Assembly (NCBI GenBank): GCA_035508555.1
Contig: DATJMU010000135.1
Coordinates: forward strand, 16,607 to 80,606
Direction: 5' to 3'
DNA length: 64,000 nt
DNA from: Terracidiphilus sp.
GTDB taxonomy: Bacteria; Acidobacteriota; Terriglobia; Terriglobales; Acidobacteriaceae
Every line of letters starts with the position of its first letter. Within the stretch, counting starts at the first letter, position 1. The notes under the pieces are model-generated. The model saw only the letters and a list, made by a program, of their open reading frames with translations. It was not told the DNA's origin and made no database searches. The position numbers were made by a program, and so were the translations under genes. This document shows, in pieces, positions 1-64,000 of the stretch.

Positions 1-21
1 GTCAGCAAGTTAGCGAGTCAG
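1..21 (+). repeat. Octamer tandem repeat (C[A/G][A/G]GT[C/T][A/G]G units)
   Basis: GTCAG CAAGTTAG CGAGTCAG. Same family as 330-357 (inverted) and 25443-25490. Confidence 0.6.
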
Positions 22-298
22 CGGTTGGCGAATTGCGGTTTGTAACTCCAACAGGGAGCCGCGGGCAACGGCCCTAAATTGGTGGAAGTGGCCGTCGTTG
101 AGCCTTCCGCGATATTGCTCGGAATCGAGACGGCAGCTCGGCGCGCTTGAGCCTGGAGACCGTAGACTTCCTTCTGCGGAAGGGATTCCGTCTCACAATA
201 GATTGCCTTCGCAGGGCCCATGCTCGCCTGCCACACCAGCAGGCCGCGATAGTGGCGCGTCCTGCCGTCACTGGGCGAATCGTCCTTTTTGTTTTCAT
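10..298 (-). pseudogene. Four-helix-bundle (S23/IVP, bAvd-like) protein pseudogene
   Basis: One frame reads RHYRGLLVWQASM...YGLQAQARRAAVSIPSNIAEG. After a frameshift near position 101 another frame continues NDGHFHQFRAVARGSLLELQT and stops at 10-12, without the final helix. Confidence 0.8.
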
Positions 299-314
299 CG
301 ATGCGTCCACTTGC

Positions 315-602
315 TCATTTGCTCTTCCGCTGACCTGCCGACCTGCTGACTTGCTGAGCCGCGGGCTTGCTACGATCAATGTCCCCATGGCCTTTCTCGA
401 TCCGCGCCTGTCCGCGTCGGCCGAGCGCGACCAGCAGCAGGCCGAAGGCGAGCAGCACCACGCCCCACCACAGGTTGACGTCGATGCCCATCGCTTGCGC
501 GTAGAAGGCGGGATTCTCGCGGGTTGATAGCCCGAAAGCCATCAGCACCGCGCCGACTAGGGTGAACATCATGCCGGTGGGGATACGAAGATCAATATTC
601 AT
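315..602 (-). CDS. Small 2-TM membrane protein accompanying the SSS transporter
   Basis: IDLRIPTGMMF...GIDVNLWWG pattern, two hydrophobic segments, directly downstream of the SSS gene. Confidence 0.8.
   Translation of the reverse strand: MNIDLRIPTGMMFTLVGAVLMAFGLSTRENPAFYAQAMGIDVNLWWGVVLLAFGLLLVALGRRGQARIEKGHGDIDRSKPAAQQVSRSAGQRKSK
330..357 (-). repeat. Octamer tandem repeat, inverted relative to 1-21
   Basis: CTGACCTG CCGACCTG CTGACTTG CTGA on the + strand. Confidence 0.65.
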
Positions 603-652
603 GGTGGCTCCCGGGGCTCATGCAGGGTTCGAGTTGGGTTCTGGGCGGCTCA

Positions 653-2485
653 TCAAAAGAAAAAGACGTTGATCGCGATCGCGGATGCGAGGACAAAAGC
701 GGCGAAAGCTTCGGGGCGCTTCCACCAGGAGGAAGATTGGACGGCCGCTGGCGACGTGAGCCCGTAGACGAGGCCGCTCAGTTTTTCCACGGGGCGCGGC
801 CTGGTGACCAGGCTCACGGCGAAGGTGACGAGCAGGTTGGAGGCGAAGGCAAAGATGGCGGTCCACAGGCCCTGCACGATGAGGTTGGGGTAGGTGTGGA
901 CGACGGCGATCCAGCCGCCATGGACGCCGGGGCGGTCGCCGGCGGGGAGCGTAAGCCCATAGTGCAGCGCTGCCGCCGCCGTGCCTGCGACGAGACCGGC
1001 AAAGGCGCCGTGGCTGGTGGCGCGCCGCGAAAACATGCCGGCCAGGAACGTGGCGAAGAGCGGCGCATTGACGAACGAGAGCGCCAGCAGCACCAGGCCG
1101 AAGACACCGCCGAGGTAACTGGCGGCGAAGGCTAGGCCGACGGCAAGCGCCAACGCGGCGATCGTGGTCCAGCGCGCTACGGCCAGGTAGTGGGCGTCTT
1201 CAGCGTCTTTGCGGACGAGAGTCTGGTAGAGGTCGCAGGTGAAGACGGTGTTGAAGGCGGTGATGCCGGCGGCCACGCCGCTCATGAGGGCGGCGAGCAG
1301 GGCCGCCAGCCCCAGACCGAGCAGGCCCGAGGGCAGGTAGTGCAAAAGCAGGCTCGGCGTGGCCAGGTTGTAGTCAAGGACCGGATGGCCCGCTGCGTCG
1401 CGGATGGGCTGTCCGGTGGCCGGGTTGGCCTGGGCGGGGACCACGCCCTGGCCGGCCTGGGCCGCGGGACTGACGACGTTGATCTCGTGATAGATGCTGC
1501 CGTTTTCAATGTGGACGAAGGTGGTGGTGTGGGGGGTGGGCAGAGTGATGGCGAGCAGACCGGGCACGACGAGGAGCAGCGGCAGAACCACCTTGGCGGC
1601 GGCGGCATAGAGCGGGACGCGGCGCGCGGCGGCGGTGTCTTTGACCGCAAAGGCGGCCTGCAGAAAGCGGAAGTCGGCGCACCAGGCGCTGCCGCCGAGC
1701 ACGATGCCAAGGCCGAGAAACAGCGTGAGAGGACCGAGCCCCATGGAGTTGGGTCCGGCGTGAGGGAGCCCCTGCCAGGCATGCATCTGGACTTGCATCC
1801 TGGCGGGCAGCGCGGCTTTGAGGCCGCTCCAGCCGCCGATGTGGCGCAGGCCGAGGAGCACGGCGGGCAAGAGGCCGGCGACGATGAGGAAGAACTCAAG
1901 CACCTGGCTGTAAAGCGCGCCGGTGAGGCCGCCCATCCAGACGATCAAGAGCACCACCAGGGCAGGCAGAACGATGGCGACGGGCAAGATTGCGGTGGTG
2001 GGCCAGGAGCGCGCATAGAAGAGGGGATCGAAGATGTGCAGCGCCTCAACCACGCGGGCCACGGCGTAGAGGGCCGCGCCAGCCGTGGCCAGCATCGACA
2101 GGGCCAGCGCGACGGCGTAGAGGGTGCGGGTCCTGGGGCCGAAGCGCAGGCCCAGGTACTCCGGCGTGGAGCGGGCGCCGGAGCCGTAGTAGACGGGCAT
2201 CATGTAGAGGCCGGCAAAGAGCAGGGCCGGGATGGCGCCGACGCCGTAGAACTGCGCGCTCTGGAGGCCGTAGTGCGCGCCCAGAGCGCCCATGGTGAGC
2301 AGTTCCTGGCCGCCCAGGGTAATGCCGATGAGCGCGAGGCCCGCGACCCAGGCGGGCATGGCGCGGCCGGCGAGGAGAAACACGTTCGCCGTTTTGACAA
2401 AAGGCCGCAGGGCGAAGCCCATGCTCGTGGTGAAGAAGAGGCAGATGAGCAGGACGAGTCCGTCAGGGGCGGAGAGGTTGGGCAA
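653..2485 (-). CDS. Sodium:solute symporter (SSS/SLC5) family protein
   Basis: Many TM segments; FLLAGRAMPAWVAG and SGVAAGITAFNTVFTCDLY motifs. TTG start follows AGGGAG (alternative ATG at 2512). Confidence 0.88.
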   Translation of the reverse strand: MPNLSAPDGLVLLICLFFTTSMGFALRPFVKTANVFLLAGRAMPAWVAGLALIGITLGGQELLTMGALGAHYGLQSAQFYGVGAIPALLFAGLYMMPVYYGSGARSTPEYLGLRFGPRTRTLYAVALALSMLATAGAALYAVARVVEALHIFDPLFYARSWPTTAILPVAIVLPALVVLLIVWMGGLTGALYSQVLEFFLIVAGLLPAVLLGLRHIGGWSGLKAALPARMQVQMHAWQGLPHAGPNSMGLGPLTLFLGLGIVLGGSAWCADFRFLQAAFAVKDTAAARRVPLYAAAAKVVLPLLLVVPGLLAITLPTPHTTTFVHIENGSIYHEINVVSPAAQAGQGVVPAQANPATGQPIRDAAGHPVLDYNLATPSLLLHYLPSGLLGLGLAALLAALMSGVAAGITAFNTVFTCDLYQTLVRKDAEDAHYLAVARWTTIAALALAVGLAFAASYLGGVFGLVLLALSFVNAPLFATFLAGMFSRRATSHGAFAGLVAGTAAAALHYGLTLPAGDRPGVHGGWIAVVHTYPNLIVQGLWTAIFAFASNLLVTFAVSLVTRPRPVEKLSGLVYGLTSPAAVQSSSWWKRPEAFAAFVLASAIAINVFFF

Positions 2486-2625
2486 TGCTGGCTCCCTTGC
2501 GATTGCGTACATCTTTATCTTCGCAGCGGAGGGTGGGGGCGGCCAATGCACGGCGGATGCGGGCGCAAGGAATGCGCAAAGGCCCTCGGAGGAAACCGGA
2601 GGGCCTTTGCGGTCAAGGGCGGCGT

Positions 2626-3876
2626 CTACGCGGTGACGCGGCGGCGTGGCTTGCAGCCGGAGAGGCCGTAGTAGGAGACGTACAGGTAGCAGAGGATGAT
2701 CACGATGAAGGCGTACTGGAAGCCGAACCTGTCGGCGGCGGCGCCGAAGAGAAGCGGAATGACCGCGCCGCCCACGTTGCCGATGGTGATGACGCCGGAG
2801 CCGGCGCTGGTGAGGGGGCCCAGCTCGGCGATGCCCAGCGCGAAGATGGTCGGGTACATGATGGAGTTGGCGAGGCCGCAGAGCACTAGCATCCAGGCGG
2901 CGGCCATTCCACGCGAGGTCATGGCGACGAGCAGCAGCGCCACGCCGCAAAAGCCGAGAATGCCGAGCAGAGTTTGCGCCTTGACCCACTTCATGAGGAT
3001 GGTGCCGATGAAGCGGCCGGCGCCGATGAGCAGGTAGTAGAGCAGGGCCATGAAGGCGATGGTGTCGCCGTTGAAGATGCCCTGGGCGTTGAAGAACTTG
3101 ATGGCGTTGGCGGCCAGCGCGATCTCGATACCGACGTAGAAGAAGATGCCGACCATGCCGAGCACGGTGTGCGAGTAGGTCCAGATGTTGCGTTCCGTGA
3201 TGGGCTTGCCTTCCTTGGCGGGGCGGAACTCGCGCGTGGCGGTGATGGCGGGCAGGTGCATGAACATGACGCTTACGCCGAGGAGGAGCAGCGCGGCGGC
3301 GATGACCACGTAGGGCCCCTCGACGGTGTGCGCGGTGCTGGCGGCACTGGAGACTTTGGCGGGGTTCGAGAGGATGAAGTGCACCACCACAAGCGGGGCG
3401 AGGGCCGCGCCCAGGGAGTTGAAGGCCTGGGCCAGCGTGAGCCGCGCCGGGGCGGTGTGCTCGGGGCCGAGGATGGAGACGTAGGGGTTGGCCGAGGTCT
3501 GCAGCGCGGTAACGCCTGTGGCCAGCACGAAGCTGGCGGCGAGGAAGAGCGGGAAGCTGATCATGTTGGCGGCAGGCACGAAGAGCAGCGCGCCGATCAT
3601 CATCACGAACAGCGAGATGACCATGGTCCGCTTGTAGCCCACGGCTTCGATCAGCTTGGCGCTGGGTACGGAGAAGATGAGGTAGGCGAGAAACCAGGAC
3701 GTGGCCACCAGATTCGACCAGGCGTGGTTGAGGTGGAAGAGGTCCTGGAGCTTGGGCGAGAGGTTGCTGTTCATGTTGGTGAGGAACCCGAAGATGCCGA
3801 AGAGGGCCGTCACCGTGATGAAGGGAACTAGATAGTTGGGCGCCTGGGGGGCAGGCTGGGTGGGTCGCGTTGCCAT
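2626..3876 (-). CDS. MFS sugar:H+ symporter, FucP/GluP family
   Basis: [33 protein letters not shown] and [12 protein letters not shown] motifs. Confidence 0.9.
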
Positions 3877-4102
3877 GTGCGCACTTGCCTCGCTTCCTTG
3901 GAGAGACTCGCCTGGCCGGTGCGGACCTGCCGCGGCCCGCGTCAGGCATCGCCGGCGGGGTGTGCAGGGCCGTTGGGGGCCGCGCGGAACAGGATCGGAA
4001 CCACTGTACGCAGGGGGGCGCGGGCAAGTCCAGTGGAAAGTGAAAATGTTTTCAGCGGCGCAGCGCCGCAACCCGATTTGCGGCAGTTTACACTGGACTG
4101 GC

Positions 4103-5164
4103 ATGATTCCTACGCTCACCTGGACCGACGAAGGCGTTCGTTTTATCGACCAAACCAAGCTGCCGCTTGACGAGAGTTATGTGGTCGCGAAGACCTATGA
4201 GGAAGTGGCCGACGTGATCGTGACCATGGTGGTCCGCGGCGCGCCGGCCATCGGGGTTTCGGCGGCGTACGGCGTGGTGCTGGGCGCCAGGGGCACGCGC
4301 GCGGCCACGACGGCTGAGTTTGCGCCGGAGTTCGAGCGCATCTGCGCGCGGCTGGCTGGGACGCGGCCCACGGCGGTTAATCTGTTCTGGGCCATCGACC
4401 GCATGAAGGGGCTGTTCGAGAACCTCGTGGTCTCCGGGGCCTCGCTGAAGTTGATCCAGGACCGGCTGCTGGCCGAGGCCCATGCGATGTACGACGAGGA
4501 CATCGCCGCCTGCAAGGCGATGGGCGCGCATGGCGGAGCGCTGTTGCCGGCCGAGGCGGGTGTGCTGACCCACTGCAACGCCGGCGCATTGGCCACCTGC
4601 GGCTACGGAACGGCGCTGGGCGTGATCCGCGCGGCCGTCGAGCAGGGCAAGCGCATCCATGTGTACGCCGACGAGACGCGGCCGTTCCTGCAAGGCGCGC
4701 GGCTCACGGCGTGGGAACTGATGGCCGACGGCATTCCTACGACGGTGATCTGCGATAACATGGCGGCCAGCCTGATGCGGCGGGGCAAGATCCAGGCGGT
4801 GGTGGTGGGCGCCGACCGCATCGCCGCCAACGGCGACACCGCCAACAAGATCGGCACCTACAGCGTCGCTATCCTGGCGCGCGAGCATGGAATTCCGTTT
4901 TACGTGGCAGCGCCGTGGTCCACCATCGACATGGCTACGGGGAACGGCGACGCGATCCCCATCGAGGAGCGGCCCGCGGCCGAGGTCACGCACCACGGCG
5001 GCAAGCAGTTGACGCCGAATGGCGTGGGCATCTGCAACCCGGCCTTCGACGTGACCCCGGCCAGGTACGTGACGGCGATCGTCACCGAGCGGGGCGTACT
5101 GCGGGCGCCTTACGCGTCTTCACTCCGTGAGCATGAGCTGGCAGGTTCCGCGGCGCGGAGTTAG
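4103..5164 (+). CDS. mtnA: S-methyl-5-thioribose-1-phosphate isomerase
   Basis: [68 protein letters not shown]. Confidence 0.95.
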
Positions 5165-5253
5165 CGTCGGCAAAGATAAATGCCGAAGGGGATTCATTGG
5201 CAATCCCCGCCGCCAGTAGCCCGCGCGGGCCGCAGGCGCTAGAGTGGAGAATC

Positions 5254-5547
5254 ATGCTTCCCCGGCTCGCCATTCTGCATCTGCGTGAGCGGTCGCTGCC
5301 GCGCGGCGTGGCGCTTTCGCTGGCGGCGTTCGTGGTGAGCCTGCGGCTGGCGGGGTTTCCGAACATCGATAACCTGCACCACTCGCAATGGCAGGTTGTG
5401 ACGCTCGTTGCCGCTCTGGGGGGCATGGTGGAGACGGGGCGCTGCATCCGGCGGCGGTGGAGCTTTTACCACGCCGGGGTGCTGGTGCTGCTCTACTCCG
5501 AGCTGATGATCCTCACGGTGACGGCCTTCCTGACGTTCTTTTTCTGA
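5254..5547 (+). CDS. Small 3-TM hypothetical membrane protein
   Basis: Three hydrophobic segments; fills the gap between mtnA and mscS. Start uncertain (alternative 5197). Confidence 0.65.
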   Translation: MLPRLAILHLRERSLPRGVALSLAAFVVSLRLAGFPNIDNLHHSQWQVVTLVAALGGMVETGRCIRRRWSFYHAGVLVLLYSELMILTVTAFLTFFF

Positions 5548-5588
5548 CGCTCGGCTCCAAACTTGTCTCCGAGGTCGGTCGCTGGGTC

Positions 5589-6740
5589 TCAACCCTGATG
5601 CGCGACAGCCGCGGGCTCCGCAGCGTTGCCGCGACCCGGGTTGGCACGGCCGCCCCGGTCGTCCAACAGACGGGCGCGCACATTCGATGCGGTCTGGAAC
5701 TCGCCGCGGTAGCGGGGCAGGCAGCCGGGGTAGTTCTTCTGCAGGAAATCGATGAGCTTTTCGCGCACCAGGCAGCGCAGGTCCCAGGCGTCGCCGGAGT
5801 TGCGGGCGTCCATCAGCGCCCGGAGCTCCATGGTGTAGCGGTCGCAGTCGGAGACCTGCACGCCGCAGACCTTGCCGCCCCAGAGCGGCGTGGACTCGCA
5901 GATGCGCTTCAGCTCGTCGCGGACGGCGTCCACGGGGACCGTGAAATCGGTGTAGACGTAGGTGTAGCCCAGCAGCTCGGCGCTGGTGCGGGTCCAGTTC
6001 TGGAAGGAGTTGTCGAGGAAGTACGAGAGGGGAATGACGAGCCGGCGCAGGTCCCAGATGCGGACGACGACGTACATGGTGCCGATCTCCTCGATCCATC
6101 CCCACTCGCCCTCGATGACCACGGCGTCGCCAATGCGGAAGGGCTGGGCGAAGGCGATCTGCACGCCGGCGATGAGATTGGTGAGGGTGCCCTTCATGGC
6201 CATGCCGACGACGAGGCTGGCGAGGCCGGCCGAGGCCAGGATGCTGACGCCGATGTGGTTGATGGCGGGGAAGGTCATGAGCATCAGGGCCAGGCCGACG
6301 ACTGTGACCAGCACCACCACGATGTGGTGCAGCATCTGGAACTGGGTCTGGATGCGCCGTGCGACCAGGTTGTCGGCGACGTCGACGCGGTAACGGCTCG
6401 AGAGGACGTCGGCGGTCACGTCGACGAGCAGAATGGCGAGCCAGGCGGTAGCGGCGATGAGGCCGAGACCGGTGATATGCTCGAGGGCCGACTTACCGAT
6501 CTTCGGCAGCGGCAGGCCCGGCTCCACGCAGAGGACGGCCAGCAGCGGAAAGATCCAGCGGCTGGGGCCCTCGCCGTGCTTGACCAGCGAGTGGCCGAGC
6601 ACCGCGCCTTTGCGTTTGGCCAGACGGCGCAGCGTCCACAGAACGATGCGCCGCGCGATGAGCCCCACCGCTACGGCAATAACGAGGGCTCCCGCCGACC
6701 AGAGCAGGTCGCGCCAGTGCTGCGTGACATATGCGATCAT
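5589..6740 (-). CDS. Small-conductance mechanosensitive channel, MscS family
   Basis: SILASAGLASLVVG, QPFRIGDAVVIEGEWGWIEEIG, FQNWTR. Confidence 0.92.
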   Translation of the reverse strand: MIAYVTQHWRDLLWSAGALVIAVAVGLIARRIVLWTLRRLAKRKGAVLGHSLVKHGEGPSRWIFPLLAVLCVEPGLPLPKIGKSALEHITGLGLIAATAWLAILLVDVTADVLSSRYRVDVADNLVARRIQTQFQMLHHIVVVLVTVVGLALMLMTFPAINHIGVSILASAGLASLVVGMAMKGTLTNLIAGVQIAFAQPFRIGDAVVIEGEWGWIEEIGTMYVVVRIWDLRRLVIPLSYFLDNSFQNWTRTSAELLGYTYVYTDFTVPVDAVRDELKRICESTPLWGGKVCGVQVSDCDRYTMELRALMDARNSGDAWDLRCLVREKLIDFLQKNYPGCLPRYRGEFQTASNVRARLLDDRGGRANPGRGNAAEPAAVAHQG

Positions 6741-7014
6741 TATGCCTCTTCTTCTCTTCGTTGGGATGCGCGGGCGCGCGGCTCAGTTTGCTTGACGTAG
6801 CGCATGAAGTCCCCGCGAAGTCCACCCAAAAATCAATCGCTGGCGCTATCTGGAAAGGATGCAAACGCAACAGCGGCCTGGGGACATGCGCCCCCAGGCC
6901 GCTGCCGGTGATCTGTTGGGATTGGACTAAGGCCATCGCGCTGCCGCGAGTGCCAAGTGGCCCGCACGGAGTGCTCTCCGCCGGGTCTTACGAACTGGTC
7001 TGGGGCGCGATGCC

Positions 7015-7065
7015 CTAGGCCTCAGTCACCTCACGTAGGGTACAACTGCAACAATCAGAGTTCAT
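7015..7065 (-). CDS. Putative 16-aa small ORF MNSDCCSCTLREVTEA
   Basis: ATG preceded by GAAAGGAGGTTGATCCAGCC, an extended complement of the 16S rRNA 3' end. No homology evidence. Confidence 0.3.
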   Translation of the reverse strand: MNSDCCSCTLREVTEA

Positions 7066-7125
7066 TTGGCTGGATCAACCTCCTTTCCCGTGTAAGCCCA
7101 AGCTAGCGCCAATGCCGGCGGCGCG

Positions 7126-7869
7126 TCAAGCGCGGCGCTTGCCGCTGTCGCCCTTGAGCGCCGCAAGGTTTTTGCTTGCCTCGCGACAGGTGAGCGGGGA
7201 GAGCCGCTCGCGCGCTTCGTCGAGGAACCGCTCGACGGCGCGCCAGTCGTGCCAGGCGTAGTCGCGCAGCGCCCAGCCGACGGCCTTGCGGATGAAGAAC
7301 TCGGTCTCGGGCGCGAGCCGCTCGGCGTAGCGGAATAGGCGCGCGGTGTCGGTGCCGGCGCGCCAGCCGAGCTGGTGAAGCATCGCCGTGCGGCGTATCC
7401 AGAAGTCTTCGTCGCGGACGGCGCGGTCCATGCGCTTCTGCCCTTTGGCACCCGCGCTGCGCACCACGGCGCCTGTTACCTTGACCAGCGCGTCCACCGT
7501 GTCCCACCAGGACTTTTGCCGCGCGAGATCGAGAAGCCACTCGAGTTCGTCGACGCCGAAGACAGCGCGCCAATGGACCAGAAGGTCCGCGGCCGCGTAC
7601 TGGTATTCGCGTTCTTTGTGCGCCCAGAGGACATCGGCTGCGGCGCGCAGCTCAGCGGGACCGACCGGAGCGAACGCGCGCACCAGCGGCTTGATCGCTG
7701 CTCTGCGCTCAGGAGTCTGAATCCCGAGGTACACGAAGCGGTTGCGCATGTAGGCCGCCATGCCGACTGCGCGCTTGGCATCGGCCAGCGGGGCCAGCGC
7801 GGCTTCTACAGCGTCGCCAAACCTCGCCGCTTCCGAGGCGCTTCCCGTGCCAATCCTCAGGCGAGCCAT
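7126..7869 (-). CDS. DNA alkylation repair protein (AlkD-like HEAT repeat)
   Basis: MAAYMRNRF, EREYQY, KSWWDTVD, FWIRRTAMLHQL, EFFIRKAVGWALR. Confidence 0.9.
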   Translation of the reverse strand: MARLRIGTGSASEAARFGDAVEAALAPLADAKRAVGMAAYMRNRFVYLGIQTPERRAAIKPLVRAFAPVGPAELRAAADVLWAHKEREYQYAAADLLVHWRAVFGVDELEWLLDLARQKSWWDTVDALVKVTGAVVRSAGAKGQKRMDRAVRDEDFWIRRTAMLHQLGWRAGTDTARLFRYAERLAPETEFFIRKAVGWALRDYAWHDWRAVERFLDEARERLSPLTCREASKNLAALKGDSGKRRA

Positions 7870-7930
7870 AGAATCTTGCCTTGCGCGCCGCAGCAACGGA
7901 GCGGCGGTCCTCCCTACTCCGTATCACATC

Positions 7931-8821
7931 TTACGCAAACGCCAGGTTCACGTTGTCGATGGCCTCGTCGATCTCCGCGGTGCTCTTGTAGCCCACGGTT
8001 ACCGAATCCACGCCCGCGTGGCGGAAGGCGAATCGCATGGCCGCCTGCCGCTGCTCGTGGTTGAAGGTGCCTTCGCCGGCCAGCTTCATGCTGATCACGC
8101 CCTTGCGCGCACCGAGGGTCTTCTTGATGTAATCGACCACCACCGGCACGTCGCCGGTGGGCGCCATGTAGCTCTCGGCGTCCATGTCGATGCCCGTCTG
8201 GTTGCAGCGGATCATTCCGATGTCGAGCCAGTCGTCGGTGGGAACCTGGCGGAGGGCTGGCAGCCCATGCACCGATGCGCCGCGCCCCATGATGGTCTTT
8301 TTCGCCTGCGCCTCGACGATCGCATCCTGCCACGGGCGCGTGTTCTCCGGCCAGGTGGCCGTATGCTGCCAGTGCAGCAGCATGATGTCAAAGTAGTCGG
8401 TCTTCGAGCTCCTGAGGAGCTGGTTGAGGTGCTCGGCGGGGTCCACGCCCTCCATGGTGGTCACCTTCGTCATGAGCTTGTAGCTCTCGCGTGGCAGCCC
8501 ATTGAGCGCCTCGCCGAGCATCTGCTGCGACTCCCCATAGGACTCGGCGGTCTCGAAGAAGCGGATGCCCCGGTCGTAGGCGTAGCGGACCAGCCGTGTG
8601 AAGCCCTGCTGTCCGAGATCCTGCTGCACGCGGCCGCTGAACGTGCCGGTGCCGAAGGCGAGACGCGTCACTTTGACGTTCGACTTTCCCAGCGTGACCC
8701 ACTCGGTGGCCCAGTCTTTCCTGCTGCCGGACAGGCCTGCGAGCGGCAGGCCTCCAGTGGTCGCCAGCGCTCCGGCGGCAACGCTGGCTTTGATGAAATG
8801 ACGGCGGGATATGCTCGACAT
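7931..8821 (-). CDS. Aldo/keto reductase with Tat-like signal, copy 1
   Basis: SRRHFIK; VTRLAFGTG; FFETAESY; TK; LLHW; HGL; ISMKL. Confidence 0.88.
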   Translation of the reverse strand: MSSISRRHFIKASVAAGALATTGGLPLAGLSGSRKDWATEWVTLGKSNVKVTRLAFGTGTFSGRVQQDLGQQGFTRLVRYAYDRGIRFFETAESYGESQQMLGEALNGLPRESYKLMTKVTTMEGVDPAEHLNQLLRSSKTDYFDIMLLHWQHTATWPENTRPWQDAIVEAQAKKTIMGRGASVHGLPALRQVPTDDWLDIGMIRCNQTGIDMDAESYMAPTGDVPVVVDYIKKTLGARKGVISMKLAGEGTFNHEQRQAAMRFAFRHAGVDSVTVGYKSTAEIDEAIDNVNLAFA

Positions 8822-8898
8822 AGAACCCCCTTCTGCGGTTGTTGGTGTTGGCTCGCGGTCCACAACAACTTCGGCGGGAGGTTCCGGGAATGGGCTGA

Positions 8899-9789
8899 CT
8901 AGGCCAGCGCCAGATTCACATTGTCGATGGCCTCATCGACTTCCGCCGGGCTCTTGGTGCCGACCGTGACGCATTGCACGCCCGCATGCTGAAACGCGAA
9001 GCGCATCGACTTCTGCCGGTCCTCGTGACTGGTGAACGATCCCTCGCCGATCAGCTTCATGCTGATGACGCCCTTGTCTTCGGCCCGCACTTGCTTTACG
9101 TGCCCGACGACCTCGGCGACGTCGCCGGGGATGTGCTCTTTGGAGTTGGCGCCGTCCATGTGCGCGCCCTTGTGATTCATGCGGATCATGGCGATCTGCA
9201 GCCACTGGTCGCCGGGCACCTGGCGCAGCGCGGGAAGCCCGTGGACCGAGGCGCCGCGCGCGAGCACCAACTGCTTAGACTCCGCTTCCAGAATTCCGTC
9301 CTGCCACGGGCGGCTCACGGTGGGCCAGTCGGGGCCCTGCTGCACGTGCATCAGCACGATGTCGAAGTAGTCAGTCTGGCTCTCCTTGAGCAGCCCCTGG
9401 ATGCGGGCCACGGGATCGACGCCGGGGCCCTCGTCGGTGGTCATCTTGGTCATGAGCCGGTAGTTCTCGCGGGGAATGCCTTTGAGCGCGATGCCCAACA
9501 TGCGGTGCATGTCGGTGTAGGCCTCGGCGGTCTCAAAGAAGCGGATGCCGCGGTCGTAGGCGTGTTGGACGAGGGCGTTGAAGCCCTCCTGGCCGAGGTC
9601 GCGCTGCACGCGGCCGTTGTGGGTGCCGGTGCCGAAGGCCAGGCGCGTCACCTTGACGCCTGACTTGCCCAGCGTGACCCAGCTTGTGGCTGTCCGGGCC
9701 TCGGCTTCGAGAGGCAAAGCGCCAACGCCGGCGAGGGCGCCGGCCGCGATTCCGGTTTTGAGGAAGTTGCGCCTGGAGAGGGCGGACAT
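8899..9789 (-). CDS. Aldo/keto reductase with Tat-like signal, copy 2
   Basis: SRRNFLK; VTRLAFGTG; FFETAEAY; LMHV. Paralogue of 7931-8821 with the same 891-nt length. Confidence 0.88.
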   Translation of the reverse strand: MSALSRRNFLKTGIAAGALAGVGALPLEAEARTATSWVTLGKSGVKVTRLAFGTGTHNGRVQRDLGQEGFNALVQHAYDRGIRFFETAEAYTDMHRMLGIALKGIPRENYRLMTKMTTDEGPGVDPVARIQGLLKESQTDYFDIVLMHVQQGPDWPTVSRPWQDGILEAESKQLVLARGASVHGLPALRQVPGDQWLQIAMIRMNHKGAHMDGANSKEHIPGDVAEVVGHVKQVRAEDKGVISMKLIGEGSFTSHEDRQKSMRFAFQHAGVQCVTVGTKSPAEVDEAIDNVNLALA

Positions 9790-9960
9790 TAGACCTCCTG
9801 CTGGCCAGGGGAATGCCAGATGCCCGCATAGTAGCACAGCGGCGTTACCGCTGGCGTTAACGCGAAGCATGAGGCCGGCGGCAAAAGTTAGGATAATGAA
9901 GCAGCGCAGTTTAGCCGCCCGGCTCCAGCCGGGGCCGGGAACGGGGAGTGACGCACGACG

Positions 9961-10710
9961 ATGTACGCAAGCGGAGCCAAACCGCTGGGCGCCGGCGACG
10001 AGGCCGATGCTGCGCAGGCGGTGCGGCGGATGTTCGACTCGATCGCGCCACGCTACGACCTGCTGAACCACGTGCTCTCGGCGAACGTGGACCGGCTGTG
10101 GTGGCGGCGGGCGGCGCGTCGGTTCCAAGCGGTGCTGGCGCGGCCCGATGCGGCTGTGCTCGACATCTGCTGCGGGACCGGCGACCTGACCCTGGCGTTG
10201 CTGAAACATCGTCCGCCGGGCGCACGGCCCGTGTTTGCCGGCGACTTTGCCCGGGCCATGCTCAGCCGCGGCGCCCGCAAGCTGGCCGGCAAAGCCGCGT
10301 TGCCCATCGAGGCCGACGCGCTGCACCTGCCGCTGCGCGACGCCTCGCTGGACCTGATTGTGACCGCCTTCGGCTTTCGCAACCTGGCCAACTACGAGGC
10401 CGGTCTCCGGGAGTTTCATCGTGTGCTCAAGCCCGGCGGGCAGTTGGGAATTTTGGAGTTCAACGAGCCGGGCGGGCTGATCGGCGGGGCCTACGCTGTC
10501 TACTTCCGCCGCGTGCTGCCGGCTATCGGCCGCGCCATCTGCGGCAAGGATGGGCCCTACAACTATCTGCCCAGCTCGGTGGGCAAGTTTCCGCCGCCGC
10601 GGGAGCTGCTGGCGCTCATGCGCCGCGTGGGCTATGCAGGGTGCGCCTGGCAACCCTACACCTTCGGCATCGCGGGGTTGTACATGGCCGCGCGCCCGCC
10701 TTTACCCTAG
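9961..10710 (+). CDS. MenG/UbiE family C-methyltransferase
   Basis: MFDSIAPRYDLLNHVLS, LDICCGTGDL, AFGFRNL, YNYLPSSV. Confidence 0.9.
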   Translation: MYASGAKPLGAGDEADAAQAVRRMFDSIAPRYDLLNHVLSANVDRLWWRRAARRFQAVLARPDAAVLDICCGTGDLTLALLKHRPPGARPVFAGDFARAMLSRGARKLAGKAALPIEADALHLPLRDASLDLIVTAFGFRNLANYEAGLREFHRVLKPGGQLGILEFNEPGGLIGGAYAVYFRRVLPAIGRAICGKDGPYNYLPSSVGKFPPPRELLALMRRVGYAGCAWQPYTFGIAGLYMAARPPLP

Positions 10711-10716
10711 GAACCG

Positions 10717-12204
10717 ATGCCTTCCGCCGTCTCCAACCCCGCCGTCTCCAGCTCCGCAGTCTCGGGGCCGACAGTTTCAGGCTCCGCCGACTCCGGCCTA
10801 TCCGGCTTCTCGGCGGAAAAGCGGCGCGTGGCGCGCCACTCGATGCTGGCCGCCGCGGCCATGACGGCGCTGAAGCTAGGCGCGGGCCTGCTCTCGGGCT
10901 CGCTGGGGGTGCTGTCGGACGCGGCTCATTCCGGCCTCGATCTTGCGGGCGCCGCGCTGACATATTTCTCGGTCAAGGTGAGCGACAAGCCGGCCGATGA
11001 AGACCACACCTACGGCCACGGCAAGTTCGAGAATCTTTCGTCTTTCGGCGAAGTGCTGCTGATGGCGGTTTCGAGCGCGTGGATCGTCTGGGAAGCGATC
11101 ATGCGCATTGCGCATCACGCGGTTGTGGTGCGCCACTCTGTGTGGCCGGTGCTGGTGCTGGCGGCCTCGATCGCGGTGGACAGGTGGCGCTCGCGGCAAC
11201 TGCGGGCGGTGGCCGCGCGCACAGGCTCGCCGGCGCTGGCTACGGATGCGTTTCATTTTTCGAGCGACATCTGGGCCTCGATTGCGGTGCTGGCCGGGCT
11301 GGGCGCCAACTGGGTGGGTGGGTACTACGGCATGCCGCTGCTCCGTTATGCCGATCCGGTGGCGGCGTTGATCGTCTCGGTGATGATTCTGCGCATGACG
11401 CTGCACCTTGGCCACGAATCGGTGAGCGCGCTCTCGGACGAGGTGCCGGTTGAGACGCGGCACAGGATGATTGCCGAGGTGGAGCGGGTGCCGGGGGTGC
11501 TGGCCGTGGAGCAGGCGCGGCTGCGCCGCTCGGGCGCCGAATATTTCGCGGACCTTACCCTGGCGCTGCCCCGGCGCTATACCTTCGAGCACGCCGAGGA
11601 ACTGGTACGGATGGCCACGGAGGCGGTCCACCGCGCGCTGCCCGAGGCGGACGTCGTGATCCACACGGTGCCCCGCGAGGCCCGCGCCGAAAGCATCTTC
11701 GACCGCGTGCGCGCCGTGGCCGCGCGCAACAACGTCAGCGTGCACGAGCTCAGCGTGCAGTCTATCAACGGCCGCCTTCGCGTGGAGCAGCATGTGGAAC
11801 TCGACGAGAAGATGGTGCTGCGCGAGGCCCATGTCTTCATCACGGCGCTCGAGGCCGAGATTCTGCGCGAGACGCCCGAGATCGACTCCGTGCTCACACA
11901 TATCGAGAGCGAGCCGGCCACCATCGAGCAGCCGGAAGAGGTGATCGCTGAGGACCGCCGCATCGCGGAGGCGCTGCGCGACGCGGCCCGCGAGCTGCCG
12001 GAGATTATCGATGTGCACGAGATCGTCGTCAGCCGCACCGGCGACCATGTGGATCTTTCCTGCCACTGCACGCTGTCCGACGACCTGACCATGCAGCGCG
12101 TGCACGTGGCCATCACGGCGCTCGAAGACCGCTTCAAGCTGGCCTGCCCCGAGGTACAGCGCGTGACCATCCATCCTGAGCCGGTGACCGATAATACGCG
12201 ATAG
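10717..12204 (+). CDS. Cation diffusion facilitator with triplicated C-terminal dimerisation domain
   Basis: HSGLD (TM2), HTYGHGKFE, HFSSD (TM5), then three ZT_dimer-like repeats ending VIHTVP, LTHIE and TIHPEP. Confidence 0.88.
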   Translation: MPSAVSNPAVSSSAVSGPTVSGSADSGLSGFSAEKRRVARHSMLAAAAMTALKLGAGLLSGSLGVLSDAAHSGLDLAGAALTYFSVKVSDKPADEDHTYGHGKFENLSSFGEVLLMAVSSAWIVWEAIMRIAHHAVVVRHSVWPVLVLAASIAVDRWRSRQLRAVAARTGSPALATDAFHFSSDIWASIAVLAGLGANWVGGYYGMPLLRYADPVAALIVSVMILRMTLHLGHESVSALSDEVPVETRHRMIAEVERVPGVLAVEQARLRRSGAEYFADLTLALPRRYTFEHAEELVRMATEAVHRALPEADVVIHTVPREARAESIFDRVRAVAARNNVSVHELSVQSINGRLRVEQHVELDEKMVLREAHVFITALEAEILRETPEIDSVLTHIESEPATIEQPEEVIAEDRRIAEALRDAARELPEIIDVHEIVVSRTGDHVDLSCHCTLSDDLTMQRVHVAITALEDRFKLACPEVQRVTIHPEPVTDNTR

Positions 12205-12236
12205 AGCTTTTGCGTTTTCGATGGGAGTTTGCCGCC

Positions 12237-13043
12237 ATGGCTGTCCGTCTGAATGTCCGCTTCAACGTCCGCCAGAATATCCGGTTGCTCGTCAACCTCT
12301 TCCAGGTGGCGTTGCTGCTGATGCTGCTGGTGGCGGTGGCGCTGGTGGCGGCGATCGTGACTATGCACTTCGCCATTCACGGGGCGGAGGTGGAAGTGCC
12401 CCCGCTCAAGGGGATGACGGTGGCCGACGCGCTGAGCGAAACCGCCGGCCTGGGGCTCAACCTGGACGTGGATAACCGCTACTACTCGGGCCAGGTGGCG
12501 CCGGGGCACATCCTAACGCAGTCGCCCGCGGCGGGCACCATCGTGCGGCGGGCGTGGACCGTGCGCGTCTCCGAGAGCCTGGGTCCGCAGAAGGTGGACG
12601 TGCCCAGCACCGTGGGCCAGACGGCGCGCGTGGCCGCGATGGAGATGCAGCGCGCGGGGCTGGAGGTGGGCGCGCAGGCGGTGCTGCCCTACGACGGTGC
12701 TCCCGGCGGGACGGTGCTCGCGCAGGACCCGCCCGCTCATGCGCAGGACATCGAGAAGCCGGCGGTGAGCCTGCTGGTGGCCGCGCCAAACGATGAGCCG
12801 CCGGATGGATGGGTAATGCCCGATTTCACCGGCTGGACCATCGACAGCGTGGAGGCGGCCCTCGCCAAGGTCGGCGTCAAGGCAGCGCCGCCGGACTTTG
12901 TGAATGTGGGCGTGGCGCCCGTGGGCAACGGCAGCGCCGGGCCGCAGATGCCGGTGAAGCCCGACTCCGTGGTGGCGCAGGAGCCGGTGGCTGGGATGCG
13001 GGTGGACCAGAGCGTCACGGTGAGGCTCGCCGTGGCAAAGTGA
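12237..13043 (+). CDS. PASTA-domain protein
   Basis: N-terminal TM anchor followed by three PASTA-like repeats (VPPLKG, VPSTVG, MPDFTG). Confidence 0.85.
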   Translation: MAVRLNVRFNVRQNIRLLVNLFQVALLLMLLVAVALVAAIVTMHFAIHGAEVEVPPLKGMTVADALSETAGLGLNLDVDNRYYSGQVAPGHILTQSPAAGTIVRRAWTVRVSESLGPQKVDVPSTVGQTARVAAMEMQRAGLEVGAQAVLPYDGAPGGTVLAQDPPAHAQDIEKPAVSLLVAAPNDEPPDGWVMPDFTGWTIDSVEAALAKVGVKAAPPDFVNVGVAPVGNGSAGPQMPVKPDSVVAQEPVAGMRVDQSVTVRLAVAK

Positions 13044-13049
13044 TGAAGA

Positions 13050-13066
13050 CAGGGGTCAGGGGTCAG
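13050..13066 (+). repeat. Heptamer tandem repeat (CAGGGGT)n
   Basis: CAGGGGT CAGGGGT CAG. Related to the array at 32762-32788. Confidence 0.5.
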
Positions 13067-13102
13067 TAGAGACGCGGCTGCGGGCGGAGGGGATGACGTG
13101 CG

Positions 13103-13597
13103 ATGGGTCTGAGTGAAGATCTGGAACGGGTGGCGCTGCAGGAGCGGGAGCTGCGGCTGGCAAAGTTCGACGCACACGTGGCCTGGGAGCTGGGCGTGCG
13201 ATTGAGAACCATGGCGCTGGAGCGCGGGCTTGCCATCGTCATCGAAGTGCGGCGGTTTGGGCAGCTTCTGTTCTACACCGCGCTCGACGGCACCACGCCC
13301 GACAATCTCGAATGGGTACGCCGCAAGAGCAACGTGGTGGCGCGGTTTCATCGCAGCTCCTATGGCGTGGGGCTGACCATGACGGCAAAAGACGACTCGC
13401 TCGAGAAACGCGGTCTGCCGATTAGCGATTACGCGTCGCACGGCGGCTCGTTTCCGCTGCACGTGGAGGGCGCGGGCATTGTGGGCAGCGTAACGGTCTC
13501 CGGCCTCCCGCAGCGTGCCGATCATGAACTGGTCGTCGAATCGCTCTGCGGCCTGCTCGGCCGCGACTACGCTGCGCTGAAGCTGGCCGCGGAGTAG
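13103..13597 (+). CDS. Heme-degrading domain protein (UPF0303/GlcG-HbpS-like)
   Basis: PDNLEWVRRKSNVV, YASHGGSFPL, GSVTVSGLPQRADH. Confidence 0.85.
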   Translation: MGLSEDLERVALQERELRLAKFDAHVAWELGVRLRTMALERGLAIVIEVRRFGQLLFYTALDGTTPDNLEWVRRKSNVVARFHRSSYGVGLTMTAKDDSLEKRGLPISDYASHGGSFPLHVEGAGIVGSVTVSGLPQRADHELVVESLCGLLGRDYAALKLAAE

Positions 13598-13730
13598 CTG
13601 CCGCGGAAAGGCAGGGCGGCGCGCCTGCTTTACCGTCTGGCGTTCGACCAACCGTTTATAGTGAAGCTTTGTGCGGTCTTGTGGATCTTGGTCCCGGAAC
13701 ACAGCCACAGCTCGGGCGGCGAACGACAAC

Positions 13731-14561
13731 ATGACGGTAAAAAAGACGAAGGCTCCGACGGCAGCGCCCAGCGCAAATTCCTCCCAGACGTCCGGCAAGG
13801 CGAGGGAGGAGACCCCGCTCGAAGGCTTCGCCGGCATCTGTTCGATGCTGGTCGTGATCACCTTTGTCTACGCCTTCATCGCGCAGAACTTCGTCATTCC
13901 CTCGGGATCGATGGAGAACACGCTCTTGATCGGCGACCATCTTGTGGTGGACCGCATCACGCTGGCGCCCTCGGCCAGGTGGATGCCCCTGGTCTACTAC
14001 CGCCAGCCGCGCCGCGGCGACGTGGTGGTCTTCAAAAAGCCGGTGCCCGATCTGGTCAACGGCAGGCCCAAGTACCAGTATCTCGTCAAGCGCCTCATCG
14101 GCCTGCCCGGCGACCACATCCATCTGCACAATGGCATCGTCTACATCAACGGGGTCGCCCAGGCCCAGCCGCACGCCCAGCCCACCACGCCGGCCAACTA
14201 CCAGACCTTCCTCGACGAGTTTCCCTCGGTGCCCCCTACGCCCGTGCCTTACGAGACTCCCGAAACCTGGGCCGTCGACTTTCCCAATCATGTAGTGGAC
14301 GGCGACCTGGTGGTTCCGGTCGGTGACTACTTCATGATGGGCGACAACCGGCATAGCAGCGAGGACTCGCGCTATTGGGGCTTTGTGCCCCGCGGCAACA
14401 TCGCTGGCCGCCCGCTCTTCAACTACTGGTCCTTTAAGGCCACTGAAGCCGATTACGACAATCTCACCACCCTGCATGCGCGTCTAGCGTGGATAGGCCA
14501 CGTAGCGCTGCACTTCTTTACCGATACCCGGTGGCTGCGCACGTTTCACGTGATCCGCTGA
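13731..14561 (+). CDS. lepB: Signal peptidase I
   Basis: Catalytic Ser in IPSGSMENTL, Lys in LVKRLIGLPGD, and YFMMGDNRHSSEDSR. Confidence 0.93.
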   Translation: MTVKKTKAPTAAPSANSSQTSGKAREETPLEGFAGICSMLVVITFVYAFIAQNFVIPSGSMENTLLIGDHLVVDRITLAPSARWMPLVYYRQPRRGDVVVFKKPVPDLVNGRPKYQYLVKRLIGLPGDHIHLHNGIVYINGVAQAQPHAQPTTPANYQTFLDEFPSVPPTPVPYETPETWAVDFPNHVVDGDLVVPVGDYFMMGDNRHSSEDSRYWGFVPRGNIAGRPLFNYWSFKATEADYDNLTTLHARLAWIGHVALHFFTDTRWLRTFHVIR

Positions 14562-14588
14562 AGCGGCATAGTCTATAGACAGAGACCG

Positions 14589-17330
14589 ATGAGCGAAGAA
14601 GATCCAAAGCGCCGCCGCCGCTGGCGGCTGTGGACGGTGCTGGCTGCAACCTCGATCCTGCTGGCGGCGCTCATCGTTCCGCCGATGGTGAGCATCGGCC
14701 GCTACAAGGGCCAGATCACCGAGCTCATTTCGGCCTCGCTGGGACGGCCGGTGCACCTGTCCGGCGTCAAGTTTCGTCTGCTGCCATGGCCGGGATTTGT
14801 GCTCTCGAACCTGGTAGTGGACGAGGATCCGGCTTACGGCTACGAGCCGGTGCTGCACGCTCAGACCGTCACCGCGTCATTCCGCCTGCTTCCGCTGTGG
14901 CGCGGGCGCATCGAGATCGGCCGCATCAGCGTGGACCAGGCCAGCCTGAACCTGGTGCGCATGCCGGACGGCCGCTGGAACCTCGATCCCCTCTTTCGTA
15001 CGGCCAACGCCAAGGCCGGGGCGTCTGCGGTCGCTCACGAGCGTCGCGCCGTGCCGCTGCCCTATCTGGAAGCGACCAACTCCCGCATCGACTTCAAGGA
15101 CGGGGTCGAGAAGCTGCCGTTCTCGCTGGTCAACGCCGATCTCTCCTTCTGGCAGGCGGCGCCGGGAGACTGGCACATCCGATTGCGCGGCCAGCCCGCC
15201 CGTACCGATATCAGCCTCTACCAGGAGGACACGGGAGTGGTGCGCCTGGAGGCCAGTCTGCACAGCGCGCCGGCGCTGCGCATGATGCCGCTACGCATAG
15301 ATCTGGACTGGCGCGAGGCGCAGCTTGGCCAGCTTTCGCGGCTGCTCATCGGGTCCGATCCCGGCTGGCGCGGCAATCTGACTGCGGAGTTCCACCTAAC
15401 CGGGACCGCCGACACGGCCCACGTGACCACGCGGCTGCGCGCCACCGGGGTGCATCGCGAGGAGTTCGCGCCCGCCGAGCCGCTCGACTTCGACGCCAAC
15501 TGTGGCTTTGTCTATCACTACGCGCGGCGCGCCCTGCAGAACCTGGTCTGCAGCTCGCCCCTCGGTGACGGCCATCTGCAACTGGCCGGGGACGTGCCGG
15601 GAGGAAGCGGGAAGCCGCACTTCACGCTGGCGCTTGATCAGATTCCAGTGGACGCGGCGCTGGCGTTTCTGCGCACCATTCGCAGCGGGGTCGACCCGGG
15701 CCTGAGCGCGGCCGGCACCGTCAGCGGCAAGATGACCTACACCGGCGGCGAAGCTGGAACGGCCGAGCCGGTAGCTTTGCACCACGCGCGGCGCGGGAGG
15801 CATGCGGCCGGTGCGCTGCGTGCGCCGCTCACACTGCCCCTCGAAGGCAGCTTCACGGTCTCCGGATTCCAGCTCAGCGGCGGCAGCCTCAACCAGCCCA
15901 TCCAGGCGAACCGCATCGTGCTGCAGCCCGAGCAGATTGCCTCGGGTCACGCGCTCGCTCTCGCGGCTACGGTCAGCGTTCCCGCCGGCGCACCGGCTGC
16001 GCTCAACTTTACGCCCGAGCTGACGCTGCACGGCTATCGGCTCGGCATCCACGGCGAAGTTAGCCTCGGGCGTGCGCGCGATCTGGCCCATGCCGCCGGG
16101 CTGCCCGACGTGCAGACTGTCGATGCCCTCGCCGGCGGACCGCTTTCTGTGGCGCTGAATGTGGAGGGCCCCTGGCTCCCGCGCGATCATGAGCTTGGCG
16201 GAAAACTGCCTGAAGCGAACGCCGGCGCCGCGGGCAGCCAGGACTCTCCGGCAGAGCCTGATCCCGATGCTCCCTTGCTTGGCGGCGACCGCCTCAGCGG
16301 CGCCGTTACCATCCGCGATGCAAGCTGGAAGGCCGATTACCTGGCCCATCCCATCACCATTGCGCAAGCGACGCTGCACCTCGCTGGCGGGGCGGCGAGT
16401 TGGGATCCGGTGGACTTCACATACGGGGCGCTGAAGGGCACGGCCAGCCTCACACTGCCCGGCGACTGCCCGGCGCAGCCTTCGGGACAGCCGTGTGCGG
16501 CGCAGTTTGCCGTGCAGTTGGGCAAGCTGGAGGCGACAGAGCTGCAAAATGCCCTGCTGGGCGCCCGGGAGCCCAACTCGCTCTTCGCGGAGCTGATCGA
16601 TCGTCTGCATCTTTCGTCGGCGCCGGCCTGGCCTCCGCTCGAGGGTGCGGTCCGGGCCGAAGCGCTGGCCGTGGGGCCGGTCACGCTCACCGATCCGGTG
16701 GCAGAGCTGCGCATTGATGCGGCCGGCGCGCACATTGAAAGCCTGGACGCCGGCGTTCTGGGCGGGCGTGTGCACGCTACCGGCACACTTCTAAAGCCGG
16801 CTACCGACCAGGGCAAACCCGCTTACAGGCTCGATGCCAGGCTGAGCGGTCTAAGTGCGCCGGCCGTCGGCCGGCTGCTGGAGATGCGCTGGACCGGCGG
16901 CCCATTCAATGCTGAAGGCAAGATCGAGCTCACGGGGCTTACGTCACACGGCCTGGCTGCTTCAGCCGCGGGAAGCTTCTCTTTTGACTGGAGGCGGGGC
17001 GGAATCTCCGCGGTTCTGCCCGAGCCGCTCGATGCCCCTGAGCCGCCCAAGGCGAAGACCGGGGCCAAGACGAATGCGCGGCCCGTCACGACTCCAGCCG
17101 AGCCCAGGGCCCAGCCTCTTCCCAAGCCACTCAGTCGCTTTGCGAGCTTTGCGGGCGACGGCGAGATCGCGAACGGAAAGATCGTCCTGCGCCACGCGGA
17201 GGCCGTTCAGGCTGGGCGCCGCCACGCGATCGACGCCGAGGTCACGCTCGCCTTGCCGCCCAGAGTCTCCTTTGCCACGCCCAGGGACGCGTCCGAATCG
17301 CGTCGCCGAAACGCCCGCCCGGTACAATGA
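14589..17330 (+). CDS. AsmA family protein
   Basis: N-terminal TM, ISASLGRPVHL and WNLDPL AsmA-like N-terminus, long beta-rich body. Confidence 0.8.
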   Translation: MSEEDPKRRRRWRLWTVLAATSILLAALIVPPMVSIGRYKGQITELISASLGRPVHLSGVKFRLLPWPGFVLSNLVVDEDPAYGYEPVLHAQTVTASFRLLPLWRGRIEIGRISVDQASLNLVRMPDGRWNLDPLFRTANAKAGASAVAHERRAVPLPYLEATNSRIDFKDGVEKLPFSLVNADLSFWQAAPGDWHIRLRGQPARTDISLYQEDTGVVRLEASLHSAPALRMMPLRIDLDWREAQLGQLSRLLIGSDPGWRGNLTAEFHLTGTADTAHVTTRLRATGVHREEFAPAEPLDFDANCGFVYHYARRALQNLVCSSPLGDGHLQLAGDVPGGSGKPHFTLALDQIPVDAALAFLRTIRSGVDPGLSAAGTVSGKMTYTGGEAGTAEPVALHHARRGRHAAGALRAPLTLPLEGSFTVSGFQLSGGSLNQPIQANRIVLQPEQIASGHALALAATVSVPAGAPAALNFTPELTLHGYRLGIHGEVSLGRARDLAHAAGLPDVQTVDALAGGPLSVALNVEGPWLPRDHELGGKLPEANAGAAGSQDSPAEPDPDAPLLGGDRLSGAVTIRDASWKADYLAHPITIAQATLHLAGGAASWDPVDFTYGALKGTASLTLPGDCPAQPSGQPCAAQFAVQLGKLEATELQNALLGAREPNSLFAELIDRLHLSSAPAWPPLEGAVRAEALAVGPVTLTDPVAELRIDAAGAHIESLDAGVLGGRVHATGTLLKPATDQGKPAYRLDARLSGLSAPAVGRLLEMRWTGGPFNAEGKIELTGLTSHGLAASAAGSFSFDWRRGGISAVLPEPLDAPEPPKAKTGAKTNARPVTTPAEPRAQPLPKPLSRFASFAGDGEIANGKIVLRHAEAVQAGRRHAIDAEVTLALPPRVSFATPRDASESRRRNARPVQ

Positions 17331-17334
17331 GTTC

Positions 17335-18018
17335 ATGGGTTCACAGGTAGCTTCTTCCCCCGTTTCCGTCCGCTGCCAGGGCATCCTCTTCGACATGGAC
17401 GGCATCCTGATCTCGTCCATCGGCTCGGTGGAGCGCAGCTGGGCCACATGGGCGGCGATGCGCGGCATCGACAACGAGCGCACGCAGCAGATCGCCCACG
17501 GCCGCCGCGCAGTGGACACGCTCGCCGCGCTGTGCCCCGAACTCGACGTGGAAACCGAACTCCGGATCCTCGAAGACCTGGAGATCTCCGACAATGACGG
17601 CCTGAGCGTGCTGCCCGGCGTGGCTGCGCTGCTGGCGGCCCTGCCGCCCGACCGCTGGACGGTGGTGACCAGCGCCACAGAGCGGCTGGCGCGAGCGCGC
17701 CTGATCGCCAGCGGCATTCCCACGCCGGAGCGGCTGGTCACAGCCGGGCACGTCACCCACGGCAAGCCCCATCCCGAGCCGTTCCTGGCCGGCGCGGCGT
17801 TGCTCGGCTTTGCTCCGCAGGCGTGCGTGGTCTTCGAGGACTCGTCCTCAGGCGCCGCCGCCGGCCGCGCCGCCGGCTGCACGGTAGTAGCGACTACGTT
17901 CTCGCATCCGGTGGAATCGCTCGATGCCGCGCATTATCTTGTCACCGATCTTGCCGGCGTGAGCGTGCGCAAAGACGCTGAGGGCCTGGTGCTGAGCCTT
18001 ACGCCGCTGACGGAGTAG
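17335..18018 (+). CDS. HAD superfamily phosphatase (YfbT/sugar-phosphatase-like)
   Basis: FDMDG, VTS, GKPHPEP, VFEDS. Confidence 0.9.
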   Translation: MGSQVASSPVSVRCQGILFDMDGILISSIGSVERSWATWAAMRGIDNERTQQIAHGRRAVDTLAALCPELDVETELRILEDLEISDNDGLSVLPGVAALLAALPPDRWTVVTSATERLARARLIASGIPTPERLVTAGHVTHGKPHPEPFLAGAALLGFAPQACVVFEDSSSGAAAGRAAGCTVVATTFSHPVESLDAAHYLVTDLAGVSVRKDAEGLVLSLTPLTE

Positions 18019-18111
18019 CGGGCCGCAATGCCAGATGCTCAGAGTCTGCGCACCAGTCTCCACGCATGCAGCCAGTCGCTTCGCGAGCATTTGACCTCTG
18101 AGTCTCGCCCT

Positions 18112-18858
18112 CTACTCGCTGGCCTCAATCCGCCGCCCGTGCAGATCCTCGAGCGGCCGGGTATTCATCTTGAAAAGACTGGTGAATGCCCGTATCTGTT
18201 CGCGGCTGACGGTCAGCGGCGTCTCGAAGACGTACCACGCCACGTCTTCGGTGCAGGGCGGCACCAGCAGCGAGCCGGTGTAGGTCCAGTAGCCGGTGTC
18301 CTGCGGGAAGAGACCACCGGGATCGATCATGTCGGTGATGCGCTCCGTAGCCCCGGCCTTGGTGGGCAGGTGTTCCCACAGTGCGGCGACGGTGGCGTTG
18401 GGGTAGCCCATGGCCACGTTGAAGAGCACCGCGAACTGCGCCATTTTGCCACCGGCCGAATGCGCCAGGAAATCCACTTCCATGTCGGCCAGCTGGCCGT
18501 GGATCGCGTGCTCGCTGGGATGGTGGAAGGTGAAATCGATCAGGTTATAGCGCACGCCGCCGACCTCGATCGAACTTCCAGGGTCCATGCGCACCGTGAT
18601 CCCGCGGCCATCGTTCACTACGGTGACCTCGCCTGCGACGAAGTGAAAGCGGATGGGGGCGAGACCGGTGTCGAGGTGGGCTCCGCGCAGATCCACCGGC
18701 GACTGCTGATGGCCGTGCCCGCAGGCATGGTAAGCCGGGTCCAGGTGGTCCCACACCAGCGGCCCCGTCTTGCCCTGATAGGACCAGGGCAATGAGTCCT
18801 GAGCAGTGGCGACGGTGGCAGACACGAGAAGAATGGCGGCAATCGCAGGAATGTGCAT
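18112..18858 (-). CDS. Secreted alpha-carbonic anhydrase homologue with degenerate active site
   Basis: Signal peptide; WSY, CGHGHQQSPVDL, PSEH, YTGSLLVPPCTEDVAW. The zinc triad and Thr199 equivalents are altered. Confidence 0.85.
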   Translation of the reverse strand: MHIPAIAAILLVSATVATAQDSLPWSYQGKTGPLVWDHLDPAYHACGHGHQQSPVDLRGAHLDTGLAPIRFHFVAGEVTVVNDGRGITVRMDPGSSIEVGGVRYNLIDFTFHHPSEHAIHGQLADMEVDFLAHSAGGKMAQFAVLFNVAMGYPNATVAALWEHLPTKAGATERITDMIDPGGLFPQDTGYWTYTGSLLVPPCTEDVAWYVFETPLTVSREQIRAFTSLFKMNTRPLEDLHGRRIEASE

Positions 18859-18940
18859 GGAGATCTCCCCTATAAGACGCGCGGGCGCCAGAAAGGATTT
18901 TAAGCGACGGGGCGGACCAACCCGAAGGCTGGGCAGTGGA

Positions 18941-21202
18941 TCAATTTGAATTCGCCCGCGAATCCCCGCGCGCCGACTGCACGTCCACGGTGCGGTTGCC
19001 CTCGTACTCCATGATGTGGTGATAGGCCTCCCAGTCGTTCCACAGGATCGGCGCGGGGAGGGTTGCCAGAGGATCTTTGAGATAGTCCGCGTAGTCCTCG
19101 ACGTACAGGCTGGTGCGATGCACGCCCGTGAGCCAGTCGCCGCGGTACCAGTTCTTCCACTTGCCGTACTCCGCGTCGGCCATGTACTTCTGCATGGTCT
19201 CGATCGCCTGCTGGGCCTGGGTCACTTCCGCTTCAGCCTGTTGCGCGTGTCCCGCGGCATCGTCCTGCATGGCATGGGCGATGGCGAGCAACATGCGATT
19301 GCCCTCGCGGTTGAGGGCGGTCATGGTCAGCATCTCGGCCTCGTAGTAGTCGCGCCGCGCGGGGTCCACCAGCTTTTCGGCGGCCAGCGCGTCGTTCCAC
19401 ACGCGATCCCAGCGCGGCTGGGCGGCCTCGCACTCGTCGACGTCCTGCTTGATCCGGGCCTCAAGCGCGGGGCCAGCCACCTGAGGCAGAACGTAGGGCC
19501 GCGACCACTTGGGCGACTGTCCCAGCATCAGTTCCACCTGATTGCCGGAGAGATGGTTGAGGATCAGCCAGTTGGTTTCGGTGAAGTAGTGCTGCTCGCC
19601 ATACTCGCGCGGCACGTTGCTGGCCTTCGTTTTCTGGAACTGATCCACGCCTCCGCGCGGGATGGGCGCGGCGAAGTATTCCTTGTAGGCGCTCTCGAGC
19701 GCATCGGCACTCCTGGCGCCGAACTCTTCGGCAGCCCACTTGCGGTAGTAGGCGCTGTCGGTATCGCCGGCGGCTCCTGACTCGCTGCCGCGGGAGGCCG
19801 GCACGCCGCCCCAGGCCGTCTCCATCGCGGCACGTGCGGTCATGGCCACGGGGCGAATGTCGCTGGTGTTGAGCAGGAAGAAGCCGGTGGCGCCGGCCTT
19901 GATGTAGCGTTCCATCTGTTCCTGGATCACCGAGACGGGCACCATCTCCGAAAGCTGGTTGGCCTGGCCGTTCTCCATGGCCACGTGGAAGTACATGCCT
20001 TCGCCCGGCTCGAGGTCGCCGCCGTCCTGCATGTCGCCGTAGCCGGTGTCGGCCCACACTTGCGTCACTTCAGGCGGAATCTTCAGGTAGCCCTCGCGCT
20101 TGAGCCGGTCGCCCTCCTGCCAGAGGTTGGCGATGAAGTGCGCATCGGGAAAGCGCGCGCGCACGATCTTGATCTGGTCGGCGATGGCGGTGCTGATGCG
20201 CTCGCCCAGCAGCGGATCGTTGTTGCGGACGCTGGGGTCGAGATCGGCGTAGGTCTGATCGGAAAGCCCGCGCAGGCCCACGCTCCAGAGAATGTCGTCG
20301 TCGGGCTTATACTCGGCCACCGCATCTTTCCAGGCGCGCTCCAGGATCTCAGGGTGCGTGGAGAAGTTGTAGGGCACATCTTGGGGCCAGCGGGCCGCGT
20401 TCACGCCCAGCGGGGTGGCGTGGTGCTGGTTGACCAGCAGCCCGCGCTTCGAGGCCGCTTCCACCTGCGCATCGTCGGGAAAGATCCAGGTGCCGGGCAC
20501 GATCATGTTGCCCTTCAGCCGCAGGATGGTTTCGAAGATGTTGTCCCACACTTCGAGCGAGATGCCGGTGTGCGCGCCTGGGGGCGCGAGGCGCCAGCCG
20601 CTCAGCAGGTCTTCATCGTTGATAAAAAAGCCGCGATAGCGGAAGACCGGGCTCGGAAATACATGTGTAAAGTCGACCGGCAATTCGATCGAGGTGCGCT
20701 TCTCCGGCTCCTTGCCGGTCCACAGGTACATCGGGTCGACGCCGAGCACCGATTGCGAAAACTGGTAGATGGCGTAGATGGTTCCGCGCATATCAGCGCC
20801 GGTCAGGCACACCACATGTTGCTTCACCGCGCCCCCTGGCTCCTCGACCACAAAGGTCGAAAAAGCGAAGGCCTCGGTGTTGTCCGTGGTTTTGCACGGA
20901 GCCCCGCCGGGCAACTGGCCGCGGCCGGCGATCAGCAGGGCGACGGGCCCTGCGTCCTCAAGCTTGTTCACGAGCTTCGGTCGCTGGCTAAACACCTTGC
21001 TGAAGTCGTTGAGCAGGTCCTGGGTGGCGCGCTGCACGGCTGCCGGCTCTTCGGGGCTCTCGACTACCGTGACCGTGGGGACAATTGCAACGGTCCTAGG
21101 CTCGACCTTGATCGAAGCGCTTGCGGGCACCGCCCATCCTGGCAGCGCCGCGACGGCAAAAAGAAGCACAAAGAACAGAAAACGGCGATGTTGGGCAGGC
21201 AT
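18941..21202 (-). CDS. Secreted GH115-like glycoside hydrolase
   Basis: Signal peptide; DMRGTIYAIY, PVFRYRGFFINDE, ETILRLKGN, GMYFH. Confidence 0.78.
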   Translation of the reverse strand: MPAQHRRFLFFVLLFAVAALPGWAVPASASIKVEPRTVAIVPTVTVVESPEEPAAVQRATQDLLNDFSKVFSQRPKLVNKLEDAGPVALLIAGRGQLPGGAPCKTTDNTEAFAFSTFVVEEPGGAVKQHVVCLTGADMRGTIYAIYQFSQSVLGVDPMYLWTGKEPEKRTSIELPVDFTHVFPSPVFRYRGFFINDEDLLSGWRLAPPGAHTGISLEVWDNIFETILRLKGNMIVPGTWIFPDDAQVEAASKRGLLVNQHHATPLGVNAARWPQDVPYNFSTHPEILERAWKDAVAEYKPDDDILWSVGLRGLSDQTYADLDPSVRNNDPLLGERISTAIADQIKIVRARFPDAHFIANLWQEGDRLKREGYLKIPPEVTQVWADTGYGDMQDGGDLEPGEGMYFHVAMENGQANQLSEMVPVSVIQEQMERYIKAGATGFFLLNTSDIRPVAMTARAAMETAWGGVPASRGSESGAAGDTDSAYYRKWAAEEFGARSADALESAYKEYFAAPIPRGGVDQFQKTKASNVPREYGEQHYFTETNWLILNHLSGNQVELMLGQSPKWSRPYVLPQVAGPALEARIKQDVDECEAAQPRWDRVWNDALAAEKLVDPARRDYYEAEMLTMTALNREGNRMLLAIAHAMQDDAAGHAQQAEAEVTQAQQAIETMQKYMADAEYGKWKNWYRGDWLTGVHRTSLYVEDYADYLKDPLATLPAPILWNDWEAYHHIMEYEGNRTVDVQSARGDSRANSN

Positions 21203-21467
21203 AGGCTCTCCTCGTGTGGGGGTGCGCGTTGAGCGCGTTTGTGGGCGCGGTGAATTATAAATGCCATCCCTGCCACTGTCTCACCGCTGCCCAGGTGCCG
21301 GTCCGGGCGGCAAATTTGCGCACGCAGTGCAGGAAATCACTAACGATCATACCCCCGAATTTTGATCAGCTTTGTGAAGATTGTCAGCGGAAATCATGCA
21401 GATATTTCAAGAAAGGGTGTTCAAATCCCTTGAGCCCCTCGCGGTTCCATGTACAATCAAGGGCGGT

Positions 21468-22253
21468 ATGGCGGAACGGCTGAATCCCCGCTCGGAACGG
21501 ATCATCAAGTTTCTTTTGCGCGTCGGGACGGCGAGCATCGACGAGATCGTCGGCGAAGCCGGCTCGTCGGCCCCCAGCATCCGCCGCGACCTGGCCCGCC
21601 TCGAGACCCGGGGGCTGATTAAGCGTACTCACGGCGGCGCTACCCTCGTCGAGCCCCTGCTCTACGAGCCTTTTCGCTATGACAGCTCGTTCCTGGCGCG
21701 GGAGCAGCGGTACGCCGTCGAGAAGCGCCGCATCGGCGCCGCGGCGGCTGAGCTGGTGATGGCCAACGAGACGGTCGGCCTCACCGCCGGCACCACCACC
21801 ACCCACATCGGCCGCAGCCTCCGCCACCGTGACAAGATCCAGGTGATCACTAACGCGATCAACATCGGCATGGAGCTCTGCAACCAGCCTGGCATCCGCA
21901 CCTACCTCACCGGCGGGGTGGTTCCGTGGGCGTGGTCGTTCTCGCTTACGGGCAACCCGGCGCTCGAGTTCCTCGACGACGTCTACATGGACAAAGTCTT
22001 CCTGAGCGTCACGGGGTTCGACGCCGAGCGCGGCGCCACCACGCTTGAGACCGACGAGGCTCTCGTCTACCGCAAGATGCTCAAGCAGTCCAAGCAGGTG
22101 ATTGTGGTGGCCGACGCCAGCAAGCTGGGCAAGGTGAGCCCGGCCTTCATCTGTCCCGCCAGCGAGATTCACGTGCTCATCACCGACATCGGCGCAAGCG
22201 ACGAGGCTCTGGCGGCCTTCGATCGGCAGGGCATGAAGATCGTCCGGGCCTGA
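21468..22253 (+). CDS. DeoR/GlpR family transcriptional regulator
   Basis: SIRRDLARLE...RTHGGA HTH, then TAGTTT, VITNAINI and ADASKLG sensor motifs. Confidence 0.92.
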   Translation: MAERLNPRSERIIKFLLRVGTASIDEIVGEAGSSAPSIRRDLARLETRGLIKRTHGGATLVEPLLYEPFRYDSSFLAREQRYAVEKRRIGAAAAELVMANETVGLTAGTTTTHIGRSLRHRDKIQVITNAINIGMELCNQPGIRTYLTGGVVPWAWSFSLTGNPALEFLDDVYMDKVFLSVTGFDAERGATTLETDEALVYRKMLKQSKQVIVVADASKLGKVSPAFICPASEIHVLITDIGASDEALAAFDRQGMKIVRA

Positions 22254-22282
22254 AGAGAGCTGCCACCGCCGCGCACTCGCGG

Positions 22283-22993
22283 TCAGGCCGTGAAAGCCAC
22301 TGGATCGCTCCAGACCTCGTGAAACAGCCGGATCGCGGTGCGCAGATCGTCTTCGAGCGTGGCCGGGTCGGCCCCGTTCCAAGCCAGAGAGCTGTGCAGA
22401 GAAGCGACGCCGGAGCGGCGCGCCACCTCGGCGAGGTTGCCGAGCCGCAGCCCGCCGCCGGCCATGATCTCGATTCTTTCCGCGGCCTGCTGGCGGATGC
22501 GGCCGATGGTATCCGCGCCGGCGAGCACGTCAGGTTTGCCGCCGGAGGTCAGCAGACAGTTTGCGCCCGTGGCAATCACGTCTTCGAGTGCCGCAAGTAG
22601 ATCCGGGGTCTGGTCGAAGGCGCGATGAAAGGTGACGCGCATGGGGCGTGCCAGCTCGACCAGCTCGCGGGTCCGAGCCACATCCACGCGGCTGTCCGGC
22701 AGCAGCAAGCCCAGCACGACCGAGGCCGCACCCGCGCGCTTGGCCGCGCCGATCTGGCTGCGCATCCGATCCAGCTCTTCAGGGGAGAAGACGAAGCCGC
22801 CGTAGCGCGGCCGGATGAGGACCGAGACAGGGATGGAGACGGCGTTCACGGCGGCCCGCATCAGATCCGGGCACGGAGTCAGGCCTCCATCGTCCAGGGT
22901 GCCGCAGAGCTCCACACGGTGGGCGCCTCCGGCCTCAGCCGCGCGGGCCGCCGCGACGTTCTCAATGCACAACTCAAAGCACAGCGTATTCAT
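22283..22993 (-). CDS. cutC: CutC family (copper-homeostasis-type TIM barrel) protein
   Basis: RVELC, GGLTP, LIRPRYGGF, TFHRAFD, LTSGG. Confidence 0.9.
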   Translation of the reverse strand: MNTLCFELCIENVAAARAAEAGGAHRVELCGTLDDGGLTPCPDLMRAAVNAVSIPVSVLIRPRYGGFVFSPEELDRMRSQIGAAKRAGAASVVLGLLLPDSRVDVARTRELVELARPMRVTFHRAFDQTPDLLAALEDVIATGANCLLTSGGKPDVLAGADTIGRIRQQAAERIEIMAGGGLRLGNLAEVARRSGVASLHSSLAWNGADPATLEDDLRTAIRLFHEVWSDPVAFTA

Positions 22994-23274
22994 ACGGCAA
23001 TCCGATGCAAGGCTTAGTCCCGTTCTGGTCCGATCAGTCTGGTCTGCCAGCCGGGGCTTCGCAAAGCGGTCGGCGTGCGCGCTGTCGTCGCAGTGGCAAG
23101 GAAGAATCTCTCAAATCTGATCGTTCATGTCAAACATGATCACCAGATGAACGAAGCGGCAGACACTTCGTCGATCATCCGGGCCTGCGATGCTAAGGCC
23201 TGTTCGCGGATTGGACAGACGCCTGTCCGCCCAGGGGGCGCCCTCGAGCTTGAGATTATGCAAGAATCGTACTT

Positions 23275-24516
23275 ATGAGCAGTGTAGAGAACGTTAACGC
23301 CGCTGCGGCTGTAGCGGAGCCGCAAGTGTTTGGCGGCGCATCCCCCACCCTCCTGCAAGGCAAGCCTATCGTCCTCACCGCCGCGCAGCTCTTCGACGGC
23401 GGCCGCATTGTCGAGCAGCCGGTCATCGCCATTGAAGACAGCCGCATCACATCCATCTCCACGCGGGCTGACGGCCCCCTGCCGCCGGGGGCGCGGGTGC
23501 TGGATTTTCCCGGCGCCACGCTGGCGCCGTCGTTCTTCGACGTGCACCTTCACGGGGCCGCGGGCCACGACGTGATGGAGGCTACGCCCGAGGCGCTGGA
23601 CGCTGTGGGCCGGCTGCTGGCCTCGCGCGGCACGGGCAGTTTTCTCGCCACCACGGTGACGGCAGCCCTCGAGGTCACGCTGCGCGCCGTCGAGGGTCTG
23701 GCGAAGATCGTTGCTGCGTCGGCACGCGAGGGCGTCGCCCATCCCGTCGGCATTCACCTGGAGGGGCCGTTTCTCTCTCATGCCAAGCGCGGGGTGCAGC
23801 CGGCCGAGCACCTGCTGGCGCCCAGCGTCGCGACCTTCGACCGGCTCTATGAAGCGGCCCAGGGTCATGTGCGCTTGATGACGCTGGCCCCGGAGCTGCC
23901 CGGCGCCGTCGAGCTTGCCGCGCACGCGACAAAGCGGGGCGTGCGGGTGTCGGTAGGCCACTCCAACGCCACCGCAGCGGAGACCCGCGCCGCGATTGAA
24001 GCCGGCGCAGTGAGCGCGACCCACACCTTTAATGCCATGCGCGCTCTCGACCACCGTGAGCCCGGGATATTGGGTACGGTGCTGACCGAGGATGGTCTCT
24101 ATTCCGAGCTCATCTGCGACGGCATCCACTCCAAGCCCGAGATCACGCGGCTCTGGTGGCGCGCCAAGGGCCGGGAACGGGCCATTCTCGTCACCGATGG
24201 CATGAGCGCTGCCGGCATGGGCGACGGCGAGTACACGCTGGGCGGTTTTGCCGTACACGTGGAGAACGGCCGCGCCACGGCCAACGGCGTGCTGGCCGGC
24301 AGCGTGCTCACCCTCGACAAAGCCCTCACCAACTTCATGGCCTTCACGGGGGCGAGCGCCGCCGATGGGCTGCGTTTGTTGACGTCAAACCCGGCTGCGA
24401 TGACGGGCTTTGACGATGTGGCGGGTTCGGTTGCGGCAGGACGCGCGGCAAACTTGATCGCTGTCAGCGCAGAAGGCAAGCTGTTAGCCTCATTCGTCAG
24501 CGGAGCTGCCGCGTAA
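23275..24516 (+). CDS. nagA: N-acetylglucosamine-6-phosphate deacetylase
   Basis: DVHLHG, HLEGPF, GHSNA, THTFNAM, ICDGIH, LVTDG, AGSVLTLD. Start uncertain. Confidence 0.9.
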   Translation: MSSVENVNAAAAVAEPQVFGGASPTLLQGKPIVLTAAQLFDGGRIVEQPVIAIEDSRITSISTRADGPLPPGARVLDFPGATLAPSFFDVHLHGAAGHDVMEATPEALDAVGRLLASRGTGSFLATTVTAALEVTLRAVEGLAKIVAASAREGVAHPVGIHLEGPFLSHAKRGVQPAEHLLAPSVATFDRLYEAAQGHVRLMTLAPELPGAVELAAHATKRGVRVSVGHSNATAAETRAAIEAGAVSATHTFNAMRALDHREPGILGTVLTEDGLYSELICDGIHSKPEITRLWWRAKGRERAILVTDGMSAAGMGDGEYTLGGFAVHVENGRATANGVLAGSVLTLDKALTNFMAFTGASAADGLRLLTSNPAAMTGFDDVAGSVAAGRAANLIAVSAEGKLLASFVSGAAA

Positions 24517-24545
24517 GCGGTCTTTCCGATCCCGACCCCTGTAGA

Positions 24546-26075
24546 TCACTGACCGCTGTTTCTGGCCTTCACCTTGAACCACACCGGCGTGCCCTTGAAC
24601 CCGAAGGCCTCGCGGATCTGGTTTTCGAGGAACCGCTCGAAGGCAAAGTGCAGCTTCACCTCGCGGTCGGTGAAGAGGACAAACGTAGGCGGAGCCACCG
24701 CGGCCTGCGTCATATAGAGGATGCGGATGCGCCTGGCCATCGGCACCGGCGCCCGCTGAAAATCGATCCGATCCAGGAAGCGGTTCATCTGTCCCGTGGT
24801 CACGCGCTTGCGCCGCTCCTGCGCCACGTTCACCACCTCGCGCAAAATCCGCGCCATGCCCTTGCGTGCAGGACTCGAGCCGTCGGGCCCTGAGGCTTCG
24901 AGTGCGGAAACAAACACCACAGGCGCATAGTCCAGATACTTGAGCGACTTTCTCAGCTGTTGCTCGAAGATGGCGCGATCGGCCGGCGGCTTGCCGTCGG
25001 TGCGGCCCGTGGTCACCGCGTCCCACTTGTTCACGATCACGATCACGCTGCGTCCGCTCTCGTGCGCGTAGCCGCCAATGGTCGCGTCGCTCGCGGTCAC
25101 GCCTTCGGTGGCGTCGATGATCAGCAGCGCCACGTCCGCCGCCTCCAGGTGCCGCCGCGCCATCACCACGCTCAGTTTCTCGGCCATCAGGTGCGTCTTG
25201 CCCTTGCGCCGGATGCCGGCCGTATCCACAAACCGCAGCCGCTGACCCTCGAACTCCACCAGCTCGTCGACCGCATCGCGAGTGGTTCCGGCGATGGGCG
25301 AGACGATCGCCCGCGTGGTTCCGGTCAGGGCATTCAGCAGCGTCGATTTGCCTACATTCGGCCGCCCGATGATCGCAATCGAGGTCTCGCGCTGCTCGAA
25401 CTCGCCATGCGTCCGGTGCAGCCCCTTGGCCGCGCCCTCGCTCTGGCTCGCGGACTCGCCGACTTGCTGACTTGCTAGCTCGCCGACTTGTTCGACGACC
25501 GCGGCGGCGACGGCGTCCAGAAGATCGCCGATGCCCAGCCCGTGCTCGCTGCTGATGGGAAACACCTGGCGAATGCCCAGCCGCCGGAAGTTCTCGGCGG
25601 CCAAAGCCATCGCTTCGCCCTCGACTTTATTCACCGCGAGGAAAACCGGCTTTGCTCCGCGCACGAGCATCCGCGCCAAGTCGTAGTCGGCCCGCGCCAG
25701 CTCCGTGCGCGCGTCCACGACCATCACCAGGGCATCGGCCTCTTCGAGGGCCACGCGCGCCTGGTTATAGATCTCGGTCGGGATCAGCTCCAGATCGTCG
25801 GGCACAATACCGCCCGTGTCGACGAGGCGAAAGTGCCGTCCAGCCCAGTCGAAATCGCCATAGATGCGGTCCCGCGTGATCCCGGGCTCGTTGCCCACAA
25901 TCGACCGCCGTGTTCCCGTGAGCCGGTTGAACAGCGTCGACTTGCCCACGTTGGGCCGGCCGACGATAGCCACGAGCGGCAGAACACCCCGCGGACGAAG
26001 ACCTGTCCGCGGGGACCCCGGCAGCGCTTCCGCGCCCGCGTGCGTGGGAATGACCGATCTGCGATACGTGGGCAA
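24546..26075 (-). CDS. der: Ribosome biogenesis GTPase Der with repeat-derived insertions
   Basis: Two GRPNVGKS G domains (DTGG/NKVE and DTAG/NKWD) and a KH-like C-terminus (PPTF, GFKGTP). TTG start follows GGAG. Confidence 0.95.
   Translation of the reverse strand: MPTYRRSVIPTHAGAEALPGSPRTGLRPRGVLPLVAIVGRPNVGKSTLFNRLTGTRRSIVGNEPGITRDRIYGDFDWAGRHFRLVDTGGIVPDDLELIPTEIYNQARVALEEADALVMVVDARTELARADYDLARMLVRGAKPVFLAVNKVEGEAMALAAENFRRLGIRQVFPISSEHGLGIGDLLDAVAAAVVEQVGELASQQVGESASQSEGAAKGLHRTHGEFEQRETSIAIIGRPNVGKSTLLNALTGTTRAIVSPIAGTTRDAVDELVEFEGQRLRFVDTAGIRRKGKTHLMAEKLSVVMARRHLEAADVALLIIDATEGVTASDATIGGYAHESGRSVIVIVNKWDAVTTGRTDGKPPADRAIFEQQLRKSLKYLDYAPVVFVSALEASGPDGSSPARKGMARILREVVNVAQERRKRVTTGQMNRFLDRIDFQRAPVPMARRIRILYMTQAAVAPPTFVLFTDREVKLHFAFERFLENQIREAFGFKGTPVWFKVKARNSGQ
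25443..25490 (-). repeat. Six octamer tandem units in frame inside der
   Basis: CTGGCTCG CGGACTCG CCGACTTG CTGACTTG CTAGCTCG CCGACTTG = 48 nt, encoding QVGELASQQVGESASQ. Confidence 0.8.
25985..26019 (-). repeat. 35-bp palindromic dispersed element in the der 5' extension
   Basis: Arms CCCCGCGGAC and GTCCGCGGGG with an 8-nt loop; 31/35 identical to 44994-45028. Confidence 0.8.
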
Positions 26076-26184
26076 ACGGAGCTCTCCTGCATTAGTTTAC
26101 TGTTTCGCTGATAAGCAGACTCTCATGACTCGGGGAGGAACCCGGCCCTCCAATTGCCCTCGCTTCGGCAGAAGGGAGCAAACC

Positions 26185-26415
26185 ATGCACATTCATGGCC
26201 ACTCCATGGGAATCCCGCAGGCTGATTTCCAGTCGGCCAACCTGCAGAGCCGCGCCGCGATCGAGGCTCAGCGTGCCGCACGTGTCAGCAAGCGTCTCCT
26301 TAATGCCGCTCAACCCGGCACCGCCGACATAACCGACGAGGAGTCACTCCTCATCGGTCGTTGGCTTGGCACGACGGGGATCCCGCCTCACGGCGGTGAT
26401 CCCGATGAGGAATAG
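26185..26415 (+). CDS. Small hypothetical protein (76 aa)
   Basis: AGGGAG RBS before ATG; MHIHGHSMG... No family recognised. Confidence 0.6.
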   Translation: MHIHGHSMGIPQADFQSANLQSRAAIEAQRAARVSKRLLNAAQPGTADITDEESLLIGRWLGTTGIPPHGGDPDEE

Positions 26416-26464
26416 CCGCCCGATGAGGGCCAGGGGCTGTTCTGATTCCTCTCCGCGTCTTGCG

Positions 26465-27982
26465 TCAGAGCCTTCGGGCGCAGATGCGGTTCCGCCCCAG
26501 CCGCTTGGCCTCGTAGAGGGCCTGGTCCGCCGTCTCCACGAGCGCTGCGGGGCTCACGCCGCGCTCCGGCGCCGCGGTTCCGATGCCTACGCTCACCGTC
26601 AGCTTCCGCTCAAACGGCGAAGCGTCGTTCGCGATGTCCTGCGCCATCACTGCCTGGCGCATACGCTCGCCCACATTTCTCGCTCCCCCTTCACCCGTCG
26701 CCGGCAGCAGGACCACAAACTCCTCGGCGCCATACCGGGCCAGCAGATCGTCCGGCCTGCCCGTCTCCCTGCCCAGAATCCGCGCAATCCGCACCAGGCA
26801 TTCGTCGCCATGCACATGACCTTTCAAGTCGTTCACATCCTTAAAGAAGCCCACATCGATCATGAGCACGGCGATGGGTTCGCGCCGCCGCAGGCCACGG
26901 CGCCACGCGTCGTCGAGGGCTGCGGTAAAGCGCCGGCGGTTGGGAATCCCGGTCAGCGGGTCCGAGAGCGACAGTTGCTGCAATCGGGTATTCGCCGCCT
27001 GCAACTCATGCTCCCGTTCCATCAACGTGTGCTGGCCGGCCGCGTAGTTGAGCTGAACCATGCTGGCGTGCAGGCTTTGAATCGCGAGCAGCAAAAACGC
27101 GGAGACGAGCGCCAACGCCAGGTGCAGGGCGGCCACCGAAGCCGCCAGCACAAACACGGCTGCCGTCATCAGCACCGGGCAAAGGCTTTCGATCAACAGC
27201 CGCCAACGCACCGGAATCCTGCGCATTCTCTCCACGTCCTCGGAGATGGGCAGATGCAGCGCCTGCCAGCCTGCGTAGGCAAAAGGAACGCTCCACAGCA
27301 GGTCTAGCATGGTGCCGGCGTGCAGGCCCCAGTGCGTGCTGCCGTAATCCATCCCCAGTTCCACGGGCAGATAGAGCCAAACCACCGTGCAGAGCAGCCG
27401 CACCCGCCGCCGCTCCTCCTGCGTGGACCAGGTCGCCAGCCGCAGCGCCGCAGCCGCCGCCAGCAGGGCGCAGTCCGCGCCGTAGATGCGCGCCATGAGT
27501 GTCTGCGCCGCCGCCGGCGGCAGCGGCATCGCGAACAGCCGCACGTAGATCAACACGAATGCCAGCGCCATCTGGACGCTGTCCAGCGCCAGCACCGTCC
27601 GGATCGACTCGGTTCTGCGCGTGCTTGACACTGCCAGCAGCACCGGCAGCGCCGCCGCCATGTACAGGAAATCCGACGCGTCTACGGTGGTAACACTGGC
27701 CTGCGCCGATCGGCCAATGAATGCCTCCACCACCTGCCCGGCGGCCCACAGCAGCAGCGAAAGGCTCAGCCAGCGCCTGGGAAAGCGCTCGCGCACCGGA
27801 AGCTGTTGCGCCCTCCAGAGAAAGCACAGCGCCGCCACAACCGGCATCGCCGCCGTGCTCAGCCGCGAAACTGCGATACGGTCCAGTCCCGGAACCAGCA
27901 GCAGCCCAGCATGAATCGCCAGAATGGTGGCGATCGCGCCGCTCAGCAGGCTCCGCGCCGGTGCCTGTCCAGCCGGGCGCAT
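26465..27982 (-). CDS. Membrane-bound GGDEF-domain protein with degenerate GAEEF site
   Basis: Multi-TM N-terminus, DPLTGIPNRR, MIDVGFFK, RPDDLLARYGAEEF. Start uncertain. Confidence 0.85.
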   Translation of the reverse strand: MRPAGQAPARSLLSGAIATILAIHAGLLLVPGLDRIAVSRLSTAAMPVVAALCFLWRAQQLPVRERFPRRWLSLSLLLWAAGQVVEAFIGRSAQASVTTVDASDFLYMAAALPVLLAVSSTRRTESIRTVLALDSVQMALAFVLIYVRLFAMPLPPAAAQTLMARIYGADCALLAAAAALRLATWSTQEERRRVRLLCTVVWLYLPVELGMDYGSTHWGLHAGTMLDLLWSVPFAYAGWQALHLPISEDVERMRRIPVRWRLLIESLCPVLMTAAVFVLAASVAALHLALALVSAFLLLAIQSLHASMVQLNYAAGQHTLMEREHELQAANTRLQQLSLSDPLTGIPNRRRFTAALDDAWRRGLRRREPIAVLMIDVGFFKDVNDLKGHVHGDECLVRIARILGRETGRPDDLLARYGAEEFVVLLPATGEGGARNVGERMRQAVMAQDIANDASPFERKLTVSVGIGTAAPERGVSPAALVETADQALYEAKRLGRNRICARRL

Positions 27983-28127
27983 TTCGAGGACGGCTTCCGC
28001 TGCTCTTACTCTATCGCCGCCCGCGGCCGCCGCGCCCGCTGAAGATTGCCATGGAGAAGGCGCGATCCCCTGTCCATGCGGCGCCTGCCTCGGATACACT
28101 AAGCCGACCCCAAAGGAGGTTGTCCCA

Positions 28128-28409
28128 ATGCCAAAATTCGTCATTGAGCGTGAAATCCCCGGAGCCGGTTCCCTGTCGCCCGAGCAATTGCAGGCAATCT
28201 CTCAAAAATCCTGCTCGGTGCTTAGAGATCTGGGGCCCCAGATTCAGTGGCTGCAGAGCTACGTGACCGACAACGAAATCTACTGCATCTACATTGCTCC
28301 GGATGAGGAGATGGTGCGCGAACATGCCAGCCAGGGCGGATTTCCCGCCAACAGCGTTGCCCAGGTTCGCCGGGTGATCGATCCCACGACTGCCGAGAGC
28401 TCGAGATAG
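28128..28409 (+). CDS. DUF4242-type small protein
   Basis: MPKFVIEREIPGAG, WLQSYVT, YCIYIAP, HASQGGFPAN; AAGGAGG RBS. Confidence 0.85.
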   Translation: MPKFVIEREIPGAGSLSPEQLQAISQKSCSVLRDLGPQIQWLQSYVTDNEIYCIYIAPDEEMVREHASQGGFPANSVAQVRRVIDPTTAESSR

Positions 28410-28458
28410 CCCGACCAGCATCCGCCCATCTCACTATCATGGAGTGAGAACCCGCTCC

Positions 28459-30465
28459 ATGCCGTCCTCCGACGCCCCAACCCGCACCCTGCCCACCCTG
28501 CACGAGTTCTTCGCGCCCGGCGGCATCCTGGCCAGCTCCCCCCTGCCCTACGAGTACCGGCCCGGTCAGCTCGAAATGGCCAAATCCGTCGAGCGCGCCC
28601 TCGCCGAGCGACGGCATCTCATCGTCGAAGCCGGCACGGGCACCGGCAAAACGCTGGCTTACCTCCTGCCCGCATTGCGCACCGGCCAGCGCATCATCGT
28701 CTCCACCGGCACCAAGGCTCTGCAGGACCAGCTCTTCTTCCGCGACATCCCCTTCCTCGAAACGCTGCTCGGCCCCCTCCGCGTCTGCTACATGAAGGGC
28801 CGCGCCAACTACCTCTGCCTCCACAAGCTCGCCGCCCTCCGCGACCAGCCCATCCTCACCGGCCTCGAAGAAGTGGACCAGTACCAGCAGATCGCCGCCT
28901 GGGAGCGCGAGACCGAGACCGGCGACCGCGCCGAGCTTGCCGGCCTGCCCGAATCCAGCGCACTCTGGTCCAAGCTCGACGCCCGCGCCGACGCCTGCCT
29001 CGGCAGCACCTGCCCCGACTACCGCCGGTGTTTCATCACCGAGATGCGGCGCCGCGCCCTCGAGTCCGACATCGTGATCGTCAACCACCATCTCTTCTTC
29101 GCCGACCTCGCCGTCAAGCAGGAAGCCGCCGCCGCGCCCGACGTCGGCATCCTCCCCGAGGCCGCCGCCGTCGTTTTCGACGAGGCCCACGAGCTCGAAG
29201 AGGTCGCCTCCAGCTACTTCGGGCTTTCGGTCTCGAACCTCCGTTTTGAGGAGCTGGCCCGAGACGCCGAGACGCTGCTGCGGGGCAAACCGGGAACGGA
29301 AAACCTGCCCGCCGCGACCCAGCAGCTCCGCGAGCGCGCCCGTCTCTTCTTCGCCGCGCTGCCTGCCGGCGACGGCCGGCAGCCCTTCGCCGAGCGCGAG
29401 TCCTTCCTCGAGGCCTCGGGCGACCTCTACCTTGGCGTCCGCGCCACCCTCAAGCTCCTTGAAGCCGAGATCGGCAACCTCGAAGAGGTCGATGAGGCGC
29501 CAGGGCTCGCGAAGCGCGCCGCCCGCCTCCGCTCCGAGCTCGAGTTCCTGCTCGAATCGAACGCGAGCAACATGGTTTACTGGCTTGAACGCCGCACCGG
29601 GGGCGCCTCCGCTGCATCCATCCAAAGATCCACCGTACGCAGTACCTACCTCCAGGCCACCCCCATCGACGTCTCCGACCTGCTTCACGAGCTGCTCTTC
29701 GACCGTGTCCCCACCGTCGTGCTCACCTCGGCCACTCTCACCGTGCAGGGCGGCTTTGAGCACATCCGTCGCCGCCTCGGCCTCGACCAAACCGGCCAAA
29801 GCGTCCGCGAGCTTGTCGTCCCCTCCCACTTCCGTTACGGCGAGCAGGCCCTCCTTTATCTCCCGCCCACCATGCCCGACCCCCGTGAGCCCGACTTCCC
29901 CGAGGCCGCGGCCCAGTGCATCGAGCGCGTCCTCGCCATCACCCGCGGCCGCGCCTTCTGTCTCTTCACCAGCTACAGCCAGATGCGCGCGCTCTATGAG
30001 CGTCTTCTGCCCGTCCTCGACTTTCCCCTGCTCCTCCACGGCAACGCCCCGCGCAAAGCCCTGCTCGAGGAGTTCCGCATGACGCCGAACGCGGTGCTCT
30101 TCGGAACCTCCAGCTTCTGGCAGGGCGTCGACGTGCAGGGCGAAGCCCTGAGCTGCGTCATCATCGACCGTCTCCCCTTCGCCGTCCCCAGCGACCCGGT
30201 AGTCCAGGCCCGCATGAAAGCCATCGAAGAAGCTGGCGGCCGTCCCTTCTTCGACTACCAGGTTCCCGAAGCCGTCTTGACTCTGAAGCAAGGCTTCGGG
30301 CGGTTGATCCGCTCGTTGGAAGACCGCGGCGTGCTGGTGCTGCTCGATCCGAGAATCAGGAGACAGCGCTACGGCCAAACCTTCCTCCAAAGCCTCCCGC
30401 CTTATCGCATGACTACGGAGATTGCGGATGTGGAGAGATTCTTCGGCGATGAAGAGGTACGTTAG
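28459..30465 (+). CDS. DinG/YoaA family Fe-S ATP-dependent DNA helicase
   Basis: EAGTGTGKT, Fe-S cysteines (YLCL; CLGSTCPDYRRC), DEAH, LTSATL, FWQGVD, QGFGRLIRS. Confidence 0.93.
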   Translation: MPSSDAPTRTLPTLHEFFAPGGILASSPLPYEYRPGQLEMAKSVERALAERRHLIVEAGTGTGKTLAYLLPALRTGQRIIVSTGTKALQDQLFFRDIPFLETLLGPLRVCYMKGRANYLCLHKLAALRDQPILTGLEEVDQYQQIAAWERETETGDRAELAGLPESSALWSKLDARADACLGSTCPDYRRCFITEMRRRALESDIVIVNHHLFFADLAVKQEAAAAPDVGILPEAAAVVFDEAHELEEVASSYFGLSVSNLRFEELARDAETLLRGKPGTENLPAATQQLRERARLFFAALPAGDGRQPFAERESFLEASGDLYLGVRATLKLLEAEIGNLEEVDEAPGLAKRAARLRSELEFLLESNASNMVYWLERRTGGASAASIQRSTVRSTYLQATPIDVSDLLHELLFDRVPTVVLTSATLTVQGGFEHIRRRLGLDQTGQSVRELVVPSHFRYGEQALLYLPPTMPDPREPDFPEAAAQCIERVLAITRGRAFCLFTSYSQMRALYERLLPVLDFPLLLHGNAPRKALLEEFRMTPNAVLFGTSSFWQGVDVQGEALSCVIIDRLPFAVPSDPVVQARMKAIEEAGGRPFFDYQVPEAVLTLKQGFGRLIRSLEDRGVLVLLDPRIRRQRYGQTFLQSLPPYRMTTEIADVERFFGDEEVR

Positions 30466-30505
30466 GTTGCGCGGAATAACTCTCTAGCTACATTCAATCA
30501 AAAGA

Positions 30506-30531
30506 GACTTAAAGTCCGTGGACCTATCGTC
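30506..30531 (+). promoter_or_regulatory. Double C-box operator of a restriction-modification controller
   Basis: GACT-TAA-AGTC CGTG GACC-TAT-CGTC, ending 15 nt before the C gene ATG; matches the GACT-N3-AGTC paired-box architecture. Confidence 0.85.
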
Positions 30532-30546
30532 ATCAACACTGTTCCG

Positions 30547-30780
30547 ATGGCATCGATGACGTCTGCACGGGACCGCAAAATTCAGAAAGAATTCGGAGAG
30601 CGTGTCCGCGCCTTGCGGAAAGGGAAAGGGCTGTCTCAAGAAGCCCTTGCGTATTCGTGCGGGCTCGATCGGACGTACATTGGGAGCGTCGAGAGGGGTG
30701 AGCGAAACATCAGCCTCGTCAACATCCATATCATCGCTCAAGCCTTAGGAGTTCTTACCAAGGAGCTCTTCAATGGCTGA
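30547..30780 (+). CDS. Controller (C) protein, XRE HTH
   Basis: FGERVRALR...LSQEALA...LDRTYIGSVERGERNISLVNI; 8-nt overlap with the downstream nuclease gene. Confidence 0.88.
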   Translation: MASMTSARDRKIQKEFGERVRALRKGKGLSQEALAYSCGLDRTYIGSVERGERNISLVNIHIIAQALGVLTKELFNG

Positions 30781-31471
30781 GCATAAATCGGTTCCCGCTA
30801 AACTCTTGCAACGAATCGAGGCGGTTACAAACAAGCGCGCCCGTGTTGTTCTCGACACGATCGTGAAGAAAGGGAGCATATCGACAACCGAACTGAAGGA
30901 CGCAGGGTACGATCATCCACCACGCGCGGCGCGCGATGTTGTCGAACTCGGAATAGCGCTGAAGCGCATTAAGGCGAAGCGGGCCGACGGCCAGATGATC
31001 GCTGCATATATTTTCGACGAGAGAGAGCTTGATCCGTCGAAGACTGGCCGCATTGTTCTGCCGAAAAAGGAACGCGATGCGATTATCGAGAGGAAAGGGC
31101 GGCGATGTAATCTGTGTGGGGCGACACACAATATCCAGCTCGATCACCGCATTCCCTACGAAGTTGCCGGCGAGACGCAACGAGAAGACGAGGACCCCTA
31201 TCAGCTGCTCGACGGTGCATGCAATAGGAAGAAGTCGTGGGGTTGCGAGCACTGCGAGAATTGGCTGAAGACCAAGAATATCGATATTTGCCGTTCGTCC
31301 TATTGGGCGAATCCGGAGTCATATATCCACGTTGCCATGCAACAGGAGCGGAGGATTGAGCTTGTGTGGATAGGCGACGAAGCTTCGGAATTTGAACAGA
31401 TCGAGCGGAAAGCACGACGAAACAACCGGTCGGTTTCCGACGAAATAAAAGCGGCCCTTAAACAAAAGTGA
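30773..31471 (+). CDS. HNH-family putative type II restriction endonuclease
   Basis: CNLCG, QLDHRIP, ACNRKKSWGCEHC. Lies downstream of C and convergent with a DNA methylase. Confidence 0.75.
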   Translation: MAEHKSVPAKLLQRIEAVTNKRARVVLDTIVKKGSISTTELKDAGYDHPPRAARDVVELGIALKRIKAKRADGQMIAAYIFDERELDPSKTGRIVLPKKERDAIIERKGRRCNLCGATHNIQLDHRIPYEVAGETQREDEDPYQLLDGACNRKKSWGCEHCENWLKTKNIDICRSSYWANPESYIHVAMQQERRIELVWIGDEASEFEQIERKARRNNRSVSDEIKAALKQK

Positions 31472-32373
31472 GAGGTATTTGATCGTCGAACGCCCGCAGG
31501 TCCAACGCCATATTGTCAGCACACGCAGGCGCCAGATTGTGTGAGATGTAGAGAGACTCGAATTGTCGTATGATCTTTACCGTTTAATGTTGCCTGGCTT
31601 GAACGCCCAACGTCGAGCAAGAGACGCAAGCCTAATTCGCTCGATAGTCGATCGCCGTACGTCTTGTCGCCGCATGAGCCGTCGTAGCTCAGGATGAACG
31701 GAATGCCCTTCCGCCTCAAGATTTCCAATCCGTCGATCATTCGGCTGCGTGTTACTCCTCCAATGTAACGAGAATCGCGTCCCTCGCTCGTACCCTGATA
31801 AGGGGGATCGAGATAGAAAAGCTCTCCGGGCTGGGCTGCTTCGAACAATTCAAGAAAATCCGCGCAGACAACACGAGTCCTTCCGTGGAGTAATTGGTGA
31901 GCCGCGAGAATCTCTTCCCGCATCAGATCCGGGCGCGTCCCAGTTCGTCTCTTGTCCGGCAATTGATTGAACTCACCCGATGGATTGAAGCGAACAGCAT
32001 TCTTGACGCATCGGGCCAACAGGTAAAGCAGCTTCGCTGGGTCGTGATCCCGATTGAATTGATCGCGCGCTTCGTAATATCCCTCGATCGGTCGCTTCCG
32101 CTCTTCGTTCCAAAGATGTTCGTATTCGTCCGCGATCGAGGTAGGGTCGTCGATAATTGCCTGCCAGAGATTTACAAGCGGCTCTAACACGTCTCCGATC
32201 AGGAACCTTTCAAATACGTTCCGCCGCGCCGCAGCGAGTGTTATAGCGGCTGAACCAGCGAATGGCTCAACGAGCTGTCCATAAGGCCCAGCGCCAACGT
32301 GACTTAGGATCGCCGCAGCCAGCCGCCGTTTGCTTCCCTGGTAGGGGATCGGATGGGGAACCGCGAAGCGCAA
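31458..32373 (-). CDS. Dam/D12-class m6A DNA methyltransferase, frameshifted near the 3' end
   Basis: PYQGSKRR, EPFAGS, YLDPPY. The reading frame as given stops at 31516; removing one base at 31561-31562 gives ...TIESLYISHNL...QIPLTFV* ending at 31458. Confidence 0.85.
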
Positions 32374-32571
32374 CCTTCACCTCGTTATAGTACGTAAAGT
32401 CATCATATACCCAGCCGCATCTGAATCACACTCTATCACCGATTTTGCTCGCCTTTCGGCGTCTGCGACTTTTGCAAGGTGTATGCGGTAAGATTGGCTT
32501 CGAAAAGGCAAATTAGCCCAAACTGGAATGGCTGGACGGACAATGTCAAATGCCTCGCGCCCGGAAAGAGC

Positions 32572-32772
32572 ATGAACAGGCATAAACCAGTCTGCAATCA
32601 CAGCGGCTCAACCTTCGACAGCTTTCTCGAACAGGAAGACATTCTCAAGGATGTTACCGACGCGGCCACCAATCGCGTGATCGCTTGGCAGACTCAGAAT
32701 CACCTTCGCCCTGCCCGTAGTCCCTGCAAACCCACAACCGCCCGCACCGCCGCAAATAAAACTGATCCCTGA
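32572..32772 (+). pseudogene. Truncated XRE/HigA-like antitoxin remnant
   Basis: N-terminus HSGSTFDSFLEQEDIL...RVIAWQ, then unrelated sequence; the HTH is missing. Confidence 0.6.
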
Positions 32773-32788
32773 TCCCTGACCCCTGCCC
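32762..32788 (-). repeat. Heptamer tandem repeat at the right edge of the RM island
   Basis: CTGATCC CTGATCC CTGACCC CTGCCC, abutting the stop codon of the next gene. Confidence 0.6.
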
Positions 32789-34351
32789 TCAGTACCCAAT
32801 CGCCCGCACCGCCCGCTCCCCCAGCCGCTCCTTCAACTGCGCCAGGTACAAGCTCTCGGGCGTCACCGGCACGCCTGCCGAGTCCACCGTCGCCGGCGTC
32901 AGCGCCGCCCGTGCCGGCCCTCCGTCGAACACCGGGAACGCCGGGTCGCTCTGCTCTCCCTTATTCCCAATCGACCAGATCATCGACCCCGGCGGCTGGT
33001 TCATCCCCAGCTCCCCGGCCTCCGAATTCCACACTACGCTCCAGCCGATCGCCCATCCGTGCCCCGTGCCCATCTCGCCGCGGTTCATCAGGTCGATGCC
33101 TCCGCCCGGCACCTCGCAGTTATCGATCAAGAGGCCCGTCGACCACCGCTGGTGCGGCTCAATGTGTCCGTTGCCCATAAATTTGCAGTTCAGCGCCACC
33201 ACCGGCCCCTGCTGCCCCGCCTGCGTCACGATGTAGAACGTGCTGTCCCCGCTCCCCGTGCACCGGTCGAACAAGATCTGCGTCCCGTTGCAGGCAAAAT
33301 CCGCCGGCTTGGCGTGGCTGGTCACGGCCACTTCCTGCGTCACGTCGTCCTTCAGGAAGGTCATCCGCGCACAGCCCTCGTTCACGCTCATCCCGTTCGT
33401 CGTGTCGGTCAGCCCCACCTCGCGTACCCAGCTATCCACCACGTCCCGGATCGAAACCCCGCCAAACGCCCGCTCCCCCAATGCGACCCGCCGCGCCGGC
33501 GCCACAAACCTGAACCCCTCCACGCCCACCTGCGAGAGCTGCCCGGTCACCGTTACCTTGCTCACCAGCGCGTGCCCGCCGTCGAAGAATCGCGAGTCGT
33601 AGTCATCCGTTAGCGGTACGGTCAACGTCAGCGTGTCCCCATCCACCGCCGCAATCTGCCGCCTCACTTCGAGATTCGGCGAGCGGATCCAGTGCTCCGC
33701 CTTCCCGTCGCGGTACAGGTTATTCATCCCCATAAAGTCGATCCAGGCCTGCGTCACCGGCTTCTCGATCAGGATCGTGTCCCCGGCCTTGAGATTTCCG
33801 GCATACGCCACGTGGATCGTCATCGTCCCCTCGGCCACGTAGTTGTCGGTGATGTAGGTCTCCACGCCCGAGCTCGTCTGGTCGAGATGCCCCGCGATCC
33901 GCAGCCCCAGGTGCGGCTCGCCGGTCATCTCGATCGTCGTGCCCTTGTCCCCGTCGCCCGCCCCGCGCAGCACCACGCCGGAAGCGGCAATCGCCAGCGT
34001 CCCCGCGCAGTGGAACTCGCCCGCCGTCAGCTCCACCGCCCCGCGAAACCCATCCACCAGCGGCAGCGCCGAAACCTCGTCAATTGCTTTTTGAATCGCC
34101 GCCGTATCGTCTCCGCCGGAAGGCTTCACCGTCTGCTTGGCCGGCACGTAAGGCAGCGCCACGCCCCCGCCCTCGTAGCCCGCATACGAGAAGTCGGGAA
34201 TGCCGTCGCCCCTGGCCGTGTATTGGTATACAAGCTTCCCTAGCGGGCCGGGATAGACCCACTTACTCTGGGCAGCTGGTGCGTTCGATGTGAGCAGAAA
34301 AGCAGCGGAGATGACCAGGGAAACTCGAGTGGGAAGGGAAGTGTTTTTCAT
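32789..34351 (-). CDS. Secreted pectate-lyase-superfamily (beta-helix) protein
   Basis: Signal peptide; IPDFSYAGYEGG, DDTAAIQKAID, SGVVLRGAG, PHQRWSTGLLIDN. Confidence 0.75.
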   Translation of the reverse strand: MKNTSLPTRVSLVISAAFLLTSNAPAAQSKWVYPGPLGKLVYQYTARGDGIPDFSYAGYEGGGVALPYVPAKQTVKPSGGDDTAAIQKAIDEVSALPLVDGFRGAVELTAGEFHCAGTLAIAASGVVLRGAGDGDKGTTIEMTGEPHLGLRIAGHLDQTSSGVETYITDNYVAEGTMTIHVAYAGNLKAGDTILIEKPVTQAWIDFMGMNNLYRDGKAEHWIRSPNLEVRRQIAAVDGDTLTLTVPLTDDYDSRFFDGGHALVSKVTVTGQLSQVGVEGFRFVAPARRVALGERAFGGVSIRDVVDSWVREVGLTDTTNGMSVNEGCARMTFLKDDVTQEVAVTSHAKPADFACNGTQILFDRCTGSGDSTFYIVTQAGQQGPVVALNCKFMGNGHIEPHQRWSTGLLIDNCEVPGGGIDLMNRGEMGTGHGWAIGWSVVWNSEAGELGMNQPPGSMIWSIGNKGEQSDPAFPVFDGGPARAALTPATVDSAGVPVTPESLYLAQLKERLGERAVRAIGY

Positions 34352-34511
34352 TTTTCTCCAGAGGATTTTCTCTATCTATCTAATTGGACCTCGGCGGCGG
34401 CCACAAAGACCCAACCTGTCCCCCGTTCACACCTTCACTTTTTTGCTCGCTGCATTGCGTGCTGGAAGTCCAATTCGGCAAGTCCCGGAAGATACTGTTT
34501 TGCGAACTCCT

Positions 34512-35072
34512 TTAGATGTACTCCCGATAAAGCTCCGGGGCGGGCGCAGGGATCACGCCGCGGCCCACCAGCATTCCGTCCTCGGCCGCCGCCTTCGATC
34601 CCGCAGCCACCGCCGCCTGCACGCTGGCCACGTCGCCGGCCATCAGCACAAAGCCCTTGCCGCCCAGCGCCATCGCCAGGTGAATCCGCAGCAGCGTTAC
34701 GTTGGCCGCCTTGATCGCAGCATCCGCCACGTCGATGATGCTTGCCGCCGAGAAGGTCTCCACCACGCCGATCGAGCGCAGCTCTTTCGGGTCGATCTCC
34801 ACCGACTGGGAGATGGCCGCGAGCACCGACGGATGCACCCGCGTAATCTGCCGCCGCTCGATCAGCGACGCGCCGGCAACGCTCGCGCCGGCCAGCAGCG
34901 CCGCCTGCACGCTGGTCACGTCGCCCGTCACCACAATGAGGAACTTGCCCGAGCAGATGCTCCGCGCCAGCAGTAGTTGAATATCGCCGGCCTTCAGCAT
35001 CGTGTCCTCGACCAGGAACCCCGTCGCCACGCTCGACAGCTCAATCAGTCCGATGGAGTTGATTTCCGCCAC
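34512..35072 (-). CDS. BMC-T tandem shell protein, PduT-like
   Basis: Two BMC domains (IGLIEL...GDVTSV; IGVVET...GDVASVQAAV); SICSGK carries the pore-position Cys. Confidence 0.88.
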   Translation of the reverse strand: MAEINSIGLIELSSVATGFLVEDTMLKAGDIQLLLARSICSGKFLIVVTGDVTSVQAALLAGASVAGASLIERRQITRVHPSVLAAISQSVEIDPKELRSIGVVETFSAASIIDVADAAIKAANVTLLRIHLAMALGGKGFVLMAGDVASVQAAVAAGSKAAAEDGMLVGRGVIPAPAPELYREYI

Positions 35073-35104
35073 TGCTATGCTCCTTCCCCTGAGAGGCCCC
35101 GCTC

Positions 35105-36442
35105 TTATGCCTCGATCGTGATCGCGTCCTTGCCCACCGTCACTACGCCGTCGATGCTGGCGTGGATGCGCGCCCCGAGCGTGCCTTGCTCCGGCGCGGC
35201 AATCAGGCCGCCCACGCGCACGCGGTCCCCGCACTGCACCGTCGCCACGGCCGGCGCGCCCGCGTGCTGCTTCAGGGGCAGCTTTACGCTGTGCGGCGCA
35301 AAGGCGTGGTCAACAAGCGGCCCCGTGTTGTTGTACTCGCCCAGACCGAGCCGCGCGATCAGCCGCCGCATCGGCACCCGCCGGAACTCCGCCATCGGGT
35401 GCGGCGTGACGGATGCGGGATCGCCCTTGAAGGTCAGCCCACGCTCCCTCGCCAGCGGCTTATTCTGCACACACACCGTTTTCGGATCCAGGTCCTCCGG
35501 GCACGCATACATCGTGCAGAGGTTGCACTCGCAGCAGTAGAGCGTGCCCACCGCTGCATCCGCCGCTACCTTGAATCCCAGCGACTGCATCGCCCGGTGC
35601 GGCTCGATCGGGTGCCCCAGCAGGAACCGCGGGCAGAACTCCGTGCAGAACCGGCACTGGTCGCACGCCGACCGCCCGATCCGCTGCACCTTGATCCACG
35701 GCGCGTTATGCCGCTGGATCAGCGCGTGCGATGCCGGAAGCACCACGATCCCGCCCGTCGTCTTGGTCACCGGCACGTCCAGACCCGCCGCGGGCTTAGC
35801 CATCATCACCCCGCCCAGCAGCACGCCAAAGTCCTCGACCGTCGGTCCGCCCGCAGCGTCGATCGCCTCGCCGATCGTGATGCCCACCGGCACGCGCAGC
35901 GTCACCGGCGTCGCCACCGCGCCGGCCACCGTCAGGTACTTATGCGTTACCGGCCGGTCCAGGCCGATGTTCATCAGCGTCTCCACGTTGGCCACGGCTG
36001 CGTCCACGTCCTTCGGCAGCCCGCCCGGCGGAATCACGCGCCCCGTCACCATGTGCACCAGGATGAACTCGTCACCGGCCGGATAAACGTCCGGCAGCGG
36101 CACCACACGCACGCCTTCGGGCGCCTGTTTCTCGAGGGCCTCGATGATCTCGTCGTACTTCTCCTTGATGCCGACCACGCCCTCGCGCGCGCCCGCCAGC
36201 TCCATGGCCATCAGGAGCCCGCGCAGGAAGGGCTCGGCGTGGTGCAGCAGCAGCTCCTTGTCCTTGTGCAGCAGCGGCTCGCACTCGGCGGCGTTGGCAA
36301 TCACCGTAGACGCTCGGGCCTTGAGCTTGACGGCGGACGGAAAGCCACCACCCCCGGCGCCCACGATGCCAAGCTCTTCGATCCGCTCCACAGAGGTACT
36401 CGTCCGGGAAACACTCGTTGCTGTACTCGCTCCTGACGTCAT
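35105..36442 (-). CDS. PduS/RnfC-like flavin and 2x[4Fe-4S] oxidoreductase
   Basis: GIVGAGGGGFP, ANAAECEP, CDQCRFCTEFCP, CCECNLC...CP, and a C-terminal LKQHAGAPA...GARIHASIDG sandwich domain. Confidence 0.88.
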   Translation of the reverse strand: MTSGASTATSVSRTSTSVERIEELGIVGAGGGGFPSAVKLKARASTVIANAAECEPLLHKDKELLLHHAEPFLRGLLMAMELAGAREGVVGIKEKYDEIIEALEKQAPEGVRVVPLPDVYPAGDEFILVHMVTGRVIPPGGLPKDVDAAVANVETLMNIGLDRPVTHKYLTVAGAVATPVTLRVPVGITIGEAIDAAGGPTVEDFGVLLGGVMMAKPAAGLDVPVTKTTGGIVVLPASHALIQRHNAPWIKVQRIGRSACDQCRFCTEFCPRFLLGHPIEPHRAMQSLGFKVAADAAVGTLYCCECNLCTMYACPEDLDPKTVCVQNKPLARERGLTFKGDPASVTPHPMAEFRRVPMRRLIARLGLGEYNNTGPLVDHAFAPHSVKLPLKQHAGAPAVATVQCGDRVRVGGLIAAPEQGTLGARIHASIDGVVTVGKDAITIEA

Positions 36443-36478
36443 TTCGGGTTTACCTTCATAATCTCTCAGAAGATCCGG

Positions 36479-36532
36479 TTGACTCTGATCGAAACTACAG
36501 AGTATCATTCAACTTCGATCAGAATCAGTCAA
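36479..36532. promoter_or_regulatory. Inverted repeat and putative promoter in the divergent BMC control region
   Basis: TCTGATCGAA (36484-36493) and TTCGATCAGA (36514-36523); TTGACT-N18-TATCAT on +; TTGACT also on -. Confidence 0.6.
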
Positions 36533-36534
36533 CA

Positions 36535-37710
36535 ATGAAATGCTTGATCCCAAATATCGGCAGCACCTCCTTCAAGTTCCGGGTCCTTGACATGCCCGCG
36601 GAGAAGGTGCTGGCCCAGGGCCGGATCGAGCGCATCGGCCAGCCGGGCAGCGAGTGCGCGGACTATGCAGCCGCCATCGCCCGGTGCCTCGTCGAGATTG
36701 TCGGTCCCGGCAAGCCACTCGCCAGCGTCAGCGAGATCGGCGCGGTGGGGTTCAAGGCGGTGCACGCCGGTCCGTTGAATGACTCGCAGATCGTCGATGA
36801 TGAGTTTTTGGCCGCGATGGAAGAGTTCTCGTTTCTCACCCCGGCCCACAATCCCCCTTACATCGCGGCCATGTGCGCCTTTCGGGACGTGCTGCCCGGC
36901 GTTCCGCTGGTAGCGGTGCTTGAGACCAGCCCCTACCGGCACATGGACGAGGCGGCCACTACCTATGCAGTGCCCTACGAGTGGCGCACCGAGTTCGGCA
37001 TCCGCCGCTACGGATTCCACGGGGCCAGCCACCGCGCAGCCAGCGAACGCACGCAGGCGCTCCTCGGCCGCAACCAGATTCGTCACATCTCCTGCCATCT
37101 GGGCGGCAGCTCCTCGGTGGCCGCATTTCGCAACGGCATCGCCGTCGACACCAGCTTTGGCGCTTCGCCGCAATCCGGCCTGCCGCAGAACAACCGCGTC
37201 GGCGACATCGACGTCTTTGCCGTGCTGCACATGATGAAGGAGCTCGGCCTCGATCCCGATCAGATGGCCGCGCTGCTCGGCAGCCAGTCGGGCCTGGCCG
37301 GCATCAGCGGCACCTGCGGCGATATGCGCGACCTCACCGACGCGATTGCGGCCGGCAGCCATCGCGCCCAGCTCGCGCTCGATGTCTTTGTCCGCTCCAT
37401 CCGCCACTATCTCGGAGCGTTCCTGCTCGAGCTTGGCGGCGTGGACGCAATCACCTTCTCCGGCGGTATCGGCGAAAACTCGCCCGAGGTCCGCGCCGGC
37501 GTGCTCAGGAACCTGGCGAGCTTCGGCATCGAGCTCGACGAAAGCAAAAACGCGAGCATCAAGGGCGAAGGTCCCATCTCGGCCGAGAGCTCCGCGGTGA
37601 AGATTCTCGTAGTTCCGGCCAATGAAGAAGCCATCGTCGCGCACGAGACTGTAGCCGTCGTCGAACGCGCCAACGCAGCGGCTCCATTACTTGCGGGCCG
37701 CGCCAACTAG
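36535..37710 (+). CDS. ackA: Acetate/propionate kinase, BMC-associated
   Basis: NIGSTSFK, PAHNPPY, RRYGFHGASH, CHLGGSSS, FSGGIGENS, PANEE. Confidence 0.88.
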   Translation: MKCLIPNIGSTSFKFRVLDMPAEKVLAQGRIERIGQPGSECADYAAAIARCLVEIVGPGKPLASVSEIGAVGFKAVHAGPLNDSQIVDDEFLAAMEEFSFLTPAHNPPYIAAMCAFRDVLPGVPLVAVLETSPYRHMDEAATTYAVPYEWRTEFGIRRYGFHGASHRAASERTQALLGRNQIRHISCHLGGSSSVAAFRNGIAVDTSFGASPQSGLPQNNRVGDIDVFAVLHMMKELGLDPDQMAALLGSQSGLAGISGTCGDMRDLTDAIAAGSHRAQLALDVFVRSIRHYLGAFLLELGGVDAITFSGGIGENSPEVRAGVLRNLASFGIELDESKNASIKGEGPISAESSAVKILVVPANEEAIVAHETVAVVERANAAAPLLAGRAN

Positions 37711-37723
37711 CACAGGATTCATC

Positions 37724-38410
37724 ATGGGAAGCGCAACAATGCCGGGTTCGGTTGTAACGATTGACAGGGCGACGGTGGAGCGTATCGTGCGCCAGGTGGC
37801 TCTCGAATATCTCGCGCGCGACAACAGGAGCGCTGCGCCGCAACTGATGGTGCAGACCTCCTCGCGCCACATGCACGTCTGCCGCGAGGACATGGACATT
37901 CTCTTCGGCCCCGGCTCGGAGCTCACCCCCGAGCGCGATCTCTACCAGGAAGGCAACTTTGCCGCCAGGGAGATGGTGACCATCGTCGGTCCGCGCAGCC
38001 GCGTCATCTCCAACCTGCGCATCCTCGGTCCCATGCGCAAGGCGTCGCAGGTGGAGCTGGCGTTCACTGACGCAATCACTCTCGGCTTCAAAGACATTCC
38101 CGTGCGCCTCTCGGGCGATATCGAAGGCACGCCCGGTGCGGTCATCGTGGGTCCCAAGGGCGTGGTCGAGCTCAAGCAGGGCGTCATCCGCGCCGCCATT
38201 CACGTTCACATGAACCCGGCGGAGGCCGCGCACTTTGGCGTCAAGAAGGGCGACCTGATGAAGCTCCGTGTCGGCGGGCCTTCGGGGGTAACCTTCAACA
38301 ACGTGCACGTCCGCATCGATCCCACGTCGAAACTCAACGTCCACATGGACACCGACGAGGCCAACGCCTGCGGCCTGCACCTGACCAAGGATGTGGAACT
38401 GTTCAAATAA
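37724..38410 (+). CDS. pduL: PduL-type phosphotransacylase with N-terminal encapsulation peptide
   Basis: SSRHMH, QVELAFTDA, IHVHM, VHMDTDEANA; N-terminal amphipathic helix VERIVRQVALEYL. Confidence 0.9.
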   Translation: MGSATMPGSVVTIDRATVERIVRQVALEYLARDNRSAAPQLMVQTSSRHMHVCREDMDILFGPGSELTPERDLYQEGNFAAREMVTIVGPRSRVISNLRILGPMRKASQVELAFTDAITLGFKDIPVRLSGDIEGTPGAVIVGPKGVVELKQGVIRAAIHVHMNPAEAAHFGVKKGDLMKLRVGGPSGVTFNNVHVRIDPTSKLNVHMDTDEANACGLHLTKDVELFK

Positions 38411-38459
38411 CGCGAGGGATGTGTTTAAGAGTTTGTGGATGAAGGGATTTGCTTTGAAT

Positions 38460-38607
38460 GGGCACGGCTTCAGCCGTGCCACGCGGAACGAAAAGAAGAA
38501 CACGGCTTCAGCCGCTGAGGGAACGCACATTGTCGAGAACAACTTCCCTCGGGGGCTAAAGCCCGTGATCATTTTGACGGATTTACGGCACGGCTGAAGC
38601 CGTGCCC
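38460..38607. repeat. REP/REPIN-like nested inverted-repeat element
   Basis: Perfect 21-bp terminal inverted repeats GGGCACGGCTTCAGCCGTGCC, plus an internal imperfect pair GGCTTCAGCCGCTGAGG / CCTCGGGGGCTAAAGCC. Confidence 0.85.
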
Positions 38608-38656
38608 TTTCAAAACATCTAACTTGACCAGGTTTTATCGGAAAAGAGAGGAAGCG

Positions 38657-38950
38657 ATGAAACAAGCGCTTGGAATGATTGAGACAAAGGGGCTGGTCGC
38701 GCTGTTCGAGGCGACCGACGCCATGCTCAAGTCGGCAAACGTGTCCTTCACCGGCTGGCAGACCGTCGGCTCCGGCCTGGTCACGGCCTTTGTGGAAGGC
38801 GATGTGGCGGCCGTGAAAGCGGCCACCGACGCGGGCGCCGAGGCGGCCGCGCGCATCGGCGAGGTGGTGAGCGTGCAGGTCATCTCGCGCCCGCACGACG
38901 AGCTGCCCTCGTTTGTCCAGAACAGCAAGCCCGCGGCCAAGAAGGCCTGA
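38657..38950 (+). CDS. BMC-H shell protein 1
   Basis: [20 protein letters not shown] pore loop, [14 protein letters not shown]. Confidence 0.93.
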
Positions 38951-38962
38951 GCAGGAGACGCA

Positions 38963-39232
38963 ATGAGTCAAGCAATCGGATTGATCGAAACCAGGGGCCT
39001 CGTCGGACTCGTCGAGGCAAGCGACGCGATGGTGAAGGCTGCCAGTGTGGAACTCGTAAAGACCGTGCAGATCGGCGGCGGCTTTGTCACCGCCATCGTG
39101 CGCGGCGACGTTGGCAGCGTGCGCGCCGCCGTGGATGCCGGTTCGGCCGCGGCCAAGGTGGTGGGCGAGCTGGTCTCGTCGCACGTCATTGCCCGACCTC
39201 ACGACGCCCTCGTCGAGACCATGTTGAAGTAA
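38963..39232 (+). CDS. BMC-H shell protein 2
   Basis: [18 protein letters not shown] pore loop, [15 protein letters not shown]. Confidence 0.93.
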
Positions 39233-39253
39233 CGCGGATTGAGGAGAACCGAG

Positions 39254-39526
39254 ATGGCGAATGAAGCGGTTGGAATGATCGAGACCAAGGGCCTGGTGGC
39301 CCTGGTGCAGGCCACGGACGCAATGCTCAAGGCAGCCAGCGTGAAGTATCTGGGCTGGGCCAAGGTGGGCAGCGGCCTGTGCTCAGTGTATGTGTCGGGC
39401 GACGTAGGCAGCGTGCGCGCCGCCGTGGATGCGGGCGCCAGCGCCGCGCGCGCCGCCGGCGAAGTAACCAGCGTGCACGTCATCGCGCGCCCCCACGAGA
39501 GCGTCGCGGCCGTATTGCCCAAGTAG
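39254..39526 (+). CDS. BMC-H shell protein 3
   Basis: [18 protein letters not shown] pore loop, [15 protein letters not shown]. Confidence 0.93.
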
Positions 39527-39570
39527 CTGCGGTGGGTTCGTTCCCGCCGCGGCGCATGAAGTGAGCCGGC

Positions 39571-39867
39571 ATGTTTATAGCGAAAGTTATCGGCAACGTG
39601 GTCTCCACGCACAAGAACGCAAAGTTTCGCGGGATGAAGCTGCTCCTTGTTCAGCCGTACATCAGCAAGGACGGCAAGCTTCAGGTCTCGGGCAGCTCCG
39701 TGGTCGCGGTCGATAGCGTGGGAGCCGGCGTCGGCGAGTGCGTGCTGTTCACGCAGGGCAGTTCGGCCCGCCTCACGCCCACAACCAAGGATGCGCCCGT
39801 GGACGCGGTCATCGTCGGCATCGTCGATACCGTCGAGGTCGAGGGTGCCATATTGGAGAAGCCGTAA
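39571..39867 (+). CDS. BMC-P vertex protein (EutN/CcmL family) 1
   Basis: MFIAKVIGNVVSTHK, VAVDSVGAGVGE, PVDAVIVGIVD. Confidence 0.93.
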   Translation: MFIAKVIGNVVSTHKNAKFRGMKLLLVQPYISKDGKLQVSGSSVVAVDSVGAGVGECVLFTQGSSARLTPTTKDAPVDAVIVGIVDTVEVEGAILEKP

Positions 39868-41339
39868 TGGAGATCCAGCAGCAGGTCATTGCGGAGATTG
39901 CCAAAGAGGTGGTCTCGCGGCTGCGCGCGCAGATGCAGTCCGCGCCGGCAGCGGCGCCCACAAACGGCGCCCCCGCCGGCAGCTCCGGGCAAAGCACGGG
40001 ACAGGGCATCGGCGATGGCGTCTTTGCCACGGTGGACGAGGCCGTGAACGCCGCCTATGAAGCGCAAAAGAAAGTCGGCGAGATGAGCCTTGCGGATCGC
40101 GGCCGCCTCGTCGACATCATTCGCCGCATCTGCATGGACCGCCGCGAAGAGCTGGGCCGCATGGAGATGGAGGAGACCAAGGTCGGCCGGCTCGATCACA
40201 AGATTCTCAAGCTCACCAACATGCGCTTCGTGCTCGGCGTCGAGGCCATGCGCAGCGATGCGCGCAGCGACAAGACGGGCCTCTGCATCATCGAGCGTGC
40301 GCCCTGGGGCGTCATCGGCATGATGCTGCCGGTCACGCACTCCGTGCCCACCATGGCCTCGAATGCGATCAACATCATCGCCGCCGGCAACACCGCGGTC
40401 TTCGGCCCACACCCCTCCGGCAAGCGCGTCGCACAGTACGCATTGCAGCTCTTCAACCGCGAGTTCGAGCGCGAGCTGGGCGTCAACAACGTAATCACCA
40501 CGGTCCTCGAACCGAGTCTTGAGGCCGCCGACCAGATCTTCAATCATCCCAAGGTCGCGCTGCTGGCCGTCACCGGTGGTCCCGCTGTTGTCAAAGCCGC
40601 CAGCAAGTCCGGCAAGCGCGTCATCGCCGCCGGCCCCGGCAATCCTCCCGTGGTGGTCGACGAAACCGCCGATCTCGATCATGCCGCAGGGTGCATTATC
40701 GACGGAGCGAGCTTTGACAACAACCTGCTCTGCATTGGCGAGAAGGAGATATTCGTCGTCGCTTCCGTGGCGGATGCCTTCATTGCCGCCATGCGCCGCG
40801 CCGGCGCCTTCGAGCTCGACAAGGCCGGCATCGAGCGGCTCACCAAGGCTGCCTTCACCTTCGAGGGCGGCGGCGGAGGCTGTGCCCGCGCCCACGTGAG
40901 GAAAGAGCTGGTCGGCAAAGACGTTGCCGTGCTAGCTGCCGCAGCCAGCGTGCGCGTGCCAGCCGATACGCAGCTTCTTTTCGGCGAGACCGACGAGAAT
41001 CACCCCTTCGTTGTGGAAGAGCAGATGATGCCCTTCGTCCCTGTGGTGCGGGTGCCGGACGTGGACACGGCCATTGCCGCGTCCGTCAAGGCCGAACACG
41101 GCTACCGGCACACGGCCGTCATCCACACGCAGAACGTGAACACGGCCACGCGCATGGCGCGCGCCATGAATACGACGCTTTTGATCCACAACGCGGCTTC
41201 GCCTGCGTCCCTCGGCGTAGGAGGTCCGGGATACTTCAGCCACAGCATCGCCACACCCACCGGCGAAGGCATCACCACGCCGCTCACGTTTACGCGCGAG
41301 CGGCAGATGGTAGTTGGCCACGCGCTGAGGATTGTGTAG
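39867..41339 (+). CDS. Acylating aldehyde dehydrogenase (EutE/PduP-like) with encapsulation peptide
   Basis: APWGVIG, PVTHS, TGGPAVV, AAGPGNPP, catalytic Cys in NNLLCIGEKE, EQMMP; N-terminal IAEIAKEVVSRL helix. Confidence 0.92.
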   Translation: MEIQQQVIAEIAKEVVSRLRAQMQSAPAAAPTNGAPAGSSGQSTGQGIGDGVFATVDEAVNAAYEAQKKVGEMSLADRGRLVDIIRRICMDRREELGRMEMEETKVGRLDHKILKLTNMRFVLGVEAMRSDARSDKTGLCIIERAPWGVIGMMLPVTHSVPTMASNAINIIAAGNTAVFGPHPSGKRVAQYALQLFNREFERELGVNNVITTVLEPSLEAADQIFNHPKVALLAVTGGPAVVKAASKSGKRVIAAGPGNPPVVVDETADLDHAAGCIIDGASFDNNLLCIGEKEIFVVASVADAFIAAMRRAGAFELDKAGIERLTKAAFTFEGGGGGCARAHVRKELVGKDVAVLAAAASVRVPADTQLLFGETDENHPFVVEEQMMPFVPVVRVPDVDTAIAASVKAEHGYRHTAVIHTQNVNTATRMARAMNTTLLIHNAASPASLGVGGPGYFSHSIATPTGEGITTPLTFTRERQMVVGHALRIV

Positions 41340-41341
41340 CG

Positions 41342-41626
41342 ATGTACCTGGCTCGCATTGACGGGACCGTGGTTGCGGCGGCCAAACACGCGTCGATCGA
41401 AGCTTGCCGGCTGCTGGTGGCGCGCAGGCTCGAGGCCGACGGCAGCCTGGCAGCCGAGCCCAATGTGGTGGCGGACTGGCTCGGCGCAGCGAAAGGATCG
41501 ACGGTGATTGTTTCAACCGACGGCGACATTCCGCGTGCGAAATTCGGAAACACCACGCCGGTCCGATTGACAGTGGTGGGCATTGTGGACGACGTGCAAT
41601 CGCCGGCAGGAAAGGAGCGCGTATGA
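41342..41626 (+). CDS. BMC-P vertex protein 2
   Basis: MYLARIDGTVVA, VADWLGA, VVGIVD. Confidence 0.88.
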   Translation: MYLARIDGTVVAAAKHASIEACRLLVARRLEADGSLAAEPNVVADWLGAAKGSTVIVSTDGDIPRAKFGNTTPVRLTVVGIVDDVQSPAGKERV

Positions 41627-41910
41627 GACTCGGCATCGTTCGCGGCCATGTGGTGCTGAATCCGGCCATCGATTCGTATCGCGGCCGCACGCTCGCCGTG
41701 GTCGAGCCAGTCACCATGGAGAACCTGCGCGCCAATAACGGCAAAGGCGGCGGCAAGGCGCTCATCGCCGTTGACGAACTGGGCGCAGCCGACGGGCAGA
41801 TGGTGGCCTTCACTGAAGGCAGGGAAGCGGCCAATCCCTTTTGGCCGGACTCGGTTCCGGTCGATGCCTATTGTGCCTTAATTGTCGATTCCATCGATGT
41901 GCGGCCCTGA
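41623..41910 (+). CDS. BMC-P vertex protein 3
   Basis: MRLGIVRGHVVL, IAVDELGAADG, EGREAANPF, PVDAY..LIVD. Confidence 0.88.
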   Translation: MRLGIVRGHVVLNPAIDSYRGRTLAVVEPVTMENLRANNGKGGGKALIAVDELGAADGQMVAFTEGREAANPFWPDSVPVDAYCALIVDSIDVRP

Positions 41911-41940
41911 GAATATGAAAAGAATCTCCGAGGTGCGGAA

Positions 41941-43041
41941 GTGAGCAACGAAACGAAGAACGCCGATCTGAGAAGCCGCAAGGTTCTTTCGCTGCGCGAC
42001 GTCGAGGAGGCTGCGGCCGCGGGCGCAAGCCGCGTTCTGGTGGTCGAGAACTGCGTCGTCACGCCCTCCGCGCGCGACTTCCTGCAGCAGCGCAACATCG
42101 CGCTCGAAGCCGGCGCCAAGCAAGAGGCCGGCGCCATCGAGCCTGCTGCGGCCAGCTCCGGCCGCGCACCCTCCAATCCCCGCCTCTTCTCCACGCCCGA
42201 GGCCGAAGAGATCAAGAAAGAGATTTGCGCCGTGGGCCGCAAGCTCTGGATGCGCCAATTCGTCGACGGCAACGGCGGCAACATCTCGTACCGCATCGGA
42301 CCCAACGAGGTTCTTTGCACGCCCACTCTGGTCAGCAAATACGATCTCACCCCCGACATCCTCTGTCTTGTCGATCTTGAGGGCAACCAGATTGCCGGCA
42401 AGCGCCCGCGCACCAGCGAGCTGCTGCTCCATCTTGAAATCTACAAAGCCGTTCCCGAGGCCAAGTCCGTCGTTCATTGTCATCCGCCTCATGCCACGGC
42501 CTACGCCATCACGGGCAAGATCCCGCCCAACAATATCATTCCCGAGTTCGAGGTTTTTGTGGGCAAGGTTGCCATCTCGCCTTACAAGACACCGGGAACT
42601 CTTGAATTCGCGCAGACCGTTATTCCTTATGTGCGCGACCACAACACGGTGCTGCTCGCCAATCACGGCATCGTCTGCTGGGCCGACACTGTGACCCACG
42701 CCGAGTGGTATGCCGAGGTGCTTGAGACCTATTGCTGGACTCTGATGCTGGCTACGCAACTCGGCGTACCCCTCTCCTACATCTCCGAGCAGCACACGTC
42801 GGATCTGCTGGCCATCAAGAAAAAGCTCGGCCTGCCCGACGCCCGCTTCGACGCCTCGCGCATGAAGGAGTGCCAGCTTTCCGACGTCGAAGCCAACGGC
42901 GCCATCGCGCTCGATCCCTGTCCCTGCGACGGCAACAACGGCAAATTCTCCAATGCCGGATCCAACTCAGAGCCCAATGCGGAGATTGAGGCGTTGGTGC
43001 GCTCCGTAACCGATGCGGTGATGGAGGCGATCGGCAAATAG
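41941..43041 (+). CDS. Class II aldolase/adducin family protein (BMC signature enzyme)
   Basis: GNISYR, TSELLLH, HCHPPHA, LANHG; extra N-terminal segment and C-terminal encapsulation helix EALVRSVTDAVMEAI. Confidence 0.9.
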   Translation: MSNETKNADLRSRKVLSLRDVEEAAAAGASRVLVVENCVVTPSARDFLQQRNIALEAGAKQEAGAIEPAAASSGRAPSNPRLFSTPEAEEIKKEICAVGRKLWMRQFVDGNGGNISYRIGPNEVLCTPTLVSKYDLTPDILCLVDLEGNQIAGKRPRTSELLLHLEIYKAVPEAKSVVHCHPPHATAYAITGKIPPNNIIPEFEVFVGKVAISPYKTPGTLEFAQTVIPYVRDHNTVLLANHGIVCWADTVTHAEWYAEVLETYCWTLMLATQLGVPLSYISEQHTSDLLAIKKKLGLPDARFDASRMKECQLSDVEANGAIALDPCPCDGNNGKFSNAGSNSEPNAEIEALVRSVTDAVMEAIGK

Positions 43042-43241
43042 GTTCGGGAAAACGGCAGGCGCCTCGCCGTTTCTTGCGGAAAGAGGCGAGAGTTCGAGGA
43101 GATTGTGGCGATCTTCGAGCATTTTCGCTTCACTTATCAACATTGCTGCATTCTTCAAGGGGGCCTTTTCTTAAGGAAAAAGCCACTCGGCAGTACTGGT
43201 TCTGTAGGCAGTAGAAGCGAAAATGCTGTAGCCACCCAACC

Positions 43242-44000
43242 ATGAAAGCGGCTGAACGGCAACTGAGAATCCGGCAGATTTTGGAGTCCAGGGACTTCGT
43301 GGACCTGGAGACGCTTTGCCGCGAGTTCGACGCCTCCGAGTCCAGCGTTCGCCGCGACCTCGACATCCTCGAAGAAGAAAAAGCTCTGCGCCGGGTCTAC
43401 GGCGGCGCGGTCTCGCTGCAGACCCCGCCGAGCCGCGCCTTCGACTACGCCGCCGAGAGCGTGCGGCTGAGCGACGTGAAGGCGCGCATCGCGCGCGTTA
43501 CGGCCGGCCTCATCGAAGATGGGCAGACGCTCATCCTCGACGGTGGTTCTACAGTTGCCGCCGTGGCCAGAGAGCTAGCCGCCAAGCGCCTCCACATCGT
43601 CACCAACTCGTTGCCCATTGCGGAGGGTCTTGAGCCGCTGCGCAACGTCGAGCTCACGCTCACCGGCGGCTATCTCGACCCGCGGCTCCGCGTCATGCTC
43701 GGACCCTTTTGCGAACAGATGATCGGCGCCATCCGCGCCGATGCGGTCATCATGGGCATCGGCGGCGTCTCCGAGGGCGGCTTCAGCAACAACAACACCC
43801 TGGTCGTCGGCTCCGAGCAGAAGATGATCGAGGTCGCCAGCAAAGTCATCATCGTTGCCGACCACACCAAGTTCGGCCGCGTCGGCATGTTCCCCATGGC
43901 CCCGCTCAGCGCCGCGCACATCGTCGTCACCGACAGCGACCTCGCGCCGGAGTACGTCCAGATGCTGCGCGCGGCCGGCATCGAAGTCTTCCTCGCCTGA
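43242..44000 (+). CDS. DeoR/FucR family regulator of the BMC locus
   Basis: SVRRDLDILE...RVYGGA, LDGGST, VTNSL, ADHTKFG. Confidence 0.9.
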   Translation: MKAAERQLRIRQILESRDFVDLETLCREFDASESSVRRDLDILEEEKALRRVYGGAVSLQTPPSRAFDYAAESVRLSDVKARIARVTAGLIEDGQTLILDGGSTVAAVARELAAKRLHIVTNSLPIAEGLEPLRNVELTLTGGYLDPRLRVMLGPFCEQMIGAIRADAVIMGIGGVSEGGFSNNNTLVVGSEQKMIEVASKVIIVADHTKFGRVGMFPMAPLSAAHIVVTDSDLAPEYVQMLRAAGIEVFLA

Positions 44001-44066
44001 TCCGCTTCAACCGTCTCCTCTGCGAAAATGGACCTACGCGCGGAATGCAGCGCGAAGGAGGGCAAG

Positions 44067-44696
44067 ATGCAAATTGGCGCCCACGACGTTCTCATCGTCG
44101 TCGATGTGCAGAACGATTTTTGCCCTGGCGGCGCGCTGGCTGTGCCCGGCGGCAATGCGGTCATCGAGCCCATCCATCGCATCGCGCCGCTTTTCGGGCG
44201 CATCCTCCTCACGCAGGACTGGCACCCGGCCAATCACTCGTCGTTCGCTACGGCGCATCCCGGAAAGCAGCCCTTCGAGTCGATCGAACTTGCCTACGGC
44301 ACGCAGACGTTATGGCCGCCGCACTGTGTGCAGGGCAGCAAAGGCGCGGAGGTTCATGCGGCGCTCCAACTTCCTCAGGCCGAGCTGATCCTGCGCAAGG
44401 GCTTCCGTCCCGAAATCGACTCCTACTCCGCATTCTTCGAGAACGACCGCACTACTCCCACCGGCCTTGCCGGCTATCTCCGTGAACGCGGCCTCACGCG
44501 TGCCTTTTTCACCGGCCTGGCCTACGACTACTGCGTCGGCTACTCCGCCCTCGACGCGCGCCGGCTCGGTCTTCCCGCCTTCGTGCTCCGCGATGCCTGT
44601 CGGGCCATCGGCCTCAATGACTCAGTGGCTGCAATCGAGGCCGAATTCGCAAAGGCCGGCGTGACTGTGCTGGAGAGCTCGGAGCTTCCGGGCTGA
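44067..44696 (+). CDS. pncA: Nicotinamidase/pyrazinamidase
   Basis: VDVQNDF, QDWHPANH, WPPHCVQG, RKG, DSYSAF, YDYCV. Confidence 0.92.
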   Translation: MQIGAHDVLIVVDVQNDFCPGGALAVPGGNAVIEPIHRIAPLFGRILLTQDWHPANHSSFATAHPGKQPFESIELAYGTQTLWPPHCVQGSKGAEVHAALQLPQAELILRKGFRPEIDSYSAFFENDRTTPTGLAGYLRERGLTRAFFTGLAYDYCVGYSALDARRLGLPAFVLRDACRAIGLNDSVAAIEAEFAKAGVTVLESSELPG

Positions 44697-44746
44697 CAGC
44701 GCGTAGAATCGCATCAGTGCAGCAGGCCGCTCGCTCCCCGTCTTCC

Positions 44747-45010
44747 ATGTCAAAGAACTTTTATATTCTCGCCGGTTCGTTTTTCGTCTTTGCACTGATC
44801 TCTGCTGGCATGGCCTTCGTGCCCTCGAGCTTTCAGCCCGGCCTGCCCGCCAACGGAACTCTCTGGCGCACCATTGCGCTTTTTTTTCTGCTGCTGGGCC
44901 TGGCTGCGGCCCTTATCGGCACCATGAGCAACCTCTTCGAGCAGGTGGACCGGCACGGCGAAGAAGCGCGCCGCGCGGCTCGCCGCAAGCGTCGGGGTTC
45001 CCGCGGATAG
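44747..45010 (+). CDS. Small 2-TM membrane protein
   Basis: Two hydrophobic helices; the stop codon lies inside a dispersed palindrome. Alternative GTG start at 44717. Confidence 0.7.
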   Translation: MSKNFYILAGSFFVFALISAGMAFVPSSFQPGLPANGTLWRTIALFFLLLGLAAALIGTMSNLFEQVDRHGEEARRAARRKRRGSRG

Positions 45011-45028
45011 ATCTTTGTCCGCGGGGTG
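44994..45028 (+). repeat. Second copy of the 35-bp palindromic element
   Basis: GGGGTTCCCGCGGATAGATCTTTGTCCGCGGGGTG; 31/35 identical to the reverse complement of 25985-26019. Confidence 0.8.
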
Positions 45029-45119
45029 AAAACGGCGCAGCGACCGCGGCCTGTAAATCTGCCGCAGACTCTAAAATAGACAACTGGGGACTCATCCCGT
45101 AGGATCGAGCAGGCGTCGC

Positions 45120-45497
45120 ATGTACGAAGTCACCGTCGAGTCCGACTTTTCTTCCGGACACTATCTCCGCAACTACCGCGGCAAGTGCGAGAACCCGCAC
45201 GGCCATAACTACAAAGTACGCGTCACGCTGGCTGGCGCCGCGCTTGACGAGGCTGGCCTGCTGCTCGACTTCAAGCTGCTGAAGCAAGTGCTGCGGCCCG
45301 TCATCGAGCGCATCGACCACCAGATGCTCAACGATCTGGAGCCCTTCACGGTCCTAAACCCGTCCGCCGAAAACATCGCCAAATTCTTTTACGACGAGAC
45401 CAACGCGCAGTTGGCCCAGATGACCGCCGGTCGCGTCCGCGTCAAGGACTGTACCATCTGGGAGACAGATACGACCACGGCTACTTACTACGAGTAA
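45120..45497 (+). CDS. queD: 6-carboxy-5,6,7,8-tetrahydropterin synthase
   Basis: FSSGHYL, GKCENPHGHNY, LDFK, DHQMLND, NPSAENIA, IWET. Confidence 0.92.
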   Translation: MYEVTVESDFSSGHYLRNYRGKCENPHGHNYKVRVTLAGAALDEAGLLLDFKLLKQVLRPVIERIDHQMLNDLEPFTVLNPSAENIAKFFYDETNAQLAQMTAGRVRVKDCTIWETDTTTATYYE

Positions 45498-45530
45498 GCG
45501 CCGCAACTTCGCTCCGCGCCGTCAAGCTCC

Positions 45531-46190
45531 TCAGTGCATCTGGCTCGACTTCGATTGCAGATATTTATCGAAGGGAATCTCGAACGAGAACAGGTCCTGC
45601 CCGTCGGCATTCTGAATTTCGCGAATGTAGAGGTGCGCGCCCACAAGCGGGTATTTGACTCCTTCGATGTCGGAATCTGCAACATCGTAAAAGAGAAAGC
45701 CCGCGTGAGTGGTGTGCGGCTCAACCACCAGCGCCTGGTACTCGAACTGGTTGAAGTCCTCCTGGATGTCTTTTAAGCTGCCCTTGGCCTTCAGATGGAT
45801 CGGCGGCAGCGGGCCGGGCATGGGTAGTTTTCCGCCCTCGCGCTCCTTGCGGGTCATGGTGCGCAGTACGTCTTCGGGTTCGGCCGCCTGGATGGTCTGC
45901 CCATCCGAGGTCTCAAAGAGAATGCGCGCGTCGTTGAGCGAGATCGGCCGGTCTCCCATGTTGGTTATCGTCAGCAGCACGGGCATGATGCCGTGACTCA
46001 GGTAGTCCACGCGGAAGATGTCTTCCTTTTCCTTTGTATCGTACGGCTCGGCGGCGACCGCCACTTTTTCCTTTTGATGAATCTCGACCGCTGCGTAGGA
46101 CTGCGCCGGTCGCACCGGTGGTGGCGTATGGTCGTGGGCCACGGCGGGCAGTGACAAGCCGAACAGCAGAATCGCCAGCAAGTTCCTCAT
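45531..46190 (-). CDS. Secreted hypothetical protein
   Basis: Signal peptide MRNLLAILLFGLSLPAVA; coherent ORF between queD and waaA. Confidence 0.75.
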   Translation of the reverse strand: MRNLLAILLFGLSLPAVAHDHTPPPVRPAQSYAAVEIHQKEKVAVAAEPYDTKEKEDIFRVDYLSHGIMPVLLTITNMGDRPISLNDARILFETSDGQTIQAAEPEDVLRTMTRKEREGGKLPMPGPLPPIHLKAKGSLKDIQEDFNQFEYQALVVEPHTTHAGFLFYDVADSDIEGVKYPLVGAHLYIREIQNADGQDLFSFEIPFDKYLQSKSSQMH

Positions 46191-46245
46191 CGTGCCCGAC
46201 TGTATCATCTTAGGGTTAGACACCGGGAGCAAGAATTCGGCACAC

Positions 46246-47586
46246 ATGGTTCTCTTTTTCTATAATATTGCCCTGCTTGCGGCGCTTGTGGCTGGCGCGC
46301 CGTGGTGGCTGTGGCGGATGGCCACCACGCAAAAATACCGCGAGGGCCTGCTCGAGAGGCTCGGGCGCGTTCCGGACCGGATGACCGAGCCGGATTTCGA
46401 ACGCAGCGACCGGCCGATTCTCTGGGTTCATGCCGTTTCGGTGGGCGAAGTGCTGGCAGTTTCACGGCTTGTCAAGACTCTCGACAAAGCATTGCCGGGC
46501 CATCGCATCGTCCTCTCCACCACCACCCGCACCGGTCAGGCCCTGGCCCGCGAGCGCTTCGGCCCCGACCGCGTCTTCTACTGCCCGCTCGATCTGCGCT
46601 GGGCCGTGCGCTCTTATCTCAATGCCGTCAAACCGCAATTGCTGGTCCTTGCCGAGACCGAGTTCTGGCCCAATCTTCTCCACGCCTGTTTTCATCGCAA
46701 GATCCCGGTCGCCGTTGTCAACGCCCGTATCTCCGACCGCTCCTGGCCGCGCTACCGCCGTATGCGTATACTGTGGCGTCCTATGCTGAGGCGCCTTACC
46801 CGCGTACTGGCGCAGACAGAGACCGATGCCGAGCGGCTTCGTGCCATTGGCTGCGCGCCGGAGCGCGTGTTCGTCGCCGGCAATCTCAAGTTCGACGTGC
46901 GCGCGGCCGGCGAATCCGAGGCAACGCGTCTTCTTCGGGTTCTGGGCGGGAATCTGCGATTCATCGTGGCCGGCAGCACCCTCGATGGTGAGGAGTCGGC
47001 GCTCCTTGAGGCCTGGCCGCGCCTGCTCGCCGCCGATGCCAACCTCGCCCTGGTCCTCGGCCCGCGTCACCCGGAGCGATTTGCCGCAGTCGCCGCGCTG
47101 TTAGCCCAATCGGGGATCCCATGGATTAAGCGCTCGGATTGGAGCCGCGACAAGCCAAGCACCGCGACTTCGCCGAATTCCAATTCGCTGGTCCCCGGCC
47201 AAGTCGTATTGCTCGACACGATCGGGGAACTCGCTTCGGTCTACGCGCTTGCTTCGGTCGCCTTCGTGGGCGGCAGCCTGGTTGCCGCGGGAGGCCACAA
47301 TCCTCTCGAACCCGCACAGTTCGCGGTTCCCATTGTCATGGGCCCGCACTACGCCAACTTTCGCGCCATCGTCGACGACTTGCTGGCTCATGAAGCGCTT
47401 CGCATCGCTGGTAGAGAGAAATTGGCCTCCGCACTCATCGAGCTGCTTCGAGACCGCTCCGCCGCGGAATCGATGGGAGCCCGCGCGATCGAAGTCTTCC
47501 ACCAGCAGGCCGGGGCCACAGATCGCTGCGTCGATGCTCTGTGCGCACTGTTCGGCGCTGGCGCTGGCCAGGAGTCTCCGGTATGA
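46246..47586 (+). CDS. waaA: 3-deoxy-D-manno-octulosonic acid transferase
   Basis: LWVHAVSVGE, ETEFWPN, NARISDRS, GNLKFD, PRHPERF, GGHNPLEPA. Confidence 0.93.
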   Translation: MVLFFYNIALLAALVAGAPWWLWRMATTQKYREGLLERLGRVPDRMTEPDFERSDRPILWVHAVSVGEVLAVSRLVKTLDKALPGHRIVLSTTTRTGQALARERFGPDRVFYCPLDLRWAVRSYLNAVKPQLLVLAETEFWPNLLHACFHRKIPVAVVNARISDRSWPRYRRMRILWRPMLRRLTRVLAQTETDAERLRAIGCAPERVFVAGNLKFDVRAAGESEATRLLRVLGGNLRFIVAGSTLDGEESALLEAWPRLLAADANLALVLGPRHPERFAAVAALLAQSGIPWIKRSDWSRDKPSTATSPNSNSLVPGQVVLLDTIGELASVYALASVAFVGGSLVAAGGHNPLEPAQFAVPIVMGPHYANFRAIVDDLLAHEALRIAGREKLASALIELLRDRSAAESMGARAIEVFHQQAGATDRCVDALCALFGAGAGQESPV

Positions 47587-48587
47587 CGGCCTCGGACGCC
47601 GCGCGCCGCTTCCTGTTGCCGCTCGCGCCCGGCTACCGGCTGGCGCTTGCACTCCGCGAGATGCGTCTGCGTGCAGGCTGGGAACCGGTGCGCAAACTGC
47701 GCTGCCCTGTCGTGAGCATCGGCAGCCTTTCCGCCGGCGGATCGGGCAAAACCCCCCTCACCATCGCGCTCGCGCAGGCTCTCATCCGCCGCGGTCGGAA
47801 CGTTGACGTGCTCTCGCGCGGCTATGGCCGCACAGGTCTCCAGGCCGCTCGAGTCGATCCGGACGGCGCGGCTGAAGATTTCGGCGACGAACCGCTCCTT
47901 ATTGTGCGGGCCACCGGCGTGCCCGTTTATGTGGCCGCGCAGCGCTACGAGGCCGGCCTTCTCGCCGAGTCCGCTGACCTACCCCCAGCGGCAGGCCGCA
48001 TTCACCTACTCGATGACGGCTTCCAGCATCGCCAGCTTCATCGCGACGTGAATATCCTTCTCGTTGACGCCTGCGACTGGTTTGCGGAACGGCTGCTTCC
48101 CGCAGGCAATCTGCGCGAGCCGCTCCCGGCGATCCGCCGCGCCGACGTGCTCGCAATTCCCGCAGCCGACGCGCCGCAACTCGAACCCGGATTGCGTGGT
48201 CACGGATGGCAGGGCCCCATCTGGCGGCTGCAACGGCGCATGCAAGTCCCATCGATCAACGGCCCCATCGCTGCCTTTTGCGGCATCGCCCGCCCGGGGC
48301 AGTTCTTCGGCGGGCTCGAATCCGCCGGCTTGCACCTCGCTCTTCGCGCGGCTTTTCCGGATCACCACCGTTACGCTGTGCGCGAGATCGATCGCCTGGC
48401 CGCCAGCGCGCGCAGAGCAGGAGCCGCCGCTCTCGTGACCACGGAAAAAGACCACGTCCGCATGGGAAAGCTCGTCGCGATCCTCGGAGCATCCCTCCCG
48501 CTCAGCATTGCGCGCCTGCGCATCGAGATCGAGAATGAGCAAGCTGCTCTCAACTGGCTTGAAGACAAGCTGACCGCCACGTCCTGA
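47583..48587 (+). CDS. lpxK: Tetraacyldisaccharide 4'-kinase
   Basis: SIGSLSAGGSGKTP, LSRGYG, GDEP, LDDGFQH, LPAGNLREP, TTEKD. Confidence 0.93.
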   Translation: MTASDAARRFLLPLAPGYRLALALREMRLRAGWEPVRKLRCPVVSIGSLSAGGSGKTPLTIALAQALIRRGRNVDVLSRGYGRTGLQAARVDPDGAAEDFGDEPLLIVRATGVPVYVAAQRYEAGLLAESADLPPAAGRIHLLDDGFQHRQLHRDVNILLVDACDWFAERLLPAGNLREPLPAIRRADVLAIPAADAPQLEPGLRGHGWQGPIWRLQRRMQVPSINGPIAAFCGIARPGQFFGGLESAGLHLALRAAFPDHHRYAVREIDRLAASARRAGAAALVTTEKDHVRMGKLVAILGASLPLSIARLRIEIENEQAALNWLEDKLTATS

Positions 48588-48597
48588 TCCTAGGCCG

Positions 48598-49389
48598 CTA
48601 CACGTCAGCCTTCCACCGCTCTGCCAGCAACCCCGTGGCCTCATCCGTATCGATCTCCGCCAGCAGCAACCCCTCTACGCCGTAGGGCTGGTACGCGAGC
48701 AGCGTTCCATCGGGCCGCACGATGGCCGAGGTCGTCGGCGAGCCCATACCGGCGTAATTGACCGAGGCAAAATAGCAGCTATTCTCCGCGGCCCGGCACA
48801 GCATGGCCTTTTCATGAAAGGTGTTGCGCGGATCGGCGAAGGTTGCCGGCATAAAGCCGCCCGGCTCCGCCCAGTGGTAGTGGGGATGAAAGACCGCCTG
48901 TGCGCCGCGCCGGGCTGCCCAGCGCACGGTCTCCGGGTAGCGCCAGCCCTCATGGCAGATGGCAACGCCAAACCGGAGCCCGCCGGCCTCGAAGACTCTA
49001 CGGCCCACACCCGGGGTGTAGATTGCGTCCTCCGATGGATCGAGCTGCACCTTGTCCTGGAATCCCGCCCGAGTTCCGTCACGCGCGATCACGAGCGCAG
49101 TCGCAAACAAAGCATCACTCTCGACGCGTTCCGTTCCCAGCACCACCGCTACCCCCGCCGCTGCCGCCGCCGCCGCCACCTGTGTCCATGCGCGTTCCAG
49201 AAATGCGGCGTCCGGCGGAGGAGTCCGCGCGTCAGGCCTGCGGTAGCCGGGAATGTAGCACTCCGGAAAGCAGAGGACGGCCGCGCTTTCGACACCGGCC
49301 TGTGCGATGGCCTCGACCGCCAGCCGCAGAGATTCCTCCGGGGACCGCGGAAAGCGGAGGTTGGCCAGTGCAACGCAGACCAAACGCAT
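48598..49389 (-). CDS. Carbon-nitrogen hydrolase (nitrilase superfamily)
   Basis: E-K-C triad in FPECY, QDKVQL and ICHEG. Confidence 0.88.
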   Translation of the reverse strand: MRLVCVALANLRFPRSPEESLRLAVEAIAQAGVESAAVLCFPECYIPGYRRPDARTPPPDAAFLERAWTQVAAAAAAAGVAVVLGTERVESDALFATALVIARDGTRAGFQDKVQLDPSEDAIYTPGVGRRVFEAGGLRFGVAICHEGWRYPETVRWAARRGAQAVFHPHYHWAEPGGFMPATFADPRNTFHEKAMLCRAAENSCYFASVNYAGMGSPTTSAIVRPDGTLLAYQPYGVEGLLLAEIDTDEATGLLAERWKADV

Positions 49390-49442
49390 GGGTCTTTATG
49401 TTAGCAGGCCCCAGCCGAAGCGCCTGGCCGCTCGTCGCTGCT

Positions 49443-50291
49443 CTAGCGCATCCGCCCCAGGTCGCGCAGTTGCTTCGCTGCCGCCTCAAGGAAGGTTTCC
49501 ACGCTGATACCTTCGGGCACTTCGAGACCCGACTTCGCCTGGATGGCCGCGGCGATGCGCTGCGCCAGTGCCTGCCGCGTTTCGATGCTCATGTCCAGGC
49601 GCCGGGAGAAAAACCCCTCCAGGACCTCGAGATCCGCCGGAGCGAGTTTCGTGATCCCCGTGGCCGGCAGCGTTACGCGTATCTGCGGCTCGACGCTTGT
49701 CGGTGGGGGCGCGAAGATCTGTGCCGTAAAGGTGCGCGCGCCCGAGTCGATCCACGGCGTCGCTTCCTCTTCGCGGTCCCGGACCACCAGCGTCCCCGCG
49801 GCCAGGTCGCCCAGCCGCTGGTGCTGCTTGGTCACGAACATGGCGATGACTCCCACCGCATAGAATCCCGGGAACTGGTCCACGTAGCGCACCAGGTTGC
49901 GCGCCATCGACTCGAAGAGGCCAATGGCCCGCCCCGTGCGCTGGATCACGCGAATCCGCGCCACGCGTTTGCCGGGCGTACGCCCGTTCCAGAAGGCCTC
50001 AAAGAGCGTGAAGTAGCCCCAGTTGACCAGAAAGACGAGAAGAACGGCGATGGCTACCACCCACTGCGCCGAGATTCGCGAGAAGGCCGCAATGCTCGTC
50101 ACGATGGCCACAAAGAGCAGTCCCAGCAAAAAGGCCCCCGCGCCCCAGATAAGGTAATCGACCAGCAGCGCAATAAACCGGCTGCCGATGCCGGCCAGCG
50201 GCATCTCGATCGCCACCAGCTCCGGTGTGTCGATATTCAGCTGGTCTGAATCGCGCGAGACTGGGTTAAGCTGGTCTGGACCCGTATCCAT
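49443..50291 (-). CDS. RDD family membrane protein
   Basis: AGIGSRFIALLVD, GRTPGKR, RLGDLAAGTLVV. Confidence 0.88.
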   Translation of the reverse strand: MDTGPDQLNPVSRDSDQLNIDTPELVAIEMPLAGIGSRFIALLVDYLIWGAGAFLLGLLFVAIVTSIAAFSRISAQWVVAIAVLLVFLVNWGYFTLFEAFWNGRTPGKRVARIRVIQRTGRAIGLFESMARNLVRYVDQFPGFYAVGVIAMFVTKQHQRLGDLAAGTLVVRDREEEATPWIDSGARTFTAQIFAPPPTSVEPQIRVTLPATGITKLAPADLEVLEGFFSRRLDMSIETRQALAQRIAAAIQAKSGLEVPEGISVETFLEAAAKQLRDLGRMR

Positions 50292-51264
50292 GGCGCAAAT
50301 TCTCTCCAACCAGTGGATTCAAAGGCGGCGTCCCTACTGGGACCGCCTCTCCGTGCTGCTGGCACAGTCGGGCGCCGCAGGCCTGGGTCGGCTCACGCGC
50401 GCCGAGCTGCGCGAGATGGCCTTGCTCTACCGGCAGGTGGCTGCCGACCTCTCTGTGCTCCGTCAGGACAACACCGCCCGCGCCTACGCTCAACATGTGA
50501 ATCAATTGCTGGCTCGCGCCCACGATATCATCTATTCGGGCCGGAAGACCAGCTTGCTTACGCTCCTCCGCTTTCTCCGCGACGATTATCCCGCCATTTT
50601 CCAGAGCCAGATCGGATTTGTCTTTGCCTCCTTCGCGGTTACGGTGGCCTTCGGCATCTTGGGCGCCGTGCTGACGAACGCGCGGCCTGAGTTCATGCGC
50701 CACTTTGTCGGTCCGCAGATGATTGCCACCATGGAGCGCCACGAGATGTGGACCAAGTCCATTGTCAGCATCAAACCCATGGCGTCCAGCTTCATCATGA
50801 CCAACAACCTCACCGTGGCCTTTGTCACTTTCGCCAGCGGCATCGTCTTTGGTGTAGGAACTCTCTGGTATCTCCTGTTCAACGGCCTTATGCTTGGGGT
50901 CATCGGCGCGGCCTGCCATCAGTTCGGCATGTCGGTCGAGCTCTGGAGCTTTGTTGCGCCTCACGGCTCGCTGGAGCTGCCTGCGATCCTCATCGCCGGC
51001 GGTGCCGGATTGCGCCTCGGCTACGCTATGCTCTTCCCCGGAGCGCTGCGCTGGAAGGACTCTGTGGCCCGCGGCGGCATCGAGGCTACGCGCCTGGTCT
51101 CCGGCGTCATTCCCATGCTCATCGTCGCCGGCTCGCTGGAGGGCTTCTTCTCGCCGTCGCACGCAGCCCCGTGGCTCAAGTTCACCGTCGGCGGAATGCT
51201 CTTTACGCTGCTGCTGTTGTGGCTCTTCCGGCCGGTCAAGGCCTTACCTACAGAAGATCAATAG
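50290..51264 (+). CDS. SpoIIM-like (DUF95) membrane protein
   Basis: LYRQVAADLS, IMTNNLTVAF, APHGSLELPAILIAGGAG, LEGFFSP. Confidence 0.88.
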   Translation: MAQILSNQWIQRRRPYWDRLSVLLAQSGAAGLGRLTRAELREMALLYRQVAADLSVLRQDNTARAYAQHVNQLLARAHDIIYSGRKTSLLTLLRFLRDDYPAIFQSQIGFVFASFAVTVAFGILGAVLTNARPEFMRHFVGPQMIATMERHEMWTKSIVSIKPMASSFIMTNNLTVAFVTFASGIVFGVGTLWYLLFNGLMLGVIGAACHQFGMSVELWSFVAPHGSLELPAILIAGGAGLRLGYAMLFPGALRWKDSVARGGIEATRLVSGVIPMLIVAGSLEGFFSPSHAAPWLKFTVGGMLFTLLLLWLFRPVKALPTEDQ

Positions 51265-51330
51265 CTGTTTCCGCATGATGCGGCTCCAAGCAGCCCCGTT
51301 GCAAATCGCTCATGGAAGCGATAGAGGGTC

Positions 51331-52506
51331 TTACACCTTTACGAAAATCCTCCTGCGGTATAGCACCCACACCGCAATGAAGCAAATCGCCATGTACGAG
51401 AACGAATAGGCAAAGGCCGCCCAGCCAATATCGGGAATATGCGCGAAGATGTGGAACCGCGCCCAAATCAGCGGGCCTACCAATTTCCCGCCAGACGGAA
51501 TATGAATCATGTCCAGCGCGCCGGGCAGCAGCTCGCTGATCATGTAAGCCACAATCGCGTTCGATCCGAAAACGAGCCACGGCCATGTCGCGGCCTTGCC
51601 CGGCTCCTTCTTGCCCCACCCCTTGAGCTCGATGGCCCAGAACGCCAGCGCAAATACCGCCAGCGACCACCCCGCCGAAACCAGCACATACGAACTGGTC
51701 CACATCTTCTTGTTGATCGGGAACCACACGCCCCACAGGTAGCCGACACACAGGCAGGCGGCCGCGCCCAGCACAAGCCCCAGCGCCTTCCTTCGCTTGT
51801 CAGCGTCCCCCATAAGCCCGATACCAGTCAACAATCCCAGCAGTGCCGTTCCCACCGCCGGAATATCGCTCAGCAGCCCTTCGGGGTCGCGCGCGTCGTG
51901 CAGTGGCGCGTCCTCATACAAGTGGTACGGCATCAGATGCCGGTCGGTCCACGCCACAATGTTCTGGTTCCTGTCGAGGAAGGGAATGTTGCGCCCCGGC
52001 ACGCCCGCGCCCGGTACGGGCACCCACCGCACCAGCACCCAGTAGCCCACCAGCGTAACGGCCAACACCGCAATCTTGGTCCACACGCGGCGGTCCCACA
52101 GGTAGAACAGCCCCACGATCAGGTAGCAGATGGCGATCCGTTGCAGCACCCCGTAAATCCGCAGGTGCTCCAGGTGGAAGTATGGAAATCCGTTCACCAC
52201 AATCCCCAGCAGGAACAGCACTGCCGCACGTTGGATCGTGTGCTTCGCCAGCTGCGCTCGCGTGGCTCCGCGCTGCAGCCGCGCCTCCACTGAGAACACG
52301 ATCGAAACCCCCACCACGAACAGGAACGTCGGAAACACCAGGTCCGTCATCGTCAGCCCGTTCCAGAACGAGTGTTCCATCTGCTTCCATGCGCCCGGCC
52401 CGCCATTGTTGTTCACCATGATCATGATCGCGATGGTGAGGCCGCGCAGCACATCCAGCGACAGCAGCCGCTTTGACGGCGTAGGGGGCGATGTAGGCTT
52501 GGTCAT
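51331..52506 (-). CDS. HGSNAT-like/NagX-type transmembrane acyltransferase
   Basis: RLLSLDVLRG, DLVFPTFLF, GVLQRIA, DPEGLLS, PINKKMWTSSY, FGSNAI. Confidence 0.85.
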   Translation of the reverse strand: MTKPTSPPTPSKRLLSLDVLRGLTIAIMIMVNNNGGPGAWKQMEHSFWNGLTMTDLVFPTFLFVVGVSIVFSVEARLQRGATRAQLAKHTIQRAAVLFLLGIVVNGFPYFHLEHLRIYGVLQRIAICYLIVGLFYLWDRRVWTKIAVLAVTLVGYWVLVRWVPVPGAGVPGRNIPFLDRNQNIVAWTDRHLMPYHLYEDAPLHDARDPEGLLSDIPAVGTALLGLLTGIGLMGDADKRRKALGLVLGAAACLCVGYLWGVWFPINKKMWTSSYVLVSAGWSLAVFALAFWAIELKGWGKKEPGKAATWPWLVFGSNAIVAYMISELLPGALDMIHIPSGGKLVGPLIWARFHIFAHIPDIGWAAFAYSFSYMAICFIAVWVLYRRRIFVKV

Positions 52507-52681
52507 CTGTCTCCTTGGAGCGTGCGATTGCACGGGATGCTTTCTACCCTAAGTGCCCAGCCCCTGCTTCGCCAAGCCATTTCCTCGCCGTCCTTATGTC
52601 ATTCCCCCAGCCCGCGCTGCTACACTCGCAATTTCAGAGATACCGCCGCAATTTACCTCACGCTGCCCATGGAGGGGTTTA

Positions 52682-54946
52682 ATGGCCGATTTTCAACCTT
52701 TTGTTCCGGCAACCGAACGGCCGCCGGAGTTCACCCTTCGCGCCATCCTCCTCGGCTGCTTTTTCGGCCTCATCTTCGGCGCCGTCACCGTCTACGTGGG
52801 CCTGCGCGCCGGGCTCACCGTTGCCGCTTCCATTCCCATCGCCGTGCTCTCCATCAGCATGTTGCGCTGGATCGCCGCCATCTGCCGCAGCAAGTTCGTC
52901 CAGGCGCTTCCGCTGCCGCGGTCCTTCAAGCAATGGCTCGGCTCTGAGGCTTCCATCCTCGAAAACAACATCGTCCAGACCACCGGCAACGCCGGCCAGT
53001 CCATCGCCTCGGGCGTCATCTTCACGCTGCCCGCCCTCATCTTTCTCGGCTTCGATCTCCAGTACTCCCGCATCTTCATGCTCGCGCTCATCGGCGGCTG
53101 GCTCGGCGTGCTCTTCATGATCCCCTTGCGCCGCCAGCTCATCGTGCAGGAGCACGGCGTCCTGCCCTATCCCGAAGGCACCGCCTGCGCCGATGTGCTC
53201 ATCGCTGGCGAGCGCGGCGGCTCCCTCGCCAGCCGCGTCTTTCTCGGCCTCGGCCTCGGCGGCCTTTACACCTTCTTCCAGAACGAGAACCTCTTCAGCG
53301 CCTGGCCCAGCACGCCCGAATACAAACCCGACTTCGGTCCCCAGCACGTGCTCAAGGGTGCCAGCATCAACGGCGACCTTACCTCAGAATATCTGGGGGT
53401 CGGCTACATCATCGGTGCGCGCGTGGCCGGCATCCTCTTCGCCGGCGGCGTGCTCTCCTGGCTCGTCATTATGCCGCTCATCTATTTCTTCGGCAAAGAC
53501 CTCGGCCATCCTGTTTATCCCGGCGAGGTCCCCATCGCGCAGATGGGCCCCGGCGACCTGTGGAGCGCCTACATCAAGCCCATGGGCGCGGGCGCCGTCG
53601 CCGCATCGGGCCTCATCACCCTCATCAAAACCGTGCCCACCATCTTCAGCGCCCTCACCGCCGGCTTCAAAACCATGCGCCCCGGCGCCGGAGGCTCCGC
53701 CAAACCCAGCCGCACGGAGAACGACCTCTCCATGGGCGTCGTCCTCATCGGCTCGCTGTTCATCGTCGTGCTCATGTTTCTCTTCCTCGAGTTCCGGCCC
53801 GTGCCAGGCGCCTTTGTCGGCTGGGGAGCCAATCTCGCGGCTTCGCTGCTGGTCGTCGTCTTCGGATTTCTTTTTGTCACCGTCAGCTCGCGCATCGTCG
53901 GCATCGTCGGCTCCTCGGCCAGCCCCGTCTCCGGCATGACCATCGCCACGCTCATGGCTACCGCCGCCGTCTTCCTCGTCGAGGGCTGGACCGCTCCGGC
54001 CTTCGGAGCCCTCGCCATCACCATTGGCGGCGTGGTCTGCATCGCAGCTTCCAACTCGGGCGACACCTCGCAGGACCTCAAGACCGGCTACATCGTAGGC
54101 TCGACGCCCCGCCTTCAGCAGATCGCCCTTATGATCGGCGTTGTCGTCTCCACGGTCGTGATCGGATTCACGCTCAATCTGATGAACACCGGCCTGGAGC
54201 GGTTCCAGTCTGAGCCCCACGCCTGGAACATCAATGCCGCGCACCCCGGCGTCTCCATCGAGAACAACGCGCAGTATCTGCCTAACGAAATCCGCGTCAC
54301 CGGTCCCAACAACACCGTCACGGTCCACAGCAAGTCCGACTACATCGTCCTCAACGCCATCGGATCGACTGAGCTGTCGGACGGCAAGTACCTCTACTCG
54401 CCGGCCACGCATCGCATCGAGGTCCATTGGATCCAGGGCATCGGCAGCGCCAGCGCGCCCGCGCCCCAGGCCCGCCTCATGGCCACCGTCATCAACGGTA
54501 TTCTCAGCCGCAAGCTGCCCTGGGGGCTTGTTCTGCTTGGCGTATCAATTGTCATCGCCGTCGAACTCCTCGGCATCCGTTCGCTGCCTTTCGCCGTGGG
54601 CGCCTATCTTCCCATCGGTACCACGCTGCCCATCTTCTGCGGCGGCGTCGTGCGCTGGTTCGTCGACATGGCCGCCAAGCGCGCCAACCCCGAATCCGCC
54701 GAGACCGAAAGCGAGATCTCCCCCGGCTCCCTCTACGCCAGCGGCCTCATCGCCGCCGGCGGCATCGCCGGCCTCATCGGCGTGGCGCTCAAAGCCTACG
54801 AAACATCGTTCAACAAGCCCAACATGCTCGGCTTCCCGCAGACCTTCCCCTTCACCATCTTCGACAACCAATGGGTCGCGGTTGCAGCCTTTGCCATGTT
54901 AGGCTTTTCGCTCTACTACTTCGCGCGCAAGCCCCTCAAGAAGTAG
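52682..54946 (+). CDS. OPT family oligopeptide transporter
   Basis: EFTLRA, ASIPIAV, ENNIVQT, YPEGTAC, SPVSG, QDLKTG, ASGLIA. Confidence 0.92.
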   Translation: MADFQPFVPATERPPEFTLRAILLGCFFGLIFGAVTVYVGLRAGLTVAASIPIAVLSISMLRWIAAICRSKFVQALPLPRSFKQWLGSEASILENNIVQTTGNAGQSIASGVIFTLPALIFLGFDLQYSRIFMLALIGGWLGVLFMIPLRRQLIVQEHGVLPYPEGTACADVLIAGERGGSLASRVFLGLGLGGLYTFFQNENLFSAWPSTPEYKPDFGPQHVLKGASINGDLTSEYLGVGYIIGARVAGILFAGGVLSWLVIMPLIYFFGKDLGHPVYPGEVPIAQMGPGDLWSAYIKPMGAGAVAASGLITLIKTVPTIFSALTAGFKTMRPGAGGSAKPSRTENDLSMGVVLIGSLFIVVLMFLFLEFRPVPGAFVGWGANLAASLLVVVFGFLFVTVSSRIVGIVGSSASPVSGMTIATLMATAAVFLVEGWTAPAFGALAITIGGVVCIAASNSGDTSQDLKTGYIVGSTPRLQQIALMIGVVVSTVVIGFTLNLMNTGLERFQSEPHAWNINAAHPGVSIENNAQYLPNEIRVTGPNNTVTVHSKSDYIVLNAIGSTELSDGKYLYSPATHRIEVHWIQGIGSASAPAPQARLMATVINGILSRKLPWGLVLLGVSIVIAVELLGIRSLPFAVGAYLPIGTTLPIFCGGVVRWFVDMAAKRANPESAETESEISPGSLYASGLIAAGGIAGLIGVALKAYETSFNKPNMLGFPQTFPFTIFDNQWVAVAAFAMLGFSLYYFARKPLKK

Positions 54947-55138
54947 AAATCGACGGCACTCGCCGCCGTCTCAGACTGGGAATGCGGATGACTCTCACCG
55001 AGGTCGCGCAAGGCTCCATGATCGCATCGCGGCTTGCGGCGCCGGCATTGATGCCAGCCGCTGGCGTCCGGCTCACTGCGTGGGATGGTGTCCAGGAGCT
55101 CGCGCATCCCGATCAACGCGGGCTTGAGAGCGGGCAGG

Positions 55139-56188
55139 TCAGGCGGTAGCCCGCTGCTGGTCGAGCGGCCTGGTGCCGAAGAGACAAAGATTGTTGCGGC
55201 CCGTGTCCTTGACGGCGTACATGGCGGCGTCGGCGTTGCGCAGGAGCTCTTCGGCGGTGCGGCCATCCCGGGGAAAGACGGCGACGCCGACGCTGAGGGT
55301 CAGGCGGACGGTGCGGCCGCCGATCTGGATGGGCTGCGAGCAGTTGCGGACGATGTGCTCGCCGCAACGCTGCACGTCTTGTGCCCTGCGGAAGTCGGGC
55401 ATCACGACGACAAACTCGTCACCTCCCATGCGGGCCACGGTGTCTGACTCGCGCACCGAAGAGAGCAGGCGCTGGCCGACGGCGGCGAGCAGGACGTCGC
55501 CGTCGGCGTGGCCGAGCGAGTCGTTGATCTGCTTGAAGTAGTCTATGTCGAGCAGGAAGACCGCGACCTTCTGGTTGTGACTCTGCGCCTCAAGGATCGC
55601 CTGCCGCAGACGCTCGTGGAGCAGAGTGCGGTTGGCCAGGCCGGTGAGGTGGTCGTGGTGGGCCAGGTAGGTTACGTGGTCGGAGCGGCGGCGGTGCTCG
55701 GTCACATCGCGGCTGGTGATGGCGATGCCGTTGCCCAGCCGGACCACCTGCACGTTGAGCCAGGTGGCCTTGATCATCTCGTCGTCGATGAAGACCTCGC
55801 AGGAGTACGGAATCCCGGTGCGCACGACCTCGCAGTACCGGTGGATGAGGCCGGATCGGACCATGAACGGCCGGACTTCCGTGAGGACTTTTCTGTAGAG
55901 GCTCTCGCGAGGGACACCGAGCCGGCGCTCGGCGTTGGGGTTGATGTAGCTGAAGCGGAAGTCGACGATGGCCCCGGAGGCGTCAGGGACGCCGTCGAAG
56001 ATGTAGAAGTCGTCGAGGGTGCATTCGGCGGCTGCGAAGAACTGGGAGTAATCGTCCGTTGCGGCCGTCGATGCTCCGGAAACGCATCGAGGACAAGCGC
56101 CGCCGGTGAGGGCAGAGATCCCGTGACGGACACATTTCGTGTCCGGGCGGGGCGTTTTGTCTTGTTGACCTCCGACAGATGGGGACAT
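55139..56188 (-). CDS. PAS-GGDEF diguanylate cyclase
   Basis: PAS-like domain, HDHLTGLANR, DIDYFK, RESD I-site, intact GGDEF. Start uncertain (up to 56308). Confidence 0.87.
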   Translation of the reverse strand: MSPSVGGQQDKTPRPDTKCVRHGISALTGGACPRCVSGASTAATDDYSQFFAAAECTLDDFYIFDGVPDASGAIVDFRFSYINPNAERRLGVPRESLYRKVLTEVRPFMVRSGLIHRYCEVVRTGIPYSCEVFIDDEMIKATWLNVQVVRLGNGIAITSRDVTEHRRRSDHVTYLAHHDHLTGLANRTLLHERLRQAILEAQSHNQKVAVFLLDIDYFKQINDSLGHADGDVLLAAVGQRLLSSVRESDTVARMGGDEFVVVMPDFRRAQDVQRCGEHIVRNCSQPIQIGGRTVRLTLSVGVAVFPRDGRTAEELLRNADAAMYAVKDTGRNNLCLFGTRPLDQQRATA

Positions 56189-56324
56189 TTGCGAAGAATT
56201 ATATCGTTGCCAGACGCGGCGTTCATCCCACGGAAGGGGTATCGAGATGGTAGCGGGGCGGCAGGTGGAGGGTACGTTCCTGCTATCCCGAGCGCCGGAG
56301 GTGGACACTGCGAAAGCTGTATCC

Positions 56325-56906
56325 CTACGCGGTCATATACGCTTCGAGCACATCGAGGAAACGGGCGAGCCAGGCGGGGTGCGCGGTCCAGGCGGGGCCG
56401 GTGACGAGGTTGCCGTCAACGACGGCGGCGGTAAAATCGACTGCCTCGAAGGTTCCGCCAGCCAGTTCGACCTCGGGAGCGCAGGCGGGGTAGGCGTTGA
56501 CGCGGCGGCCTTTGAGCACACCGGCGGCGGCCAGAAGCTGGGGGCCGTGGCAGAGAGCCGCGATGGGCTTGCCGGCCTGGTCGAAGTAGCGGACGACGTC
56601 GAGGACCTTGGGGTTGAGGCGCAGGTACTCGGGGGCCCGGCCACCGGGGATGACGAGGGCGTCGTAGTTTTCGGGATCGATCTCGTCGAAGGTTGCATTG
56701 AGGGTGAAGTTGTGGCCGCGCTTTTCGGAGTAGGTCTGGTCGCCCTCGAAGTCGTGAATCGCGGTGCGGACCTGGTCGCCTGTCTTCTTGCCGGGGCAGA
56801 CGGTGTGGACGGTGTGGCCGACCATCTGGAGGGCCTGGAAGGGAACCATAATTTCGTAGTCCTCGACAAAATCGCCGGCAAGAAGCAGGAGTTTAGCGGG
56901 TTTCAT
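56325..56906 (-). CDS. DJ-1/PfpI family protein
   Basis: [27 protein letters not shown]. Confidence 0.92.
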
Positions 56907-56969
56907 GACGGATCATCCTCCGCCGACAAGTTTGGCACAGTGCGGCGGGTCCCAACGTAAAATTCATTT

Positions 56970-57692
56970 ATGGTCCCAGACGCAGCTTTTTTGGACACGA
57001 CCCTTGAGGCTCTGAATGCGAGGATCGTGGCGTGCGCGCTGTGTCCGCGGCTGCGGGCCCACAGCGCGGAGGTGGCGCGGGTGAAGCGGCGCGCTTACGC
57101 GGAGTGGGAGTACTGGGGCAGGCCGGTGCCGTCGTTCGGCGACCCGAAGGCGCGCGTGCTGGCGCTCGGACTGGCGCCGGGGGCGCATGGGTCAAACCGT
57201 ACGGGACGGCCGTTCACGGGCGACGGTTCGGGGGATTTTCTGTACCCGGTGCTGCACCAGGCGGGGTTTGCTTCGCAGGCCAAGGCGGTTTCGCGGGACG
57301 ACGGGATGCAGCTGCGCGGGCTGTGGATCAGCGCGGTGGTGCGTTGCGCGCCGCCTGGGAACAAGCCCACGCCGGAGGAGCAGCGCAACTGCGCGCCGTG
57401 GCTCGGCCGCGAGATGGGGCTGCTCAAGAACCTGCGCGTGGCGGTGTGCCTGGGAAGAATTGCGTTCGATGGGCTGTTGGCTTGGGCGCAGCGGGAGGGC
57501 GGTCCCGGCGCGGCAAGGCTGGCGCGATCGGAGTTTGTGTTTGCGCATGGGGCCGAGTACACGCTGCCGGGTGGGCTGGTGGCGATCGCGAGCTATCATC
57601 CCTCGCTGCAAAACACGAACACCGGGAAACTGACGCACGCCATGTTTCTGGACGTGTTCAGGCGGGCGCAGAAGGTGGCTGGGCTGACGTGA
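56970..57692 (+). CDS. Uracil-DNA glycosylase family 5 (Fe-S)
   Basis: CALCPRL, GLAPGAHGSNRTGRPFTGD, VRCAPPGNKP, YHPS. Confidence 0.88.
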   Translation: MVPDAAFLDTTLEALNARIVACALCPRLRAHSAEVARVKRRAYAEWEYWGRPVPSFGDPKARVLALGLAPGAHGSNRTGRPFTGDGSGDFLYPVLHQAGFASQAKAVSRDDGMQLRGLWISAVVRCAPPGNKPTPEEQRNCAPWLGREMGLLKNLRVAVCLGRIAFDGLLAWAQREGGPGAARLARSEFVFAHGAEYTLPGGLVAIASYHPSLQNTNTGKLTHAMFLDVFRRAQKVAGLT

Positions 57693-57729
57693 GGGCGCGC
57701 TGGCCGGAAGAATTCGGGGAGAACGAGCG

Positions 57730-58224
57730 ATGAAGTTGCGGGAGAAAATTCTGGAGCGGGGGATTTTGAAGGACGTGTCGCCGGATGAGTTCGCTCCGCG
57801 GGCAGAGCGCACGAATCCAGTTGATCATTGGTCGCCGCCGATCCTGCTGGAGCGGGCGGCGTATCTGCGCAAGCTGGCGAAGGCCGGCGACGGATCGGCG
57901 TCGGAGACGCTGCGCGAATATCCGCAGCACTTCGCGATGCTCTCGTACCGCAGCCGCAACGGCGAGGCGGAGGTGCACGAGGAGTTTGCCGATTTATTTT
58001 ACGTTCTGGCGGGCGCGGCGACGCTGGTGACTGGCGGTAACGTGACGGGCGCGCGGAGCGCGGGGCCGGGCGAGACGCGCGGCAGCGGGATCGAGGGCGG
58101 CGCGAGGCAGGAGTTACGAGCTGGCGATGTGGCGCACGTACCGGCGAGTGTGCCCCACAAGATGCTGGTTTCGAGTGAAGAGACGTTGACCTGCTTTGTG
58201 CTGAAGATTCGGCAGGCAAGCTGA
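57730..58224 (+). CDS. Cupin-domain protein
   Basis: AEVHEEFADLFYV and GDVAHVPASVPH cupin motifs. Confidence 0.75.
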   Translation: MKLREKILERGILKDVSPDEFAPRAERTNPVDHWSPPILLERAAYLRKLAKAGDGSASETLREYPQHFAMLSYRSRNGEAEVHEEFADLFYVLAGAATLVTGGNVTGARSAGPGETRGSGIEGGARQELRAGDVAHVPASVPHKMLVSSEETLTCFVLKIRQAS

Positions 58225-58257
58225 AAGGGCGATCTGCAGGTGGGAGCGCCGAAGGAT

Positions 58258-58302
58258 TGGAGCGGGAGACCGGGATCGAACCGGCGACATTCAGCTTGGG
58301 AA
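58258..58302 (-). pseudogene. 3' fragment of tRNA-Gly(CCC), interpreted as an attachment site
   Basis: The minus strand reads TTCCCAAGCTGAATGTCGCCGGTTCGATCCCGGTCTCCCGCTCCA (anticodon loop to CCA). The upstream sequence is not a tRNA 5' half. Confidence 0.9.
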
Positions 58303-58430
58303 ACTGCACGTAAATTGAAAACAAAGAACATCGCGAATTCCGGCACCTCTTTCCGGCGATTGAGTTTACGGGGAATTCGCAGTTTTCGATGGCGCGGCGC
58401 TTAATGGAGTTCAAACGGAGTTCACGGATT

Positions 58431-59057
58431 CTATCGTCTTGCCATTCGCAGTCGTATAGCTCGCCGACCTGCGGCGGGTTGGCGCGGAGGTTGATTACAT
58501 GGTGGACAAGTGACACAGCACCGCGGTTGAGGAGAGGCGCCCGGTGCCGCTGCACCATGGGTGGAAGAAATTGCAACGCAGAGTATGAGCGTCCAGGCAC
58601 CAGCGATGAGGAGTGGGGTTACCATCGCCGCGGAGATGCCCCAGTTCTTGACCGAAGTACTTCCCGCACCCGCGATGCCGGGCATAACTCCGCGCAGAGC
58701 CTGAGAGATTCCCGAATCAACCTTCGCGTGGTTCCAGTCCTTGCAAAGCCTTTCAATTGCAAAATAGGCTGCGAAAACACTCGCGAACGCGAGGATGGCG
58801 ATCGCCGTTCCAATCGAAGCCAGAAGTATCGCCAGATGGAGCCGTTGCGGAAGCAGGAAGCCCGTAACATCCCCTGGCTGCCATTCGCCCATGACCCCAA
58901 ATGTTGCAAACAAGAAGCCCTGAATGAGAAGATGCCAGGTCGAGCGATGATTGATGAGGTCGTCTTCATGTTTCATGTAATCGCGGTAGATCGAGTACAG
59001 CTCCTTCATGACGTTGAAATTTCCGTCTTCTGTCCATGAAACTTGCTGATCTGTCAT
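58431..59057 (-). CDS. Hypothetical 3-TM membrane protein
   Basis: YMKHEDDLINHRSTWHLLIQGFLF followed by hydrophobic helices; GGGAG RBS. Confidence 0.7.
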   Translation of the reverse strand: MTDQQVSWTEDGNFNVMKELYSIYRDYMKHEDDLINHRSTWHLLIQGFLFATFGVMGEWQPGDVTGFLLPQRLHLAILLASIGTAIAILAFASVFAAYFAIERLCKDWNHAKVDSGISQALRGVMPGIAGAGSTSVKNWGISAAMVTPLLIAGAWTLILCVAISSTHGAAAPGASPQPRCCVTCPPCNQPPRQPAAGRRAIRLRMARR

Positions 59058-59309
59058 TTCGAGCTCCCGCGGGGTACAGCTGGCGCTATTCGACCGTCAT
59101 TTATTGGCTTAGACGGTTCCGGTTTTGCCCTTTTTATAACTGTGCCTGGATTCTACACCTTCTCCTCCTACCGTCCTCATTCAGCGATCCCGGCCCTTCC
59201 GTTTTTCTCGCTGGTGGGTGTTAGAGAAGTTAGAGTCTGTGTTAAGTAGTGTTACGCCCTTGACGACTCGGGCTAACACCCTGCCCCGTTTTGCGGAATC
59301 CTGAACTCC

Positions 59310-59480
59310 GGTACCTGAAACCACGAACTCTGGCACCTGATACCACGAATCCAGATACCTGAAACCCCGAATTTTGGCACCTGAAAGCACGAATCCGAGG
59401 TCTGGTACCTAAAAGCACGAATCTCTTGACACGGTACCTAAAACCACGAATATGTGCTCATGGCACCTGAAAGCACGAAT
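59310..59480 (+). repeat. Seven 19-bp iterons (putative oriV)
   Basis: Consensus GGYACCTRAAASCACGAAT at 59310, 59332, 59354, 59376, 59404, 59433 and 59462. Confidence 0.88.
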
Positions 59481-60536
59481 CCGGATGAACATCTTCTGCC
59501 CGTGAAGCACAGCAACGGCGATCTGTTCATCTGCGATGTGGCGGATGCGGCGCTTAAGGACCTGATTCCGCAGATGGAGCATCCATTTTACTCCCTCTCG
59601 AAGAAGCGGGATACCGAAATTCGGAAATACGAGCATAACGGCAATTGGCTGGAGATAACGCCGAGCGTCAAGGGGCTCGCGACCATCTATGACAAAGACA
59701 TCCTGATCTACTGCATCTCACAGATCATGGAAAAGCTGAAACGCAATGAGCGCGTGAGCCAGCGCGTCCGGATCACGAGCTATGACCTGCTCGTTTTCAC
59801 CAACCGCGGCACGTCGGGCCGTGACTATGACGCGCTGTGCGAAGCGATCGACCGCCTCGCCGGTACCCGGATCACCACCAATATCCGTACCGGCGATGAG
59901 GAGCAGCGCGACAGCTTTGGCCTGATCGATGCGGCGTCCATCCGCCGCAAGCATGGGCTTGACGGGCGCCTGCAATGGGTCGAGATCAAGCTCTCCGACT
60001 GGGTTTTCAACGCCATTCGCGGCCAGGAAGTGCTCACCCTGCACCGGGATTATTTCCGGCTCGGGAAGCCCCTGGAACGCCGCATTTACGAGCTGGCGCG
60101 CAAACATTGCGGCCGGCAAACCACCTGGCAGATTTCTCTCGAAACACTGCTCAAAAAATCAGGCTCTCAAAGTTCGACCAAGCGCTTTCGGCAGCATGTG
60201 AAAGAGATCGCGGAGCACGATCATCTGCCCGACTACCATCTCACCTTTGATGAAAAGAGCGATATGGTGATGTTCATTAACCGCGAGAACAAATGGGTGG
60301 AGCGCCCCCTGCCCTCGGACGATGAAACCTTGCCGCCCCTGCCCGACGAAGCCTATGAGGAAGGACGCAATGCCGCGCCCGGCTACGATGTCCGCGGTCT
60401 TGAAAGCGAATGGCGCGCGTTCTGGGAAGACTCCGGCAAACCGAAGCTCGCCAATCCCGCCGCCGCCTTTGTCGGCTTTTGCCGGAGCCGGCACAAGCGC
60501 GCGCCGCTCCGGAGGACAGGCACGAATGACCGTTGA
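59460..60536 (+). CDS. repA: Plasmid replication initiator RepA (RPA-type)
   Basis: MEHPFYSLSK, GLATIYDKDILIY, YFRLGKPLERRIYELARKHCG. Alternative GTG start at 59454. Confidence 0.88.
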   Translation: MAPESTNPDEHLLPVKHSNGDLFICDVADAALKDLIPQMEHPFYSLSKKRDTEIRKYEHNGNWLEITPSVKGLATIYDKDILIYCISQIMEKLKRNERVSQRVRITSYDLLVFTNRGTSGRDYDALCEAIDRLAGTRITTNIRTGDEEQRDSFGLIDAASIRRKHGLDGRLQWVEIKLSDWVFNAIRGQEVLTLHRDYFRLGKPLERRIYELARKHCGRQTTWQISLETLLKKSGSQSSTKRFRQHVKEIAEHDHLPDYHLTFDEKSDMVMFINRENKWVERPLPSDDETLPPLPDEAYEEGRNAAPGYDVRGLESEWRAFWEDSGKPKLANPAAAFVGFCRSRHKRAPLRRTGTNDR

Positions 60537-60715
60537 GCTCCCTTCCCTGCCCCGGAATCGAAACCGCGCCAGATGCCCGAGGATTCGTCTGGGAAATATT
60601 CTGGCCCTCCCCCGCTCGCCCAAGCATCCGAGCGCTCCTTGGGCAAATTCCCCGGCCTGGCGTCGATTGTGAAAACCGATCATCCGAAAACACCCTGTCC
60701 CACAAGGGGTTTAGT

Positions 60716-60895
60716 GGTACCTGTTTGGTGTCCATCAGATGCCGTAAGAGAAACCTGTCAGGTAGCTATATGGTGACCAACAGATGACATTCGGAAACCA
60801 GATAGATGACCACAGGATGCCAAATAGTCATTTTGCAGAAACCAGAACGGTTCCTCATAGATAACCACTTGTCATCGGATAGCTGACTGGTTACC
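60716..60895. repeat. 11-bp-period array of degenerate GGTNACC-like motifs (putative centromere/operator)
   Basis: Motif starts recur every ~11 bp: GGTACC, GGTGTCC, GATGCC, GAAACC, GGTAGC, GGTGACC, GATGAC, GAAACC, GATGACC, GATGCC, GTCATT, GAAACC, GGTTCC, GATAACC, GTCATC, then GGTTACC. Confidence 0.7.
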
Positions 60896-60952
60896 ATCGG
60901 ACTCTCTGATTCGCGACCCCGCCGCCGTCCACCGCCGAACCCCGGGACCCGC

Positions 60953-61663
60953 ATGCCCACCATCGCTTTTGTATCGCCCAAGGGAGGAGCGGGCAAAACC
61001 ACCTCCGCCTTTCTGCTCGCGACCGCGCTTGCGCGCTTTCAGGAAGTGACCGTCATCGATGCCGATCCCAATCATCCGATCGAGACCTGGGCGAAAGGCG
61101 GCAATGCGCCGCCGAAGCTGACGGTGATCGCGGATGTTGACGAGGACACCATCATCGAGCGCATCGAAGACGCCGCCTCAAAGACACCTTTCGTGATCGT
61201 CGATCTCGAAGGCACGGCGTCGAAGATCGTCGTCTACGCGATCTCACAAGCGGATCTCGTCATCATCCCGACGCAGGGCTCGCAGCTCGATGCCAATGAA
61301 GCGGGCCGGGCGATCCGCGTCGTGATGCAGAGCCAGAAGATGACCCGGAACGAAACGCCTTATGCGGTGCTGCTGACGCGCACCAGCCCGTCCATCCGTA
61401 CGCGGACGCAGACGCATATCCAGAACGGCCTGATCGGCGCCGGCATTCCGGTCTTCAATACCGAACTCAACGAGCGCGATGCCTTCCGGGCGGTGTTTTC
61501 GTTTCAGCAGACGCTGGAGGGACTCAATCCGGCCGACGTCGCCAATCTGGACAAGGCCAGGATCAATGTCTGGGCATTCGTCGAGGAAGTCGTCGAGCGT
61601 CTCAAGCCGGGGCAGGGGGGCGGCAGGGAGGAAGATAACTCCAGCGTGGCCGGTGCGGCATGA
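60953..61663 (+). CDS. parA: Short (type Ib) ParA partition ATPase
   Basis: SPKGGAGKTT, IDADPN, IVDLEG, IIPTQGSQLD; no N-terminal HTH. Confidence 0.9.
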   Translation: MPTIAFVSPKGGAGKTTSAFLLATALARFQEVTVIDADPNHPIETWAKGGNAPPKLTVIADVDEDTIIERIEDAASKTPFVIVDLEGTASKIVVYAISQADLVIIPTQGSQLDANEAGRAIRVVMQSQKMTRNETPYAVLLTRTSPSIRTRTQTHIQNGLIGAGIPVFNTELNERDAFRAVFSFQQTLEGLNPADVANLDKARINVWAFVEEVVERLKPGQGGGREEDNSSVAGAA

Positions 61664-61989
61664 GCGGGCGTGTTGATCCCTTTGCGATTCTGAAAGAGCC
61701 CACGGCGTTCACGACCAAGCCGAAGCCGGAAAAGCGCGTCGAGGAAAACGCCATCGACGACATCGCCCGGCAGAACAATTTTCCGAGCCGCCAGGCGCCG
61801 AAGAAGACTGCGGCGCCCAAACGCGAGCAGCGCCGCTACCGCACCGGGCGCAACCGTCATCTCGGCGTGAAGGCGACGGCGGAGACCGTCGAGCGCTTCT
61901 ACAAAGCCGCGGACAATCGCAACGTTCCGCTTGGCGAGGTGCTGCGCCTCGCGCTCGATGCCTTGGAACGGGCAGGGGGATCGAGTTGA
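61660..61989 (+). CDS. RHH-type partition/stability protein
   Basis: ATGA overlap with parA; flexible N-terminus followed by RHLGVKATAETVERFYKAAD...LGEVLRLALDAL. Confidence 0.75.
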   Translation: MSGRVDPFAILKEPTAFTTKPKPEKRVEENAIDDIARQNNFPSRQAPKKTAAPKREQRRYRTGRNRHLGVKATAETVERFYKAADNRNVPLGEVLRLALDALERAGGSS

Positions 61990-62070
61990 ATTCGAGGGGT
62001 AATGAATTCGCCATTGCTGCGTCCGGTCCCATTGTCGTCTAATGCACAGTGAGGATTGTGGGAAGCACCA

Positions 62071-62865
62071 ATGCCCGACCTGACAAGAGAATCCGCGAGA
62101 ACGTTTGCCGATCAATTTCGTTCGGCCCGCCTGACTGCGCTTGCCGATTCCGAATCCTTCGATCAAATTGTCCACGTGATTGAACGGCTCGGAAGTTACC
62201 TCACGAAAGAAGAGTACGGCGACAAGGGTGATTACGGCAGCCTCGGAAAGTATCGGTCGCGGCTGGTTGACCTTGTCAGGAGTCGAGGCCTGGCTCTTGA
62301 AAGCCGTCCCCAATTCAACCATCAGCTGACGCCCTTTGAGACGCTTTATGATCTGGTGCAGGAAGCACGGAATGACGCTCTTCATCAGGGGGCTTTTGCT
62401 CGTCATTTAACAAAACACGCGATTGAAATCGCCATTATTTTGGAGGATGTATTGAGCATCGATATGGATTCCATGGTTGCGGATTTTATGATGCGTAATC
62501 CGGTGTGTGGCGAACCGTGGCAGCCAGTTGCGTTTTTGCGTCAACAGATGTTGGCGAATTCCTATTCCTACTTACCCGTATTGAGCCGGGATAATGAATG
62601 GGGTGTCGTCTCAGACGCCGCAATCGCAATGTTCTTGGGCTCCGACCGGAAAGGAAAGGAGCGCAGGAGGCGACTCGCGATGACGCTTGAAGAGGCTGCA
62701 CTGCAGAGCGAGAGGCCGGTGCGCCTGACCTCGGCGGTGTTTATCGATGAAACAGCTCCGCTCGACCGGGCGATCGAGTTGCTCAAAGGCGCACCGATTG
62801 TGCTCGTGCGAAGCCCCGTTGGAACAAGTGTCGTCGGCATATTGACGCCTTTCGACCTCCTTTGA
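62071..62865 (+). CDS. HEPN-like domain fused to a CBS pair
   Basis: Helical N-terminus with ARNDALHQG (RxxxxH); CBS1 VADFMMRNPV...YLPV...GVVSD; CBS2 ...VVGILTPFDLL. Alternative TTG start at 62056. Confidence 0.7.
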   Translation: MPDLTRESARTFADQFRSARLTALADSESFDQIVHVIERLGSYLTKEEYGDKGDYGSLGKYRSRLVDLVRSRGLALESRPQFNHQLTPFETLYDLVQEARNDALHQGAFARHLTKHAIEIAIILEDVLSIDMDSMVADFMMRNPVCGEPWQPVAFLRQQMLANSYSYLPVLSRDNEWGVVSDAAIAMFLGSDRKGKERRRRLAMTLEEAALQSERPVRLTSAVFIDETAPLDRAIELLKGAPIVLVRSPVGTSVVGILTPFDLL

Positions 62866-62883
62866 CAAAGCGGAGGCAACACA

Positions 62884-63507
62884 ATGACGCGCCCCGAATT
62901 CGAAGATCTTCCGTTTGATAAGCGACCGGATCTCACCCCTTATCTTGTTCACCTCACGCGGAATTCGGAAGCGGAAGACGACCGTAGCGCATTCGAGAAT
63001 CTTGTAAGAATCTTGAAGTCTGGGAAAATTCGTGGGAGCACGGACAAGGGGTTCATCAAGGGTCCGACGCCTGCGGCGTGCCTTATGGACGTACCTTTTG
63101 CGTCTCTGAAATATGTCTTCGGTGACAGGAACATTGGAAAGAACGGCCCGCGTTACGAGCCATTCGGGGTGTTTTTCAGCAAGAAATATGGTTACAAGAA
63201 GGGCTGCCGTCCGGTTCTGTACCTTTCGGATGAGGAATTGGAAAATCTTGAAATTCCGGACAAGGAGAAGTGGCGGGTCGTTAGATTTGAGGTCGGGGAA
63301 GAGGGATGGATCAGCTGGCTTCACGAACGGGAATGGCGCTGCCCCAATGGTCTGAAGCTTCCTTCGAGCCCCTATGGCGTCTTGGTGCGCCGCGCTTCCG
63401 ATGCACGGCGTTTGGGTCGTCTGATAGAAAATTCACCGGATAAGTTTGCGGTGAAACCGCGGAGCATCATTCCACTTGAGGTGATTTGTCAGGGCTTACT
63501 GAAGTAA
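62884..63507 (+). CDS. AbiGi-like / ADP-ribosyltransferase-fold protein
   Basis: YLVHLTR, RILKSG, ACLMDVP, YEPFGV, GCRPVLY, HEREWR; GGAGG RBS. Confidence 0.65.
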   Translation: MTRPEFEDLPFDKRPDLTPYLVHLTRNSEAEDDRSAFENLVRILKSGKIRGSTDKGFIKGPTPAACLMDVPFASLKYVFGDRNIGKNGPRYEPFGVFFSKKYGYKKGCRPVLYLSDEELENLEIPDKEKWRVVRFEVGEEGWISWLHEREWRCPNGLKLPSSPYGVLVRRASDARRLGRLIENSPDKFAVKPRSIIPLEVICQGLLK

Positions 63508-63571
63508 GCGACTTTTGGAATTGGGCCTCTGAGCCGAGAAACTTGGCGTTCAGGCTGCGCTTACGCGATCC

Positions 63572-64000
63572 TCAGCTAAGACCGGTCGTGCAGAGTTTGG
63601 CCATCGCGGCCTCGATCAGAGACGCACGCTTTTCGAGGAAGGCTTGGTAGTCGCCGCTGATCATCTCGTCGAACGGAATCAGATGACTCGCGAGCCGGGC
63701 TCTGACCTCGGGTTCTCCAAGGTTGTTGCCATCCCGCCTCTCCCCAAGATACCGCTCCGGTTCTTTGTCTGAAATGTTTCGATTTGTTCGCCAGGTCACC
63801 AAAGCGCAGTTGAGCGCAAGATAGACTTTGTCGTCGGCAACGCTTGCCCGTGACAAATAGGCAACCGGAAAGAGATGGTGGTACTCTCGCTTACCAAGAT
63901 TCGCGCGAGTGGCGACTCCTCCGTCGGCCAAATCCAGCCCGCCTTGTCTCAGGGCGACTGCGAGAATGGCCCTGGCCAAGCGGTCTCGTCGCACCGGCCA
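63572..64000 (-). CDS. C-terminal part of a GmrSD-like (DUF262/HNH) restriction protein, partial
   Basis: EYHHLFP...NCALVTWRTNRNISDKEP..YL...HLIP; the frame is open to the window edge. Confidence 0.65.
   Translation of the reverse strand, partial: WPVRRDRLARAILAVALRQGGLDLADGGVATRANLGKREYHHLFPVAYLSRASVADDKVYLALNCALVTWRTNRNISDKEPERYLGERRDGNNLGEPEVRARLASHLIPFDEMISGDYQAFLEKRASLIEAAMAKLCTTGLS

Follow-up and report, generated by a model that had tools for sequence, protein, structure and literature searches.

The mechanism of human carbonic anhydrase (CA) II needs zinc bound by His94, His96 and His119, the Thr199-Glu106 pair, which orients the zinc hydroxide, as well as a proton shuttle. Zinc is held orders of magnitude more weakly when a ligand of CA II is substituted, and substitutions of Thr199 reduce turnover about 100-fold; some active CAs lack His64, the shuttle residue. 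Animals provide the textbook examples of CA-related pseudoenzymes, and the replacements of the zinc histidines in CARP-type proteins are mostly Arg or Gln. CARP VIII, X and XI are acatalytic owing to missing zinc histidines (PMC2873310), a CARP is also known from Toxoplasma (PMC5437132), and selection keeps such CA-like pseudoenzymes for roles other than CA activity (PMC2873310, PMC5437132). In the full-text literature searched, neither bacterial alpha-CA pseudoenzymes nor the acidobacterial subfamily treated here were found to be described, and bacterial alpha-CA pseudoenzymes are unmentioned in a review of bacterial CAs; databases label the bacterial ones reported here 'carbonic anhydrase'.

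The window, i.e. the whole analysed stretch of 64,000 nucleotides from Terracidiphilus sp., carries a gene for an exported protein with the alpha-CA fold (positions 18112..18858, minus strand), in which T110-H112-D129 stand for H94-H96-H119. We read its product, with a probability of about 0.6 and from sequence comparison, as a pseudoenzyme, that is, a former canonical alpha-CA that would now serve a cavity-based role other than CO2 hydration, involving a small ligand or a different, weaker metal.

Gene, predicted fold and active-site residues

The open reading frame starts with ATG and specifies 248 amino acids without a frameshift or internal stop, and its GC3 (0.815) is in line with that of its neighbours. 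A Shine-Dalgarno-like GGGGAG, read from the sequence, lies 6 nt 5' of the ATG (18865..18870, minus strand); a promoter and terminator scan around the gene found no features. The N-terminus, MHIPAIAAILLVSATVATA followed by QD, reads as a putative Sec signal peptide (MHIPAIAAILLVSATVATAQ, residues 1-20, 18799..18858, minus strand) with an A-x-A type cleavage motif between ATA and QD, and the leaders of the homologues are all alike (M-R-x-hydrophobic-AAAQ). The cysteines C46 (codon 18721..18723, minus strand) and C202 correspond to the disulfide pair of bacterial alpha-CAs and do not vary among 103 homologues. The protein thus has the architecture of bacterial periplasmic alpha-CAs, a signal peptide plus a conserved intramolecular disulfide (Cys23-Cys203).

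The protein matched PF00194, the eukaryotic-type, i.e. alpha, carbonic anhydrase family of Pfam, with 107 bits (E = 1.3e-30, cut-off 27) over profile positions 6-253 of 254, and generated no match among the NCBIfam models. As many as 240 PDB alpha-CA sequences matched it at E <= 1e-3, the top one in HMMER being the Thermovibrio ammonificans CA 4c3t (E = 3.7e-44). An AlphaFold2 model computed from a 103-sequence alignment reached a pLDDT of 86.6 and a pTM of 0.82 and was poor solely in the leader, where pLDDT is low and an N-terminal helix spans residues 4-17. The best Foldseek matches of the model were bacterial alpha-CAs (target-normalised TM 0.89-0.93, rmsd 1.8-2.0 A), with a TM of 0.92 and an rmsd of 1.9 A to 6im0/6eki. 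By its profile match and by the ten-stranded twisted beta-sheet of the predicted structure, the protein is a member of the alpha-CA superfamily, and its alpha-CA fold is shown by the model.

Residues are numbered here after human CA II, from a MAFFT alignment that includes a CA II sequence used for numbering only. HMMER paired 'ynlidftfhhpseh...mevdflah...gsllvppc' of the window protein with 'fylkqfhfhapseh...feahfvhl...gslttppc' of 4c3t, and the two programs agree on the numbering of the active site. One of the three zinc histidines is left: the triad reads H94T (T110), H96 kept (H112) and H119D (D129). The corresponding codons, all on the minus strand, are those of T110-F111-H112 (= H94-F95-H96) at 18523..18531, in which the first ligand has become Thr and the second is kept, and of E127-V128-D129 (= E117-x-H119) at 18472..18480, in which the third ligand has become Asp and the second-shell Glu, E117 (E127), is kept. 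The motif GSLLVPPC (residues 195-202, 18253..18276, minus strand) contains L197 (= L198, also kept), the gatekeeper change T199L (L198), the neighbouring change T200V (V199) and the disulfide cysteine C202. Glu106 of the gatekeeper pair is retained as E116 and its Thr199 partner is gone. At the proton-shuttle position the alignment places H64R (R85, codon 18604..18606, minus strand), and further changes are Q92D (D108), V121L and V143Q. The minus-strand codons of T110 (18529-18531), H112 (18523-18525), D129 (18472-18474), L198 (18265-18267) and R85 (18604-18606) were checked on the DNA.

A misalignment that hides histidines was considered and rejected, as HMMER, MAFFT and the structural matches place identical residues. 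Of the additional histidines, His113 (position 97) also occurs in canonical members, and His133 only in the window protein. The first-pass annotation had called Q92D, H94T, H96 kept, H119D, T199L, T200V and H64R and had described the signal peptide, the disulfide cysteines and the scaffold as intact with no frameshift; HMMER and MAFFT return the same residues, and the intact reading frame, the leader and the invariant C46 and C202 agree with that description. It had also named an alignment and a structure prediction as checks: none of HMMER, MAFFT and the structural matches places the zinc histidines elsewhere, and the model keeps the alpha-CA fold (TM 0.92 to bacterial alpha-CAs).

The features of a catalytically competent alpha-CA (EC 4.2.1.1), namely the three zinc histidines, the Thr199-Glu106 pair and His64, are therefore all absent or incomplete. 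From the mechanism and mutagenesis of CA II, classical zinc-dependent CO2 hydration by the window protein is very unlikely, because two ligands are changed, one of them to Thr, and the protein has Leu for Thr199 and Arg for His64. H64R counts as supporting evidence only, since His64 varies among active CAs.

Relatives, locus and variety of metal triads

A sequence search of 5.8 billion proteins gave 740 relatives at E <= 1e-10, and a profile search gave 1678 at E <= 1e-40. Those with a named source are from Terracidiphilus MAGs, and their database label is 'carbonic anhydrase'. The nearest relatives (P0002-P0004, 69-70% identity) also carry T94/H96/D119/L121/L198 and L/V199, and the nearest canonical ones (P0005 and P0006) are 63% identical in BLASTP and 64-65% in the multiple alignment, with a dS of about 1.3. 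The residue changes are therefore not recent decay, since they are shared by the 69-70% relatives and the canonical relatives stand at 63-65% with that dS; the observation that the first-pass annotation had named as one that would count against it, canonical residues in close relatives, did not turn up.

The residues at 94/96/119 (the triad) were counted in the first alignment of 215 sequences. H-H-H was found in 66, E-H-D in 58, T-H-D in 31, D-H-D in 21 and D-H-H in 11, and the rarer triads include H-H-D, S-H-D, S-H-Q, Q-R-D, A-H-D and others. Across the samples of the subfamily examined, only between about a quarter and a third of the sequences have the canonical triad. Among 50%-identity representatives, a search dominated by giant tandem-CA proteins that collapsed the query clade and was used only for triad frequency, 80 of 100 single-domain proteins were H-H-H/T199 and 0 of 100 were T-H-D. 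The best-scoring of these representatives (P0121-P0159) are giants that reach 3007 aa and contain as many as 13 alpha-CA domains in tandem; roughly one domain in three has a non-canonical triad (e.g. E-H-Q, R-H-Q and L-H-Q).

Trees were built with the trait columns masked, by FastTree on 215 sequences and by a quick IQ-TREE run on 88. The subfamily splits with 99% support from ordinary Acidobacteriaceae alpha-CAs, all of which are H-H-H and all but one L-T-T. Its paraphyletic backbone and basal branches consist of canonical H-H-H proteins, and single-ligand-type variants (D-H-H, H-H-D and S-H-Q) are scattered near its base. The derived clades are [E/D]-H-D with E198 and R64 (the acid class; 76 sequences, 96% support), T-H-D with L198-P199 (28 sequences, 94% support), the query clade of T-H-D with L198-L199 (the window protein and P0002-4; 97-99% support), and Q-R-D with L-T-W (3 sequences). 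The metal site has been remodelled repeatedly, with 42 changes of the triad on the 215-sequence tree, and the well-supported branches alone would require at least three to five independent departures from H-H-H. An AU test (p = 0.39) neither excluded nor established that the query group arose together with the larger T-H-D/L-P clade. The number and order of the active-site changes are uncertain because the backbone of the subfamily tree is poorly resolved, with many forks below 80%.

The acid class is the largest derived class, with examples in P0007 (L035 6001-6747) and P0045 (L036 6001-6747). In 106 of its sequences, E/D94, H96, D119 and E117 are each conserved at 100% and H107 at 99%, followed by T200 (98%), L/V199 (96%), G65 (87%), R64 (86%) and E198 (82%). 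Its cavity of one His and two to three carboxylates looks, by residue composition, like a hard-metal site, and the class may be more interesting than the T-H-D class of the query. Second-shell E117 (100%) and H107 (96-99%) are conserved in both derived classes; canonical subfamily members are poorer in them, the opposite of expectation, with E 41%, D 29% and V 25% at position 117 and E 55% and H 35% at position 107.

An alpha-CA homologue was present in 38 of 251 genomes of the family, and a gene of the subfamily (>= 46% identity to the query) in ten genomes, with a single match in each. The genome of the window contains one PF00194 match and three beta-CA matches; the latter could cover cytoplasmic CO2 hydration, and there is no back-up alpha-CA. 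In the relatives the shared locus contains a MacB/FtsX gene, an HTH gene and the S-adenosylmethionine synthetase gene (MetK) on one side of the CA gene, and a convergent HAD hydrolase gene, AsmA, two S26 signal peptidase genes and RNase III on the other. This neighbourhood is common to canonical (P0106), acid-class (P0045 and P0007) and T-H-D (P0004 and P0025) members. Among 94 loci, with counts limited by contig extent, MetK was adjacent in 13 of 29 canonical, 26 of 38 acid-class and 4 of 5 T-H-D loci, and HAD in 16 of 29 canonical and 19 of 38 acid-class loci. From the shared MetK-CA-HAD-AsmA neighbourhood it follows that the subfamily proteins are not paralogues but orthologues by position whose active sites differ.

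At the window locus, the HAD-family hydrolase gene (17338..18018, plus strand), convergent and downstream, and the AsmA-family gene (14589..17330, plus strand) are in place; both are conserved synteny markers, and the HAD gene is not taken as a functional partner. Upstream, a GH115 glycoside hydrolase gene (18941..21202, minus strand) and a DeoR regulator gene replace MetK. The GH115 gene, 82 bp upstream and on the same strand, and the DeoR gene are specific to this genome, and the relatives have MetK there. The secreted GH115 protein (an alpha-glucuronidase family) and the divergent DeoR regulator together occupy 18941-22253 of the window at the MetK site, which suggests a local rearrangement or insertion. 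Read-through from GH115 is possible, because that gene ends 82 bp before the start of the CA-like gene on the same strand. A CutC-family (copper homeostasis) gene (22283-22993, minus strand) about 3.4 kb upstream is not conserved at the locus of the relatives and probably has nothing to do with the CA-like protein. No conserved operon partner hinting at a ligand or pathway was found at the locus among the contigs of relatives compared.

The orthologous gene of three species of one genus carries three triads, T-H-D in the window, D-H-E in G186, where the locus order is MetK-CA-HAD-AsmA, and E-H-D in G062. The three proteins (window, G186 = L004 and G062 = L005) are only 52-55% identical; their neighbours are slower, the HAD protein of G186 being 76% identical and MetK about 90% identical across the subfamily. 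Judged from these alignments, active-site turnover is unusually fast among close relatives of one genus.

Selection on the cavity and possible explanations

Selection was estimated on 93 coding sequences (the window, genome loci and 80 metagenome loci) by Nei-Gojobori dN/dS on the mature region, using pairs with dS between 0.05 and 1.5. The median dN/dS was 0.165 between canonical members and 0.184 between members of the acid class, and close T-H-D pairs of the sister clade gave 0.08-0.13. Between the window gene and its nearest DNA relative (L032), dN/dS was 0.23 (bootstrap 95% 0.16-0.36; dN 0.20, dS 0.88). Internal stops were absent from all 41 genome matches, whose reading frames are intact, and of 76 columns with a conservation of >= 93% in 263 sequences the window protein departs from only 2 (family median 1). 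Recent decay into a pseudogene was considered and is rejected by dN/dS, the intact reading frames and the class-specific conservation. Replacement of two of the three zinc histidines under purifying selection (omega 0.23) is the combination that marks a CA-related pseudoenzyme.

In the T-H-D/L-P clade, H96 and D119 are conserved at 100%, T94 at 93% (Ser 6%), H107 at 96% and M143 at 87%, and L121, A65, L198, P199 and E117 at 93-100%; the cavity rim at positions 62, 64, 67, 92 and 200 is variable. T-H-D proteins are separated from canonical ones at positions 65, 94, 119, 120, 121, 143, 185, 199 and 210, six of which (65, 94, 119, 121, 143 and 199) belong to the cavity-residue list that we compiled. 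The mean column entropy of 33 cavity positions was 0.44 both in T-H-D and in canonical proteins, against 0.81 for the remainder of the T-H-D proteins. This pattern indicates that the cavity floor of T-H-D proteins is protected by purifying selection.

The first-pass annotation had proposed a CA-related protein maintained for another function, to be checked by dN/dS. The altered residues shared with relatives, an omega well below 1, the fold and the conserved cavity support it. Because purifying selection is focused on the remodelled cavity, a cavity-based function is indicated, and our best guess is that the protein now binds a small ligand or else a different metal. Its ancestor was a canonical periplasmic alpha-CA at the fixed MetK-CA-HAD-AsmA locus of Terracidiphilus-like Acidobacteriaceae, and the window gene represents one of several lineages in which the metal site of this orthologue was rebuilt. 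The protein, presumably periplasmic or exported, retains the alpha-CA fold, the disulfide and the conical cavity. It has lost the Thr199 gatekeeper, the His64 shuttle and the Zn(His)3 centre, and purifying selection maintains it with the remodelled cavity as its most constrained part. There, a polar cluster of Thr110, His112 and Asp129, backed by Glu127-His117 and Glu116, would bind the ligand or metal, beneath a cavity wall made more hydrophobic by Leu131, Leu197, Leu198, Val199 and Trp208; His112, Asp129, Glu116 and Glu127 could hold a metal. A link to habitat is plausible, in that a zinc-hydroxide CA would be of little use in an acidic periplasm.

Other explanations can be set against this one. 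A functionless relic, in which a periplasmic CA is useless to an acidophile and its gene drifts, might be suspected from the 42 triad changes on the tree, from the three triads in three species of one genus and from the little that a zinc-hydroxide CA has to do at low pH, Terracidiphilus being acidophilic; but the reading frames are intact in all 41 genome matches without internal stops, omega is 0.08-0.23, the signal peptide, the disulfide and the 76 core columns are conserved, and every derived class has strongly conserved replacement residues of its own. This idea is largely refuted by dN/dS and conservation, and we consider it highly improbable. A non-catalytic scaffold for protein-protein contacts, with the cavity kept for folding stability as in animal CARPs and the CA-like domains of RPTPs, is the mode of the best-studied alpha-CA pseudoenzymes, CARP VIII, X and XI being acatalytic (PMC2873310). 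It is unlikely here, because the locus has no conserved partner gene, its neighbours being housekeeping synteny markers on the other strand, and because the class-specific changes cluster in the cavity and not on the surface.

The protein could also be an unconventional enzyme on the CA scaffold, either a CA or hydrolase with another metal (Mn, Fe or loosely bound Zn on His112, Asp129 and water or Thr110) or a metal-free hydrolase with a Thr/Ser-His-Asp set, and we rate these versions together as rather doubtful. The T-H-D/L-P clade conserves a hydroxyl at position 94 (Thr or Ser), holds H96 and D119 without exception and has E117 and H107 more conserved than canonical members do, its cavity is as constrained as that of true CAs, and the sister acid class carries a coherent, hard-metal-like set of E/D94, H96, D119 and E198. 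Residual or different catalysis is conceivable, because the PDB titles of 1cvc and 1cve describe engineered His2Asp variants of CA II that still bind zinc. However, just two plausible ligands are left in the window protein, Thr199 and His64, needed for efficient CA turnover, are gone, and position 200 and the rim (62, 64, 67 and 92) vary within the class. In the CA fold, moreover, the side chains of all three ligands point to a single spot, and in the CA II structure the second nitrogen of His96 normally forms a hydrogen bond with the backbone, a geometry that differs from the classical Ser-His-Asp relay. A wider proposal, which we hold as a tentative possibility, is that the Zn(His)3 centre repeatedly gave rise to new sites maintained by selection, yielding new enzymes or metal-handling proteins and not dead enzymes. 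These sites would be a hard-metal (Mn, Fe, Ca or Al) site of E/D94-H96-D119-E198 with R64 and a Thr-His-Asp set in a hydrophobic pocket, and the driver would perhaps be adaptation to acidic, zinc-poor or aluminium-rich soils. Taken together, a pseudoenzyme with a cavity-based role other than CO2 hydration is the reading that we prefer.

Comparison with known carbonic anhydrases and pseudoenzymes

The bacterial periplasmic alpha-CAs of Thermovibrio (4c3t), Persephonella (6im0) and Neisseria gonorrhoeae (1kop) belong to the same Pfam family, have the same compact fold and are 30-37% identical to the window protein over the Foldseek structural alignments. The signal peptide, Cys23-Cys203, SPV/ID, PSEH, PPC, W209, N244 and R246 are common to them and the window protein. 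They differ from it in that the window protein has one of the three zinc histidines and carries Thr199Leu, Thr200Val, His64Arg, Gln92Asp and Val143Gln.

Animal CARPs, the CA domains of RPTP gamma/zeta, the Toxoplasma CARP and dioscorin are likewise alpha-CA homologues that lack at least one zinc histidine, and dioscorin (4twl) was among both the sequence and the fold matches of the window protein. These eukaryotic pseudoenzymes form independent lineages whose genes are separate from those of active CAs. The window protein, in contrast, is orthologous by position to an active-type CA, and no other alpha-CA homologue is present in the genome; its replacements are Thr and Asp, Thr199 is also lost, and it has no known partner.

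Engineered CA II variants with a carboxylate for His at position 94 or 119 (1cvc, 1cve, 1cvh and 1ccu) were among the fold matches, and the natural D-H-H, H-H-D and [E/D]-H-D relatives resemble them. Each of these variants reportedly differs from CA II at one residue, with Thr199 and His64 left in place. In the window protein, unlike in them, two ligands are changed, one of them to a non-ligand residue, Thr, and both gatekeeper and shuttle are gone as well. The positional orthologues of close soil bacteria, with their canonical and at least four differently rebuilt sites, amount to a natural mutational series, which bears on how the zinc centre is lost or changed, on reuse of the fold and on the acidic-soil habitat as a driver; counts of CA genes in Acidobacteria genomes and in peat and soil metagenomes would overstate true CA capacity. 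As far as the compared loci tell, what is distinctive relative to the described systems is that canonical and several rebuilt sites alternate at one orthologous locus.

What the first reader, a model, noticed from the sequence alone, without database searches (positions are those of the whole stretch)
62071..63507. Candidate new defence system: HEPN-CBS fusion in an operon with an AbiGi/ART-fold protein
Seen: gene 1 has a helical domain with RNDALH (62368-62385) fused to a CBS pair in which one G-h-h-T-x-x-D site is intact (GILTPFD) and the other is degenerate (GVVSDAA). Gene 2 follows 18 nt later with a GGAGG RBS and carries HLT (62950), ACLMD and HEREWR (63322) motifs. The pair lies between a par module and a GmrSD-like gene on a mobile element. 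Established: RxxxxH HEPN dimers are RNases, CBS pairs bind adenosine ligands, and H/E-x-E motifs mark NAD+-using ART folds. Inference: the ART-like partner modifies a target or makes or depletes an adenosine-containing metabolite that gates the RNase, or the two form a toxin-antitoxin pair. HEPN-CBS fusions may already be catalogued computationally; I do not know this pairing as a characterised system.
Basis: partly seen in the sequence, partly recalled or inferred. Interest (0 to 1): 0.8.

Follow-up and report, generated by a model that had tools for sequence, protein, structure and literature searches.

The report
Two neighbouring solo defence-type genes
The two genes are real and their domains were read about right, but they are not a fixed two-gene system: each family almost always occurs without the other, and each resembles a recently described single-gene anti-phage protein, so this looks like two separate cargo genes side by side on a plasmid-like element.

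Summary
Observation confirmed. Gene 1 (62071-62865) has a helical N-domain with an invariant R-N-D-A-x-H motif and a C-terminal CBS pair. Gene 2 (62884-63507) follows 18 nt later behind GGAGG and is a remote AbiGi relative whose model best matches the ADP-ribosyltransferase DarT. They lie between repA/parA and a GmrSD gene in a low-GC element.

The pairing does not hold. None of 80 genome loci with a gene-2 homologue has gene 1 within 5 kb. None of 80 metagenome loci with a gene-1 homologue has gene 2. The closest gene-1 relative (85%, same par backbone) lacks gene 2, and homology between elements stops at gene 1's stop codon. Only one related contig shares the pair.

Gene 1 resembles DS-11, a validated one-protein CBS+HEPN defence system (Science 2026), but with the domains in reverse order. 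The CBS pairs are homologous (hhalign 96.7%), the catalytic motif is of the same type (RNDALH vs RNDVMH), and Y165 aligns with DS-11's essential Y157. Gene 1 fails the DS-11 family model (17.5 vs 260 bits).

Gene 2 belongs to a highly conserved, mobile, solo family. Single-gene DUF2971 defence (DS-45) is a loose precedent.

Best reading: two independent single-gene defence candidates in a cargo island. This is a new variant of known kinds, of modest interest.

The parts
62071..62865 (+). Gene 1, 264 aa: HEPN-like helical N-domain plus C-terminal CBS pair. A solo family with a constant architecture.
   Evidence: ORF. 294 homologues in the 90%-identity collection. The N-domain profile finds 852 clusters at 50% identity, nearly all about 255-265 aa. 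AF2 model pLDDT 88.7.
62071..62466 (+). N-domain (residues 1-132). Predicted helices at 6-25, 31-44, [insert 58-71], 89-103 and 107-129, giving a HEPN-like four-helix topology.
   Evidence: DSSP on the AF2 model. Invariant E38 in helix 2. Matches the published HEPN description (PMC3710099). No significant Pfam or PDB sequence hit. hhalign against the DS-11 HEPN domain scores 25.1, probability 18-21%, above all 200 column shuffles.
62368..62385 (+). R100-N-D-A-L-H105, an Rx4H motif with N after R. [quoted passage not shown]
   Evidence: R100, N101, A103 and H105 are invariant in 101 sequences. Secondary-structure position. DS-11 has RNDVMH with R330 and H335 essential.
62467..62862 (+). CBS pair (Bateman module), residues about 133-264. 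Site 2 (GILTPFD) is canonical and site 1 (GVVSDAA) is degenerate. Y165 corresponds to Y157 of DS-11.
   Evidence: Pfam CBS E 1.6e-6. PDB MJ1225 E 7.6e-6. Foldseek DarB E 1.5e-6. hhalign against the DS-11 CBS pair gives probability 96.7%. BLASTP 30% identity, E 6e-4, with MLANSYSYLPV aligned to MLRHDYSQLPV.
62866..62883 (+). 18-nt spacer with GGAGG (62872-62876). Homology with elements that lack gene 2 ends at the stop codon just before it.
   Evidence: Sequence. DNA alignment of the window and L162 (both with the pair) against L161 and L163 (gene 1 only).
62884..63507 (+). Gene 2, 207 aa: remote AbiGi-family protein with a DarT-like ADP-ribosyltransferase fold. Candidate H-Y-E residues are H23, Y91 and E148/E150. 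A solo, highly conserved, mobile family.
   Evidence: PADLOC AbiGi E 3.7e-4 and NCBIfam AbiGI E 1e-3. 94 of 118 family members hit Pfam AbiGi at E<=0.1. AF2 pLDDT 86. Foldseek top hits are DarT 7omx E 2.3e-4, then DarT1, DarTG and Tpt1. Invariant residues.
59454..61989 (+). Context: plasmid-type repA, parA and a small par partner upstream, on the same strand.
   Evidence: Pfam RPA E 6.8e-89 and VirC1/CbiA. The same backbone is present in L161 and L162.
63572..64000 (-). Context: 3' part of a convergent 559-aa GmrSD-type gene that continues past the window end. A Fic gene follows it.
   Evidence: ORFs on L164. Pfam GmrSD_N E 3e-20 and Fic E 7e-16.

Best explanation
These are two independent single-gene cargo modules lying next to each other in the accessory (defence-island-like) part of a low-GC, plasmid-type element. 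They are not a dedicated two-gene system.

Gene 1 is most likely a ligand-gated HEPN ribonuclease. By inference from established HEPN and CBS biology and from DS-11, two protomers would dimerise through their Bateman (CBS-pair) modules, and binding or loss of an adenine nucleotide at the intact CBS site would set the geometry of the composite Rx4H active site. RNA would then be cut only during infection or stress. In effect it is a domain-permuted counterpart of the validated one-protein system DS-11 (HEPN then CBS, instead of CBS then HEPN).

Gene 2 is a remote AbiGi/DUF2971-type protein with a DarT/Tpt1-like NAD+-utilising fold and a conserved H...Y...E-x-E set. It most likely acts alone on a nucleic-acid or protein target, as a solo defence or mobile-element fitness gene. 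It travels as a cassette, often next to integrases.

Shown: the genes, motifs, folds, family sizes, the lack of co-occurrence, and the cassette-like boundary at gene 1's stop codon. Inferred: RNase activity, ligand gating, NAD+ use, and a defence role.
For: No co-occurrence:
- 0 of 80 genome loci with gene 2 have gene 1 within 5 kb.
- 0 of 80 metagenome loci with gene 1 have gene 2. 67 of these had more than 300 nt of room downstream.
- The 109 proteins flanking gene 2 fall into 91 Pfam families. The commonest is tyrosine integrase (5); none has CBS.
- The 100 proteins flanking gene 1 fall into 89 families; none is AbiGi or DUF2971 among the 25 commonest.

Nearest relatives:
- The 85%-identical gene 1 on the same parA backbone has no gene 2. 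The 78%, 73% and 72% relatives are also solo.
- The 74% and 72% gene-2 relatives sit behind an integrase or unrelated genes.
- Homology stops at gene 1's stop codon.
- The pair recurs only in L162.

Gene 1 resembles DS-11:
- The paper shows a one-protein CBS+HEPN defence whose R330A, H335A and Y157A mutants lose protection.
- CBS against CBS gives hhalign probability 96.7%, and Y165 aligns with Y157.
- Both carry an RND..H motif.
- Gene-1 relatives sit beside an MmeI-type RM gene, SNF2+DUF1156 genes, HsdM and GmrSD.

Gene 2:
- DarT is the top fold match and the family relates to AbiGi.
- A single-protein DUF2971 defence (DS-45) has been validated, and many DUF2971 proteins are predicted to be defensive.
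Against: - The two genes are co-oriented, only 18 nt apart, with no terminator or promoter predicted between them. They are therefore probably co-transcribed here, and the arrangement is kept in one related element. A lineage-specific functional coupling is not excluded.
- The HEPN assignment rests on motif and predicted topology. There is no significant Pfam, PDB or profile-profile match, and the N-domain was never searched by fold on its own.
- Gene 1 scores far below the DS-11 family cut-off.
- Gene 2 shows no detectable similarity to DS-45. Its match to DarT has TM of only about 0.46 with a large rmsd.
- There are no expression or phenotype data.
- The co-occurrence samples are the best 80 loci per search, not exhaustive censuses.
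Confidence: 0.62

Rival explanations
1. In this plasmid lineage the two genes are a functional two-gene module. The ART-fold protein would make, consume or attach an adenosine- or NAD-derived ligand that the CBS pair reads, or it would modify the RNase or its RNA target.
For: The genes share a strand, an 18-nt spacer and a strong RBS, with no intervening terminator. The pair is conserved in L162 at 77% and 83% identity. CBS pairs bind adenine nucleotides and ART folds use NAD+ (established knowledge).
Against: No co-occurrence in 160 loci. The closest gene-1 relative on the same backbone lacks gene 2. Each family has solo precedents (DS-11 and DS-45). The presence/absence boundary of gene 2 lies exactly after gene 1's stop codon.
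Confidence: 0.1
2. The pair is a toxin-antitoxin pair, with the HEPN-CBS protein as toxin and the AbiGi-like protein as antitoxin. This follows Pfam's label of AbiGi as an 'antitoxin'.
For: Pfam PF10899 is described as 'AbiGi, antitoxin'. HEPN toxins with protein antitoxins exist (MNT-HEPN; established knowledge). The genes are tightly spaced.
Against: A toxin needs its antitoxin, yet gene 1 occurs without gene 2 in all 80 sampled loci and in its closest relatives. Gene 2 occurs without gene 1 in all 80. Gene 2 keeps an enzyme-like invariant residue set and a DarT-like fold. The AbiGi 'antitoxin' label is by analogy only, and a 2026 review finds no known function for it.
Confidence: 0.04
3. 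Gene 1 is not a defence nuclease. It is a nucleotide-sensing regulator of RNA stability or of plasmid maintenance, as Anantharaman et al. suggested for HEPN-CBS fusions. Its position after parAB would then reflect a housekeeping role for the element.
For: The 2013 paper proposes stimulus-dependent RNA degradation signalling for HEPN-CBS proteins. Gene 1 directly follows parA and its partner in three related elements. About a quarter of metagenomic loci carry a Sel1-repeat or kinase neighbour rather than defence genes.
Against: The family is patchy, mobile and set in varied contexts, including RM, DISARM-like and GmrSD neighbours. The closest characterised analogue, DS-11, protects against phage.
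Confidence: 0.14
4. Gene 2 serves the mobile element rather than host defence, for example as an anti-defence or establishment factor that ADP-ribosylates a host protein or nucleic acid.
For: The family is about 55-63% identical across many phyla, implying strong constraint and frequent transfer. It often sits directly beside integrases. In L161 and L162 the region carries ArdC-N, DUF6876 and similar plasmid genes.
Against: It is almost absent from 50,697 phage records. AbiGi itself is part of an abortive-infection system, and DUF2971 proteins are validated or predicted as defensive.
Confidence: 0.1

Closest known systems
DS-11 (WP_000257686.1, E. coli; DeWeirdt et al., Science 2026, PMC13092281; NCBIfam NF053863)
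   Same: One polypeptide combining a CBS pair with a HEPN domain. The catalytic motif is of the same type and spacing (RNDVMH in DS-11, RNDALH here). The CBS pairs are homologous (hhalign 96.7%; BLASTP 30% identity). An aromatic residue (Y165) sits at the position of the essential Y157. Both occur as solo genes.
   Different: The domain order is reversed (HEPN then CBS here, CBS then HEPN in DS-11). The protein is 264 aa against 365 aa and lacks DS-11's roughly 115-residue N-terminal region. It scores 17.5 bits against the family cut-off of 260. The HEPN domains align only over helix 3 and the motif (probability 18-21%). No phenotype is known.
HEPN-CBS(-HD) fusions listed by Anantharaman et al. 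2013 (PMC3710099)
   Same: An active-type Rx4-6H HEPN domain fused to CBS, proposed to be gated by nucleotide ligands.
   Different: Those examples (alr3009 and the Pelobacter protein gi 118580987) were not compared here. Some of them carry an HD domain, which gene 1 lacks.
Lactococcal AbiG (AbiGi + AbiGii)
   Same: Gene 2 is a remote AbiGi relative: PADLOC E 3.7e-4, and 94 of 118 family members hit PF10899.
   Different: The window protein scores below Pfam's threshold (13 against 22.4 bits). No AbiGii-type partner is nearby or recurrent. It is 207 aa against about 250 aa. The AbiG mechanism is itself unknown.
DarT of DarTG (ssDNA ADP-ribosyltransferase toxin)
   Same: Best structural match for the gene-2 model (7omx E 2.3e-4, probability 1.0; also DarT1 and M. 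tuberculosis DarTG). It has a conserved His in strand 1 and an acidic E-x-E before a late strand.
   Different: TM is only about 0.46 and sequence identity 12-16%. There is no DarG-type macrodomain antitoxin fused, adjacent or recurrent. Activity is untested.
DS-45 (WP_223151192.1), a single-gene DUF2971 defence protein
   Same: It shows that a small protein of the AbiGi/DUF2971 group can protect on its own. It shares an H-E-x-E-[WY]-R-like motif with gene 2 by eye.
   Different: There is no detectable profile similarity to the gene-2 family (hhalign probability 0.1%). Gene 2 does not hit Pfam DUF2971.

Membership tests
HEPN superfamily | Rx4-6H motif with a polar residue (N/D/H) directly after the R | tested here: met
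   R100-N101-D102-A103-L104-H105. R, N, A and H are invariant in 101 homologues. Definition taken from PMC3710099.
HEPN superfamily | Four-helix bundle with an insert between helices 2 and 3, and the motif at the end of helix 3 or the start of the loop to helix 4 | tested here: met
   AF2 secondary structure gives H6-25, H31-44, an insert with H58-71, H89-103 and H107-129, with the motif at 100-105. This is read from a predicted model's secondary structure only. The 3D packing was not inspected.
HEPN superfamily | Conserved acidic residue in helix 2 | tested here: met
   E38 is invariant and lies in predicted helix 31-44. It is not in a strict Ex3[KR] context.
HEPN superfamily | Significant profile or fold match to an established HEPN family | tested here: inconclusive
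   No Pfam hit for five N-domains at E<=10. No relevant hit for the profile against PDB. Whole-protein Foldseek was dominated by the CBS pair. hhalign against the DS-11 HEPN domain scores 25.1, probability 18-21%, above all 200 column shuffles and the negative controls (10.8-12.7).
HEPN superfamily | Metal-independent RNase activity | not testable with these tools
   Needs a biochemical assay.
CBS pair (Bateman module) | Two tandem CBS motifs matching PF00571 and the Bateman fold | tested here: met
   Pfam 28.8 bits against a cut-off of 24, in 2 stretches. Foldseek against DarB, YkuL, AcuB and MJ0922 gives E about 1e-6 and target-normalised TM 0.67-0.75.
DS-11 family (NF053863) | Score at or above the curated equivalog cut-off | tested here: not met
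   17.5 bits against a cut-off of 260. Only the CBS region aligns.
DS-11 family (NF053863) | Architecture: N-terminal region, then CBS pair, then C-terminal HEPN | tested here: not met
   Gene 1 has HEPN-like residues 1-132 followed by the CBS pair at 133-264. DS-11 has its CBS pair at about 120-245 and HEPN at 252-359, with R330 and H335.
DS-11 family (NF053863) | Works as a single gene | tested here: inconclusive
   Gene-1 homologues have no conserved neighbour, which is consistent with solo function. Function itself was not tested.
AbiGi (PF10899) / AbiG system | Score at or above Pfam's gathering threshold | tested here: not met
   The window protein scores 13 bits against 22.4. The family is clearly related: 94 of 118 members hit at E<=0.1, best 1.7e-6. 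PADLOC AbiGi E 3.7e-4.
AbiGi (PF10899) / AbiG system | Adjacent AbiGii partner gene | tested here: not met
   The neighbours here are gene 1 (HEPN-CBS) and GmrSD. No recurrent partner appears among 109 flanking proteins of the family.
ADP-ribosyltransferase fold (DarT/Tpt1-like) | Fold similarity to solved ARTs | tested here: met
   All of the top 9 Foldseek PDB hits are DarT, DarTG or Tpt1. The best is E 2.3e-4, probability 1.0, TM 0.46-0.48, and the next unrelated hit has E 0.6. The model has pLDDT 86.
ADP-ribosyltransferase fold (DarT/Tpt1-like) | Conserved NAD-site residues (H in strand 1, aromatic residue, catalytic E) | tested here: inconclusive
   H23, Y91, Y113 and E148 are invariant and E150 is conserved in at least 90%. 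They lie on predicted strands or strand starts. Residue-by-residue superposition on DarT was not available.
ADP-ribosyltransferase fold (DarT/Tpt1-like) | NAD+-dependent transfer activity | not testable with these tools
   Needs an assay.
Dedicated two-gene system (gene 1 + gene 2) | The two families are neighbours across independent lineages | tested here: not met
   0 of 80 and 0 of 80 loci. The closest relatives are solo. The pair is seen only in the window and in L162.

The most novel reading that the evidence does not exclude
In this small plasmid lineage (the window and L162), a cassette carrying a DarT-like ART-fold gene was captured directly behind a CBS-gated HEPN RNase, and the two now work together. 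For example, the ART-fold enzyme could turn NAD+ into an ADP-ribose-type ligand, or deplete one, that the Bateman module reads. This would give a two-step sensor-effector circuit not described for either DS-11 or AbiG.
Probability: 0.07. Interest if true: 0.7.

Novelty: new variant of a known kind. Interest (0 to 1): 0.3.

Why it matters
If gene 1 is an active nuclease, it represents a large, uncharacterised family (852 clusters at 50% identity, mostly from soil and peat bacteria). That family would carry the CBS-gated HEPN design of DS-11 in the opposite domain order, making it a natural test of how a Bateman module controls a HEPN dimer. Gene 2 stands for a very conserved, widely transferred, partner-less branch of the AbiGi/ART-fold group whose target is unknown. 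Neither gene is a new principle. The practical lesson is that tight spacing on one element was mistaken for a system. The finding should be ranked as two ordinary solo candidates rather than as a new two-gene defence system.

Tried and rejected
- **Sequence searches of the N-domain.** Pfam on five family members at E<=10 and the profile against PDB gave only noise.
- **Fold search of the whole gene-1 model.** The PDB and viral libraries returned only CBS hits. The viral search was a wasted call, and the fold-search and structure-prediction caps then prevented a search with the N-domain alone.
- **Profile-profile comparison of the N-domain with the DS-11 HEPN domain.** Only helix 3 and the motif align (probability 18-21%), even with a more diverse query alignment. 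I count this as supportive, not decisive.
- **hhalign of the gene-2 profile against single sequences.** A DUF2971 sequence and DS-45 gave no significant match. The DS-45 link therefore stays an analogy.
- **Gene-2 profile against PDB sequences.** No DarT hit by sequence.
- **PHROGs.** Nothing for either gene.
- **Phage records.** One weak gene-2 hit and none for gene 1.
- **Promoter and terminator scan.** Nothing informative.
- **Sel1-repeat/kinase cluster as a conserved partner of gene 1.** It neighbours gene 1 in about 19 of 80 loci. I rejected it as a required partner: it is absent from most loci, lies on either side of gene 1, is clustered through repeats, and comes largely from related peat metagenomes.
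- **tRNA and Rfam scans at the element border.** Nothing found.
Full report
**What is there.** The window holds two co-oriented ORFs exactly as described. Gene 1 runs from 62071 to 62865 (264 aa) and gene 2 from 62884 to 63507 (207 aa). They are separated by 18 nt containing GGAGG, 7 nt before the second ATG. Upstream on the same strand lie a plasmid-type RepA (PF10134, E 7e-89), a ParA/VirC1 ATPase and a small par partner. Downstream, and convergent, lies a 559-aa GmrSD_N protein that runs past the window end, followed by a Fic gene. GC falls from about 0.63-0.67 to 0.53-0.59 at about 58.3 kb and stays low to the contig end. The genes therefore sit in horizontally acquired DNA. Each family has a single copy in this 5.45-Mb genome.

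**Gene 1.** Pfam sees only CBS (28.8 bits, cut-off 24). An AF2 model built on 101 homologues is confident (pLDDT 88.7). Its C-terminal half matches Bateman modules such as DarB, YkuL and AcuB (E about 1e-6).

The N-terminal 132 residues are all-helical: helices 6-25 and 31-44, an insert containing helix 58-71, then helices 89-103 and 107-129. R100, N101, A103 and H105 are invariant and D102 nearly so across the family, and E38 in the second helix is invariant. [quoted passage not shown]

No significant sequence or profile match to a HEPN family was obtained. I therefore treat HEPN membership as likely, not proven.

The N-domain profile finds 852 clusters (at 50% identity) in 1.84 billion proteins. 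Nearly all are 250-270 aa with the same N-domain plus CBS architecture. A few carry extra N-terminal domains such as DUF6946.

**Gene 2.** The window protein hits AbiGi models only weakly (Pfam E 0.11, PADLOC 3.7e-4, NCBIfam 1e-3). However, 94 of 118 family members hit PF10899 at E<=0.1 (best 1.7e-6), so it belongs to a remote AbiGi branch. The AF2 model (pLDDT 86) has DarT as its best PDB matches (7omx E 2.3e-4, probability 1.0, TM 0.46), followed by E. coli DarT1, M. tuberculosis DarTG and yeast Tpt1. Unrelated folds appear only from E 0.6. H23, Y91, Y113, E148 and R149 are invariant and E150 is nearly so. The 'ART-fold/AbiGi' reading is therefore supported at fold level. Activity is untested.

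The family is unusually conserved, at 50-63% identity between Acidobacteria, Planctomycetes, Alpha- and Gammaproteobacteria, Firmicutes and Cyanobacteria.

**Is it a pair?** No.
- I fetched 80 reference-genome loci encoding gene-2 homologues, with 5-kb flanks. None contains a gene-1 homologue (the HMM was checked on the window).
- I fetched 80 metagenome loci encoding gene-1 homologues. None contains a gene-2 homologue, although 67 had more than 300 nt of downstream sequence.
- The immediate neighbours of gene 2 (109 proteins) fall into 91 Pfam families. The commonest is tyrosine integrase; none is CBS.
- The immediate neighbours of gene 1 (100 proteins) fall into 89 families. The commonest is Sel1-repeat proteins; none of the 25 commonest is AbiGi or DUF2971.

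The nearest relatives settle the question.
- The 85%-identical gene 1 sits on the same parA-par partner backbone and is followed at once by an unrelated reverse gene (L161).
- The 78%, 73% and 72% relatives are also solo.
- The 74% and 72% gene-2 relatives follow an integrase plus an 82-aa gene, or unrelated genes.
- Only one contig (L162; 77% and 83% identity) shares the pair, on the same rep/par backbone.
- A DNA alignment of the four elements shows homology ending at gene 1's stop codon. Gene 2 is then either present (window, L162) or replaced by other DNA (L161, L163).

Gene 2 thus behaves as a cassette that landed behind gene 1 in one lineage.

**What is known.** HEPN-CBS fusions were noted in 2013 and proposed to couple nucleotide sensing to RNA cleavage. 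[quoted passage not shown] Its R330A, H335A and Y157A mutants lose protection, and a dimer with ATP is predicted. I took the DS-11 sequence from their supplement.

Comparison with gene 1:
- The CBS pairs are homologous: BLASTP 30% identity, E 6e-4, and profile-profile probability 96.7%.
- Gene 1's Y165 (Y or F across the family) aligns with DS-11's Y157.
- The catalytic motifs are RNDALH (gene 1) and RNDVMH (DS-11).
- The HEPN profiles align only over helix 3 and the motif. The score of 25.1 (probability 18-21%) exceeds all 200 column shuffles (mean 12.5, maximum 23.6) and the HEPN-against-CBS controls (10.8-11.6).
- The domain order is reversed, and gene 1 scores 17.5 bits against the DS-11 model's cut-off of 260.

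Gene 1 is therefore not a DS-11 family member. It is a permuted variant of the same design.

The same paper validates DS-45, a single 181-aa DUF2971 protein, and predicts many DUF2971/AbiGi-like proteins as defensive. I could not detect similarity between DS-45 and gene 2, so this is only a precedent. A 2026 review states that AbiGi and AbiGii have no recognisable function.

**Most likely mechanism.** Gene 1 probably forms a dimer through its Bateman modules. Occupancy of the intact CBS site by an adenine nucleotide would control the juxtaposition of two Rx4H half-sites, so RNA is cleaved only when the ligand pool changes on infection. This is inferred from HEPN and CBS biology and from DS-11.

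Its neighbours support a defence role by association. They include GmrSD here, HsdM in L162, an MmeI-type enzyme in L172/L173 and SNF2+DUF1156 in L175. Plasmid copies in Burkholderia, Cupriavidus and Acidovorax lie among hypothetical genes, HipA, a PLD nuclease and H-NS.

Gene 2 is probably a solo NAD+-using transferase acting on nucleic acid or protein. It has no DarG-like antidote, so it is presumably inactive until triggered. A role for the mobile element itself (anti-defence or establishment) is a live alternative.

**Verdict.** The locus is best described as two adjacent single-gene candidates in a cargo island. Gene 1 is a new variant of the CBS-HEPN kind and gene 2 is a divergent solo AbiGi-like ART-fold gene. 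A lineage-specific functional coupling cannot be excluded (about 7-10%) and is cheap to test.

Noticed in passing
window 58258-58310 (minus strand): The reverse complement reads ...GCCGGTTCGATCCCGGTCTCCCGCTCCA, which looks like the 3' half of a tRNA (T-arm, acceptor strand and CCA). It lies exactly where GC drops from about 0.65 to about 0.55. ARAGORN and Rfam find no complete tRNA there. It may be an att-site remnant marking the border of an integrated element that carries the rep/par genes.
   Followed up: partly
L094, L102, L107, L113, L129, L154 and others (metagenome loci of gene-1 homologues): About 19 of 80 gene-1 loci have a large same-strand neighbour with Sel1 repeats. Several of these carry an N-terminal Ser/Thr kinase domain, and the neighbour can lie on either side of gene 1. 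Ten of the 100 distinct flanking proteins hit Pfam Sel1. The 2013 HEPN survey also lists Sel1/TPR partners for the AbiU2 and LA2681 HEPN families. This could be a real association or sampling bias from peat Acidobacteria.
   Followed up: partly
L001-L066 (genome loci of gene-2 homologues): The 207-aa gene-2 family stays 50-63% identical across at least six phyla. It often sits directly after a tyrosine integrase, sometimes with an 82-aa gene in between (L168, L169). This is a striking level of conservation for a partner-less mobile gene of unknown function.
   Followed up: partly
L162 6863-7849: The only other element with the pair also carries a separate 328-aa DUF2971 protein (E 4.5e-9) two genes downstream. 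It occupies the slot where the sister elements L161 and L163 carry a DUF4172-Fic gene. The window's own element has a Fic gene beyond GmrSD. This looks like a hot spot for swapping cargo.
   Followed up: no
L175 393-5187; L172/L173 1-4795: Gene-1 homologues at 72-73% identity lie immediately upstream of an 1181-aa SNF2/NOV_C helicase plus a DUF1156 gene (DISARM-like), and near a 932-aa MmeI-type restriction-modification enzyme and a Prim-Pol gene.
   Followed up: no
P0362 (481 aa), P0366 (378 aa): Rare family members carry an extra N-terminal domain in front of the HEPN-like plus CBS core: DUF6946 (E 3.8e-69) in P0362, and a weak DUF429 match in P0366.
   Followed up: no
window 59400-61560 compared with PLSDB plasmids: The repA and parA DNA is 73-76% identical to plasmids of Paracoccus, Thioclava, Salipiger, Komagataeibacter and Sphingobium. 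The replicon is therefore of an alphaproteobacterial plasmid type, although it sits on an 83.6-kb contig with chromosomal genes.
   Followed up: no
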